In this document: positions 1 to 64,000 of the stretch, piece by piece
Position numbering within the stretch: the stretch's first letter is position 1
Layout of the letters: each line of letters starts with the position of its first letter
NCBI GenBank assembly: GCA_946965045.2
Contig: OX337231.1
Span: 3,410,001 to 3,474,000, forward strand
Source of the DNA: Epithemia pelagica
Lineage: Eukaryota > Protista > Bacillariophyta
Direction of reading: 5' to 3'
DNA length: 64,000 nt
Position numbers and translations under genes: made by a program
Notes under the pieces: generated by a model
Database searches by the model: none
Seen by the model: only the letters and a program-made list of their open reading frames with translations
Told to the model about the DNA's origin: nothing

Positions 1-852
1 GCCCACGGCATACAAGAGACACCACTCGCCCGGTTGAATCAAGTTGGCATGAGCCGACGACACGAGGTACTGTGCCGTCAAGCCTTGAATCATACAGGCC
101 ACGGCCAGGTCCAATTCCAGGTCGTCGGGGACGGGCACGAGTTTGTTGCGAGGAACCAAGGTGTATTCCGCATAGGATCCAAACGCCATGTACACAACCC
201 GGTCACCCACCTTGGGAAACGCCGTGTCCTTGTCGTCGTCGTCAGCGTCATTGGGATGCATGGCCACGACGGTGCCTCCTCCTTCTTGTCCACCGACAAA
301 GGGCAATTCTTGTTTATACAAGCCTTTGCGAAAATACGTGTCAATAAAGTTGAGACCGGAATACGTGTTGTGGACCAAGACATGGCCAGGTTTCAAGGTG
401 GGTACGGCATAGTCGGTTTCGTACTGTAACACATTGGCATTGCCCAATTCGCGAACCACAACCGCCTTCATGGTCTCTGGAATTGTCGTTGTCGTTGTCG
501 AATCCGTCATGGTGGTGGTGGACAGGAACCGTTGGCTTGGTGAAACTGTTGCTTGTTGGAAAGCGCGTAGAGAAAGGGCCTTGAAACGCTGGCTCCACGG
601 TACCCGCAAGGACTGTGATGTTGTTCTTCTTGTTGGACAAGAAGTGGCACTAGAAAATAAGGAGCGCCCAGTAGGAACTACAAAGGCTGCCCAATTCTTG
701 GTGTGGGTTGTTGGGGCACAATAGGTTGCCTCCTTGTAGGAATGACCGGCACAACCAGTTGCGGCGGCGGCTGCTGGAACCAAAGAGCCAAGTCTCCAAC
801 CCTTGCTCGGATGCAGCAAGGACAAGAACAACAACGAACCTCCTTTTCTCAT
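1..852 (-). CDS. NADPH:quinone oxidoreductase (zeta-crystallin/MDR family), 5' part; runs off the left edge
   Basis: Manual translation of the minus strand (not in the ORF track because there is no stop in the window) is open from ATG at 852 to base 1. It reads ...IPETMKAVVVRELGNANVLQYE...VLVHNTYSGLNFIDTYFRKGLY...PFVGGQEGGGTVV...VGDRVVYMAFGSYAEYTLVP...AVACMIQGLTAQYL, the typical QOR N-terminal GroES-like domain, after a ~120-aa Ser/Thr/Arg/Ala-rich presequence. Confidence 0.9.
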   Translation of the reverse strand, partial: MRKGGSLLFLSLLHPSKGWRLGSLVPAAAAATGCAGHSYKEATYCAPTTHTKNWAAFVVPTGRSLFSSATSCPTRRTTSQSLRVPWSQRFKALSLRAFQQATVSPSQRFLSTTTMTDSTTTTTIPETMKAVVVRELGNANVLQYETDYAVPTLKPGHVLVHNTYSGLNFIDTYFRKGLYKQELPFVGGQEGGGTVVAMHPNDADDDDKDTAFPKVGDRVVYMAFGSYAEYTLVPRNKLVPVPDDLELDLAVACMIQGLTAQYLVSSAHANLIQPGEWCLLYAVG

Positions 853-1498
853 TCAGAAAAACAATCCGAACACAACTCAAGCATGAGAGCCATCGAGAGA
901 AAGATCACATTTTTTCACCAAAAGATTTTTTCGATTCGCAAGCGCGACCGAAATCATTGTCACGACTCACGATTCACGACTCTACTATTTAAGCTATCGA
1001 AACGACACTGGTGCCGATGTGGAGTAGCTAGGAGTAGCAACGAATGCTCTGGCCTATAAAATCAAAACTATAGATATCATGCCATGGATCACTTTGTCTT
1101 TCGCAAACGAACCAACATTGGACGGAGAAACGAGAGACAGCGTGTGAGAAACCAGCAGAGAACGCACGTTCTCCGTTTCTGCTCCATTCCAAGGGACTGG
1201 GAATCCACTCATTTGGGTTTCATTCGATCCATTCCATATCCATTGGGACTGTTTGCTTCTCTTTTGTAGGAACAATAGCCGTGAAGTGCCTTTGCACACA
1301 ACACGGGGAGGAGGTAGAGAGAGCCACATGGGCAGTCGTTGCGTATGGTTGGTAGGAGTATGTGGCACAAGCAAGTACGTCGTCAAACTTCCTCACACAT
1401 GCTCACAAGATTATGGGCAACAACATGCATTCCAAACGAAAACACTTTGGGTCCTCCTTTATCTTTGGGGTTTGGATCCACGAAAAGGATCACCACCG

Positions 1499-1516
1499 TC
1501 TCTCTCTCTCTCTCTC
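1499..1516. repeat. (TC)n microsatellite
   Basis: tctctctctctctctctc in the intergenic region just past the stop of the 2OG oxygenase gene. Confidence 0.8.
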
Positions 1517-1563
1517 TTTTCTATACGGCACAACCGACTCCCGGGTCAGGGAACAAAGAAGAA

Positions 1564-3108
1564 TTAGGACCGTTGGACTTGATTCCACTTGTCGTCCAGT
1601 ACTTGTTGCAAGGGAGTGTGCATCATGTCCTGAAGCTGTTGGGTCACACTACTCGTTAAAGGAGGAGTAGAAGTAGTAGAAGAAGGACTGCTCGCGGCCT
1701 GGTTGTGCAAGAGGGAATAATCGTCCAAGACCAAACACCTCCTTGTTGTTCGTGGCACGTCCCGGCAAGAAGGATGCGTGCAAGTCGTTGTTGTCATATC
1801 GGTCGTCGAGTCCTTGTTATTGTTGTCGTTGTTGTTGTGGTGTTGCAGATAGGTGGCCTGCGGTGTGTCGTGAGCCGCCTGTTGGAGTTGGGTTACCACT
1901 TGCGCCAAGGAGTGGTGCGGTGGTGGATAGGCAAAATAAACCAACGAGACACGAGGTTCTTGTGGTTCTTGTTGTGGTTGGGATTGTTGTTGGGGAGAGA
2001 CGACGCGATGGCGGGGAGACGGCCACGACACGTGGAGTGCCGCGTCGTCGTGTTTGTGTTGTGCGTCGTCCGGATGCTGCGGGTCCGTGGTGGTACGGAG
2101 CGTGGGTGCCGCCGCGGCCAACCCCAAGGCCAAACTGGTCAAGTCACTGACATGAACGACAAAGAAAAGTTTGTCCTTTGCATGGATGGTACATGACGGA
2201 GCAATGGGATTCCAGGTACGACAGGCGTGACAGTAGGTTTCCAATCCACCCACATCGTCTTGCCAAACGACAGTCCAGGATCCCCAATCGGAATGCGGAC
2301 TGGACCCCAAGACAACGTTGTCGTCGTCGGCGTCTTTGGGTGGCGGCACGGTGTGATAGAAAAAGGCGCGCAACAAATCCATGCTACAAGAATGGTCCCC
2401 GTGGTCGGTCTGGGTGTCTGGTTGGTGGTGGTCGTTTGGTTCCTCGCACAATAAAACATTGGGAGGCAATTCCAAGGTTTGACGGACCGTGGTGGCAATT
2501 TGATGCAACAATTGAATCCAATCGTACAAGACGAGCGACTCGTGGTCCCAATCGTTGTTGAAATTGCGGTTGTTGTTGTTGTGGTTGGGTTCCACTATCA
2601 GCGTCGTCGACAACGACAGGAATCGCCGCGACACTTCCCACGATTCCTTGGGTTCCACCTGCAAACTCGTGGCCGATCCACTTTCGGCTTGACGGTAGAT
2701 ACCACCGGGAATTTTCGTCCTGAAAGAGTCCGTGTTGTCGTTGTCAGTGTCGTCTTGTGGTCCTGTACTCGTTTTGGCAAAGAGATTCCAGAGCATGGAT
2801 TTCCAGTGGCTGGCATGATCCTGGTTCTTTTTCCACAAGCGTGGGGACAGGGCATGAGGAACCTGTGGGGACGACGACGACGACGGGGAATCGGCCCGAA
2901 CCAGAGCCAATGGATCCAATTGCACCACGGCCCATCCAAAATGGGACAAGATTCGAGCCAATCGAGACGAGTTCTTGTTGTTCTTGTTGTTCATTGTGGT
3001 AGAAGCATAATTGTCGCGAATTCCCAAAGATTCTTGAAACTCGTGCGTGAGATCGATTGTGGCCTCGGCCCTGTCGTGACAACAGGTACACACTCGGCGC
3101 TTTGTCAT
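1564..3108 (-). CDS. 2-oxoglutarate/Fe(II)-dependent dioxygenase (IPNS/2OG-FeII_Oxy family)
   Basis: ORF 1564..3258 (GTG start; first ATG at 3108). Motifs: LLRAFFY, GSSPHSDWGSWTVVWQDDVGGLE (HxD), RHRV (distal His), RVSLVYF (RxS), with low-complexity insertions. Confidence 0.85.
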   Translation of the reverse strand: MTKRRVCTCCHDRAEATIDLTHEFQESLGIRDNYASTTMNNKNNKNSSRLARILSHFGWAVVQLDPLALVRADSPSSSSSPQVPHALSPRLWKKNQDHASHWKSMLWNLFAKTSTGPQDDTDNDNTDSFRTKIPGGIYRQAESGSATSLQVEPKESWEVSRRFLSLSTTLIVEPNHNNNNRNFNNDWDHESLVLYDWIQLLHQIATTVRQTLELPPNVLLCEEPNDHHQPDTQTDHGDHSCSMDLLRAFFYHTVPPPKDADDDNVVLGSSPHSDWGSWTVVWQDDVGGLETYCHACRTWNPIAPSCTIHAKDKLFFVVHVSDLTSLALGLAAAAPTLRTTTDPQHPDDAQHKHDDAALHVSWPSPRHRVVSPQQQSQPQQEPQEPRVSLVYFAYPPPHHSLAQVVTQLQQAAHDTPQATYLQHHNNNDNNNKDSTTDMTTTTCTHPSCRDVPRTTRRCLVLDDYSLLHNQAASSPSSTTSTPPLTSSVTQQLQDMMHTPLQQVLDDKWNQVQRS

Positions 3109-4082
3109 CTTCTTGCTAGTAGTTGTAGTGTCGTTTTTGGGACCTCCCTTGTCCGAACCACTCCACAACAACACAGAAACCCAACCCACCACAACCCGAG
3201 AGAATACAACAACAAGACGAGAACCTCTACGATCGTTCTTGACAGTCAGTGCCCCCACAAAAGATCTCTATTTTGACATCTCTCTTGTTCTGCGTGGGAT
3301 CTTTTCTTGGAGAATGGGTGGGATGGCACTCGGAAGGGAGGCCGACTAGGGTTTTGTGCGATTCACCAAAATTTTACTCTTGAAATCCATTGGGACAATT
3401 GACTGGCGCGGACTCGGCCCTCCCCGAAAGCGACCCAGGGCAATACAGTAGCGAGGGTCGTGCTCGCAAAAAAGTGGGGTCGCCTCGCCCATACACATCG
3501 CACCGAACAAAGCCCCTGCGTCCACCCCACACGAACCAACTCGTGTGGAGAGATAACTCCATATCGTTCGCTCTCTCTATTGTTGTTGTGGCTGTTCCCT
3601 TTTGTTGTGGAGAGGACCCAATCGATAGTGTCTCGTCCAACTCCACGCAACAACAAGCAACACCAGAACAAACGACAGAAAGAGAAAAAAGGAGTGAGAG
3701 GCAGTCTCTTTTGTTGTGTCTTGGTCTTTTGTTTGGACTCGCTCTCGTCGGACGATTTGCCTGCTCTGGGGAGAAGAGGTGCAAGAAAAAAGTCCGCGAA
3801 GCAACACAGACAGTGACTGGAGTTGTGGTGGAACACAAAATCAAGAGACCACTCAACACAACAACCACCATAAAGGGAGGAGAGAGTACAGAGTATCGAG
3901 CAAGAGAGAAATGATTGCAGTGGAAGCGAATCATTACCTGTTGTGAGAGAGATTGGAAAAAAAGCAGTGTTGGAGAGAGGCATCTTCTTGTTGTGGAGAG
4001 TGGGTGATTGGTTCGTCTTGTCCTGTGGATTGGTGGTGTTGCACCTCTGCCAAGAAACGAGACGTCCCTCTGGTTGTGGTCC

Positions 4083-7000
4083 ATGAACGTGACGCCACAC
4101 CAACCAAACAAGAACCACCAAAAAACGAAACAGAAGAACAAGACGGTCGTGTCTTGGTCCAACGACATTTCGGTCGACGATCCGTTGCCCGAATACACGC
4201 TCGGACCGTCAGTGTCCTTTCGATCGCACGAGAGTCAGGACGACGAAGAAGAATCACGCATCTCGACGCCCTCCTTGCCAACAAAACTACCGTCGTCCTA
4301 CAATTACGAAACCAGTGTCCCCTTTGCTACCACACCAACCACCACTAGTAGTATCAGCAGCAGTAGCAGTGCCAATCACATGGTGTGGAAACGCAAACAA
4401 CATCCCCGACGGTCCAGTCGGACGGGCAGTGGGACCGTGTCGGTGGCCAGCAGCAATCCCAGTAGTAGTACCAGTACCACCACACCCACTGTTGGCAACA
4501 GCCACAAACCAACCAACACGAGCAGCCAAACACCGCCGCCCAAGAATCGTCGATGGTCCTCGCGAGGTCGCAATGGTGGCCGTAATGGTGGTGGTGGTGG
4601 CGATGGCAATGCGTCCGATGCCTCGGGATCCTCCCTCCGGCGACGCCGGCAACAATCGTCGTCCAAGGCTGCTGCATCCTCGTTGGTTGTTTTGGAACCC
4701 GTCTCGCCACGTCGAAACAACAACACTACAAATGCCAACACGAACAATTCTTCCTGGGAACCCTTTGACGAGTCCGGTTCGGCCTTTGCGGGTACTACCA
4801 ACGGACCATCGTGGCAAAGAACGGCCAATACCAATCCTCCGGTCCAAGAACGCAATCCCAAGGCCTCCTTCTTTTACCCCGAACAAGCACCCCACCGACG
4901 CACCAGTCATCGGACCCTGTCCCACCAACCACAAGAGGACGATGACCAGGACGATGACGATCGTCCCTTGTACGAAACCCCCTACAAACAACCACAACAG
5001 CAGCAACCATCCCAAGGAGTGGCCGCTACGACACCTTCGACTACTGCCTCGTCCTTTTCCACAGCTTCCACGACCACCCCCACGAGCAGCAGTCATGCGT
5101 CTCCGGGACACCGTCGGACGTACAGTGGTACCTCGTCCACCTCGTCCGCCTCGACTCCCATGATGCCCTTGACGTCCACCTTTGTGGCTTCCACCACCGA
5201 TCGCACCGATGCTTCGGTCACCACGTCGTCGTCGCAGTCGCAACAATCGTCCGTGGTGTCGTCGTCCGATGTCTCGCACTTGTTGACACCCCCCGTGCCC
5301 GAAGATCGCAGTGAACGACGACGATTGGCCTATGAAAGTCAAAAACGACAAAAAGCGGCACGATCTTCTACTTTTAGCCAAGGTTCGTCCAAAAGTGGCA
5401 GCCGCAGCAGTGTCTACGATGGCGAACTGGAACCGGAAGGAGTCCGCGGACAAGAAGCCGAACCCGTGCCCGTCTCGTCTACTTCGTCGTTGTCCTCCAA
5501 CTTGCCCAATTTGCGAACCTTTGGACCGTCATCGTCATCGACAAATGGTGGAACCAGTGGCAACCAAGTGACGCTCTTGTTGACACCCATGTCGTCGTCG
5601 TCCAAACCCGTCTTGGGGAGTGGGGGTGGCCGAGACGCCATGCGGTCGCCTCCTCCTCCACCACCACCAACCACCCCTCCTTCCTCCTCCTTGCAATGGT
5701 CCCCCGTGTCCCAATGGCCGCCACAGGAGGACGAGGACGACGACGCAACCAACCGCAACCACAACAACACGGGCAATGCACCACCACCCCATTCCCCGTC
5801 CCGACCATCCGCAATGTCACACCGCAAGACAATGGCCGCCGCCGATTCCTCATCGTCGTCTTCCACACGGCAAACACCAACGCGGCCCTTGCATCATGCC
5901 TCCCAATCACGACCCAAGCCCATTTTGCGCAATTCCGTGGCCACCTATCATCGTCAAGTTGTCATCCAAGCACCACCCTCGCCCAATTCCACCTCCTCCG
6001 ATGAAATGTTGGAAGAAATGCGATCCGATCTCATGCCACCACCCGAAGAAACAGACGAACAACAAAACGAAACGAGGAATACGACAACAAGAACAGCGAC
6101 GACACCGACGCGATCCACTCGATCGGCGGCACTGAGTCCTCGATCGCCCAGTCATCATCCCAGCACAGTCGCAGCGGCTGCGGCGGAAGCAGCCGCACGA
6201 GCCTTGGAACAGGGAGATGTGCGACAAGGACCCGCACCCACCCAGTGGCCCGACGACAACAACAACAACCACCAATCCTTGTCACCGAGTCGTCGAAAGC
6301 CCAGCAATGGAAATGACCAACAACAACAACCAGAGGAGGACGACGACGATGAAGAACCATTTGATGTGGATGAATGGAATCGATTGGCCATGCAAAATGT
6401 AGAACAGGGACACTATGAACAAGCCTTGGCCCGTTTCACCCGTGTTTTGGAATGGCAAACGGCCCAACATGGTCCCTTGCATCCCGCCGTCGCTTCGGCG
6501 CATCACAATTTGGGTACCGTCCATGCCAAACGGGCATCCGCTGCTCCCGACGACTCGGTGGTCCAACAAGAAGCGCACAAGTTGGCCTTGCATTCCTTTC
6601 AAGCTGCGGCACGAACGGCCCGAGATTCCCTTTCGCCGCAACATCCCAATGTCGCTGTCTCCTTGGTACGGATTGGATTTTTGCTCTTGCAGTCCAAACA
6701 ATACGACAATGCGGTCGTCACCTTTCGGGAAGCCCTACGGATTCGACAATTGGCCTATGGACCCAAACACGCCCTCGTGGCCAATTTGTACAACAATTTG
6801 GGAGTTTGTCAAATGCATTTGGGAGACTTTGAGCAGGGCAAACAAGATTTGGAACATGCCTTGGAGATTCAACGGGAATTGTTTGTCCTCAACGACAATG
6901 CCACGGCGCATTCCAATACCAGCGCCAGTGTCAATACGACGCTCTCCAGTGCCTCGAAACTGACACAGTCGCTGGAAATTGCCGACACGCTCTTCAACAT

Positions 7001-10000
7001 TGGTGGCTTGTGTCTCGAATGGATCCGTAAACGCGGCCATGATTTGCGACGACAACAGGATGCCGAAGCGGCCTTTGAAGAAGCCTTGCTGGTACGTATG
7101 AAGCAAGAATAGTCAATGGAGACGGAATACAGAACCGCCTGTTTGCTAACACGTTCTCTTTTTTCTTTGGATTTACTCTTTGCTCATTGATTGTGATTCT
7201 AACGTTCTAGATTCGAACCGATGTCTTGGGACCGCAGGATGCCTTGACCATTCAGGTAAGAGATTTACTGGCAATGACTCAGTCCATTCCTAAACCAAGG
7301 CCCTTGTCCAGTGGCTCTTTTGATGGAACCAACGAAAAGGCCTTATCCAACAATGGCTATGAAATGGAGATGGTGGATCCGGAAGAAGTTTTGTCAGTTG
7401 AGTCTCCGGTTGTGCCAAAAAGTCGATCAGAGAAAACCACTCCTGAACGATCTTCCAGAAGAGCCCGTAGTTCTTCACGCGAACGACCAGAGACACCTCC
7501 CGACTTTGCAGACCGTGTCATGGGACAGCTTACAACCCATCCACCCGACACTTCAGACCGATACTCAATCCCCATTGCGCCAGAGCCAAACACCCCCAAT
7601 AGTAGACAGCGTTCGAGACCAGTGACACCTGTTTCACAGACAGAAGGCGTCTCCCCCCACAATGGGTTAACCATTGTCTCGCCAAGGCCATCCACTCCTA
7701 ATTCCGCTTCCAGGTCTACCTCGATGAACAGTCCATCGCGATCTCGATCTGGTACGCCTTCGCGCATGTCTCGTAGCGGCACCAAGAGTCCAGGAACACC
7801 AACAAGTCCAAGGAAGCGACGACTTTCGTCAACGACACCACAGTCTTTATCCGAAGCTTCGCTAAGCCCCGGGCGACAAATCTTTTGCGGCAAAGGTTCT
7901 GGCAAAACTTCCCTGGAAGCACGAACTTTGAGTACGGGCTCTTCGACTGTTAACAGCTCGAGTGTGAAATCTCCATCCGTTAGTGTTTCTCGAGCGCCGT
8001 CGACGCCTTCACGGAGTTCTCGAGATGCGGCCCAGAGAAGCATATTTGTGACGTTGAGCACAGAGCAAGAAGAAGAAGACGACGACGTCGAGAAACTTGA
8101 AACTACGGCCAAAAGTCCAGGCTCACGAAATGATCGCATGTTCCAGGAATTCCGCGACCTGGATGGTGTGCAATTATCTGATATGTATTCTGGTGGAGGT
8201 AACGCTGGTGGAACCGATCTGCAAAGAACTAACAGCAACGCCACCAAACCCCTACAATCCGAGCGATCCAGACGGAACCGTGCAAACGATTACCCGCCTC
8301 CCGTGAGTGTTGTGAATGTACGTAGTACAGGTGAAGAGCTGGAAGTATCTACACGAGGTACCAAAGTCTTTGTTCGACAGCACCATGTGCCGCTTTCTCC
8401 GGATCGACCCGACCATCATTCCCGCAATACCACTTCCGATGCTGTTGCAATGGAAGATAGCGGAGATCCGACCGATGAAACGGATCGATCGCCATTGCCC
8501 CAAAATACCTATCCCTTTGACACGGAAGAAAATTGCCTCATTGGAGATGCCGGCATTGACAGTGAATATGGCCGAGTGCATATACCATCGACATGGGCCA
8601 AGGCAGGTTTAGTATTGGATGAGGACGATCCAGACCAGAGACAACGGGAAATCATGGTGACACGACCATCACGAATTTCTGATTCGTCTCGCAGTCCAGA
8701 GCGTCGTTTGTCCCGAGAACCACCAAAGGATCGCGAACGAACCAGTAGTCCGCGTGAAGTACGAGAATATGATACTGGCAACAAGGAACGAGATGAAATC
8801 ATGAGAAGAGCCAAGGCTTTTATCGAGGCGTACAAGCAAATGGAGAAAACCGACAATGACCCGTCTTCTTTGATGCGTACCGAATCAACGAATGAAGACA
8901 CAAATGTGACTGAAAGTGACTCTGTGGAAGACTCTCTCCAAGCTGAAGATGGCCTAGCAAAACTCGGCGGTGATTGGATCTCATCCCCTTCGCGACGACA
9001 ATGCACAATGGAAGAAATGCAATCTAGTCCTAAAACGTTCTTGCCAGAAATTTACGAAGAAGCGTGCATAAGATTGAAACGTGACGATGTTGATGGTGCT
9101 CTGCCGTTGTTCAATATCATTTTGGAATGTCAAAAAGAACGATACGGAGCAGTGCACGAACACACTGCTTCTGCACTCTACAATCTCGGTATTGCCCACT
9201 TGAGAGTCCAACATGGTGAAGAGGCTCTTGAAGCCTTTGAAGAAGCGACCCAGGTACGAAGAGCTCTACTTGGACGAGAACACCCGTCCATCGCCGTGAC
9301 GCTCGTAAAGGTTGGGATCACAAATCTCCTTTTGCATCGATTCGAGGAGGCATTGTGGAATTTCCGTGAAGCCCTTTCCGTACGGAAACGTGCCCTTGGC
9401 CCTCTTCACCCCTCAACGGCACGAATCTACAACAACATTGGCTGTGTCCATGTGGAATTCAACGAACTGCGGGAAGCTCGTCGTGCCTTTGAAACCGCCC
9501 TGGAAATACAGCGGAACGCCTTGAGCGATGATCCAGACAGCCGAGGAATCATGCTTGCAACAGCAACGACTCTTTGCAATCTTGGTTATCTTTATCGACA
9601 CCGCGAACTTCATGGGAAAGCGGCTCTTGTATTAAAAGAAGCCGCCGATCTGCAAGAGCAAGTACTGGGGAGGTCGAACCCGTCCGTCCTCTCCACCCTG
9701 GATTGTTTGGCCGATTCCTCTGCCAGTGGTGGTCAGACAACCGATGCGCTCCGCTATTTCAACATGATTCTGACACGATATCGCGTGGGTGGCGCTCCAG
9801 GAAGTCAGACGGTGCTACGAGCCGAAGCGGTGCTCTTGTACAAAATGAGCCGGGTGCATCGGCAACGAAACGACAGGGAATCTCAGCTGGACACGCTGAA
9901 ATTGGCGTTACGATCCGTTCGTGCTCTGGCGGATGCAGGACCTACCCGAAAGGACGCTTTGGAGAGGAGGATTGTGTACGATATGCGTTCTTGTCGCGAA

Positions 10001-10033
10001 CACATGGACAAGAACAAGATGAAATGGATTTAG
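4083..10033 (+). CDS. Large TPR-repeat protein (~1,943 aa; kinesin-light-chain/NPHP3-like TPRs), two exons
   Basis: Exons 4083-7091 and 7211-10033. The intron GTACGT...TTCTAG (7092-7210) joins AFEEALL to IRTDVLGPQD in frame, completing a TPR. There are two TPR clusters (HPAVASAHHNLG, HPNVAVSLVRIG, ANLYNNLG; HEHTASALYNLG, HPSTARIYNNIG), each preceded by a long Ser/Thr/Pro-rich disordered region. Confidence 0.85.
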
Positions 10034-10482
10034 AGCGAGCGAAACAGACACATTCTGTAATGTCATGTCATATCCTATATGTACTACTGCTTATAAACTA
10101 AACATGTTTGGGGTTATCATCATGATATCTTTCATAGTAGCTATAGACGCCCTTCTCCCCCAGAAGAGTTGTCATCCCAGATCGGCAATGGACACGGAAA
10201 TCTTTCCTCTATGGCTGTACCCGCGGTGACAAAAGCACACATGGAAGCCACGGATCATGAACGGATGGAAAAAGAGAAGTTGCAAAGAGTATCAACCAAT
10301 TTTTTGATGGTCAAGGCCGCAGGCTGCATCGATCCTAGTGCCCTATCTACGTTGATCTTCAAGTTGTTCTTCTGTAGGTAGCAAAATGTAAAATAACTTT
10401 CCCCTTTACGTACTAGAAAAGCAACAAGCCCATACAGGATAACTACAAACTTGCGCGCGCCCACCCATCGTCATTGTTCCTC

Positions 10483-12054
10483 TCACCCTCCACACCCAAA
10501 GAACCGACGAAATAATTCGTCGCCGGCCGTCGCTTGAGGAGTCACAGACTCTTCCCGATAGTCTTCCACGGAATATTGTTGTGGTTCGTACGAGCTGCAG
10601 CTCAAGACATGCGACACGGCGGCTCCCAACACGGCAATTGTGTCGTCGTCGGCAAATTCCGACTGTGTCGTATAGACGCTGCGGGGAGTGACCTCTTTTC
10701 CCCCAAAATAGGTGACGGATCCATCGCCTCCATAGGTCGTGTAGGATGCATTGTCGTCGTCCTCGTCGTCTGCGTCCAACAAGGACATTTCCCGAGAGCC
10801 CGCGCCGGTGGCATGCGAGGTGGCACTGGAAAAGACGGAATGGAGCGGTGAGGCAACCAATGAACTACTGCTACTTGCTTGTGGACGAGGATATCCCCGT
10901 ATGTCGCTTGTGGATTTGGGTTGTTGCAAGGGGACATGCACTACGGGTTTCAGATTCATTTGACCCTTGATGCTTTGGTCTCGTACCAAGGGCGTCCCTC
11001 CATTCCCTCGGTAGTCATGGTAGTTTGGTTCTTGTGTTTCTTGTTCCTTGTCTTTTCTCGTCTCTGGTACATCAAACTTGAGCTCAATGTCTTCCAGTTT
11101 ACCAACTTCGCCCATGGAGTGGCTCGAGGAGGAGGATCTTTGATTCATCCCATCCATTCTTGTGGTTTTTTCCAATGGCGTTGGACCTGCTGCCGAACGA
11201 GACTCCTTCACAATGGCAGCCGTCTCCTCGGATCTCGACTGCTCCAATGAGGTTTTGGCCGTCGTCAATGCTCGGTCGACGGCACGAATGTGCTGGGCAA
11301 TCGTTTTGTATTCTTGTTCCACCTGGTTCAAATCTTGCACCAGTAAATTTGCTTCGGACTGTTCCGCCTTGTTGTTGTTGTCGTCCAAGGGACGACCGGC
11401 CGAGGGATGTAAACTAAAGACGGTGGGTTTCGTCGTTGGACCCTTTGGTTGTTCCTCTGTCATGGTCGAACTGTCATTGGAAGCCGTCAATTGGGGACAG
11501 GCTTCCTCCAAGTCGTCGTCGTCTGGTTGTTCTTGTTGGTGCAATGTTTCGAGTGCCGCCAACGATGTGGTCATCATGGCTGCCGTATTGGCAAAGTCTC
11601 CATAGTCGTCGTCCTCCGTGTCATTGTCCACCGTGGCAAATTCAATCGACCCTTCAGTCGCCGTCGGTGAATCATGTCGTGGATGCTGCTGCTGCGTCGT
11701 GGGATCAAAATAACTGAGGGTATGATGAAAGGCATTGCTAAATTCTTCCGACAGAGATTCAGAAATGCTGGTGGCAAAGGTCAAGACGCCCGTCTTTTCG
11801 GTCGATGAACTCCGATTGACTCCTGGATAGGAAGACGGAAGCGGCTTTTTCGTCGTCGTGTGCTTGTTGTCCTTGTCTTCCATGGAGTCGTACCGGTTCA
11901 GTCCAGACCGTTTGTGCTTCATCATGCCAGCCGCCATGAAGCGTACCGATTCAAACATGCCAATGGACGACGTTGGATGCTCATTTTCCTTTTCGGCTTC
12001 CACAACCGGCCGATAGTCTTGCTGTTGGCGGTTCGACGAACCAAAGAGTTTCAT
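10483..12054 (-). CDS. Hypothetical low-complexity protein with a short coiled coil
   Basis: 599-codon ORF 10483..12282; likely start MKLFGSS at 12054. Coiled-coil-like LVQDLNQVEQEYKTIAQHIRAVDRALTTAKTSLEQ; no family recognised. Confidence 0.65.
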   Translation of the reverse strand: MKLFGSSNRQQQDYRPVVEAEKENEHPTSSIGMFESVRFMAAGMMKHKRSGLNRYDSMEDKDNKHTTTKKPLPSSYPGVNRSSSTEKTGVLTFATSISESLSEEFSNAFHHTLSYFDPTTQQQHPRHDSPTATEGSIEFATVDNDTEDDDYGDFANTAAMMTTSLAALETLHQQEQPDDDDLEEACPQLTASNDSSTMTEEQPKGPTTKPTVFSLHPSAGRPLDDNNNKAEQSEANLLVQDLNQVEQEYKTIAQHIRAVDRALTTAKTSLEQSRSEETAAIVKESRSAAGPTPLEKTTRMDGMNQRSSSSSHSMGEVGKLEDIELKFDVPETRKDKEQETQEPNYHDYRGNGGTPLVRDQSIKGQMNLKPVVHVPLQQPKSTSDIRGYPRPQASSSSSLVASPLHSVFSSATSHATGAGSREMSLLDADDEDDDNASYTTYGGDGSVTYFGGKEVTPRSVYTTQSEFADDDTIAVLGAAVSHVLSCSSYEPQQYSVEDYREESVTPQATAGDELFRRFFGCGG

Positions 12055-12440
12055 GATGATACTACTACTACCTACAATGCCGGAGGAGGAAATGGGTCCT
12101 TCCCGAGCAACAGCCAAAAGTGGTGTGGTCGTCTTGGTGGTGGTGACTTTCAAACGACGTTGTTGTTGGTGTGCACCCTCTATGTCATTCTTGTGTGTGT
12201 CGTTTGTTCTCTCTCGAATTTTATTTTGTGGGGATCGCCAAAATAATGTGAAGATCATCCGATGCCAGGTACTTCGAGTCAATCAGTACGGCGCGGCACG
12301 TTCCACATCACGGCGCGCTCGGGCGACTCATCATCACTTTTACGCGACTTATATCCGCGACTCATTGGTTGCACCAAGATCTCAAATCTCACTCTTCTTC
12401 TGCTGGACTCCACAATCACCCAGACCAAGTCTCTTTGGAC

Positions 12441-13531
12441 TCAAAAGCTGTCTTGTTGCAAGGCCTTGGCCATGGGTACGGCCCGAAACGTTCCCACAAT
12501 ACGACTTTCTTCTCGACGCCATCCCGTGTGCCATCCCATTTGTCGCACCGTAACAGGTCCTTCTTTGGTCGACAGGCGGGAAATGTCTCCAAAACACGGC
12601 AATGAAAAGTAGAGGCATCCGCGAGGAACAAAAATGTCGCTGTGCATAGTATTGGTTGGTGGGTGGGTCGAGTACCACAAGCAAAATCCAGTGTGTGAGT
12701 CATACTACCGAGCCATTTTCTCTGCTGGCAACCCAAAACCGACCACCACCCCGTACGATGTACGTACCCATATCGTCCGCCCCGTTCTTCGGGTGTCCCT
12801 TCTACGGAAACCAAAAAGCGTGCCGTTTGGGCACCACCCCCACGTCCTCCATCGATTCGATAGGCTCCTTCGACGGTCGTGAGTTTCATGCGATCAAATC
12901 CTTGTTGGAGTCGGGCGTATGGTGCAGTCACTAGTCGCCAGGTAGCCGATCGTCGTCCCCCCAAATTGTCTGGGACCATGCGCGAGGCCATGTCGGGTTG
13001 CGGCCTCCACGGCTCCTGGTCGTTGTCATTTTGGTCGTCGTCCTGGTCCTGTGTTGATGATTGTGGCGTACAAAACAAGACATCCAAACTAAAGTCAATC
13101 CGTCTTCCACTGGCACCCCAACGAGCATCCATCCACGTTCCTTCTTCTCGACCAATGCTGACATGCAATCGATACCCCTCTCCAGGAATGGCCGCTGACG
13201 AGGGATCCACTCGAAATTCCGAAACGGGTGGTGCTGGAGTCGTCATTGTTGTGGCATTGGTTGGTTCGTCGGGGAGACTGGCCCGAATTTCTTGAGCACG
13301 ACGCAACAATTCTTGAGCTTGAGACTTTAAATCATCATCTTCTTTTTCTTGTTGTGGTTCTGGTTCTTGTGGTTGTTGCTTGGCAGCAGGGAGACTGACC
13401 GAACGACCCGTGGTGGGAGGATGAATCGACGAGACGACGTTTTTGGAAACAACAACAAAGGATACGGTGTGGGGGAACCATTGCAAGAACAATAGGACGA
13501 TGCAAAGGGCTTTTCTCATCATCATCATCAT
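12441..13531 (-). CDS. Hypothetical protein with bipartite plastid-targeting presequence, two exons
   Basis: Exons 13531-12768 and 12639-12441. Intron GTACGT...GCACAG joins RYG to DIFVPRGCLYFSLPCFG...WHTGWRREESRIVGTFRAVP. The N-terminus is a hydrophobic signal peptide ending TVS-F (ASAF-like), followed by a Ser/Val/Thr-rich transit-like region. Confidence 0.75.
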
Positions 13532-14990
13532 TGTGGACGACAGACGGCAGGGTGGTGGAGTCTTTGTGGATGTAGGTATGCTACTCCAAAACTGTGTCTC
13601 ACTGATGGTCTATAGTATTACACACATTTCTTATAGCATGTGAGGGTGTGATTGAGTCATGAACGAATGGCTCCGATAGGACTCTTGCTCCATCAATGGT
13701 TGGAATGCGACTGCATCATCATCCTCTCTCCCGGATGATGGTGGAGATGAGGAGGATGCAATGATGCAATTGCAGAGACGGATGAATGACCGCCGTGCTG
13801 GTCTATCGATCAGCGAGTCCCACTCATCCCACAACACTGGTCACACAAAGACCGTTCCACGATTTCTCTCTCATTACCAAGTTTGTAAAAATCTCGCAGT
13901 CACCATCACAGATCCAGATCCGTCCATTTCTCTCTCCCTGCATGATCCATGATGGATTATATGACGTCTCTCTGACGGGATGCGAGGTGGCGACGTCGGT
14001 CGATCGTCCCCCCGAAATGCAAGGGGGCGTTCGATGGTATCATTTGATATCCCCCATTTGGACAGTTAACAAAAACCTCTTACATCCAAGATTCTTGGGG
14101 TATTTCAAGATTCGCCCCCTTTTGCGGTCTGCCACATCGCCTACAAGCTGGTTCACGTTGCGTAGTGCATGAGTATATTGGTGTAGAAGACTGTACCCAA
14201 AAAAATCGTACATAAAATGCTATAGTGATTTTCCGCAGCACAGAGCACAGCACCCATGACAATGACAATGGGACGGCCGATGTTTGGGCAAATACGATGC
14301 CATTCATGGCCGCAAGCACAAGAACTGCTGCAACTAATAGACGAAGTAGGTTAAATTTGTTTTTATGGGCACAGCTAAGGAGATGGAGAATGATTGTCCA
14401 CGATGCTCAGCAGTGGAAATACGTTCACTACTTGTGGAGACTGAACTACAGGTCGAAATGCGCGACACCCCTATGATTTCCTACTACTTTCATATCTACC
14501 CTATCGATTAGGTTGGGTGGTGCTTCGCATTTCGCCCGCGGATTGGCCATTGTCGCATGAAGCGGTCACTTGTGGTTATTGCATTTTGCATTTTACGATA
14601 TGTGCGCGACAAAATGTGAGGAGCATGAAAAAGTAACTGGTTCGAAACGCTGGGGTACTGTAGGCTAAAGTGTAGTATACAATTTCCCACTCTGAAAAAC
14701 TCATGCACTTCGCAACGTGAACCAGCTTGTAGCCAATCGCAGGTCGTGGTCGTGCCGCGGTCCGGACCACCCGGAACCTTTGTCTGTTTGCCTTTCCGGC
14801 GAGAATCCTCTCGCGCCCATCGGGACATTGATCCATCCGTATCCAAACATCACATTTGCACAAGAACGACAAAGCTTTGCATTTTCTGCTCGCCATTGCA
14901 TTCGATAGTGTCTTTCCTGCAAGTCTCTTGGAACGAATCTCCCTCCTTCTTATACTCTTCCACTACAACCGTCTTGATTATTATTCCATC

Positions 14991-16765
14991 ATGTCGTCGT
15001 CCACTTTGAAAACTCAATCGTCTCAATTGAATGCGGTCGGTCCGGAATTGCGGGGTGGCAATATTTCCTTGGATCAAATCTTGTCCAAGACGGATACCTC
15101 CACACGCAAAACCAAAATTGTCTGTACCTTGGGACCGGCCTGTTGGGAAGTGCCGCAATTGGAAGAATTGATTCAGGCGGGCTTGTCGGTCGCCCGCTTC
15201 AACTTTTCGCATGGCGACCATGAAGGACACAAGGCTTGCCTCGATCGACTCCGACAAGCCGCCGACAATCAAAAGAAACAAATTGGTACGTGTCCGTTGC
15301 GGTCTATCTGTATATCTGTGTTTATGGAGGAGCGATTGTAAAAGGGGCAGTACCAGATTCAGTTCCAGGATCTTTGGCCTCGTTTGTTGCAATGCCGTCG
15401 AACGACTGGCCTTTAGTTTGGGTCGTCGTATGTCTTTTAATTTCATGTGGACTGTCAATGTTTGTCTCTCACTTATATTCCTTCACTTTGTATGGTTCTT
15501 GTGAGACAGCCGTCATGTTGGATACCAAGGGTCCGGAAATTCGTTCGGGCTTCTTCGCCGAGGGCAAAAAGATTCAATTGACCAAGGGGGAGAATTTGAT
15601 TTTGACATCGGATTATTCCTTCAAGGGTGACAAACACAAGTTGGCCTGCAGTTATTCCTCCTTGGCCAAGAGTGTCCAGACGGGACAACAAATTTTGGTG
15701 GCCGACGGCAGTTTGGTCTTGACCGTGCTCAGTACGGACGAACCCAATGGCGAAGTCACGTGCCGGGTCGAAAACAATGCCTCGATTGGCGAACGCAAAA
15801 ACATGAACTTGCCCGGTGTGGTCGTCGATTTGCCCACCTTGACGGAAAAGGATATTCATGATATTGTCCATTGGGGGATCCCCAATGATATTGACTTTAT
15901 TGCCGCCTCCTTTGTTCGCAAGGCGTCTGATGTCCACAAGATTCGGGAAATCTTGGGCGAAGCCGGCAAGGATATCAAGATTATTTGCAAAATTGAAAAT
16001 CAAGAAGGCATGGAAAATTACGATGAAATCCTCAAGGTCACGGATGGCATCATGGTGGCCCGTGGCGATTTGGGCATGGAAATTCCTCCCGAAAAAGTCT
16101 TTTTGGCCCAAAAGTACATGATTCGCAAGGCCAACATTGCCGGCAAGCCGGTCGTGACGGCCACGCAAATGTTGGAATCCATGATTGTCAATCCTCGTCC
16201 CACCCGGGCCGAATGTTCCGATGTCGCCAATGCCGTCTTGGATGGAACGGACTGTGTCATGTTGTCGGGAGAAACGGCCAATGGAGAACATCCCACGGCC
16301 GCCGTTACCATTATGAGTCAAACCTGTACCGAAGCCGAAGGCGCTCAAACGACCAACTTGCTCTACCAAGCCGTCCGAAACTCGACCCTCGCCGCACAAG
16401 GATCCCTGTCCACCAGTGAATCCATTGCCAGTTCAGCCGTCAAAACAGCCATTGATGTGTACGCCAAGGCCATTATTGTCTGCAGTGCCACGGGCAATAC
16501 GGCCACCTTGGTGGCCAAATTCCGACCCTCCGTCCCCGTCTATGTCATTACCGCCTCGACGCGGGTCGCTCGTCAATCCTGTGGCGTCTTGCGAGGTGCC
16601 ACGGCCGTGTTGGTGCAGGATTTGGGCGCCGAAATGGAAACAGCCATTGAAACGACGGTCCAATCCTTTGTCCGTACCGGCTTGTGCAAGGCGGGAGATC
16701 CCGTCATTGTCGTGACTGGATCCATTGAATTCCGAACCAACCAAATGCGTGTCCAATATGCCTAA
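14991..16765 (+). CDS. PK: Pyruvate kinase (probably cytosolic), two exons, ~516 aa
   Basis: Exons 14991-15285 and 15510-16765 (intron GTACGT...GACAG). Motifs RKTKIVCTLGP, ARFNFSHGDH, MLDTKGPEIR, KIENQEG, IMVARGDLGMEIP, ATQMLESM, PTRAECSDVANAVLDGTDCVMLSGETA. Confidence 0.97.
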
Positions 16766-17658
16766 CTACCTAGGTAGAAGGCTAGTTGAAATGGAGACTT
16801 GGTTGGCTGGAAGACGGGTAATGTGGACTCGAGTGGGAGAGACTCTCTTCCCACGCGCGAGTGGACAGTTCCAAGGTAGATATTGTTCATGATAAACTTT
16901 ATATATAGGAGTATTATATATACTCTACATTCTAAGATAGTTGAGGAAGCACCAAACAGACGTTGTCCAAAGTGGAACCGTAGCCTCGGCCAACGTGCGG
17001 CACTGACGGCAACAACCACTTCCAAGGCGTTCCTGGCAGTAAAGGTGCGAAAGGCACGGGATGCAGTGTCCTCTCTCATCTCATGGAATCCAAAATAATA
17101 ATCCACCAAACCAACGAGATGACAATGCTTCTCAAGCAGAGAATATTACCTAGGTAGATGTACTCCTTCTACTCCTTAGTTGATATAGAGATCATGTAAT
17201 GGTAGTTTTTGATCTGGGCATGAAGCCTTGAATAGAGATTCGGTTTTCACTTGTTACTTTATTGCTCGGAAGCTGACAATAACATGGAGGAGTCCGTCCG
17301 ATGACCTACCTACACTTACCAGTTGGCCTTCCGCTAACCACATAGCCACCGCGAATACCAAGGAGCAATGCATCTTTCGCGCACGCTCCGGCAGGCAGCC
17401 CAGCCAGTCACAGATAAAATTACATCGCACACCACACTAAAAAAAGACAAAAATTTAGCGCAACCCGCCAAGGAAGACAATGGAAACCTTATCTCTGTTC
17501 TACAAAGTTCTTGGGGCGCTGCCAATCTTCAACACACCCACACAAGAAGCCAACTTTTTTTCCTCCTGGTAATCAATCTCCAAAAACAACACAAAATCAC
17601 AATCCAGGGACAAGAAAGACTGTCAAATTGTTCGAAAGAGAAGTACAAAAGTGTATCA

Positions 17659-18465
17659 ATGACGGCGGTAGTTGCTTGGGGTCCTCATTACATTATCATG
17701 AATCATGATCATCAACCAGCCACAAGCTCGTCGTCGTCACCACAGTTTTACCATTCCCCAGCTGCAATGGCATACCAACAATCGTTTGCCTATTATACTC
17801 AGCCATCACAGCCATCTCCGCTTCACTTTGACATGAAAAGTTCGAAAAAGAACGTAACGTTTACTTCCATGGTTCAAATCATTGCGGCCGAGCCACAACA
17901 AGTAGATTCGGAGGATGATCGTTTGGACAAAATTTGGTACAATGCCGCCGAACTGGCCGTCTTTCGGGATGAAGTACGAATCATGTGTCGAGATCTACGA
18001 GTTCGAGTATCGGTCGCAGCAGCCCAAGAATGCGAACAAGCTGGTATCCATTCTACTAGTCCGACCGTGCCAAAAGAGGACACGCACGACAATCATGCTT
18101 GTTCCATGGCCTTTAGTGCACAAACGCGTGGGTTGGAATCTCGAGTCTGCATGGAACGGCAACGAAGACGATACTTGGCCACCAAGTGCGTCGTTCGAGC
18201 ACAATCTAGATTGTCTCCCGAACGGTTGGCCGATTTGTCCTTTCGTTGTACACGGTGGGCCAGTGAACTGGCTCAAGCCGAAGCCGTACAAGATTATCGT
18301 GATGCGTACACAGTCAGACCAGTGGAGGAGGATGGCACAATAGATTCTGTATCACTCAAGAGATCGAGGTCATTTCCGCAACACAGCGATGCCACGAGTC
18401 AGCAGAATGGTGACGATGATATTTTTAATCCAAGCAGAAGAGTTCGACAACGATTGTCGTTATGA
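17659..18465 (+). CDS. Diatom-type hypothetical protein (VTF...IWY...RGLE family)
   Basis: ORF 17368..18465; likely ATG 17659. KKNVTFTSMVQI / KIWYNAAELAVFRDE / TRGLESR / ELAQAEA is a pattern I recognise from expanded diatom hypothetical families. Confidence 0.7.
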   Translation: MTAVVAWGPHYIIMNHDHQPATSSSSSPQFYHSPAAMAYQQSFAYYTQPSQPSPLHFDMKSSKKNVTFTSMVQIIAAEPQQVDSEDDRLDKIWYNAAELAVFRDEVRIMCRDLRVRVSVAAAQECEQAGIHSTSPTVPKEDTHDNHACSMAFSAQTRGLESRVCMERQRRRYLATKCVVRAQSRLSPERLADLSFRCTRWASELAQAEAVQDYRDAYTVRPVEEDGTIDSVSLKRSRSFPQHSDATSQQNGDDDIFNPSRRVRQRLSL

Positions 18466-19534
18466 ATAAAACACTTGACGCTCAATTTCGTACAAATGGT
18501 TGGTCCAACGACTTGGTTGGCCACATGCTATTCTAGACAAGATGTGTAACACTAATTGATGCAATAGAAGCTAATTGAAACAGGGGTATGCCACATTGCG
18601 AAGAGCGACAACGAGTTTAGGGGGAGATCCCTCGTTTCTAGTGTCTATGGCTCGAGGACAATTTCTTGGAGCATGATGTTGTCAAGCGCTTGCTGCGTAG
18701 ATATCTTCCTTAATACGACTACGTTCCAAAGGAGCGCCACAATGTCGTCCGACTACAAACGCCCATGTGGAATCCAACGACTCATACCAAATCATACGGA
18801 ATAGCTCGAGCAGGATGATCGGATCCAAAAAGAATTCCGGCACAAGTCGTACCTAGAAAGGTGCTCCTAGTTGTTTCCTGTAGTTGCCTGTGCAGTCGTA
18901 TTGGAAGCATTTAGAAGTTCTTTTTGGTTTGCGTGGTTTTCGTATGATCCGTCGATTCCAGAGAATTCCGAGCCACTTAAACTATTCGGGATCCATCAAC
19001 CAACAACCGGCAACCTGTGATTGAAACGACACATCACTATGACGAGAAAATGGTGTCCTACTTTGATGCATTTATCAAAGCTTTTATATACAATTCTGCC
19101 GGCTTTGCTATTCCTTTGTACACGAAGCAGTGATGGTTTTATTCTGCCTCCTATTGTCACACAAACGATTTTACAGAACAGACGCGGGATGCTAACTTCA
19201 GATGCTGGATCATAGATCATAGTACTGCAATGAGTGGTGCTGAAGTTCATTCTCAGCCTTGATCTTTTCATCTTACTTCCACATCTTACTCGCTTTTGGT
19301 TTTTGCTTTCTGGGTGTTTGGGGTTCATTGTGTGCACTGGGACGAACTTCCCCCAGGTCCCCCATAACGCAGGCCGATTTTCGACGGGCGCGCTATCATT
19401 TAATTAAAAGGAGTTTCTTGCGCGATCTTTGGCATGTCCACCGCCGGGCGTTGGGTTCTCGTCTCACGCAATCGGAACCTGCATGTTCACCTCGAACTCT
19501 CGCTCGACCGAAGAACCGCGAACCCCTCCCTCGA

Positions 19535-20311
19535 ATGTCGTCGTTTGTTTGCAAACTTATATCCATCGTCACAAGTAAGGTAGGGTTCTGGAAGAATGGT
19601 TTGGCATGGATGAGGAGAGACGAAGCTGCCATAACGATGCAAGTAAGGAAAACGATAGGAAAAGATAGTAAGCAACCCTCTGGTGCACGAATATCGGCAA
19701 TGTCTGGCAATCTTCATACGTCCCCAAAGTCGAAAGTAGATCGCTCGACGAGAGCCGTCTCACCTGATACCGAACGGTCATCACCCAAAGCAGAGAATTC
19801 TGGCCGGAGATTCCGACAACCGTCCTTGCCTTCGTCCAAAAATATAATGCGACGAAGAAACTCAGAGCCCAGCGTCAGTCTCCTAAATGATGATCTGGCT
19901 GAAGAGTCGCCAACGCAAATGTATGTCTCCAAGGATGGACGTAGCCTTTGGTCATCAGATAGCTGGATATCAGAACGGAACATGAATCGATTTGAGAAAT
20001 CTCCCACCAATGAAAACTTATACTACGACAACAGCCATCATTGCAAACGAAGTCAAGTTCGAGGAGAAACCTGGATGGATTTTCATAGCCGTCATCACTC
20101 TAGAGACTATCATTTTTCTTGTCGAAACGAGCGATTGTTCGACAGAAGTCCACGACGCCGTCGTCCTGGCATTTTGAACAAGTGGACGAGGGTGGCAAGA
20201 AACTCCATGTCCATTTCCAAACGAAACAGGGTCACCACCAAATCAACGAATGACAGTGTTCGAGGAGAAGTGCAAGTGGAGCGTCGTCACAGCATGACAT
20301 ACGCAATGTAA
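19535..20311 (+). CDS. Hypothetical Ser/Arg-rich protein
   Basis: 350-codon ORF 19259..20311; plausible ATG at 19535 (MSSFVCKLI); no family recognised. Confidence 0.5.
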   Translation: MSSFVCKLISIVTSKVGFWKNGLAWMRRDEAAITMQVRKTIGKDSKQPSGARISAMSGNLHTSPKSKVDRSTRAVSPDTERSSPKAENSGRRFRQPSLPSSKNIMRRRNSEPSVSLLNDDLAEESPTQMYVSKDGRSLWSSDSWISERNMNRFEKSPTNENLYYDNSHHCKRSQVRGETWMDFHSRHHSRDYHFSCRNERLFDRSPRRRRPGILNKWTRVARNSMSISKRNRVTTKSTNDSVRGEVQVERRHSMTYAM

Positions 20312-20670
20312 ATAGCGCTTGTTGCTTCCATCAGAATACTATCTCAAAGTATTGGACAGCGTTGCTCAAGTTTTTGTCGCCTTGTCATGAGAATCAACGC
20401 ACAACGACTATCCAAATCATGAAGGCCAACCAATGCAAGTCGTTCAACAAGCTGCTCTTACGCGGTCTACGAAAACGAGCCATATGTTGTCATTTGTTTT
20501 TTTCGTGCGGTTGGATGATCGGACGAGTCCAAATTGTATAAAATAGAAGTGGTTCTCGAGAAAACCTAATCTCTTGTAACTACACACTTATTGTGCAGAT
20601 AGTTTATACTTGCTGGAACCGGAGTCTCCGAATCAAAATTTCCAAGTAGATCCTTCAAAGAGCTCTCTTG

Positions 20671-21807
20671 TCATTTGAGAGCACCTGCTGCCTCTTCCTT
20701 CTCACCCACCAACGAAGCAACTTCCATGGGTGGAACACTGATTGCGCATGTCGTCTGACAAATTGTAACCAAGGACGGACCCCCTTTCTTCCAAAGGCTC
20801 TCTGTTTGTGAATGGCTAGTATGCAATACACCTTGCTTCTCCAAGGCCTCTACCATTTGGTTTTGTAGGTCAGAGGGCACGGGTGGAATGGGTCGTCGGC
20901 TCGACAGTTTATGAACCCAACCGTGTCCTGGTTTCTCGTACCGATAATGGAACGACAGACCATTTTCGTGAGGCACAGCCCGTACGATTCAGTTTGCTGA
21001 CTCCCACCATCCACGTTCTACAAGTCCACGGTGTAACGCGAAAGAGGACAGCCACTGAGGATTCTTTGAATTGTTTTTGGTTTCTCCAGTTGCTTCGATG
21101 GATAGAATCAGTCCAGACTCTGTTCGCTCCATTGTGGATTCGCCCTTTTGCAGAGATTCCATACTCTTGTAAGCATCATCCAGTGCAGGTTTCCACAAAG
21201 ATTCATACGCTGCCCCTTCGTTATGAGCAATATCATTCAGAATATCTGGCATCTCCTTGATTGTTCTTTCGTAGGCAAGGGCGTCATCACCTTTGCAGTC
21301 CAACTGACAAATGGCTTCTAAGGTCGCATCTAGTTGAATTCCTCGATCAGAGATCCATTCTCCAAAGTCGCCTGCCGCAGCTCCCTCCACAAGCAAGTCG
21401 CTATCCTCTTGAGCTATATCTGGATGTAGACAGGCAAACACCGACAAGACACCATCTGTATCAAAGTGATTGTTCACAACTGTGGCGTCCTCAAATATAT
21501 CTGGTGGAAGCTTGAGTGCCATTTCGGTGGACGTATCCGCATAGTACGTTTCTGGAGTTTCATTACCATTCCAGTGAGTCAGCTCCAATGAGACGCCAGC
21601 AATACGACCATCGCAGGAAATCGTTGGTCCTCCAAGTTCTTTGGATGATATCGCTTTTCCGTACTCGATAAACCGAAATTTCCGTGAAGTCCCTTTGCTT
21701 CTAGGATTGGCAGCGGGGGCAGCAGTCGATAGACAAACAAGCGGAATGGACTTCATCGTCTCGCGAAATGACGATGAAAGAATCTTTACAATGGAGTGCG
21801 TCGACAT
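20671..21807 (-). pseudogene. Bacterial-type DHH-like/DUF6687-like gene interrupted by one in-frame TGA (20991-20989): pseudogene, recoded gene or sequence error
   Basis: ORFs 20989..21807 and 20671..20976 are in the same frame: ...WWESAN-TGA-IVRAVPHENGLSFHYRYEKPGHGWV... Motifs ELTHWNGNETP, ADTSTEMAL, NNHFDTDGVLSVF, AAAGDFG and YRYE..WV resemble the bacterial DUF6687 family (recalled, not searched). Confidence 0.6.
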
Positions 21808-22125
21808 GACAATGAGACGACACCACTGCGAGAACAGACCCGGAGTTCGACATGATCGGATTCAGACGCGGGGTATCTTGTATCTGCGACCACTATATGA
21901 GCGCAACTCTCTTTCGGTAGACCTATATTTTGAAGCACAATACATACTCCTCTAGTGAAATTGCCTTAAAAGCTTGTTCCGTCTCGGATTGCACTACTAA
22001 TCGATTATCTACGTAAGCTAGCCTTTCTCGTCCTAGGTCTCGTCAATGTCCCAAAAGGCTAGGTCGTTAGTCCAAACATCATTCCACCAAGATTTAGGGG
22101 AGGCGACATTCTCGTAGGTCAAAAT

Positions 22126-23359
22126 TCAGTTCTGGTAGTCACCATCATGACTCATCTCATCCTCATCCACATCTTGGACATCGGAGTCATCAGAATCATT
22201 GTAAGGGGCGATGGTCCGTGCAGTGCCTTGGTTTGCACGCTTTCGTTCCGGTTGCTTGGCGGCCTTGAGGAGTATCGAGAAAACAAACATCTTGGCAGCA
22301 CCCCTGTGCTCCTTGGTGAAGTCTTTGTCCTTCGAAGTGAAGGCTTGTAGTTCGTATTGCATATCTTCCTTCACACACTTGAAAGGTAACTTGATTTTCT
22401 GCTTCGCTACAAACTTTGGTTTGCCACCCTCATACGTTGCATGTTCCTGTTTGGCCCGGTCACAGAGTTGCTTGAACTCTGTGACCCTATGGTCCTCTTG
22501 CCCAAGATCAGGATGCGCCGCCAACAGTCGACCTTTCTGGAAGAAATAGCTTGGCACAACAGAATCGACCTGGACTGCCATGCCATCATCCACCAGCCCC
22601 GGAGTGTAGGTCTTCGTGGACCCTCCTGGGACACACATGTCCACAGAACAGAACAGAGTATTAGAACTCTCAAACTTAGATGCACAGTAGGGATATGAAG
22701 CCGCTACTACCAGTTCCTTGAAAGCAGCACCACCACCACCCTTCTTAGGTGTCTTGGCCGGGGTGAGGCCCATCTTTTTGAACGCTTGAACCGCCTCCTC
22801 CATGCTGAAGCTGTTGATTTCGCTGTTGTTGTCTTCTACCTCTTCTTCTGCTGCACCAGATTCAACTGACGCCTCTTCAAGATCAATGGAGATGTCCTCC
22901 TCCTCCTCAGCCCCACTGTAGTCTCCGTCTTCAACTTCCTCGGCTTCGTCCTCGACAAGGTTGTTAACCTCTAGGCGATTTTGCTCTTCAGCAGCAACAG
23001 CTGATTCTATAACAAAAGAAAGAAAGTAGTTAGAATCATGAAGCAACTTTCAACAATGGACACTTGCACTTACGTCGTTTACCAGCTCGGGCTTTCCGTG
23101 CCCCTGTCAAAGTCTGGTTAATATTCCAGGCTCTGGCTTTTTCGCGAAAGAGAGGGCCAAAATTCTTGTATGCCTTGTGGACGTCGGGCTTGCAGCGCTC
23201 GGGAAAGTGAGTGAGAAGAACTTTCTTCGCAGTGTTAACGGACGTGTCGTTGCTTGAAATTCCACCGTGGCTTGGACCCTTGCGAAAGAGTTCAGCGAGC
23301 TTGGCGTCGTCTTTCTTACTCCAAGCAGGTACTCTGTCGGTCGGTAGCACCACTTTCAT
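22126..23359 (-). CDS. Transposon accessory protein (Harbinger ORF2-like, putative Myb/SANT-like N-terminus), two exons, ~388 aa
   Basis: Exons 23359-23074 and 23006-22126 (intron GTAAGT...TTATAG, 67 nt; alternative donor GTAAAC at 23082 has the same phase). N-terminal WSKKDDAKLAELFRK...FREKARAW, acidic linker, then a globular C-terminal domain. Lies wholly inside the TIRs. Confidence 0.8.
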
Positions 23360-23539
23360 TTCATTGAGACAAAATTTATGATGGCAAGAGATTGCGAGAC
23401 TTCGACGTGAAGTTCTTCTTCTGAGCACTCCGTTGTGTTTGTGTGACTGTCATGCTTGCAATCAGAAACGAGTTGACTTTCCCTCTCGCAGTCACACGGC
23501 ATTGCAAGCAGGCGCGGTAACTGAAAAAACATAATTGGT

Positions 23540-23820
23540 CCGTTCAACGGAAAGCCCAAATTCCGAGATCTGGCCCGAATTCCGAGATCGACCCGAATTC
23601 CGAGATCTGGCCCGAATTCCGAGATCGACCCGAATTCCGACCAAAGTATACTTTATTTCAGAGTAAAAACCCGAATTCCGAGATCTGGCCCGAATTCCGA
23701 GATCGACCCGAATTCCGAGATCTGGCCCGAATTCCGAGATCGACCCGAATTCCGAGATCGGGACCAGATTTCTGACATCAGGACCAAAATTAATTATGGA
23801 CACGTGCCATCCAACTGACC
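23540..23820. promoter_or_regulatory. Putative bidirectional control module of the transposon
   Basis: Lies between the divergent ORF2 and transposase starts. Palindrome CCGTTCAACGG (23540-23550), CACGTG (23801-23806) and CAACTG (23812-23817) flank the array, and all are retained in the MITE copy. Function is inferred. Confidence 0.45.
23556..23762 (+). repeat. Internal two-block tandem array of 19-bp (A) and 18-bp (B) units
   Basis: A=CCGAATTCCGAGATCTGGC, B=CCGAATTCCGAGATCGAC. Order A'-B-A-B-partial, an AT-rich spacer of ~29 bp, then A-B-A-B-C; 10 core copies. Confidence 0.97.
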
Positions 23821-24133
23821 GGCCCGCTTTCTTACGCTTAATCGGTTGTTTGTCTAATCTGTAATGGACATGTACGTGCTAAGTCAATATGACAGGTCTA
23901 GAGAGTGGTCTTATATTGGTCACGAATGAATAGTCATCTGCCTATGTAACACTATCAACGAAATCAACATGGATCCGTTCAAATTTTTCGGTGGGGAACG
24001 GTCCCTAATCCACAGTTGTAGTCCCTAGTAGAAGTAGAAAGGAGAAATCGATGCTCGCGTGAATCGTGAAAGGTACGATTTCTACCTAAAAGTCGTGTCT
24101 CGTCCTCAAGATTTCTCACAAAAACTGTCCATC

Positions 24134-25132
24134 ATGGCTCCGTCGAATGCCGAGGGGAACAAGCGGCAACGCTGGTCTGCCCCAAACCCTGAAGACTTTT
24201 TGTACCATGCCCGGTTGATCTGGAGCAACGATTCCCTTTTGTTCCACCGTAAAAAGGGGACCGTCCAAAGTGAGGAGCGGATGTTTCGGCAGTATTTTGG
24301 GTGTGGCATTCTTGTTTGCTTGAATTTGTGGTGCGCTCTTGTGGAGTCCGACTCGGTGCCTGTGTCAGGAACAATGTCCCATCTTCTTTGGACACTCATG
24401 TTCCTTCGGGTGTATGCAAAGGAACGAGTATTGTGCACTCTGGCTGGTGGTGTCAACAGGAACACGTTCTCGAAATGGACATGGCTCTTCATTGATGCCA
24501 TTGTCCGCCTTGAAAGTCAAGTGGTAAGTCTCCCTACAGTCGTTTTTGTTTGTTTTTGTTTCATTGTCTAACATTCCAAGAATGCTTTACAGATAGTGTG
24601 GGAAAACCGCTATAAGCTAGACAAAGGGAATGACTGCCTCATTAGTGTTGATGGGACAGACTTTCGGGTGGCTGAGAACGGACGCAAGTTCTACAGCCAC
24701 AAATTCAAGAAAAGTGCCCTCAGATATGAAATTGGGCTGTGTATTTTGACAGGGGATGTCGTGTGGTTGAATGGGCCCTACGTTGCTGGCAGCCACAACG
24801 ACATCACAATTTTCCGTGACTGTCTTCTGTCACACCTCGACCCCAATGAGAGGGTCGAGGCTGATGATGGCTACCGTGGCGAACATCCTGAGTTTGTCAA
24901 GTGCCCAGCTGGATTCAGCAATCCAGCAGACAATCTAAAAATGCAACAACGAGTCCGAAGCCGCCAAGAAACCATCAACAAGCGCTTCAAGGACTGGGGT
25001 TGTCTGCGTCAAACATGGCGGCATGACATTGCGTCCCATGGCCGTGCTTTCCGTGTCATCCTCATCGTCTCACAACTTGCAATCAACAACGGAGAGAAAC
25101 TCTTCTCCGTTGACTACACAGATCCATCCTAG
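24134..25132 (+). CDS. DDE transposase, DDE_Tnp_4/Harbinger-like, two exons, ~309 aa
   Basis: Exons 24134-24523 and 24593-25132 (intron GTAAGT...TTACAG). Catalytic motifs ISVDGTDF (D), FYSHKFKKSALRYEIG, GPYVAGSHNDITIFR, VEADDGYRG (D), RSRQETINKRFK (E). The N-terminal helix-turn-helix-like region reads HLLWTLMFLRVY...FSKWTW. Confidence 0.92.
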
Positions 25133-25472
25133 TCGTCCACAGATCCATAGTCCATAGTCGTAACAGATACTAGTGAAATTAGCCATTGTCGAAATTCGGG
25201 TTTTAGCTATGGACTGTCAACACTATCTGCTTCAAGGCAATGATTAACTAGGATAGGTTGTGTTATGACTACTAGCCAGACTTCTCGTTCGGACTCGACA
25301 GGTTATTGGCCGATCTCTTGGCAGCCTCTCGTCCGAGACGGAACCAGCTTTTAAGGCAATTTCAGTTCTGAAGCAAGGATGAGAGGATGTCTACCCTAGG
25401 ATCGTCTACGATCAGCTTTGCCTCGTTGTTTCGAATCATTCGATCGTTCTTGGGCATCATGCTGATCTCTTC

Positions 25473-26660
25473 TTAGTCTTTGGTCCGCTGCTCGTAAAAC
25501 TTCTTCGAAAGAACCTCTGCTAGCCACGTGGAGGTTGTTTTAGGGGCGTTGTTTCTCACCATTTGCTGTGGTATTTGTTGCTGTAATTGCTCTTGTTGTG
25601 TTTGCTGTATTCTTAGATGGTCGTATTCTAGTTGTGCTTGGAGATTAGAAACTTGGTGAGGTTGGTTCAGAAGCTGTAGTAGACTCCCAAAATTTGGGGG
25701 AGACGATGCATTGTTTCCACGTCGCAATTGAGCTGAGCTTGTACTTGAGGTTTCACGACTATGGGATACATTCATCCATGGCTGAGGCTGTCCCATGAAC
25801 CTTGGATGCTCTTGAAGAAGCCATCCTGTGCTTTCTTGTTCTTGATGTTGACGCCGAAGGGTCATGAGTAGATCGTACGATGATTGTTGTTGACTACGTG
25901 CTGGCTGTGATTGCCCATAAAAGACTGAAACAGGAGCAATGAATCTTTGTGAGCTTGGACCTAAGAATGATGCTTGAGCGCGGGAAGTGGCTTCGTTTTC
26001 CTGGGTAAGACTTTGTATCTGGTTTGTCAAATTTGCATTATCAGTCTTGAGGTTGGCAATCTCCGCAGCCATCTTGTAAACCGTTTGCTGCATATCATGA
26101 ACATGAATTCGGGCCCTCTTACGAGCACGTGCTGCGTTTTGCCGATTAGAGGCCCGTTTTGCCTCTAGAAGTTCTTCCGCTTTGTTCACTTCGACGCCGT
26201 CTTGGCCAGGTGTTTTGAAAGGGGTCGTTTCTTGACGGACTCCAGGCCCGGGATCATCATCCGCCTTTGGTTTCCCTCGTCCTGAAGGACACTTCTTCAT
26301 GCCTTCGGGTTTTCTTGCTTTGGCAGTTCTCTTGTCACGTTGAGTTTCGCATGAGGAGTGTCTCTGTTCAGCTTGGGTTGGCCTTGTCAAGTCGCCTTGA
26401 GGAACAGCTCTTATCGTTGTATCATGTCTCTGAGAACCTTCGGAAGCTGCCCAGCTATGACTTGTGAGGTCTGATTCCAAGGGTATAGCTTCTACTCCAT
26501 CTCCCGACCCTCTTTCATTCTCACTTCGAAGTGGATCATCGGCCTCTCGACAGCTTGCAGAGCTATGAAAAGTGTCCCCACCATCACCGCTTAAAGAACG
26601 TATATCGTCTTCGTCTTCCCCTTCACTCGACTTGGTGCTGGCAATGTCGTTCATCTGCAT
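25473..26660 (-). CDS. bZIP transcription factor
   Basis: Basic region KRASNRQNAARARKRAR followed by a heptad zipper (VHDMQQTVYKMAAEIANLKTDNANLTNQIQSL) and a Gln-rich C-terminus. Confidence 0.85.
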   Translation of the reverse strand: MQMNDIASTKSSEGEDEDDIRSLSGDGGDTFHSSASCREADDPLRSENERGSGDGVEAIPLESDLTSHSWAASEGSQRHDTTIRAVPQGDLTRPTQAEQRHSSCETQRDKRTAKARKPEGMKKCPSGRGKPKADDDPGPGVRQETTPFKTPGQDGVEVNKAEELLEAKRASNRQNAARARKRARIHVHDMQQTVYKMAAEIANLKTDNANLTNQIQSLTQENEATSRAQASFLGPSSQRFIAPVSVFYGQSQPARSQQQSSYDLLMTLRRQHQEQESTGWLLQEHPRFMGQPQPWMNVSHSRETSSTSSAQLRRGNNASSPPNFGSLLQLLNQPHQVSNLQAQLEYDHLRIQQTQQEQLQQQIPQQMVRNNAPKTTSTWLAEVLSKKFYEQRTKD

Positions 26661-28339
26661 GATAATGTAGGATCCAGAGCATTTTTTAGTCTCTGAAAGG
26701 GAGTGTCTATCAGTTCCAGAACTTGCTTGATGCTTTGAAAGAGTCGAGAATCAAGAAAAATGTGACGGCGCGGAGGAAATATTCGTGGAAGTAGAATCCT
26801 TTCAACAGTACTAAAGAGAACAATACGTACACAATGAAAATCACAAGCTCCAATAAGTATCAGGTTCGCATTTGTGCAGAGCGGATAAGGAATATGAAAC
26901 GATTATTCGAAGCAGAAAGCAGATGTCTGCGACAGAATATGGATTTATTTATTTTGTCTATAATTATTTTATGTCCCTGTATTCCACAGGGTGATGTCAC
27001 GTGTTGTCAATTGAACTCCTTCGAAGCAGAAGAACTCCAATTCTCTGAGGAGTGGGAAGATCTGAACTATGAGTAGTACTGGTCAATATATTGTCTATTG
27101 TATTACTCCTAGCTACCTATACGGAGCACGAAGTGCTGGAATATTCCAGTCCCGCTACTGAAAAGAAGAAGGCAAGCCCCGGATTGTTTGGATGGCTATG
27201 GAGCTAGAGAGCGAAGAGGACTACGTCCTCTAAATTAGAGGAACTAGCGGCATAGATGAGAAACGCCAACTCCCCAGAGTCCAAAGATCTTCTGAGACAA
27301 CAGACGCCTTCACATGGCTATGAACTTCGAGGCGTTCTGAAGAGCCGGGAGTAATGCTTTCCTATTTCTCCGGTGTTGTTATGGGCGTGGTGCAAATCCG
27401 AACACGGTCTCATTCTCCAAGGACATGTTCTATGTTCTCGGTTCTGCTGGATGTCAAAGGAAGCATGGTGGAAGCATTCTCTTTAAAACTCGAGTTCGAC
27501 CCGCTGAAGGCCTTTCGCCTTTCCTTTAACGCTACAAGAGCTACGACCTACAACGCTCTACGCTCTCTTGGGATCGAGTAATAAGATCTTCCAACTTCCA
27601 ATTCAATGTTGTCAGCTAGCATATGCCATCAGTGGCGATCTTGACAACATGGGCAAGTTCAAGCTATGGATCGACGATATGAATATGAGATCCGGGTGAG
27701 CTGATAGCCTGACTCTGGAAACCAAGTGGTGACAACATGATCTTCATGGTTCATGATGCTGTTGGCCTGCCAACTTTGGATGGATCTCATGGAGCTTTCA
27801 GACGAGGAAACCAAAATGAGGATACGGTGGATGGACTTCAGTCGATACGTCGCCCTTTTGCTTCTCCATACACAGAGCTCTCCAAAACCAATCCGAAGTG
27901 ATGTGTCTCCTTCAATAGGAAAGGCAATTGTATGCCATCAGTTGGGATTCAATGATGTCTCTCACCATTATCGTTGTTCGAAACTAATGTGAAGGTACGA
28001 ATAGATGATCATTGTCGTTTTCCTAGAGAAGGCGAACGGGGTTCCTATTCTCCATTAGGAGTACTTAGTACTTAGACTTACAAATAGAGGGCTTTTGAGA
28101 AGGCCATGATACTACATAGATAGTAGCTACGCGAGGCGCGAGGGCGCATAGAGTTTTGTGGTCGCTCTTGAGTCGGAAGCCGAGAAGTTTATTTCAACCT
28201 TCAACACACGTGTTCTCTCTTGTTCGATTTGCCCCGAACAAACGATAATCAAAGACGAAGTCCAAAGAGATTACGAGAGATAGAGCTTGGGGTCCACCTG
28301 TAGTGCCAACGTTAGAAGCTCTGAGACAGGGGACTCTCC

Positions 28340-30649
28340 ATGAAGAAGGCAGAGGGGAGAAATGAAGTAGTTTCTGGGAGTACATCATCCCAATCGCAAC
28401 CTCGAACCATCAAAGAGAACCAACGCGACGGCAACAAGCGACGTGTTGGGATTGACTCGTACCCTCGTACCACCATTGTTTTGTTTGGAAGCTCCTGGAG
28501 TGAATGCGGCTACTGTCAAGGAAGAAGGGCAGGGCTGGTGGATCGGCCATCGACCGAAAGTAGTCAGTCGTACACCATTCTAGTATCCAATTCGTCCCTG
28601 AGTCCTTCGTGGTACGAAGAACTTATTCATCAAGGATGGCGTCGTTCTGGACCGGCCATTTACAAACCTTACAACTGGACGTCTTGTTGCCCACTGCTAT
28701 CCATGAGATTGCCAGTTCAGGAATTCGCTCCCAGCAAATCACAACGCAAACTTTTGAGAAAGGTGAGCACTATGGAATTATCTCCAAGTGGACACAAACA
28801 AGAACAAGTATCAAACCAAACAACTAAACAAGACAAATCCAAGCCACTGTCTGGGGATATCACCTCTCCCAATAAGAAAAAGCAGAAACAGCATCGATCT
28901 TCGTCGAATCGATCCTGGCAAGCTGCATCTTCAACATCCAATGAACATCAGCCTTCTTTGTTTTTAGGAGAAGAGACTATGATCAATGAGAGCGAAATTC
29001 TTCAACTGCTCGGAACGTGGACAAGAGAAGCTCTACCTATCCTGTTGCCAGAGAGCTTGTCCTTGATACCTCCGAACGTGTCGTACAAATTGCGGAAACC
29101 AAGGCACAGCTCCAAACGTGAACCACCATCCAAATCGAACTCAAATGCAGCGGATCAATTGAAAAGTTCATCCAAGAACGAAAACTCATCTCCCTGGACT
29201 GCTGTTTGCACAATATGCGCTGCCATTTCGGGTCGTAGCCGTGGGGCGATCGACCGATCCCGACTGGTTCGTGATTTAGTTCAAGAGTTACAACGGCGAT
29301 TCGAGGTCCACAAACAATCAACGACACCGTGCACCCTGGTCAAAATTGACGCACATTTAGATTCGGGGCAGGTAGTGGCGTACCTACAGATTGACAACAG
29401 TCTTTGGGAGCAACAGAAACGTTCATCTGGTAGTTCTACGTCCTCCAGTCCTGCTGGCGACAGCAATGAACAAAACAACGGTGGTGCTGGTCATGTTTCA
29501 CGGACGCCAAAGCAGCAAGCATCAACGCATGATGTTTTGTTGGAATGGTGGAATCGAGAAAATCCAAAAGGTCCTGTCTTAAAGGATCGGTCCATCACTA
29601 TCGAAACCATGAATGCTTTTGAATCTTGCTTGGATCCAGCCGTTCATAGATTATATGCGAGCTACCAACACGAGGTCCACAAAGACCCTGACCCCTTTCA
29701 TGATGATATTGACGCCTTTTTGACATCTAATGACGAATTCAGAGACAGCAATGGAGATCAAGGAAATCCATGGGCAGTACTTGCTAGTCGGTATTCAGAA
29801 GGACTGCCACCCAAAAACAGCATTGGCGACGAAGGCCAACAACAACAACAACAACAGTATTCATTCTGGTTGAATCAGATACAGCAAATGGTGCAGCATG
29901 AATACGGCCACCTGACTCCGCAACGTCAGCTCCGGTTATCTCACTTTGTGGCCAAGTTTTGTGAATACTATGTGGTCAGTCAATTCTGTACCACACGACA
30001 ACAACAGTCAGTAACCAAACTCAACAACACCAATGATATTCCAGGTGGGACGTACCACCAACACTATCGAATCAATGGATTGCTGATTGCAGTTGGGGTT
30101 TTGGATATCCTACCTCGCGGGCTATCGTCAGTTTACTTGTTCTACAATCCCTCCTTCTCGCAAAGTATTCTTCCTCTTGGCAAGCTTTGTGCTGTCAGAG
30201 AAATTGAATATTGTCGAGATGTGTTATGTCTCCCCTATTATTACATGGGATACTATTTACATGCAAATCCAAAGATGCAATACAAGTCGGACTATGCCCC
30301 AAGTTACTTGTTGTGTCCAAAACATTATCGGTGGGTCTCAGCAAAGGACGCTGTTCCAAGGTTGCTTGCTCGAAGTCCACAACGGTATTGTTCTTCTCTA
30401 GTCGAGGACGATGATGAAGCGAGCGGACAATCTGGCACTGCTGAGAATGTCATTGCCGCAGCGTTGGGCCCCAGTGCCGACAAGTTTGATGGTGTACTTG
30501 AGAACATGCAGTTACACCTCAATGGAACTCAACTTCAACTACGCGATTTGACGGATGATGGTCAAGCATATTTGAAACCGCTTCTTTTGCCCTTTTGCCA
30601 ACAAGCTGGGCGCAGCGCAAGTCTAGATTGTATTGTCCATTTGGGTTAG
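28340..30649 (+). CDS. ATE1: Arginyl-tRNA--protein transferase
   Basis: ATE_N motifs SECGYC, LIHQGWRRSG, YKPYNWTSCCP...MRL; ATE_C motifs GTYHQHYRINGLLIAVGVLDILPRGLSSVYLFYNP, YYYMGYY...KMQYKSDYAPSYLLCP. Confidence 0.93.
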   Translation: MKKAEGRNEVVSGSTSSQSQPRTIKENQRDGNKRRVGIDSYPRTTIVLFGSSWSECGYCQGRRAGLVDRPSTESSQSYTILVSNSSLSPSWYEELIHQGWRRSGPAIYKPYNWTSCCPLLSMRLPVQEFAPSKSQRKLLRKVSTMELSPSGHKQEQVSNQTTKQDKSKPLSGDITSPNKKKQKQHRSSSNRSWQAASSTSNEHQPSLFLGEETMINESEILQLLGTWTREALPILLPESLSLIPPNVSYKLRKPRHSSKREPPSKSNSNAADQLKSSSKNENSSPWTAVCTICAAISGRSRGAIDRSRLVRDLVQELQRRFEVHKQSTTPCTLVKIDAHLDSGQVVAYLQIDNSLWEQQKRSSGSSTSSSPAGDSNEQNNGGAGHVSRTPKQQASTHDVLLEWWNRENPKGPVLKDRSITIETMNAFESCLDPAVHRLYASYQHEVHKDPDPFHDDIDAFLTSNDEFRDSNGDQGNPWAVLASRYSEGLPPKNSIGDEGQQQQQQQYSFWLNQIQQMVQHEYGHLTPQRQLRLSHFVAKFCEYYVVSQFCTTRQQQSVTKLNNTNDIPGGTYHQHYRINGLLIAVGVLDILPRGLSSVYLFYNPSFSQSILPLGKLCAVREIEYCRDVLCLPYYYMGYYLHANPKMQYKSDYAPSYLLCPKHYRWVSAKDAVPRLLARSPQRYCSSLVEDDDEASGQSGTAENVIAAALGPSADKFDGVLENMQLHLNGTQLQLRDLTDDGQAYLKPLLLPFCQQAGRSASLDCIVHLG

Positions 30650-31064
30650 TTGCGGATTGTTGTCGGATCACGATCTGTCAAGCAGTGGCATAGGGCGTTA
30701 CGATGACTCGTTGTTGGACAGCGAATAGATTACGTTCCCACGTATCATAGACTAGGTAGGAACTTTCGAATTCGAATCATCGCATCGCTATCGAACCCTT
30801 GTATGATGTGAGGTCGATAGGGGAGAGAAATAGATTGTCTTTCAGGTAGGCACCTATAATAAGTAGGAGTAAAACAAGTCCTGTGCTTATAGAAACCCCT
30901 CGTACCTTTAAGTTATCCAGATAGTTTTGTTCAATAGACAGTCAACAACCATGTTGGTGAGCGCATGGAAAAAGACAAACAAAAGTTACACAGTACACTA
31001 GCCAGTCCAAACAACACATTCTCATGTGCAATCCCCGCTTTCGCTTCACGTGAATGCTTGTTGA

Positions 31065-34000
31065 TTACACAACGGAACTGTCGTGGGTTTGTACCGATAA
31101 GAGATGACTGCTCACTTCCGACCGCGCTGGATCCCTCGAGACAACGTCACCATATTTCTCCAGCAAACGGTTTACCAGAAGCGTGGCTCCCCATGAGTGA
31201 TACGCCTGTACAGCTTGATCAAAGTGATAGGCGGCCCACGTTTCGTCTTTTCGATCTCGGATGAAGAACCGCCCAGCCAATTCGTGGGCGAGGCCCTTGT
31301 CTCGGTGATTACCCTGACGACCAGCCACCCACACAGATCCTTGATAGTTCTTCTCCGCCAGTGTATATCTTCCTTCAACACGTGAGAATTCAGCCTGGAT
31401 TAACTTAATCAAATGTCCTCCAAAGCGATAACCATAGTCCTTGATCCAATGGTTCAATTTTGCGACATGCTGAACTGCCGCTTTGTAATGTGCGTTTTTC
31501 CGTACTGGTTCAGATCCAGATGCACAGAGCATGAGACAGTTGAGGGCACAGTAGGCGTTGTGCAGAATGAGATGAGGAGAAGATGTTATATTCTTGATAG
31601 CCACCTCACTTCGTTTGCGTATATCTTCCGCACGTTTGTGTTCGCCGAGGAAGTACGTAAGCTGCAAGTCTCTGGACAAGAAGGCAAACTCCAAAAAGTC
31701 ATTTCCATAGCTCAACGCCTCATCTTTGGTCATGGAAAGCCCTGGTGCAGTTTCGGATCTCACATCCCTTGCGTCGCTTCGTAGGTTCAAAACGAGCTGC
31801 CAGGTGGCGTCGTGGATACCCGCAATGACGGGAGAACTGCCTTGTTGGATCTCAAGACTGTAGGTTCCCCCCAAGGACTCCATTTCATCCAATCGCTTTT
31901 GCCCGCAATCGAAGGAAACCGCATAGGCAGCTGCCAAACTGCAAAATGCGGGCAACAAGTCTCCACTTCCCAGACTCGAGCGGTAGGTTGACTCCAGACT
32001 CCGGTGGACGACTTGTGGTTCCACCGTCCATGATCGAATCTGGCTGTTCACCACAAATCGAATCATTCCAGCATTTTCTCGTGTGCCAAATCGCTCCATA
32101 AGTCGAAGTGCCGCATTGCCTACACGGTGGACAACTCGAGTGAGTTTTTCACTTGCTCATTCGATCGAGAAAACGCCTTCTGCATTGATACTTACCGAGA
32201 GCTGATGCTAGTCTCATATCCTTGCTTTGAAAAGTGGGAGAACTTCCCAGAGCCGCAAATACCAAGGGCGTTTGACTGGTGACACCGTACTTGATGGACC
32301 ATCGGACAATCTTCATGGTCAGACACATGAACAATCGTTGGTCGTATTCGTACGCAAAGGGCATCATGGCTTCCACCACGCTCATACCATGACGAAATTT
32401 GGTGCTGCTCATCTCGGGAAGTTGTGCGAGAGAATCTTCGGTTTGTTTGCGGAGGGTCATTTTCGTTTTGGTCATGTGTATCAGCAAGGACACCTTGTTG
32501 GACATGTCCACGACCGTCTTGACACCCAAACTCCTCAAGACACTAAAGCCTGTATCCAATGCTTCCTTGGTGTATCCTCGTGTTCCCGTGGCTCGAATCA
32601 ACAAGACGTGCGCCCGCAGATTATCTTCGGGTGTGGTGCCACTTCCCGTGATGCGATCGTAATGGAGGCGAACCTTGTCAAAATCGTCCACTCCAAAGGC
32701 TGCTTCCATGGCGCCAAAGGACAATTCCAATGACAGTCTGCCCTTGAGAAAGTCACTAATGCGCAGACATGTCAAGCCAAACTCAAAATAGGCCAAGGCG
32801 GTGGAAAAGGAAGCCCTGGACAGACATTTTTCACCCGCCAACAAGTTGTACAAGGCCAGTCCCATGCGTTCCTTACTGGACAAAAAGCCAATGCCCTTGC
32901 TGCACAAGTCAATACCCAAAAAGGACACGTACTCGGATCGTTGTTCTTCCATGAGTTCCAACAATCGTTCTCCAATGCGTAATTGAAGGAGTTGACGACT
33001 GTGTTTGGGAATGAGCTGAAAGGCGGCTTCTTGTATTTGATCGTGTGTAAAGGTGGTGCGAAGCGAAAAGGACGACAATGTCGCCGAGGGTGATGTTCGA
33101 TTCAAGAATCCATCCCGTACCAAGGCATCGATACAGGTGGCGGCATCCAAGTGACTGAGCGCCACATCAAAGAGTTCGACGGTATCAATCTTGTCAATAA
33201 TCGTACAGGCACTCTCGGGTTCAAAGGCTTGTCCCAAACACGCGAGAATTTGCAACACGACCCGGGTCGACATGGGTAATCGCAGAATCTTGGCCACTAT
33301 AAGGCCCAAAAAGTTGTGGGAAATATTGAGATCGGCAATCCGGAGTTCATCCCAGGCCCAAATTTGACGCGGGGCCCGCCATTTGAGGTAGAGTTCCTTT
33401 TCGAGATATTCCAAAAACAAGCGAACAAACAAGGGATTGCCCGACGTTTTGTGATGAACGACCTTGGACAAGATTTTCACGTCATTGACGGGTCGATCGA
33501 CGACCCGCGCCAAGAGTTCGGAAACCGAATCGTGGCTCAGGTTTTGCAAGTTGATGCGTCGGACCAAATCGTTGGCAAAAATACCAATACTGGATCCCAT
33601 GGCGGTATAACAAGACTCTTCTTCATGAATGTCATTGGTCCTCCACGTGAGGATTAACAAAAAGAGGGGATTTTCCAAATCGGAATGCAAGTAGCGGGCC
33701 AGCTCGAGCGATTCCGGGTCGGCCCATTGGGCATCGTCCAATACGAGAACACAGGGATTGCGATTGTGATGACACAGTCCTCGAAACAATTGTCTTAACA
33801 CATATTTGAGCCGTGGAACACGATGTTCGACACGAATGTTTTTGGCTGCCGTGGGAATGGCCTGAAAGGTACTTTCGGTGGTGGACGGTCGTGGTTTGGG
33901 TCGACCATACGGGTTCGTGCCACCACCACCCTCAGTTCCTCCTCCCACAACAGCACTGGTTGTCGTCGTGACTTCTTCCGGAACCTGATTGGCTGGATCG

Positions 34001-35583
34001 AGGGGCGGTTGTTGCAAAAAGGTAGCAAATTTGGGTGACAATTCTCCCAAGACGGGAATCGAGGAGGGGCCTCCAATGGCTTGCAAAATCCGGGAGCGCA
34101 ACTTGTCGGTTACAGTCGGTCCCTTGGCTTCAATTTGTTCCAACAAGTGTTCGAGGGCCAGGACAAAGGCACTGTAGGGTTCATGTTGTTGATCTTGTTC
34201 GGGATGGACGGATTGGGCCAAGGCGGGTTGATAATGCGTCGTATCGGCCGAGGCTGCGGCTGTGGTGGTGGTGGTCGTCGTTGTCAGTGTCGTGGTTGTG
34301 CTGCTATTGTTATTGCCGTTCGTGTTATTATTGTTGGTATTGTTGGCGAGTTCGGCCGCCATGCTGGCACTGTTGGGGACATGGGGACGGGCCTTGAGCG
34401 AGGATGTCACGGATGTGGTGGGCCAGACAAATTTGCCCAAGACAAAGTAGGGCGAACGATCCGTTTCGGCACGAGCCACGGGAGACGTGACGGTATCCTG
34501 TTCTTCGGCCGCGGCGGCTGCAGCCGCCTTGGTTTCCGCCTCCATCAAGGCTCGAACCAAGGAGGTTTTGCCCGTCCCCGCCTTGCCGGCAATGCAAATG
34601 ACGGAGGTCAAATTGCGATGACGCAGGCCCGTCGCCCCCGGCGCCGCCGCTCGTTTGAGCATGGAGGCATATTCTTGACGCAACAAATCCAGTTCCTTGT
34701 CACGATCGTACAAGGGCAATTCCGTCAGTGCCGTGGCAATCGAAGGACTCGTCGTTGTCGTCGTCGTCAAGGCGGTGCTAGTTTCAGGGGCGGCATTCGT
34801 TGTCGTAGTGGTCGTCAGGGCTGTCGAATCCAATGGGATCAAGTCCGTGCTCGAGGTTCGTACCGTCAATGCTGTGGAGGAGACCGGATCGGGTAGGGCA
34901 TTCCCACTGCCATTGGTGCTGGTGGAAGATGTCACTGGATCGGGGACTGGCGGCACCGACGGTGGACCATTCGTCGTACCAGGATGTTGTTGCAAATCCA
35001 CCATGGACGACGACGACAAGGGCGAGGCTTCGGGGTCCTCTCCTCCCAAGGGCAATTGGGTGCTGGATGCGGCCGTGGTGGCCGTCACGACACTGCTGCC
35101 GACCAATTGATTGTCGGACCGCAACACCACGGGAGGACCGGCTGCACCACCACCACTGCGATTGGTGGGCACGGAACTTGTCGTCGTCGTCGTCGTCATG
35201 TGCGCTTGTTGTTCAAAGGAGGCTTGCAATTCTTTTTGCGGCAAGGACAGAGCCGTGGTCGAAGTGGGTGAAATGCCGGCTTCCAACGGTTTGTGCGGAT
35301 TTTTCAAGAGCAAGGGTTTGGTTTCATGAATCACCACCTTGTTGTTGTTGTGTGCCTCGAAGGGCATGGGCTGTTCGGGCCGCGAAGAAAGGAGGGACGT
35401 GCTGCCAGTGATTCCTACGAAACCACTGTTGTTCCAGGCTCCGTCGTCTTCGTCACTGGACAAGGAAAAATCGTGATGGTCCACACCCGCCGCCGAATCG
35501 TTCGAAGCAAACTGCAAGGTCTCCGCAGCAATGTGGTTGTTCCCTTCTTGCTGCTGATTTGTCGTATACAATAAAGGATCCAT
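31065..35583 (-). CDS. STAND-class (AAA_16-like) P-loop ATPase with C-terminal TPR-like helical region, two exons, ~1,480 aa
   Basis: Exons 35583-32196 and 32119-31065 (intron GTAAGT...GTGTAG). Motifs LYDRDKELDLL, Walker A GKAGTGKTS, Walker B VLVLDDAQWAD, KTSGNPLFV, FTHDQIQEAAF; C-terminal LAHELAGRFF...AVQAYHSWGA. Confidence 0.85.
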
Positions 35584-37866
35584 CTCCTCCTCAACTGTTT
35601 GGTAGAAGTTGTGGGGGTGACAGCGCGTCGTTCGGTTTAGCTTTGCCTTGTTTTCAAGTGATGAAGCAACCGCCACAGAATGCTGAATGCCAATGGATGG
35701 TCCTCTCTCTTTTTCTCTCTCTCAACAATTGGTTCGCGGAAAACGAGCAATCGTTGCTTTGGCCGTTCGAGGAACTCTGTCACTGCCTTCTGGTCGTGGC
35801 CTTTTTCTCTGCTCTCACAATCACAACAACAACTCTCTCCACTCTGTGAGTGTTTTCCAGAGTCCCACACTTCGTTTGAAGGAACGGCACCAGAAGAGCA
35901 AGAGCTCTCTCTCTGCGGTGAAAGCTGTCTCATTGAATGAGAAGGGCCCATCGCCAGAATAGGTGCTCGGGTGCGCCTGCACATGGTACTCCTTAGAAGA
36001 TCAATGGCAATTTTTCAATAGACGTATAGATAATGTCTCTGTTTCGGACAACTCGAGTGTAAATCCGACGGGCGTTCCAGCGTGCCGTCGCGCCGGCTCT
36101 CACACGTTGGGCTTGTCGCAACAAATTTGCATTCTCCCCCACGCACCCCTTTCGTTGGGACTGTTTCTCCCCCAAGCCCCAGGTGACGTGGAACCGAACA
36201 AAGGCACGTACGATGACACACAACAAGCAACAAGACGCTGCTGCTCCACGACAATTCTACGATCTACCATGATTCATGATTCATGATGGCTACACCTCTA
36301 TTCTTGACGTAGACAACATTGGGAAAACTACCGTAAAAATCACATCTATTGCACCATCCGTTGAAATTTTCAGGCTCGCGTTCTATATGCACAATGTGTA
36401 CCACCCACCGGATTGGTGGTTAATTTTCCGAATCAATTATAGATTATTTCCGAATTATTTTTGAATGTATAACATCATAAGTATTTCTAATTGAACAATC
36501 TTGAGAAGCTCATTCGAAAGAGCTCGTCAGGCGCTTTCCAAATCACTGCGGTTCGTGAAAATCGGACTTACCCTTCCCATAATATCGACGATTGAAAATT
36601 CGTCAGTGTTCGTGCGAAAGATAAGGATTTTTTGCCATGGCTTCTCCCCCCACCCTCTCCACCACGATGGCAATGCTCCGTGGTGGAGGGAGTGGGGCTC
36701 TGTTGGAGGGAGAGGCACGCGATTTTTGGGTAGGGCGCGCTCATTCTACAGGTAAATCGTGCGTTTTCTGCACCAATACGATGGTGCAATAGATGTGATT
36801 TTTACGGTACGAACGAGAGATGACATTGAAAATGACCACCGACCACGACTTCCACGAGGTCGAAGGATACCTCTCAACTTTCAACTCTACGATCTCCAAC
36901 CTCTACCAAGTCCACTTGTAGCAGTAGGAATCAGTGGACGGGTTTCTTGTAGCTATCCCATTCGAGAGATGGAGCTACTCCTACGTCACAGCTAGACAGG
37001 CATCTATCCCCTACCATAGAAGCAATCGCTGGTTCAATAACAAGCACAACAACGCGGTTGTCTGTAGCAGGGAGAATGAAATCATGCGGATCGAGACGGC
37101 GAATGATGTGGATGACCCTTCTGGATCAACGAGCTGGGGACGACGGGGACGCATCATGCCAGTACTTAGTAGGTAGGACAACTGTGTAGCTTTTCATACT
37201 CCTCTCTCACACCATTCTTCCAATGGAACAAATCTATACGATACCTACTTCCAACTTCCAACACAAATGTTGATCATTGTCCAACCTTTTGTCTTTTCTT
37301 GTCTAGAGTATGTCGAACAACTGTCATTTTCCTCGTTGTTGGTAGTTCGTACGAAAGGTAGTTCGTTCGTATGTGATCCGATGACACGTGCAAACACGCT
37401 CCTCACTAGACTGCACGCAACATCTATGCGATGATGGCTTCATTCGTTCGCATCTCATTCATGTTGGCATACAACCATTCGATGTCGATCTCATGTCATA
37501 CAGTGTTTTGTTCGTGTGTGGAGGAGAAGGGCAAGCATACAATAAGGCCACATCAGCTTGTCAGAAAGTCTACTCGTAACTTGGCTCCGAACTATTAGGG
37601 GCACGAATTGTTGGGTACCCGGAGATTGCGCTTGCTAGAAAGTTCTAATCATCCGTTCGCCAAATGGAAGTACAGTTGTATAGGCCTAAAGAGTACTCTA
37701 ACAATTAGATCACGGATTTCTTCGAAGGGTGGGCATAACTCCCAAAAAGCGATCTTCCCCATCCAGATCCAGCAGTTGTTGGTGGCAAGTCGCTCTTCGT
37801 CCGTCACTTGGTGTTTCGTGCTCAGAATTTGGAATTCGCCTTGGCGGCGCGAGAGAGAGAGACACC

Positions 37867-38790
37867 ATGGCGACCATGATCAACAACCCTTACAACCCTG
37901 GTCCGCCCTCGGTGGCAGCCTATTCCCAAAGCACAACCACAGCCGCTCCTCCACCGTCATCCATTAGTTTTCATGCCGCACCAGCGCCCATGCTGGGACC
38001 GGATGGAGAAGTCGTATTGGATTCCTACAGCACGACTGGCAGTGTCAGCGCGTACACTTACTCCGGAGGAGCTCCTCCACCTCCTGCCACGAATTCATTT
38101 CCCCCATCCACTCCCCATTCGTCGACGACGACACCCTACAACAACAACTACAACTATGGAGCGATGAATGACAGTGCCTCGGTGAACATGGCATACCAGT
38201 CTCCTCCTCCTCCTTCGACCACGACACCGCCGAGAGCCAGTTTCCAAGCAGCTCCACCACCACCGGCTGCCTTTCAAAATAGCAATTACGGATACGATGC
38301 CAGTGCTTCCGTAAGTAGTGCCGCGTACCCAGCCGCTGCCTATCCTCCGTCGTCGCCCGCGACTCCCTCCATGAGTGTGACCAGTGCTCCAGCTGTTACC
38401 TCCACGGATCTTGTCGTCGCAGAGGACACGAGGTTGGTTCCAGCCGAACCAACCCAAGACGCGACGGCGGGCGGCACGACAGATATTGTGCCCCGGCGGA
38501 CTCAGTCCATGGTAGGACCACACCAGACCTACCCGGCGGAAGTTTTGAAGATGAAGGTCCAACGGAGGCGCATGACATTTGCGGCCGGTGTCACGGGCGG
38601 TTTGGTTGGATTGGTAGCACTGGGGCCCTTGGGAGCCGTAGTGGGTGCAACGGGCGGGGCCGTTGCCACCCGACAATTGGGAAAGCGGAGAGAACGGAAA
38701 CAACGAGAGAAAATTGCCGACCGAAAGATTGCCGAGGAAGCACGTGGTGCCCCTGAAGTTCTCGTTCATCAAGGCTCGGGAGTTCTCTAA
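37867..38790 (+). CDS. Pro/Ser/Tyr-rich protein with C-terminal glycine-zipper membrane segment (paralog 1)
   Basis: ORF 37729..38790, ATG at 37867. C-terminus reads EVLKMKVQRRRMTFAAGVTGGLVGLVALGPLGAVVGATGGAVATRQLGKRRERK. Confidence 0.8.
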   Translation: MATMINNPYNPGPPSVAAYSQSTTTAAPPPSSISFHAAPAPMLGPDGEVVLDSYSTTGSVSAYTYSGGAPPPPATNSFPPSTPHSSTTTPYNNNYNYGAMNDSASVNMAYQSPPPPSTTTPPRASFQAAPPPPAAFQNSNYGYDASASVSSAAYPAAAYPPSSPATPSMSVTSAPAVTSTDLVVAEDTRLVPAEPTQDATAGGTTDIVPRRTQSMVGPHQTYPAEVLKMKVQRRRMTFAAGVTGGLVGLVALGPLGAVVGATGGAVATRQLGKRRERKQREKIADRKIAEEARGAPEVLVHQGSGVL

Positions 38791-39865
38791 TGGACACGTG
38801 TCCCCCCTGAAAAAGACAAAATATTGGTTGACAATGGCGATGAATTGGTCAATTGTTTCTGTGGATAGTGAAAAAGGCAATGTGATCAAGAGAGCTGAAA
38901 CCATATTTTTATATGTACAATCGCAGCAACCATATCTTCAACGATGGAACGCTTACCAGAATAAAATGCTACATAAAAATGAATTCCAAAACCTTTCCGA
39001 GAAAATAAACCTTTTTCGATAGATCCAATCCAATCCAATTCATGGCGACGAGCAATGAGTTAATGATTCCTCCGAGTTTCTCCCGTCTGCGTGACATTCT
39101 CTCAATGTTCGCCGACCTGAGTAGCACAACATAGTTGTTTTGAAGATCCTATCAATGAAATCCGGAAAGATTCACATGTCTGATTGTCTTCTGGGAAGAT
39201 TTTCGATATCAAGAACAGAACAACCCTTACGGCTTGATAGGAGAGCATGACAACTTTCTGGGATCTGGGATCACAACAAAAGATTTTGAAGTGATAGCAA
39301 AGGTAGTGCCATGATTGCCCAGTCGCATGTCGCATCCACTCCGAGTGCGAAACAGCCGTTATCGTGTGACAATGGCGCGCTCTGGGCAATAGTAAAAGTC
39401 GCTCGTATCTCGTTCGGAGTTGCTCGTGTTTCACAGGTTCTGGTTCTCACGCCGGATGAAAACCGACCGGCATCCGTGACTGTGACCGAAGGCGTGACGA
39501 AATTTGTGGGCATCCTCGCGCCAAACATCGTGAAGCCGAAAAAGACATCTCAGAATTTTCCGACAAATTCATGGGGGAATATCGGAATCATGAAATTTGG
39601 GTCGAGGGCAATTGTGGCACTGGCCACTATTGGCTAATGAGTGAACTTTTCAGCTCGTTTTCGGCGTGTGGGATTGGGTAGGCGGGCGCGAAACTAGTTG
39701 GAGTTTAGCAGGGCAGTTATCAAGATATCATTTTTCCTGGCGCGCTTTCTCCCACGCTGTCTGCAGCCCAGTTTGCAACTTTTTGCAATAGATTCCTCTT
39801 CTGCGCACAATTCCGATCAGCATCAAAACAAAAACCGATCACAAGAACAACAAGACAAGATCATC

Positions 39866-40474
39866 ATGACAGGATACAATTCATACTACCACGAAGACAA
39901 CAACATGAACTTTGCTTCCCCTTCTTCCTACGACAATGGCCGACGACACACTGTAACCTCGTTTTCGCCTGCCCCTCCCCAAATGAGCCACGATGGAGAA
40001 ATTCTTGTTCTTTCGGACTCTTCCCTTCCTTCATCACCCCTCTCAAGCAAGTCCACATACCCTTCCGCAGACCTTTCGGCTGCTTCTACTGATGTCAGCA
40101 TGCCGTCTTACTCAGGATCGGATGATGGATACCATGGATACAACCCCAAGCCGGGATACGAAGGGGCACTTGTTGTACGAGAAGAAGAACCAGTCGGCCT
40201 CAAGAACCCTTCCACTCTTCCCCGTGAAGTACTCAAGATGAAGAAGAACCGAAGACGCCACACCGTCGCTGCAGGAATTGCTGGCGGCGTAGTCGGCTTG
40301 GTAGCACTTGGACCCGTTGGAGCTGTATTTGGCGGCGTTGGTAGCGCAGTGGCAACCAAGCAAATTGGCAAGCGCCGTGAAAAGAGAAAGATGCAAAAGC
40401 TTGCTGACAGGGAGATCGCTCGTCAACACTCGAATGCACCTGACGTTGAAGTATACTCGGGTGAATTCTTGTAA
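39866..40474 (+). CDS. Ser/Tyr-rich protein with C-terminal glycine-zipper membrane segment (paralog 2)
   Basis: ORF 39698..40474, ATG at 39866. C-terminus reads EVLKMKKNRRRHTVAAGIAGGVVGLVALGPVGAVFGGVGSAVATKQIGKRREKRK. Confidence 0.8.
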   Translation: MTGYNSYYHEDNNMNFASPSSYDNGRRHTVTSFSPAPPQMSHDGEILVLSDSSLPSSPLSSKSTYPSADLSAASTDVSMPSYSGSDDGYHGYNPKPGYEGALVVREEEPVGLKNPSTLPREVLKMKKNRRRHTVAAGIAGGVVGLVALGPVGAVFGGVGSAVATKQIGKRREKRKMQKLADREIARQHSNAPDVEVYSGEFL

Positions 40475-41188
40475 ACTTTGATTTTCTCTGTGGCCATGAG
40501 ATGCTGGTCGCTTTACATCGAAACTTGTTTTATTCCATAATGTCATACAAAAAGTTGATTTACCTTAGAGATGCCGAATAACTTTATAGTCATTTCTACT
40601 TGATAAATTAGCGTCTCGACAAGCATTACCGACTAATGCATACTCCTACACACAACACATTATATATGGGCAAATCATTCTTTTGATTCCTCTCAGAAAC
40701 TTGTACTCCCAGTATGAGTGGATCTCAAGTATTGCGATATTCGTTACGTTTAGCAAGTTGCTAGATTGTCCGCCCACAACAGACCCTATATGGCATGTTT
40801 GATGTTCCTTCTTGCGTCGGTGTTTGGTCATGTGTTTATGTCGTCATAAGCGCTTGTTTGGTAGACTTCCCTTATTTTGTTGAGGTTTGGAATCCCCCGG
40901 TTACCAAGCGAAGCTACATTCGATTGACTTTTGCAGGAGACGTTTGACCCATTATAATTATTTCGAGTCATTGGGGCCAAAGGTCACTCGCTAGTCGCAT
41001 AATTATTCTATTTGGGAAGTGTGAAATGCAAAACCTCACTAGAAGTAGGATTAGATGAGAACAAAGACTATTGTCACATAGGTGTAGCAAACATTGACAC
41101 AACGCAAGAAAGCTTGACAGATATGAGCAAAACACAACCAAAAAGGAGCATGAGCCCACATAAAAAACTACAAAGTAGGTAAGCTGCT

Positions 41189-42580
41189 TTACAAACTTCC
41201 AAGGTCCAACAAAGAGAACTCAGAAGAGATGTCGCTGAGAGCAGGGTCGGCCACTTCCTCAATTTCTGCGTCAAAAGAAGAATCCTCGTCCATGTTAGTT
41301 CTCTCGAGCGCCGCTTGTGTCAGCCTGGAGGGAGCATCTCGCATTTGGCCGAAGTCTGCATGGTCATTAGACATGTTCGTAGCACCTCCTGCTGTCTCAA
41401 ATTGCATATTATCCGCACTCCCAACACTGGTTGGTCCCTCTTCGGAGTGATACGCCAAGTCTGTTTCTTCAAAACTGGCGGAAATGCGTGTATCCTCGTA
41501 GCTAATTACATCTTCTTCCAAATTCAACGGCACTTCTGTTGCTGTTTCATAATTTACATCAGGATCTTCAAGCCTCGTGACTTCAGCTGGGCTGTGATAT
41601 TCCACACCGGGGATTGACATCCATGCGGGAAATTGATCAAGACTCTCCACAGCTTCATCCGCCTGAAAGTTCAGTTTCGCCTGTTCACTGCTGGATGGGC
41701 CTTCGACTTCCTCGTCATTCAGACTGGCCTCCATAAGGCTACTACGAACTTCATCATAATCAAAATCGGAATTCTCGGGGCTCGCCCTATCCGCTTCGGC
41801 TTCGAGGTAATCCGTCCTATCTGATCTATGCGAAACCACTGGTTCGGTGTCGTCGGTTCGGTTCGATCGAATAGAAGAAGGTTCGGGATCACGATACTGA
41901 GTAAAAGACCTAGAGTTGCGCGACTCGTTTGAGCGATTTCCAGAAAACATCCCCAAGGTGAAGTCCATAGGTCCCTTCTGGCCTTCACAAATCCTTCTTC
42001 TGTGACGCAATGCCTGTGACAAGACAGAAGGATTAATATGAGCGTCTGGTCTCTCCCTATCTCAACGTAAAAGGCGATATCGTATACTTACATGAGCAAC
42101 CTTTTCGCGCGCTTCTTTATCGGAGACCCTTCTTCTGTGACGCAATGCCTGTGACAAGACAGAAGGATTAATATGAGCGTCTGGTCTCTCCCTATCTCAA
42201 CGTAAAAGGCGATATCGTATACTTACATGAGCAACCTTTTCGCGCGCTTCTTTATCGGAGACCTCGCATACTACTCCATCTCGCGTTTCCTTCAGGAATC
42301 GTCCGCCATTTTGTTTTACAGCATTTACAATGCTGTTAGAGATCTGTGTCTTCTCTTGTTTCTTTTTCGCTGCAGTGTATGCGGGAAGAGAGTAGCAAAT
42401 AATCTGCTGGTAACGGATGTTGCCCTGCCACTCGTAGGCACCCTTCCCCCGGCCAAGCAAAACGTCCGCTGGACCTGCAACCACTTCAGACTTTGATTCT
42501 TTCCTCCATTTCTTAACTTCGGCCGACTTTTCTTGGCCTTTCGGTGTACCACCACCTCGTTTTCTCAGCAGCGGAGCCAT
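41189..42580 (-). CDS. DUF6824-like diatom protein (paralog 1), three exons after a tandem duplication
   Basis: Exons 42580-42227, 42148-42092 and 42013-41189; two identical 78-nt introns GTAAGT...TCACAG. Domain DVLLGRGKG...GNIRY...KTQISNSIVNAVKQNGGRFL...AREKVAH-ALR, with an acidic tail. Confidence 0.8.
41993..42263. repeat. Perfect 135-bp tandem duplication spanning an intron and flanking exon sequence
   Basis: 41994-42128 is identical to 42129-42263, with 1 bp of microhomology at the junction. Confidence 0.97.
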
Positions 42581-43584
42581 TTTGAAGAGTGTTTTTACGC
42601 CCACACAAAAACGAAGAGTCAAGATTATGGTAATAAAAGTTGTACCGTGTAGCAGCACGCAGCACCGCAGGCGGTGGACAAGGAGATTATGGAAACGCTA
42701 ACAAAATGATATACACTGGTTTTGTACTTTTCAGTGACCTTTGCCGGAATCGCCTGGTGCCAGATTGTGCATAGAATTGGTTTGCCATGTACAGTGACCT
42801 GTATTTCGGTTCTCCCATTCCTCATATGTATGCACTGTTTTGCATGGAGAAGCCTACAACTCAGCGATTCAATGTGGATGCCATATCAGAAGATTTTATT
42901 GATAAAAGATGAGTGAAGCGCTTAGAAAACGGAAAGACGACATACATTTTCCATGACCACAGATATGCTGCCTTGCACACATGGATAGCATCTCCAAACT
43001 CCAAACCGAACTACGTGTACTTCCACTTATTAACAATTTTCTCTGGGCCTAACCCTTAACTTTTTGTCGTCCTCTCCCCTCACATATACGAGTAATGGAT
43101 GCCTACTGCCTACCGAACTCACTTTGCTCACATATACACATACACATAACCTCCTGGGCAGTGGGCATAGGCTATGGACTATGGAGCTATGGCCTATTTG
43201 TGTATTTCGTTGTAGATCGTGAATGGCTGTGGCCATTGGCCATACGAGATCTCCCTACGTCTATTCGTACTCTGTTTTCAAAACTCTCAGATCTCGAATC
43301 TTCTCCAAGAGTGCTCTTACCTACCTAGCTAGCTGATCCGACCATAGATTACGGAGAATTGGGCAACACTCAACACTCCACAAACAAGAATCGGAAGCAA
43401 ACTGTGTCAGGCCGAGTCAAACTAACAACACCGTAAGAACACGGTTACAAAATACAAAATACGACCTGCACCTATGCAAAAACAGAAGGCAACACGAAGT
43501 AGCTCTCTAGGGTTCGGTGACGTTTCTGACCAAGACAGGCCTAAAGTTTAAACTTGTCCATCTCGGCGCGTGATGTAAGTAACA

Positions 43585-44441
43585 TCAATCGTCATCAAAC
43601 ACCCTCCTCATATCAACCGACAAAGACCCAGGCTCCAATGATGAAAGCTTTGAAGACATACCACTAATGAGTGATCCTGCAAAAAGCTCCTTCAGATCAT
43701 TGTCATGATCTGGATCCTCCATATCCCGATCGAAGGGAAGACCCATCGCACATCCGGTTTTTTCATCTTTACTCTTGAGATCTTGCTCAACGTCCTCCAT
43801 TTCCATATCTTCAAGAGCCACCGTAATACCTTGGCTTCCTTCTTCCTCCATAAGGTCTGTTCGATTCGAGCTCATTGAAACATATGGCTCCGTAGCCGAG
43901 TCGTCGCTTCCAATGGACCGCATAGAAGAGGAGTGCGCTCTCATCGAACACATTTGTTGAGTAAACGATGCATTTGGAGACTTCATGGCCTTAACCAGCA
44001 GTCTGATTGCCTGTCGGTTTGCAAAGTTTGATTGAAGTTTAGTGTTTTCCGTCCATGATGCACATGTCCCTCATGAGTATCGATTCTACGCACCTGCGAA
44101 ACCTTTGCCCTTGCCTCCTTATCGTCGATCTCAACGAGCGTCCCGCTTCCTTTACTTTGCTCCCTGAGGAACTTTCCTCCGCGAGATTTCACTCGGTCGA
44201 CTATCCCTTGAGCAATCTGGGTTTTTTCCACCTTTTTGGCCTTATCATAATCATGAACTACATGGGACATCAGCACTCGGAACTTTATGTTTCCTTGTTT
44301 CTCGTAATACCCCTTTCCTCGGCCCAACAATACATCGTTAACACCAAGGTTAGCAAACTCCAAATAATTCCGCCCTCGGCTCCGTGTCTGCTGATCTCCA
44401 CCATGATTCCATTTCGAAAAGAACCGGGACATGTTGGTCAC
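43585..44441 (-). CDS. DUF6824-like diatom protein (paralog 2), two exons
   Basis: Exons 44441-44094 and 44010-43585 (83-nt intron GTGCGT...GACAG). Domain DVLLGRGKG...GNIKFR...KTQIAQGIVDRVKSRGGKFL...ARAKVSQ-AIR; the intron is at the same position as in paralog 1. Confidence 0.8.
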
Positions 44442-44867
44442 GAATGGAGTGAATGCGATATGCGATGCTTTAGTCCTGGCTTCAAGCCCTTCAATGAAAA
44501 TTATAATTTAGATATGTCGTCCAACGCTGTCTCTGGTTCTCAAAATCACCGATAACCAGCAGATAACCAACAAGTCAGAAGGTTGACAGATCTGTGAGAT
44601 GACAAGGACTTGCTTCTTGCACCAGACAGGACACAGGACATGCGGATTGTCTGCATGAGTGCGGATGCGGAAGTTATAGCGATGGTGATCTTTGTCGCTG
44701 TATCGAGGGATGGCTAGAGTGTCATCGAGTACCGAATAGTACTGGCTCTGATTCAGTTCTTTTCAATCCCATATGATACAACGCAGCGATCTTGAAAAAA
44801 AAGATTGATAACACGTGCACGTGCACTCAACGCGACGCTTTTTTCCCTCCTTTTGTCGTCGCACATA

Positions 44868-45656
44868 GAAATTGCCTTAAAAGCTGGTTCCGTCTCGGAC
44901 GAGAGGCTGCCAAGAGATTTGCCAATGACCTGTCGAGTCCGGACAAGAAGTCAGACAAAAGCCATAGCACAACCTATCCTAGTTAATCATTCCTTGAAGT
45001 AGATCGTGTTCCCATTCCATAGCTAAAACCCCGAATTTCGGTAATGGCTAATAGTACTCGTTTGTAGCTATCTAGTCATTAGAGAGCCGAGTTGACCTGT
45101 CAAACAGGATATTGCAAGCAGGCATGGCAACTTGAAAACCGTTCAACGGAAAGACCAAATTCCGAGATCTGGCCCGAATTCCGAGATCTGGCCCGAATTC
45201 CGAGATCTGGCCCGAATTCCGAGATCGACCCGAATTCCGAGATCGACCCGAATTCCGACAAAAGTATTCTTTATTATAGAGTAAAAACCCGAATTCCGAG
45301 ATCTGGCCCGAATTCCGAGATCGACCCGAATTCCGAGATCTGGCCCGAATTCCGAGATCGACCCGAATTCCGAGATCGGGACCAGATTTCCGACATCAGG
45401 ACCAAAATTAATTAAAGACACGTGCCATCCAACTGACCGGCGCACTTTCTTACGCCTAATCGGTTGTAGATATACGCTGAGACCTGAATTCTGTCCTACG
45501 AGAACACGTTGCCTCCCCGAAATCTTGGATGATGTTTGGACGAACGACCTAGCCTTTTGGGACATTGACGCGACCTCTCTAGGACGAGAAAGGCTAGCTT
45601 GTTGATAATCTATCTGTAGTGCAATCCGAGACGGAACAAGCTTTTAAGGCAATTTC
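44868..45656. mobile_element. Non-autonomous (MITE-like) derivative of the Harbinger-like element, 789 bp
   Basis: Begins GAAATTGCCTTAAAAGCTGGTTCCGTCTCGGA and ends TCCGAGACGGAACAAGCTTTTAAGGCAATTTC, the same TIRs as 21957-25363 in opposite orientation. TSD ATA at 44865-44867 and 45657-45659. About 180 bp of each subterminal region is recognisably homologous; no coding capacity. Confidence 0.95.
45155..45380 (+). repeat. Second copy of the 18/19-bp tandem array, inside the MITE
   Basis: Same A and B units; order A'-A-A-B-B-partial, spacer, A-B-A-B-C; 11 core copies. Confidence 0.97.
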
Positions 45657-46121
45657 ATAGCTATGCCCCGATACCAGAACGGTGCTAACTACTGCTACTC
45701 GGAGCTCGGAGTAGCTCACAACATCACAACATCCTGTAAAGGAAGAAAGAGAAGCCACCCCTTCCAAGTTTTCGCACGTTCTCTATATACTTATCACGGT
45801 TCAATATATTCGAAAGAGGGTTTCGATTGATGGAATTAATGATCAAAGATGGCTCTATTCGCTCCACGTACCGATGGAGAAAAAAGTTGCAAAGCCGAAC
45901 CGCGATACCATTCTTGTTAATCCATAAGATTGTAGAATGAGAGTCATGGAAAAAGTCCTCTTGACCAACAACGATGGTTGGGTATACTGTTCCATCCCTT
46001 AGTGGAACCAGAAAATTGTTTGATTTTCCAAAGTGATTTACTCGTGACAACATCTCCTGTGCACGTCTCGAACCCATTGTCCTTGATGACTTCCACTGTG
46101 TTTGGATCATTGTATCATTTG

Positions 46122-46769
46122 CTACGATGACATGGCAGTAGATGATCCTGGTGCTGCTGGATCAATGGACATTGAAGTCGAGGAGGAGACGAGGTTCTCT
46201 GGTTCTTCTTGACGGGCGTCGTTATTTGTATCTGCTCGCGACAGTCCAGTTCCATAGAGGGTCGCATGTCGATGTTGCCAAGAAAGAAATTGTTGTTGAT
46301 GGCAAAAGTTGCGAAATTCTGGCAAAGTCCATTCTTTCGCTAACACGGCGGGTTGCTCAAGGAGCAGCTCAAGGAAATACAATGCATGTGGATAGGATAA
46401 GTAGCGACTGTAGGCCGGTTGAGACCATACGGAAAATAAGTACTTGAGGTAAGCCAAAAACTGAGGATCTTGGAACAACAAGCGATCACCTTCCTCTGTT
46501 TTGCTTGTGGCTAGAAAGTGCAAATAGGCTGGACTCGCCAACGATTGGACAAACTCCAATTCCAGTTCAAATCGATTACTTGGAAGTGGCTCGGCGACAG
46601 ACTCCGATGCATGAGTGTGGCTCCCATGGTTTGTTCCACCACCATTTAGCTGGGAACCGTCCTTTTCGGTCGTATCCTTCGTTGAGTCCATGGTCGATGA
46701 AGTGTTCGGGGTGTTGGGGCTTCTTGTGCGGCGCGGCGACTGACCATCAATGCGACTGTTACGCGACAA
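46122..46769 (-). CDS. MED31: Mediator complex subunit 31 (SOH1)
   Basis: RFELELEFVQSLASPAYLHFLA...QFLAYLKYL..VWSQPAYSRYLSYPHALYFLELL is the Med31 signature. Confidence 0.93.
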   Translation of the reverse strand: MSRNSRIDGQSPRRTRSPNTPNTSSTMDSTKDTTEKDGSQLNGGGTNHGSHTHASESVAEPLPSNRFELELEFVQSLASPAYLHFLATSKTEEGDRLLFQDPQFLAYLKYLFSVWSQPAYSRYLSYPHALYFLELLLEQPAVLAKEWTLPEFRNFCHQQQFLSWQHRHATLYGTGLSRADTNNDARQEEPENLVSSSTSMSIDPAAPGSSTAMSS

Positions 46770-47184
46770 ATCTCATCCTCTTGAATCTTGAGACGTGAGG
46801 GCCATGGGAGGGACAATGGCGGTGGCTCATGAACCGCTGGATCAATGATCGATAGCCCTGTCAACCAGTGTTCTACCTCCAATAGTAGAGAGACCAGGTA
46901 CTTGTCAATCACAAACTACTTATATAGCTATGCAATGACGATGGTCCTAGAATAGACCGGATGGCCATGGCTAAGGTACGTGTATCCCCGTCTAGCTCTC
47001 TTAGGCAGGTAATAGGTCATTGTTTATGCGTCTGACCAAATCGTTGCTACCCACTATAGATGTGACAACAGACCACCAAGCAGAACGTGGCTCTAGAGAT
47101 GATGATGATGAAAAGGAGGAGACATGATACACACAAACGTCGTTGTTCTAGAAAGAATCAGAGGAGAAAATGCTTTTTCTCTGT

Positions 47185-48529
47185 TCAGGACACGACACAC
47201 TTGGACGTACAGCTTTTTTGTTCGTCATCGGGAGCCATTTCCACCAAATGAGGATACCATTCCTTGATGCATTCCACCAAATCTTCAAAACATTGTTTCA
47301 AATCCGCATTGACAAAGACACGATCAAAATTCCCAGCTTGTTGACTGCGACAGAGTCAAAAGAGATACATTGAGTAGAGATACATTGAGTAAAGAAGAGA
47401 TATGAAAACAGAGAAGCACCCCATGTGAGTGAAATGGCAAGAAAGGTATGAAACAAGACACAAGAGTCGTCCAGAGCAAAACACAAGATTCTCTTTTGGC
47501 GCCGTCCCAGTATGCAGTCCACGGCAACCCAATCAGCCCCACACAGAAAAACACACACGCCCTACATGTGTCTCTCTCCATTACCATCAGTGGCAGCAGC
47601 AACAGGTGTATCCCTTCCTCTTGCACGTACCCGTATTCCATTTCCTTGGCGGCATTCCCCAAACGCGTCTTGACTTGTTCTTCGGATTCGGTCCCTCGTC
47701 CCCGCAATCGCTTTTCCAGGGCTTCCATGGAAGGTGGCGCAATGAAAATGTAATGGGGTTCCAAGGAACTTAGTTTCACCTTTTGTACACCCTGTACATC
47801 AATGTCCAAGACACAGACCTTGCCATTGGCTTGGACACTTTCCACCGCGGCCACACTGAACACAAGGTGACACGAAGCCAGGAATGGAAACACAAAAACG
47901 ACGTAACCAGTTCGTTGAGAATAGGTTTCACAAAAGAAATGAAAAAGCAGAAGAAACGAAAGAGTGTGAAAAGGGTGCCGACAAGAGAAAGTCATTCCAA
48001 CAACAACAACGACAAGTGTCCATAGGAAACACCATCCATACCTGGTACCATAGTATTTGCCATGTACTTCGGCATATTCAATAAATTTGCCATCCGCAAT
48101 ATCTTTTTGAATGGCTTCGACGGTAGTAAAATTGTAATGAACGCCATCTTGTTCGCCTTCCCGAGGTGGACGCGTGGTATGAGAGACGGAAAACCCAAAT
48201 TGGTCGTTGGGGAATCGTTTCATGAGCAATTCAATCAAGGTTCCCTTTCCCACACCGGAAGGACCGCAAAAGACGACTGGTTTCAAAGGTTCGCCCGACA
48301 TGATGGGTTTTGTAGGAGGAGTCGAAGTAGTACAGTTGGTGGTGGTCGTTGGAACAGTCTGGTTGGCAGCAGTCACTGTAGCAACAGTCCAAAGGGGAAG
48401 AATCCAAGCAACAGTCGTAGGAACGAGAAACCCAAAGTTCGAGGCTGCAGATGAGCACGGACAAGCCAACAAGAGCAAGAGATGCAATATGACTAGGAGT
48501 GGGATGAAGCACGTCGTCCTCAATGGCAT
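47185..48529 (-). CDS. GUK1: Guanylate kinase, three exons
   Basis: Exons 48529 (or 48301)-48042, 47855-47631 and 47344-47185. P-loop [72 protein letters not shown]; the last exon reads [16 protein letters not shown]...SCTSKCVVS*. Confidence 0.93.
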
Positions 48530-48689
48530 GCAAAGGGGGTATGCCGATGAATGGAGCAAAAGATGTGTGACCGACCAACAGAAATGCCAGTTTGGAAGCA
48601 CTCTTTAGCGTTTTGATTGGATTCGTTGGATGCACCTTTTGCTCTTCCCGAACTTCCAAAAAATCTTGCTGCGCACCTTACGATTGACC

Positions 48690-50495
48690 ATGGGCAGCGA
48701 GTCAACGGCAACCACACCCAAAGACTCTTCACAAGGAGAGTCTGTGTCAATACCTGTCGATTCCACAAAACAGGAACAACCACACATGGATGGTCCAACC
48801 ATTTCCCCTCCAGTCACAACAACAACCACAACGACGACCATCGATCCCTTAAATGTCGGAGACACGTGTCAAGTGAAATGGCGGAATGGAGAACGCAAAT
48901 TGGATGCCATTGTCGTGGAACGACGACCGTTGGGATACCGAAAGAAAAAGCGGCAACGACGACTGCTGCAGAATTCTTCATCTGGTTGTGAACTGGAATA
49001 TTATGTCCACTATCAAGGACACGATCGACGATTGGATGAATGGATTCCCCTGCAAAAGTTTGTCTTGGATACCTTGGAACGGCAAACAACCACAACAACA
49101 ACAACGACGACGACGACGACTGGTGGTAGCGGAACGGCGGATTCCGGTCTAGGAGGAGGTAGTAACCATGGCAGTTCGGAAGGAGGATTGACTTTGACGG
49201 CTTTGACTTCGGGTGATGTCGGAGACACGGAAGAAGCGGACGGCAGTGCCACGAACAACACTACGAATACATCTCCCAGCAAGGATACAACCACGGCGCC
49301 TGCTACGTCGTCTTCGACCAATGCTGCTACTACTACTTCTTCTACTACTGCAGCGCCCATTCAATGGGGCGTGGGTGGCAATTGGCATGGCAATTCCGGG
49401 GATCCTTCCTTGGCGGCCTTTGAACGAGAACATGAGGAAACTACCAAAATCAAAAATATCGAAACCATTATCATGGGAGAATGGCAGGTTGAGGCTTGGT
49501 ATTACAGTCCCTTCCCGGACGAATATTCCAATTTGGAAACCTTGTATGTCTGCGAGTTTTGTTTAACCTACATGCGGCAGTTGCGGACCTACAAGCAACA
49601 TGTACAAACCTGTGGCTGTCCCCGTCATCCACCGGGTCGCAAAATTTATAGCGAACCCGATTTGGCGGTTTACGAATTGGATGGGAAGGACCATACGGCC
49701 TATTGTCAAAAACTCTGTTTGTTGGCCAAGTTGTTTTTGGATCACAAGACCTTGTACTTTGACGTGACGCCCTTTTACTTTTATGTCGTTACCAAAGTAG
49801 ATGAGGACGGAGCTCATATTGTGGGATACTTTTCGAAAGAAAAAGTATCGAGCGAAGGCTACAATTTGGCTTGTATCTTGACCTTTCCCCAATACCAAAA
49901 GGCGGGCTATGGCAAATTCATTATTTCTCTTTCCTACGAATTGACGAAACGAGAAGGCAAGACCGGGTCTCCGGAAAAACCCTTGTCGGATCTGGGTAAG
50001 GTCTCGTATCGGAGTTATTGGAAGCATGTCTTGTTCCATTTGTTGGCCCGGCACGATACGACTCTTTCCCCCACGACGAATACCATGAAAGATTTGAGCA
50101 TTGCCGACTTGTCCACCCGCACCGGTATCAAAAATGAAGACATTTTGTCCACCCTCCAAGCCTTGGATATGATCAAGGTGTGGAAAGGACAACATGTGGT
50201 CTATGTCGAACAAAAGGTGATTCGTAAATACATGGCACAACGGTACGTGTATTCGAGTACTGGATCTCGTTGACACTGCGTGTGTCTGGGTGTTTCGGTA
50301 CAAGTAGAGAGCCAAACGGCTGACAATTGGGATGCAACTTGTTTCGTGTTGGTTCTTGGTTGTCTTGTTGGTATACTGACCGTCGTGTTTGTTTTCAATG
50401 ATGCTTGCTTTTGCAGGAAGCAGTTTCGATTGTGCAAACCCGAATGCCTCGATTGGAATGCGCCGCCTCCGCCCACGCCCGAAAAGGACTCGTAG
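48690..50495 (+). CDS. MYST-family histone acetyltransferase (Esa1/Tip60/MOF-like) with tudor-knot/chromo-barrel domain, two exons
   Basis: Exons 48690-50242 and 50417-50495. YYVHYQGHDRRLDEWI; WYYSPFP; zinc finger CEFCL...H...C; YCQKLCLLAKLFLDHKTLYFDV; YNLACILTFPQYQKAGYG; GSPEKPLSDLG. Confidence 0.95.
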
Positions 50496-50764
50496 AATAG
50501 TCAGGATCATTCAGACAGGAATCGAAACACGACGAACGAGACAAGCATCGCAACGATCACTATTAGCCGTTGGTGATAAGATGATCTACACATGACTCAC
50601 TACATGTTTGACAATTGGGTACAAGCAAGTTATTATGGCATAATGGCGAGCAATGGAAACCCCTCAACTTCGCCATTCGACGTGCGCATTATTCTATGTC
50701 TTTGGGTGAAGCAACCTTCACGCTATCCTGGCACATCGCAGTCATGGAACAGTATTTCAGTCCA

Positions 50765-53700
50765 TCAGGTTTCGTCTCCATCTGCTACTTTTAGACGCTT
50801 TGCTGCAGGCTCCTCTTGTTTCGGTCGTCTTGATGGATGCCCCTGTTCAGGTTGGTTTGATGGATGCCCCTGCTCAGGTTGGCTTGATGAATGGTGCAAT
50901 TTTTCAATCTCCGCTCGAACATTGGACAGTTCCTTCATATTCGAGTTGTATTCCTCGACTTTGGCGTTGTACAATTCCTTCGTTTTGGTTACAATCACCG
51001 ATGCTTCCTCATCGTACTTCTCGCTGAGTTGAATTTCAACACTGAAGCCTTGGGCGAGGGTCTGTTGGGTACTGGCGGGGTGTCCTGCAGAACGTCGAGC
51101 CCGTACACGACTTGCAAGACGTAATGCAGTAGGAATGCCTCCTCCGACTCTAACCTCGGCAGGGCCCCGCAAGTCGCTGCGGAGAAACTTGTCCAGATTT
51201 TTATGTGAGGTATCAGCATCTGGCATGCTCCAAGAAAACACTGGTTTTCCGCCTTGAGTATTTAGAATCAGGATTTGCTCTTCGTATACAAGCTGACAAA
51301 TTTGCACTTCGCGGTACCAAATATGCACCATGTCAAGGCATTTGTCTTTTGCCTCTGCATGATCCGATTTGATATTGCGTGGCCTAAGCTTTTGCATAAC
51401 GGAGTGGGCTTTTGAGAGGATACATGCAGGGGCAGTGACTGCCCAGGTTTCAATAGACCGAAACATCGATGGGGTACCATAACGGATGAGAAGCGTTAGT
51501 GCAAATTCAATATTGGACGACTCCCACACGCTGTTGCCAACATCTGTTCGGCGCAGCGAATCCATCACGGAAGAAGCTTTACTCTCGACCAATACGCGGA
51601 CCAAATCGTTCAGAAGGGATAAGCGAAGACTACCAATGTTCATCGAAGGGACGTTTCTTGAAATCATCTCAATTGCTCTCATTTGATAAGGCAAAGTCTC
51701 AACCAGCTTCACCATGGAACTCATTTTTCGGATTCGGACAAAGCACAACTCTACTAGAGTTGTTACTTTCTCCGACCTATAACGCTTCGAAAAGGCGACG
51801 AGATGCTTGCAAATATCAATTGAGACGGCTTGAGACATACCTGGCGCGTAACCGCAATTGTCCTGATGAAAGCACCATGACGGCCAGTTGTGTTCAGTTG
51901 CTCTGTGGAAATTACTGAGTGTCTTTTGCCAAAGAGACTTCATGAATGCATTTTTCGTCAGTTTAAAAATGACCCACATCATCTCTAAGAACTCTTTGCA
52001 ATCCGCTTCCTTTCCAATATCAGGAAGCTGTAGTACAAATTCCCGGATTGCAGCTATTCTCGCGTCGTGCCATCCATGTTTCATTATCATCTTGACAAAG
52101 ACCAATATTACCTGATAGGAGGGGAATTTCGCTTGAGGCAATGCCTTCACGATTGTTTCGAACCAAGGCCAAAACGTGCTCTTGCCTTGAATTAATTTGA
52201 ACAGAGCAAGAAAATCGTCCCAACCAATTCTGGATTTGGACCTTGTCATATACTTGATCGCATAGTCCAGAAGTTCGGGGTTTCTTTGAACGAACTTGAC
52301 CGCATTGGAGAAGTTGCTTCGACAAACGCTCTCAAAGGTTCTTTCTGTGTGGAAGGCAATCAGAAAGCAAGTGGAATAGGTAGTCTCATCACTCTCTCCT
52401 TCATGCTCTGCATTGTGAAGAAAGCCCTCTTTCTCGTTTCCCCACATGTCCTTGCATACGTTGTACGTGGCTAAAAGCATTCCCCCCTTTTGGATTGGGT
52501 CAAAATTCAGTTCTCGATCGAGCCACTCTTTATTGACATTCGCATCACTTCCATCTTGGTGAAAGAGTTCCTTGAGGCAAACGTCGCCAGGCGTTGCATC
52601 ATGATCATCGAACTCACCGCTATACGGATTACTGCTTCCAAGTTCTTCAACCTTCCTATCCGCAGTGGCAACGATCAATTCCCAACCATCAACTTGTTGA
52701 CCAACCGTCAGAGCCAGAGCTTGATCCTTCCCCTTGAGGGCACCCACTCCAAGGCTTCTCAAAGACGAACTGGTATAACGATGGTTTAGTGGAACGGCGA
52801 AGAGTGAGTCGCGCTTATTCAACTGATGGATCACTGACTCCAATAATCCCTCCTCAATTTGACCCGAAGAGGATTTGGAAACTCCGTTCCCCGTGTAGCA
52901 AAGCGAATAACTGAGGATGAGGCGGTATCCCGACTCGATTGGAAGCATTTCGTGCTCGCAATCCGTGTGGTATGCCACATAGCGACACATGTAGGGGGAG
53001 GTTTCGGCTTCTTGCAAGCAAAATGTTTGCGTCTGGCCGTTGCGAGAGACCACAAACGACCCGCCCGTGAAGCTGCTCGGTAATTGTATCATCAGCGTGG
53101 CAAACAAGCCTTTCGTCTTCTCCGTATCTCGACGCTTTTTAAAACACCCTCCTTGTTCGTGAAGCAATAGTTTGTCAAGTTGGGCACGAACGAACTGGGA
53201 ATTGACCCCCAGATCAAGGCAAACCCTTTTTGTCAGTTCTTCCAAGGCGCAGTGCCATGCTGGATTGGTCAAGGCAACCATCCCGGCGTCAATTTGTACA
53301 GTACTGCGCATGGAGCTGTCAATCTCAGTTTCCATACCACGTTCATGGGGAGCTTGGCTGGCGGCGGTTATGATCTTAGTCACAGTTTCTTCGTCCACAG
53401 GCAGAGGTACTTCGCCCACCCTGTCGACAACCAACCCGGGCATGGCTGGTAACTTGGCGGCGAAACCTCCAGTGCAGGTGGATCCAGGAGATTTCAGACA
53501 GTCAATGGTTTCAAACACATTTGCTAGACATGTTTCCTCGGCGCTACCGTTCTTGCGTTGATATTCGGCTTTGGTAGGGTCCAAGCTTTCAGCTTCTTCC
53601 GGTATCTCGTCGAGCAAAATGAACGAGTCTGGTGGATCCGTTTCAAGTCTTGATTTCTCACAAGGCTCTAAATCCATGGGGACATCTGCTGATAATGGCG

Positions 53701-53779
53701 CCGAACCGAAGGTGGGCTGCGCATCGCTTGAGTTCGCACCACGAAGCGCTGATCGTAGCGACTCGATATCCTGGGACAT
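50765..53779 (-). CDS. Large 2OG-Fe(II) oxygenase-like protein (2OG-FeII_Oxy_3-type N-terminal domain), metal site apparently degenerate
   Basis: 1045-codon ORF (to 53902), ATG at 53779. LDKLLLHEQGGCFKKRRDTEK..LFATLMIQLPSSFTGG...DCEHEMLPIESGYRLILSYSL; C-terminal FSWSMPDA...FLRS. Confidence 0.75.
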   Translation of the reverse strand: MSQDIESLRSALRGANSSDAQPTFGSAPLSADVPMDLEPCEKSRLETDPPDSFILLDEIPEEAESLDPTKAEYQRKNGSAEETCLANVFETIDCLKSPGSTCTGGFAAKLPAMPGLVVDRVGEVPLPVDEETVTKIITAASQAPHERGMETEIDSSMRSTVQIDAGMVALTNPAWHCALEELTKRVCLDLGVNSQFVRAQLDKLLLHEQGGCFKKRRDTEKTKGLFATLMIQLPSSFTGGSFVVSRNGQTQTFCLQEAETSPYMCRYVAYHTDCEHEMLPIESGYRLILSYSLCYTGNGVSKSSSGQIEEGLLESVIHQLNKRDSLFAVPLNHRYTSSSLRSLGVGALKGKDQALALTVGQQVDGWELIVATADRKVEELGSSNPYSGEFDDHDATPGDVCLKELFHQDGSDANVNKEWLDRELNFDPIQKGGMLLATYNVCKDMWGNEKEGFLHNAEHEGESDETTYSTCFLIAFHTERTFESVCRSNFSNAVKFVQRNPELLDYAIKYMTRSKSRIGWDDFLALFKLIQGKSTFWPWFETIVKALPQAKFPSYQVILVFVKMIMKHGWHDARIAAIREFVLQLPDIGKEADCKEFLEMMWVIFKLTKNAFMKSLWQKTLSNFHRATEHNWPSWCFHQDNCGYAPGMSQAVSIDICKHLVAFSKRYRSEKVTTLVELCFVRIRKMSSMVKLVETLPYQMRAIEMISRNVPSMNIGSLRLSLLNDLVRVLVESKASSVMDSLRRTDVGNSVWESSNIEFALTLLIRYGTPSMFRSIETWAVTAPACILSKAHSVMQKLRPRNIKSDHAEAKDKCLDMVHIWYREVQICQLVYEEQILILNTQGGKPVFSWSMPDADTSHKNLDKFLRSDLRGPAEVRVGGGIPTALRLASRVRARRSAGHPASTQQTLAQGFSVEIQLSEKYDEEASVIVTKTKELYNAKVEEYNSNMKELSNVRAEIEKLHHSSSQPEQGHPSNQPEQGHPSRRPKQEEPAAKRLKVADGDET
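50830..50889. repeat. 27-bp coding tandem repeat (SxQPEQGHP x2)
   Basis: ttgatggatgcccctgttcaggttggt / ttgatggatgcccctgctcaggttggc at the 3' end of the 2OG-like ORF. Confidence 0.85.
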
Positions 53780-54441
53780 GCTGCTGTTGCTGCTTCTTCT
53801 TGTCTTGATCTTCTTTTCTTTTCTTTTCTTTTCTTTTGATGCGCAATGAACGGAACGATTCTTCAAAAAGTGGGAGCTTGAGCTTGGGAATTGGGGAAAC
53901 ACGAAACGGCGCGCTTTGCGATTGGTGTGACGGGCGCGCCCCCGACAATCTCGCGCGCCCCCGCACCGCTCACGATGGGGGCGGGGGTGTCAGTTCTCCC
54001 CCTTCCCCGTCGACGAGTGAAGAGATGAGTGAATGGAACATGGGGACACACCGAAGTCATGATCATGGCTCCTGGCCTTTCGACTACCTTTCATGGTAAA
54101 TGGTAATGCGAATGCTCGTACTAATCCGGTCTCCCGAGAAACAAAGTTCAAGTGTAAGGTCGTGAGATTGGTGTACTGTTTCTGCGGGATTACGGCCTCC
54201 CCCGTTTGTTACCAAAGATTTCTGCATGTATAAGCGCTCGATAGTTATTATGAATTATGAAAACGCACACTAATATACAGCATAATTCATCCATTTCCAC
54301 CTTTCCGTCACCCATCCCATACCACGTCATCTTCCTCCCTAGGGTCCATGGATTCGGCGGGCTCCCATAATGTCCCCTCACCGAATCATAGACAAATAAT
54401 AATAAAATTCTTGAGCTCAGCAGCTCGGTGGTCCAGACGAT

Positions 54442-55800
54442 TCAATCACCCGGTATGGGAACCGGGCGATACTCGAACGTGGCGAGCTGAGGTTGAGCCC
54501 ATTTGGCAAAGACAGGGTCGTCTTGGAGATTTAGTACCTTGCTATACAACAAACGGTAGAGTCGCTTGTTCATGGTGGCAGTTCCGCCGTAGTACTCCAA
54601 TCGCTTGATCCAATCTTCACGCTCTTCCGCGCTAGAGAAGGAATCATTTTCAAAGTGGAGAATACTAAACCAATGCATTCCAATGATTAATTCTTCCTTA
54701 TCGTTTCGTTCCGGTAAAATCATCTTGTACAGAGATTGAGCTCGGTCCATGACCAAACAGACACCAAAGATGCGAACCAACCGACGCGGCTTGAAGACGT
54801 TCTTGATGGCATATTCAAACTCAGTGGAAAATTCCGTCTTTTCCCACTCATTGACCAGATCGTAAACGAGATTCAAGCACTTCTTGCGATCTTGATTGAG
54901 CGTAATGGCACGTTCATTGGAAGGGTCATCACGAAAGTCGAGATACAATTTCATGGCCCACTCTTCTGGATCCCTGGAACTGCGGTCATGATAGAGACGA
55001 GCAAGACATTCTTGATAATCGGGCTCGTTGTAACGCTTGACAAATACTGTTACAATTTCAACGAAGGGTTCTTGATCTAACTTGAGGCTCTTGGAAGGAG
55101 GATCCAGAACATCCCTTGTGGGCGAAGCGCGTTTCGCCTCTACGCTACGTTCCTCTGCCGTACTGTTGGACTCGGACGGTTTGATGGTCGTCGTCGTCAA
55201 GTTTTCGGTCAGGGGAACAAACTTGGCAAGCGCTGGTTTGGACCACAGGGCCAACTCTGCGTCTTGCATGAGCGCAAAGTCTTTGGTATACATCAACTTG
55301 TAGAGGCGACGGTTCATGGTCGCAAATCCTTTGTACCCTCTCAAGGCTTCCTTCAGTTGCTTGTAGTTGTCGGGAAAGGTGAGGGCAAATTCGGACGATT
55401 CTTCCAAATGAAGCTTGGAATACCAATGCATGCCGTACAAAGACGAAGTGGGAATCTGCATGCGGTAGAGCGACTGGGCACGATCCATGACCATGCAGAC
55501 CTTGAGGATTTTCTTGACACGATCGATTCCAAATTTGTCTTGAATGCCTTGCTGGAAATCACGAGGATCGGCGGAGCTTTCCCATGCATCAACCATATGA
55601 TACAAGAATGTGAGACAGGTCTTACGGTCTACGTTGAGCGCCATGACTCGGGAATCGTTGGGATCGTTGCGGAGCGTGAGATACAAGGTGCGGCTCCATT
55701 CTACCTTGTCTTGGTTGCCCAGATCCTCGTACAAACGGCGGAGAGGATCTTGAATGGCCGGTTCTTCAAAACCAGTGCAAAAGAAATTGATTGTCTTCAT
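54442..55800 (-). CDS. Hypothetical 452-aa protein made of two homologous ~190-aa domains
   Basis: Single ORF with paired motifs DRKTCL/DRKKCL, VCMVMDRAQSLYRM/VCLVMDRAQSLYKM, GMHWYSKLH/GMHWFSILH, ATMNRRLYKLMY/ATMNKRLYRLLY. Confidence 0.8.
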   Translation of the reverse strand: MKTINFFCTGFEEPAIQDPLRRLYEDLGNQDKVEWSRTLYLTLRNDPNDSRVMALNVDRKTCLTFLYHMVDAWESSADPRDFQQGIQDKFGIDRVKKILKVCMVMDRAQSLYRMQIPTSSLYGMHWYSKLHLEESSEFALTFPDNYKQLKEALRGYKGFATMNRRLYKLMYTKDFALMQDAELALWSKPALAKFVPLTENLTTTTIKPSESNSTAEERSVEAKRASPTRDVLDPPSKSLKLDQEPFVEIVTVFVKRYNEPDYQECLARLYHDRSSRDPEEWAMKLYLDFRDDPSNERAITLNQDRKKCLNLVYDLVNEWEKTEFSTEFEYAIKNVFKPRRLVRIFGVCLVMDRAQSLYKMILPERNDKEELIIGMHWFSILHFENDSFSSAEEREDWIKRLEYYGGTATMNKRLYRLLYSKVLNLQDDPVFAKWAQPQLATFEYRPVPIPGD

Positions 55801-56644
55801 CTTTTCTTTCAGAAATGTTACGATTGGGAATGGGCATCAGCAGTGCGACAACAACAAAGAAAGACTTCAATACTTGTGACTTGCCAGAACGTAACAGACC
55901 AGCAAGACAAGAGATGAGTTCACGACAAGACGACAAAGTCGCATCTTGTATCTTGTCATCATCGTTCCCGCAAGATCTCCGGTCAACTCGGTTCAGTACT
56001 ACCTATCATCTCAGCGTGATTGCTAAATGTACCTTTGATGTCGATCCTTGTCACCGCCGCTAAGGATCTCGCATCCTCTTGTAAGCTCCAACGCTTCCAA
56101 AATATCCATTGTTTGGATTGTGTATGGACGTATCCATTTGCGCACCGCTGAGATTTCGCATCCTCTTGCTTGTCTCCATCGTTTCGCATACCCGATACTA
56201 TGGATTTTGTAGTAGTAGTTTATCCGTATCTCGCCGTCGAGATTTAATTTCCATTCTGTCCGTCGCATCTTATCCCGAGACCACGTACCTGTCTGCTCGT
56301 CTATCCGTTTTCGTTGGGAGCTTCCGAGTGTTTTCGGCCCGCCGGCGCAACGGCCGGGCGATGCGTTGAACGGACACTTTCGTCGCAAAATCCACGGATT
56401 GTTTGGGCGATTCTGGATCCGTTGCCTTTTGGAGAATGCGGCTATGTAATCGTCCCCTCCCCTCGCCCTTGAGGCTGAGATATATAGATGTTGTATGGCT
56501 CATGGTACTCTGATGCAGGACTACTACTAAGAACCGACCAAGTCGATCGATAATTGGTTACAGCAGTCTTCTCTACGACGAAACGAACAAAAGAGTTTGT
56601 TGTTGGTATACCATAAGAAAGCAGGAGACAACACGACAACCACC

Positions 56645-57499
56645 ATGATGAGAGTTTTTGTACCTGTGTTGATGGTCCTTCTTTCCTTGCCGGAAGGCGA
56701 AGGTGAAAGCACACGCGCGTACAGCCGGGATGGATATACGGATAGTTACTCCAGTGTTCGAGATAGTTTCGGCAGTCAATCAACTAAGGATACAGCCGCT
56801 GGTGATACCAGGTATGACACCCTGGCACAATTTTCAGCATTCATGACATCCTCTCAAACCACGACAACCACTACCGAGGACATCATCACCATTGCGACGG
56901 AAGCGGCAACTACGGAGTCAGCCACGTCTGAAGCGACGACCTCTGGCACTGCACCGTCGGACGCGACCTCTGCAGCAACCGACCCGGCAATTTCGGGTAC
57001 GACTGGAACAACAGAAGCGACCCAGCCGACCATGTCGGAGGAATTTGAGGACTGTCTGGAACGGCAACGAACAGGTGAAAACGTGGAGGATCTAGCATCC
57101 TGTGAGAGAGTCAAACAAGTGTCCAAAGCTAGGGGTCCAGAAGTCATCTTTTGTACTCTCAGCCTGCCAGAATCGAGTCTTGCGCAACAGGCTATTGAGG
57201 TTGAGTCGATGGCATGCGCGCAAAATGGAGAATTGTTATTGGACGACAATGGCGGACGTACCCGCCGCGGCCGCCAACTTCGCCATGTCCAAGGCATGCG
57301 TGACCCCAAGCGATTCCGTGGTGCTGTCTTCCAAAAGGAAGACGAACTCATCCAATCCGTTATGCACAAATCGGTGGTTATCGAACTTGAGTTCCCTCAA
57401 GACTGTCACTGCTACGCCAAGATGGATCCTGATGGCTTCACAGCAGTTTGTCCCAAAACTGACGTGTGCCAGAAAGTGCTTTCTTCTGTTGCCATTTAG
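56645..57499 (+). CDS. Putative secreted Thr/Ala-rich protein with Cys-containing C-terminal domain
   Basis: ORF 56597..57499, ATG at 56645. Hydrophobic N-terminus MMRVFVPVLMVLLSL, mucin-like TEAATTESATSEATT tract, RRGRQLR site, eight Cys in the C-terminal half. Confidence 0.65.
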   Translation: MMRVFVPVLMVLLSLPEGEGESTRAYSRDGYTDSYSSVRDSFGSQSTKDTAAGDTRYDTLAQFSAFMTSSQTTTTTTEDIITIATEAATTESATSEATTSGTAPSDATSAATDPAISGTTGTTEATQPTMSEEFEDCLERQRTGENVEDLASCERVKQVSKARGPEVIFCTLSLPESSLAQQAIEVESMACAQNGELLLDDNGGRTRRGRQLRHVQGMRDPKRFRGAVFQKEDELIQSVMHKSVVIELEFPQDCHCYAKMDPDGFTAVCPKTDVCQKVLSSVAI

Positions 57500-57881
57500 A
57501 TAGGTGCCGCCTTTCAAACAGTCGCAGAGGACCAAATTCATACATTGCATATGGAGTTGCACTCGTTGATTCGAACTCTCCTTGTTATATATCTATCACA
57601 GAAAAGTTTAGTAGCAAAATACATTACGCATTCTTACGTTTGCTTCTACCGAGTACAGTTTTATGGCTTAGACTTTGATCCGAATGTAAGATTGTGTTAG
57701 GCAAGGTTCTGCACGTTACTATATGCCTTTAAAGAATCTCTATCAAAAACGCATCTTCTTTCCAGGGACGAAAAGAAGTCACTGCACGTGACTTTGTTAT
57801 GTTCAACGTTAGCACTCATTTTCAATGGAGGACTTGGGTTAGATGAACGGCTTTTGTACGCACGGAACCAAGCCGTCTTTT

Positions 57882-59528
57882 CTACTGCTGATACGGGTTC
57901 GTCGTCGGAATCACTTTTGGTTTCTTTCGAACGTCCGATCGTTGACCAGTGGAAGTGGATGGTCGTTGATCCCACACGGAACCGAATTCATCGTCGTCTT
58001 GAAAAAAGTCTTCCAGACCACCAAACATGGATTGCATGGACTGGGCGGCAGTTTGGGGACAGGAAGGGTTGATATCCGACACTCGAGGTGGTGCCCCCAC
58101 GGGTGGTACTGATTGGACAGACGGCACTGCGTGGGTGTCGTCTGAATTGGTATGACGTATGGTTGATTGAACTCTCGATGCTGCTTCCATCTGAGCTTTT
58201 GTTCCATTCATTATCGGACCATGGTCATTGGGAGGGCCTCCTACAGGTTTTGATGGTACATGACGAGAGGGCTGCAGCTTTGACGAAGGATTTGGTTGTA
58301 ACACAGACGACGGCGTTACCATTTGCGCGGCATTCCGTTTCATTCCACCGAAACTCGTAGATTGTGCTGGCAAAAGCTGTGGATGGTTGGGAGTTGGAGT
58401 TTGTTTGTTTTTGTTCGAGTCAACCTGAGCGGCAACATCGGATACTCGAGGTGGGTGCGGCGTGCCGTGCGCTCCAGGTCGTCCCTCGCGTGGATTCGTT
58501 GTACTCTTTGTTGCAAAAGGAGGACCTCTTGAAGAATCCGCAGTCCCCCCAATTTGATTATCCTTTGCTACCGAAAACGCTGTTTTGGCGGATAAGCCGG
58601 TGGTCGCTGACGGAACGGGCTGTTTGGGAAAAGCACTCAAGTTAACGGAAGACGAGCCTATTGCCCCAATCGGACGTACATGGCCATTTCCAGGTACTGG
58701 TTTCGAGGAAGCAGGAACTGCCGATGGGTCATCTTTTGTTAAATTTGGTCCTGCTTTGTGTGTCATGCCCGATGGATGGAAATGCCGTTGTACATCAAAC
58801 TTTTGTTTTTGGTAGTCTTGCAGTGCCTGTGCAAGGGTGTTTGGTGCCTTGTTGAGAGCAAAGCTCGACCCATACAACGAATTTCCCAACTTGTCTCCCA
58901 ATAGTCGAGCTGCTCTCTTCATACCATCGGTGATGCTGGCCTTGAGGGCATTGCCCATCGCAGTCGGCAAGTGTTTATCGATGGAATCGCCAATACCATA
59001 GTCTTCCCGAAAGCAATTTGGAGTGCTTGCCAAGCTTATTCGTACATGTGCAACATAAGTGACCTGCCACTTGGGTGGTTTGCTGTTGTTGGCTGAAGGT
59101 TTTGGCGCCGATGCCGTGGTTTTGGAAGGGTCTGCTGCCGTTTCGTTGTTTAGGTCGATACTGTGTTGCAGTGTCGTACTAAGGACCGAAAAAGACCATC
59201 CATTGTGACCAAAGGCCTCATTGAGGGTTCGTGTTACCACATCTCCTGACATGTACGTGAGCTTCCGTCCACCGGGTCCGGGACGAGTGGAAAGATCACT
59301 GCGCAACGGTTTGGTGCCCAAAAAGGAATCAACGGAGATTGGATTGCCAGTGGCATCTTCCATCACTGTCCCCGCAGCGTGATTCCATATAAACGATCGT
59401 GAGGAAGAGGATGACCCATCCTTATCGCAAGACGGAGGAGAAGGGATACTTCCCATGATGTTGCTGCTCGTACATGACAACGGTAGATCGGGGTGGCTGA
59501 CCACCATTTGTGGATTCACGTTTTCCAT
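57882..59528 (-). CDS. RAD52: DNA repair/recombination protein Rad52/Rad22 family
   Basis: LSTRPGPGGRKLTYMSG...LNEAFGHNGWS...REDYGIG...KASITDGMKRAARLLGDKLGNSLY, followed by a disordered C-terminus. Confidence 0.92.
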   Translation of the reverse strand: MENVNPQMVVSHPDLPLSCTSSNIMGSIPSPPSCDKDGSSSSSRSFIWNHAAGTVMEDATGNPISVDSFLGTKPLRSDLSTRPGPGGRKLTYMSGDVVTRTLNEAFGHNGWSFSVLSTTLQHSIDLNNETAADPSKTTASAPKPSANNSKPPKWQVTYVAHVRISLASTPNCFREDYGIGDSIDKHLPTAMGNALKASITDGMKRAARLLGDKLGNSLYGSSFALNKAPNTLAQALQDYQKQKFDVQRHFHPSGMTHKAGPNLTKDDPSAVPASSKPVPGNGHVRPIGAIGSSSVNLSAFPKQPVPSATTGLSAKTAFSVAKDNQIGGTADSSRGPPFATKSTTNPREGRPGAHGTPHPPRVSDVAAQVDSNKNKQTPTPNHPQLLPAQSTSFGGMKRNAAQMVTPSSVLQPNPSSKLQPSRHVPSKPVGGPPNDHGPIMNGTKAQMEAASRVQSTIRHTNSDDTHAVPSVQSVPPVGAPPRVSDINPSCPQTAAQSMQSMFGGLEDFFQDDDEFGSVWDQRPSTSTGQRSDVRKKPKVIPTTNPYQQ

Positions 59529-60679
59529 GTGTTTCTCTTGGATGCTCTGACCTTGATCTTCTAGTGCTGCTTCCCCTTGAGCTCACAGTTGCCCTTTAAA
59601 AGGTACCTTCCTGAACAAGATGAAGCCGAAACGGAAACTTATGGAATTAAAGAATGTACCAAGAAATTGTGTTTTGTTGCTCGAATCAGGTCCAGAATGT
59701 GCTGGGTGTCAAGAGTCTACAGGAGATAAGTGGATGGGGATCTTCCTTCGCAATGAAGAACACGGTAGACTTGGAGGAGGTGCGGAATGGTTTGTTGGCT
59801 CCTTGTCATGATGAATTCCACTCTGCCAGCAAGTTCAAAGAGTCAAGGACATCATCATGATTGCCGCCTTGTTATGCATGCCGCCCGACGTTCCCATTGC
59901 GTGACTATTGACTCATTAGCCGACTGGCGTTGTATTGTAGGAGTAAGAGTAAGGGTGTCGGCTGTCGGTCGACCGCTGGGCGTACCCCCTCCCTCATTGG
60001 GTAGTCCCCCCCCCCCTCAAATACCACCGTACCTACCAGTACCAACCTACCTACCTAGCCAAATATGTCCTCTAGCTAGTGCTAGAGCCTATCTTCCGCT
60101 ACTCCTACTTAATACCAGGAACAGCTGCATGAACAAAACAAACTATTCAGTTCAATTGGAGGTACAAACATCCATGGAACGAGAGTGTGGTGACCAGTCG
60201 AAATGAGTGCCTACAAGTATACTGCTCCGGTTCTCGATCCCTCAGAGACATTCCTGGAAAAAGTGCACATCGCCCCATCATGATGGCGACTTGCCCTTCT
60301 TTAAACGAAGCAAGGGTCCAGTTTCATGTTGTTGATTATAAATAGTCAAAGATAGCGTCAGAAGAGTAATGAGAACGTTGACCATTACGCTTGAGGTACT
60401 TTACATGCCAAGGATGTTCAACAACGACTAGCAACTGTATATATCAACGTTTTGACCACACAAATAAAACAAATCAAAGCATTAATCGCCTTCAAGCTCA
60501 ATGTCTAGATCGGGACTTGATTAAGGCAATGTATAATGAGGACAATCTGCTTCGCGCTGGCTATTTCTTGTCGTTGCCTGTCATGGAAAAACTTTTGAGG
60601 GACCGTTGAATGGACTTGGCGAATGAATCAGTACTTTTACCCGAATCCTTTTGTAACATGCATTTCTGAGTTTATTTTT

Positions 60680-61907
60680 TTAATCGTCCGCTTCGGCTTC
60701 TTCCTGCTGCTTGGTGACGGTGGCCGCATACTGGTCCGACACCTTGCACTGGACACCCACAAAGTTGGTGACATTACCAGCCGCATCACGCAGGGCAGCG
60801 ATAAAGAACTGATTCCAGAATGTGGTTCCATCCACACGGTAGTTGAGCAAACAGACAGACATATCGTTTCCTTGTTCAATGGCCTTGCGGATACGTTCGA
60901 CACTCTTGGGATCGGTTTCAGGGCCTTGCAAGAAACGACAGTTACGACCCAAGATCTGGTCAAGGGAATAACCAGTCAAGTTCAAGAAACCCTGACTAGC
61001 ATAAACAATTGGGTTATCGGGCAAGGAAGGATCCGTGACGACAAAGTTCTGCTGGGCCGTCTGTAAAGCCTTGATGAACGAGAAGTCAGGATCGTCCAAG
61101 ACCTTGTTTGCGATAGATTGGCTATTCGCCAACAATCCGTCCACAGAGGTATCCTTGTTCTTGTCGAGAAGTTCGGATGCTCTTTCATCACCCAAGTGAG
61201 TACGAATAGAGCTGCGCAACTTTTCATTCTCTTCCTTCAAGAGAGCAACCGACTGCTGCAACGACTCCAACAAAAACTTTTTGCGAATGCGCGAGCGCTT
61301 GGCGTGTTCACGATTGCGTTCCCTGAATAAACAAAAATTATGATTAAATGTTAGTTATCAAGTTCATTAGAAACAAAGGACGATTGCTTGGAAAACAACA
61401 TCAAATAACTTACCGGCGCTCAACCTTTTGCTGCTCACTCATCTTGCGGTCCCCAGAGCGGGAGGATTCTCCTTTCTTCTTTCTAGGAGCAGCGTACTGC
61501 AGGTGATGGGACTTCTGGGGAGCACGCTTGAAGGGCACTGCAGCAGTAGCCTTGGATGCAGCGTCGGCTGTCCCCATGGAGCTTGCCACCTGGCCTTGAT
61601 CCATGAGAGCCGTTGTATATAATCCCCCACCCTTTTTAACTTGTTCGTATGTTCCTTGTTTGTTGGGCCTCGATGCCCCCATGGTAACCTTGTCACCCTC
61701 ACCGGAATTCAGTAGCCCACTTTCATCGTCCTTCTGCTCCGACAGAAAGACGGTGTCACCCTCCGGTGTAAACACGACATCTCCAAAGATATCATCCAAG
61801 TTCAGAGTGGCCGGGGTTCCGCGCTGCGCCACCGCCTGCTGGGTGCCTTGAGACATCGACGGGCCCGCCGAGGTAAACAAAGGAGGAGCTACGTTGGGAT
61901 CGGTCAT
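60680..61907 (-). CDS. AUREO1a: Aureochrome 1a (bZIP-LOV blue-light receptor), two exons
   Basis: Exons 61907-61414 and 61322-60680. bZIP ERRERNREHAKRSRIRKKFLLESLQQSV; LOV domain SFIKALQTAQQNFVVTDPSLPDNPIVYAS...GRNCRFLQG...FWNQFFIAALRD...FVGVQC, very close to diatom AUREO1a as I recall it. Confidence 0.96.
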
Positions 61908-62763
61908 GGTGTCTTTCGATTGTTATGGGAGAGTTAGACGTCTGCCAAGATGAGTGGCTTGCTGGGGTTTGGATCCACCTTGCACTCAATCCGTCATAAT
62001 GACCTTGCCGAAGATATCTCGAAAAAAAAGAACTAAGCGGTCAAAAGTGTCCACTCTCAGTTTTTGTGTAGGGGGAGAGCAGACTATAGCACAAAAAGTA
62101 CTACTGTCCCATGTGTTCTTCACGAACAAAACATCATCATTCATCATCTCACGTGTCCTCATGTGCTTTAAGGATAGGGTTAAGTTTTGTTGAGCCTGAG
62201 GCCATTCGGGGAGAGCTGATGGGGGCGTGCGTCAGTGCTGCCCCTGTACTGTATTACATGGCTGTCTGTACTGTTGAGCAGCCTCTTTTCCGTCGAAAAG
62301 ACCAAATGACTGATTTCCCACTTAACTCTGACATAAGGAAAAGGTTCTCTGCTTCTGACAACAATTATTGATGGCATGTTTTTCTTCAATGATATGTATT
62401 GGGCCTAAATGTCGAGGTCATTACGCGTATTTCTCGCGTTAGAGTGGGCCTTTTGTTTTTGGGCCCTTTTCCCTGCTAGGGTGTTCGGTGTCTCATCTAG
62501 CATCTAGCATCTCGCGATTGCCTGTAGTGGCTATCTGCTCCTAGTTAGGAGTAGACGAAGAAGGTGGAGAAGCCACTTGTCGGTCTAGAAGAAGACGAAC
62601 TTGTCTTTTGTCTTCAGCATGAGGAGAGGCGGCTGTAGACAGTGATCTCCAACATGATTTAGATCCATTTGTATTGGTGTGATGTTTACGCTAATGGTCT
62701 TTTGCATCCAGTCGACGTGATTCCCTCCCTTCCCCTTCGAGGATGAAATCAAATGTGTCCACT

Positions 62764-64000
62764 CTATAAATCTACCGCTTCGTTTTCCCATGTCGTGATG
62801 GGATTCTGCTGTTGATTTTCTAGGCGGGCGTTCCGTGAGACGCCGACAGTTGCTACGTTCTCTTTATCCGGGCTATACACCATTCCATCGCCGCTCGCTG
62901 ACTGGTGAGCTTTTGCGAGAAAAACAATTTCTTGCGCAGTTTCATCAAAATATTCATCGTAGTCCTCGGTGCAGGTCATGCTGGGGTCTGCATAGTCGCT
63001 CTCGTCGCAACTCTCACTGCCAGAATCACTCTCACTTTCAAAGGATGCTGTTGGATCATCGTGCTTCATTATGATTGCTTCTTCGGTGGTAAGTTGCCCT
63101 TGTGCCACGAGCCTGGCAAGTTCCAGAGAAAGAGCATCTTTAGGACTCGGGAGAGGGAACGCGTTAGGTTTTACTCGGCAGAGCTCTGGTGGAATGTCAC
63201 CGGTGGCCTTCTCGGATGGGAAATACAAAGGTATAACCTTTTTGAGGATAAATATTCTCCAGTCGACAAAGTGACTCGCGTGCACATACGACAATGGTAA
63301 GGATCCTCGACAATCTTTCATATAGAAGAGTCGATTGTCAAGTTTGAGAATGGCTTCAATTACATCAAATGCTGGTTTGGCTGCCCAACAAGCATCATGA
63401 AGCGGAGTTCTTCCATAGTCGTCGGCTACTTGAACACTTGCTCCAGCTTCCAAAAGTATGTTGAGAATCTCACAATCTCCGCGACGACACGCCATGTGCA
63501 CTAGAGACTCTCCATATTGGTTACACGGATGGGGCGACATGCCGGCTTTCAAAGCTGCACGAAGGCCTTCCTTGTTGCTTTCCTTCACTAACTTAGTCAT
63601 GTAGGGACCATGGCTGGCAAGTTGCAGTTCTGTGGGAGATTTGTAGTAGCCAGTGTGCAAAGTGTGATAAGTGTCTATTGAGTATCCCAATGACCTCATT
63701 TGCTCGTCCAAGAGCACTTGAGGCATGCACTGTGTGAAAAAGCATGATATGAGTACGTTACAACAACTCGAAAGTTTGGTACGAGTTCAAAAAAAAACAC
63801 TTACTTGTGATCGTTCTCGAAAGGATGGTCGATGAGATGACTTTGGCTTGCCCCTCAAGCGAGTACTACTTTCTGGAATATTTTGAGCGAAGCATTCAAT
63901 TTTCCTTCGACTCTCTTCAAAAAGAGTGGAACGAACTGGTGCTGGACTTGTGTTTTCGGGGTCTGATAGGCACTGCTTGTGTACCCAACTACGAAAAAAG
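62764..64000 (-). CDS. Ankyrin-repeat protein (diatom family), 3' part; 5' end beyond the right edge
   Basis: Exon 63729-62764 has GESLVHMACRRG, DDYGRTPLHDACW and DCRGSLPLSY. Phase-0 intron 63804-63730 (GTAAGT...ACACAG); the upstream exon is open to base 64000. Confidence 0.85.

Follow-up and report, generated by a model that had tools for sequence, protein, structure and literature searches.

A 789-bp element in the diatom Epithemia pelagica raises the question of why a transposon derivative that has lost both of its genes should keep, besides its two ends, a segment from the middle of its parent, and keep it inverted. The usual explanation of MITEs is that they are deletion products reduced to their ends, and the basis of their success as derivatives is poorly understood. 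The window analysed here is a stretch of 64,000 nucleotides (GCA_946965045.2, contig OX337231.1, positions 3,410,001 to 3,474,000), to which positions given without a locus or contig name refer; the genome searched comprised 60.5 Mb in 23 contigs. We found that every amplified derivative detected in this clade of transposons keeps a discrete internal array, in one orientation or the other.

The parent layout is seen in a 3,407-bp element of the same window (Table 1), whose ORF2 and transposase genes are transcribed divergently and contain one spliceosomal GT-AG intron each; the element is eukaryotic. In domain and relative searches run exon by exon, exon 2 of the transposase matched PF01609 (E = 3e-7). 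Many of 609 transposase relatives carry PF13359 (DDE_Tnp_4), and the closest named ones are diatom proteins, for example from Fistulifera solaris, including a protein of that species named DDE Tnp4 domain protein. Family A, to which this element belongs, thus encodes a DDE transposase of the IS5/DDE_Tnp_4 type. The target-site duplication (TSD) of PIF/Harbinger elements is 3 bp long and classically TWA. Among families A, B, D and E, more than 25 copies have a 3-bp TSD, and its sequence varies beyond TWA (ATT, AAT, ACC, ATA, GAC and GTC were seen). The transposase evidence and these duplications together place the parent in the PIF/Harbinger superfamily. Between its genes lies a central module with short flanks, in which a 28-nt spacer separates two half-arrays of 18/19-bp units. 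An imperfect inverted repeat brackets the module, at 23515-23522 (GAGTTGAC) and 23818-23825 (CAACTGAC), but it is so short that by itself it has no significance.

Blastn resolves the 789-bp element into three matches to 21957-25363: the reverse complement of the right end, the central module on the plus strand and the reverse complement of the left end. This agrees with the initial annotation, according to which the termini are reversed relative to the parent while the interior reads on the parent's strand, so that both genes were lost and the intergenic module was kept, inverted relative to the ends. The two arms are ~180 bp each, the first 51 nt of the right-end arm show no differences from the parent, and the 32-nt terminal inverted repeats (TIRs) are 97-100% identical to those of autonomous family-A elements. 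Since the subterminal regions are unlike each other beyond the TIR, left and right ends can be told apart without ambiguity. The blastn match of the module runs from 45111 to 45467 against parent 23501-23849 (plus strand, 87.2% with gaps), and weaker homology extends back to parent ~23471. About 58 nt separates the right arm from this match; we rejected the idea that these nucleotides are foreign DNA, as they are a diverged homologue of the flank of the parent module. No convincing microhomology was found at the junctions, and a 23-nt stretch shared, in inverted orientation, by the array and the right subterminal motif coincides with none of them. Short, non-coding, with matching TIRs and TSDs and present at several sites, the element is a Tourist-like MITE, which we call MITE-A. 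It does not follow the pattern of a simple internal deletion, because its third segment comes from 1.5 kb inside the parent and is inverted. The flanking ATA duplication had been taken to mean that the element transposed in its flipped form; ATA is indeed present on both sides, and eight further copies are flanked by other 3-bp duplications.

Table 1. Features of the family-A parent and of the MITE-A copy in the window, with the MITE families and convergent copies found elsewhere
Feature	Position	Strand or module orientation	Remarks
Autonomous PIF/Harbinger element, family A (parent), 3,407 bp	21957-25363	+	TSD AGT
TIRs of parent, 32 nt	21957-21988 and 25332-25363		
ORF2, 388 aa	22126-23359	-	exons 23359-23074 and 23006-22129, then stop codon
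Central module between divergent genes	23471-23849	+	
Half-array 1, parent module	23555-23641		
Spacer, 28 nt, parent module	23642-23669		
Half-array 2 and degenerate units, parent module	23670-23791		
Transposase, 309 aa	24134-25132	+	exons 24134-24523 and 24593-25129, then stop codon
Single array-unit-like motif, right subterminal region	25182-25211	-	best off-array match to the array in the element
TSD ATA, left copy	44865-44867	.	ATA repeated at 45657-45659
MITE-A copy, Tourist-type, 789 bp	44868-45656	.	one of 9 genomic copies
Right-end (transposase-side) arm	44868-45052	-	88.8% to parent 25363-25178 (25178-25363), blastn
TIR within right-end arm	44868-44899		32 nt
Single array-unit-like motif inside right-end arm	~45026-45042		
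Diverged upstream flank of module	45089-45138	+	homologous to parent ~23471-23532; 66% over all columns, indels
Module core	45139-45467	+	MITE consensus 97.7% to parent 23533-23849, 309 nt, gapless
Short palindrome, then half-array 1	within module core; half-array 1 to ~45259	+	
Spacer between half-arrays	45260-45287	+	
Half-array 2 and degenerate units	45288 to ~45417	+	
CACGTG-containing flank	after half-array 2, within 45139-45467	+	part of module core
Junction filler, 12 nt	45468-45479	.	without parent counterpart
Left-end (ORF2-side) arm	45480-45656	-	86.9% to parent 22133-21957, blastn
TIR within left-end arm	45625-45656		
MITE-A family		flipped	both arms and module; 9 copies
MITE-B family		native	C-like left arm, B positions 1436-2135, B right arm; at least 12 loci, some segmental duplicates
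MITE-D family, 920-990 bp		native	both arms and array; at least 3 intact
MITE-E family		flipped	E 1-158, reverse complement of E 1554-2020, E 3411-3592; 5 copies
ERZ25042306 MITE, 777 bp	L083 5727-6503	native	both arms and array; one seen; duplication AAT
Convergent autonomous copies	L083:3993-8345 and L084:3981-7618 (ENA ERZ25042306)		transposase, array, ORF2 on opposite strand

An exact scan of the whole genome for the family-A TIR gave 36 matches, all of them within 10 autonomous and nine MITE-A copies, and no other family-A derivative was present in the assembly. All 10 autonomous copies (93-99.7% identical, nine of them at 97.4-99.7%) have the layout of the parent, so that an autonomous subfamily with a flipped interior, the source that would make MITE-A a simple deletion product, was not found. 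The tally of genomic copies that the initial annotation had called for came to nine MITE-A copies out of nine with the module, each time flipped. They are 97.2% identical in pairwise comparison outside gaps and differ in flanks and duplications, and one carries an expanded array. That all nine are flipped points to a single flipped founder, followed by at least eight transpositions. Two copies of the family have themselves served as targets: a 4.65-kb element (L041:837-5485, G000 C1), which has short TIRs of its own and no match to Harbinger proteins, splits one MITE-A copy near position 130, and one autonomous copy carries, at the very start of its array, a 1,363-bp element (L038:1802-3164, G000 C2) whose TIRs are perfect over at least 70 nt and which has no similarity to the Harbinger families.

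The array is not a peculiarity of family A. The genome contains at least 135 related transposase loci, and four sister families, in which exon 2 of the transposase is 51-71% identical to that of the parent, have divergent genes, as in family A. All five families have a two-part central array with 10-16 copies of an 18-20-bp unit; in the sister families, two runs of units surround a spacer of ~30-40 nt, and the sequence of the unit is specific to each family. The same architecture was found in elements of Fistulifera solaris and in two metagenomic diatom contigs. The clade is thus marked by a central array with units of 18-20 bp, in most cases divided into two parts, which was observed in nine families from several diatom sources. 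In eight of the nine families the module sits between divergently transcribed genes. The exception is a further family in assembly ERZ25042306, of which two copies have convergent genes and an array between both 3' ends. The array is therefore central in either gene orientation, which speaks against a mere promoter. Circular permutation was rejected as the source of the convergent family, because its TIRs and those of the divergent families are homologous. An exact-match scan of the metagenome contigs for the family-A TIR gave no matches.

Several other arrangements were seen among these relatives. Families B (L043:1123-4700) and C (L045:1107-4693) are mosaics, with 82-93% DNA identity in the transposase arm and 34-70% across the ORF2 arm plus intergenic region (the ORF2 arm by itself giving 47-69%), which suggests inter-family recombination. 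Seven tandem repeats at ~8.2 kb spacing (G000 C11:1423607-1472946) contain one solitary D/E-like TIR each. The distant family F (3,144 bp) is very active, its copies numbering at least 32 and being 96-100% identical. In place of a direct array, the centre contains a palindrome (L051:3042-3264, G000 C3) with 109-nt arms (78% complementary) built of a repeated short motif. Among the best 40 candidates scored, family F has two single-copy, one-deletion derivatives without a centre (C8:3387000-3388371 and C17:19918-22339), the only centre-less derivatives seen anywhere.

We then have five MITE families, and the array is kept in all five, flipped in two and native in three, with independent founders. 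Each family goes back to a single founder, so the evidence for retention rests on five events. Three MITE-B loci (L059, L060 and L070; G000 C11:701174, C17:311200 and C5:1308610) share flanks and are segmental duplicates, not independent insertions, and the MITE of ERZ25042306 lies within the array of the autonomous element that is its partner. Many non-autonomous copies lacking the module would have spoken against the role proposed for it in the initial annotation; genome scans with the A, B/C and D/E TIRs, in which the best-scoring candidates were evaluated and which more diverged module-less MITEs could escape, found no short TIR pair without it.

Identity between MITEs and autonomous elements is unevenly distributed. 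The MITE-A consensus matches autonomous family A at 94-100% in the terminal 50 nt, at ~85% in the subterminal regions and at only 66%, with indels, in the upstream flank of the module, and then at 97.7% over the 309 gapless nucleotides of the core. The layout of 4+5 units is found in seven of nine autonomous and six of eight MITE-A copies with countable units. The homologous but diverged upstream flank implies that the module was already in the MITE-A lineage when the arms began to diverge, and a core at 97.7% beside this old flank implies that the core was held constant, by constraint or by conversion. If the autonomous lineage alone had been constrained, ~16 mismatches would be expected in the MITE-A core; seven are seen, a modest excess of conservation (rough p = 0.01 by our own arithmetic). 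MITE-B is 93.6% identical to B in the core, 80% in the right and 54% in the left subterminal region. Constraint on the autonomous lineage alone can explain module conservation in MITE-B and MITE-E, and MITE-E is uninformative on this point.

What might bind the array? The cores of the units are dyad-symmetric in families A, D and E. In family A, the best matches to the array elsewhere in the element are the right TIR and the subterminal motif at 25182-25211 (p ~0.01), and in family C the best such match is the right TIR (p < 0.001). No significant resemblance was found in families B, D, E, F and G, and the cross-family controls were not clean; we therefore rejected a resemblance of units to TIRs as a general rule and treat it as a weak lead. 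Comparison of families B and C, in which the transposases are 88-90% identical, the ORF2 proteins 64-66% identical and the array units different, hints that the array tracks ORF2. The second ORF of PIF/Harbinger elements encodes a Myb/SANT or MADF-like DNA-binding protein. In the diatom elements ORF2 is conserved in eight families, and its N-terminal domain is modelled as three helices (pLDDT 76). This domain had no Pfam match, with no recognisable Myb or MADF domain, and a Foldseek comparison with the PDB gave nothing at E <= 0.001; a wide structural search returned homeodomains, with weak matches (Z 5-5.7) below the confidence level of the tool.

From these sequence comparisons we infer that a protein binds the array, which protein this is and that the array acts as an enhancer, and we give a probability of about one half to the reading that the central array is a cluster of binding sites for an element-encoded protein and acts in cis as an orientation-independent enhancer of transposition. 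The DNA-binding protein would more likely be the product of ORF2, with the transposase as the alternative. Once bound to the putative sites, it could raise the local concentration of the transposition machinery and help to pair both ends, and the module would enhance transposition in cis whichever way it faces. Since every MITE family found keeps the array, it is probably an aid to transposition and not a mere remnant; in autonomous copies, these sites probably have a second role in regulating both genes. A fuller version, which we offer tentatively and at somewhat under even odds, is that diatom PIF/Harbinger elements have a dedicated two-part central enhancer made of ORF2 sites, needed in cis, indifferent to orientation and co-evolving with ORF2, such that each family and its MITEs would be mobilized by their own proteins alone. 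The proposal in the initial annotation, that the module was retained as a cis element working either way round, gains strong comparative support from the conservation of the array in nine families, its retention in five of five MITE families, its occurrence in both orientations, its standing as the best-conserved internal segment and the failure of the TIR scans to reveal short pairs without it; its functional half is an interpretation that we share in conditional form.

Two other functional accounts deserve weighing against an enhancer bound by an element protein. The module might be the bidirectional promoter or operator of both genes, with no role in transposition, and have been kept in MITEs by accident or through a bias in how deletions form. 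Its place between divergent genes in eight of nine families fits such a promoter, as do CACGTG and the conserved spacer, which a core promoter might have, and the conservation seen in B and E could stem from the autonomous lineage only. However, MITEs have no genes to express and yet carry the array in five of five families, the MITE-A core keeps both its 97.7% identity and its unit count, the array of the convergent family lies between 3' ends, and the units differ between families, which is unexpected for sites of host transcription factors; we regard a mere promoter relic as unlikely. The module might also act in cis through host factors or chromatin, for instance a nucleosome-free, unmethylated or transcribed state, and not through proteins of the element. 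This would predict orientation independence, retention in MITEs and conservation equally well, and it draws on the facts that DNA binding by ORF2 is only predicted and that units resemble TIRs weakly in most families. Against it, the units change from one sister family to the next while their period and layout are constant, a pattern that better fits a fast-evolving element protein co-evolving with its sites, and the dyad symmetry of the units suggests a dedicated dimeric binder. We thus consider action through host factors alone improbable.

The history of the locus could also account for part of the pattern. The element 21957-25363 had been named as the source copy, but the MITE-A arms differ by 11-15% from all 10 autonomous copies, and the two deletions plus an inversion that had been proposed are more than is needed: one inversion and one deletion suffice. 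If the parent is written as abcde, where a and e are the left and right arms, b is ORF2, c the module and d the transposase, MITE-A corresponds to ac'e, the prime marking inversion. An inversion of b-c turns abcde into ac'b'de, from which deletion of the contiguous b'-d yields MITE-A; inverting c-d serves equally. MITE-A may therefore be a one-deletion product of a lost autonomous relative in tandem order (end, module, ORF2, transposase, end), in which ORF2 and module were inverted. Such a relative would be a plausible autonomous element, and descent from it would make the inversion uninformative on function while being compatible with any of the functional readings. In its favour, inversion of element positions 178-1893 (or 1515-3184) and one contiguous deletion give the exact order of the MITE, the direct parent, judging from the divergence of the arms, is absent from the assembly, and the convergent family shows the gene order of the clade to be labile. 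No tandem-order autonomous relative was found in this genome, the second assembly or six other diatom contigs: the 10 family-A copies, the copy in the second assembly and all nine families are divergent or convergent. MITE-E, moreover, was flipped independently, and native-orientation MITEs require two deletions regardless; a tandem parent is for us a minority possibility, doubtful though not negligible. The step from the flip to deliberate retention, as taken in the initial annotation, is weakened by this simple route, and the stronger case comes from the sister MITEs with a native module, which need two deletions, not one. It could further be argued that the high identity of the module between MITEs and autonomous elements reflects recent capture or repeated gene conversion and no constraint. 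The high-identity tract of MITE-A has sharp edges, and MITE-B is a mosaic, its C-like left arm being joined to a B-like module and right arm, with B and C mosaics themselves. We rejected recent capture of the whole module by MITE-A, as the upstream flank (66%, with indels) is homologous and old, placing the module there before the arms diverged; conversion would have to be confined to the core across dispersed copies. Exchange without constraint is accordingly the account to which we give least credence.

An enhancer bound by an element protein, in contrast to these accounts of its history, would bear on how such elements coexist. Were the array a family-specific recruitment site, it would explain how related Harbinger families live in one genome without cross-mobilization, and it could supply parts for diatom transposon tools. 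The natural forward, reversed and absent variants of the module make the cis needs of cut-and-paste elements beyond the TIRs directly testable. In the literature searched we found no description of a retained central array in diatoms.

Related arrangements are known from other systems. Ac/Ds and En/Spm carry multiple short protein-binding motifs within the terminal few hundred bases, and in mariner and piggyBac ill-defined internal stretches beyond the TIRs raise mobilization; none of these is known to have a discrete central array 1.5 kb from either end. The rice elements Ping and Pong, with mPing, share with the diatom elements a PF13359-type DDE transposase, a second ORF of the required type, short TIRs, 3-bp TSDs and MITEs mobilized in trans. 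The diatom elements differ from rice PIF/Harbinger elements in having TSDs beyond TWA and an ORF2 without a recognisable Myb or MADF Pfam domain. mPing is not known to retain more of Ping than its two arms, whereas the diatom MITEs, in all families found, carry a discrete central tandem array that is conserved across families. In yeast assays, transposition was shown to be promoted or inhibited by internal regions of mPing and mPong (PMC9921582). The bivalve and insect MITEs of the DTC84 or pearl type are reported to have central tandem repeats between inverted-repeat arms and an array length that varies by copy, together with an AA duplication and an adjoining microsatellite, and the abstract of that paper names no autonomous partner (PMC3879986). 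On the characters given there, MITE-A, with a 3-bp duplication and no microsatellite, falls outside the pearl/DTC84 class, and the diatom MITE array can be traced, with its exact unit layout, to the centre of identified autonomous elements.

A further likeness is to bacteriophage Mu, to which the initial annotation had pointed and which we keep as an analogy and no more. The internal activation sequence of Mu lies far from the ends, between divergent transcription units, is bound by Mu's own proteins and aids assembly of the end complex. The diatom module is likewise a far-internal site in the regulatory region between divergent genes, with protein binding that is only predicted. Mu is bacterial and its transposase is unrelated; its enhancer is orientation-sensitive on supercoiled substrates, whereas the diatom module has been amplified in both orientations. 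If diatom PIF/Harbinger elements do have a dedicated central enhancer, this Mu sequence would have a counterpart in eukaryotes, and there would be a new rule for which deletion derivatives can become MITEs.
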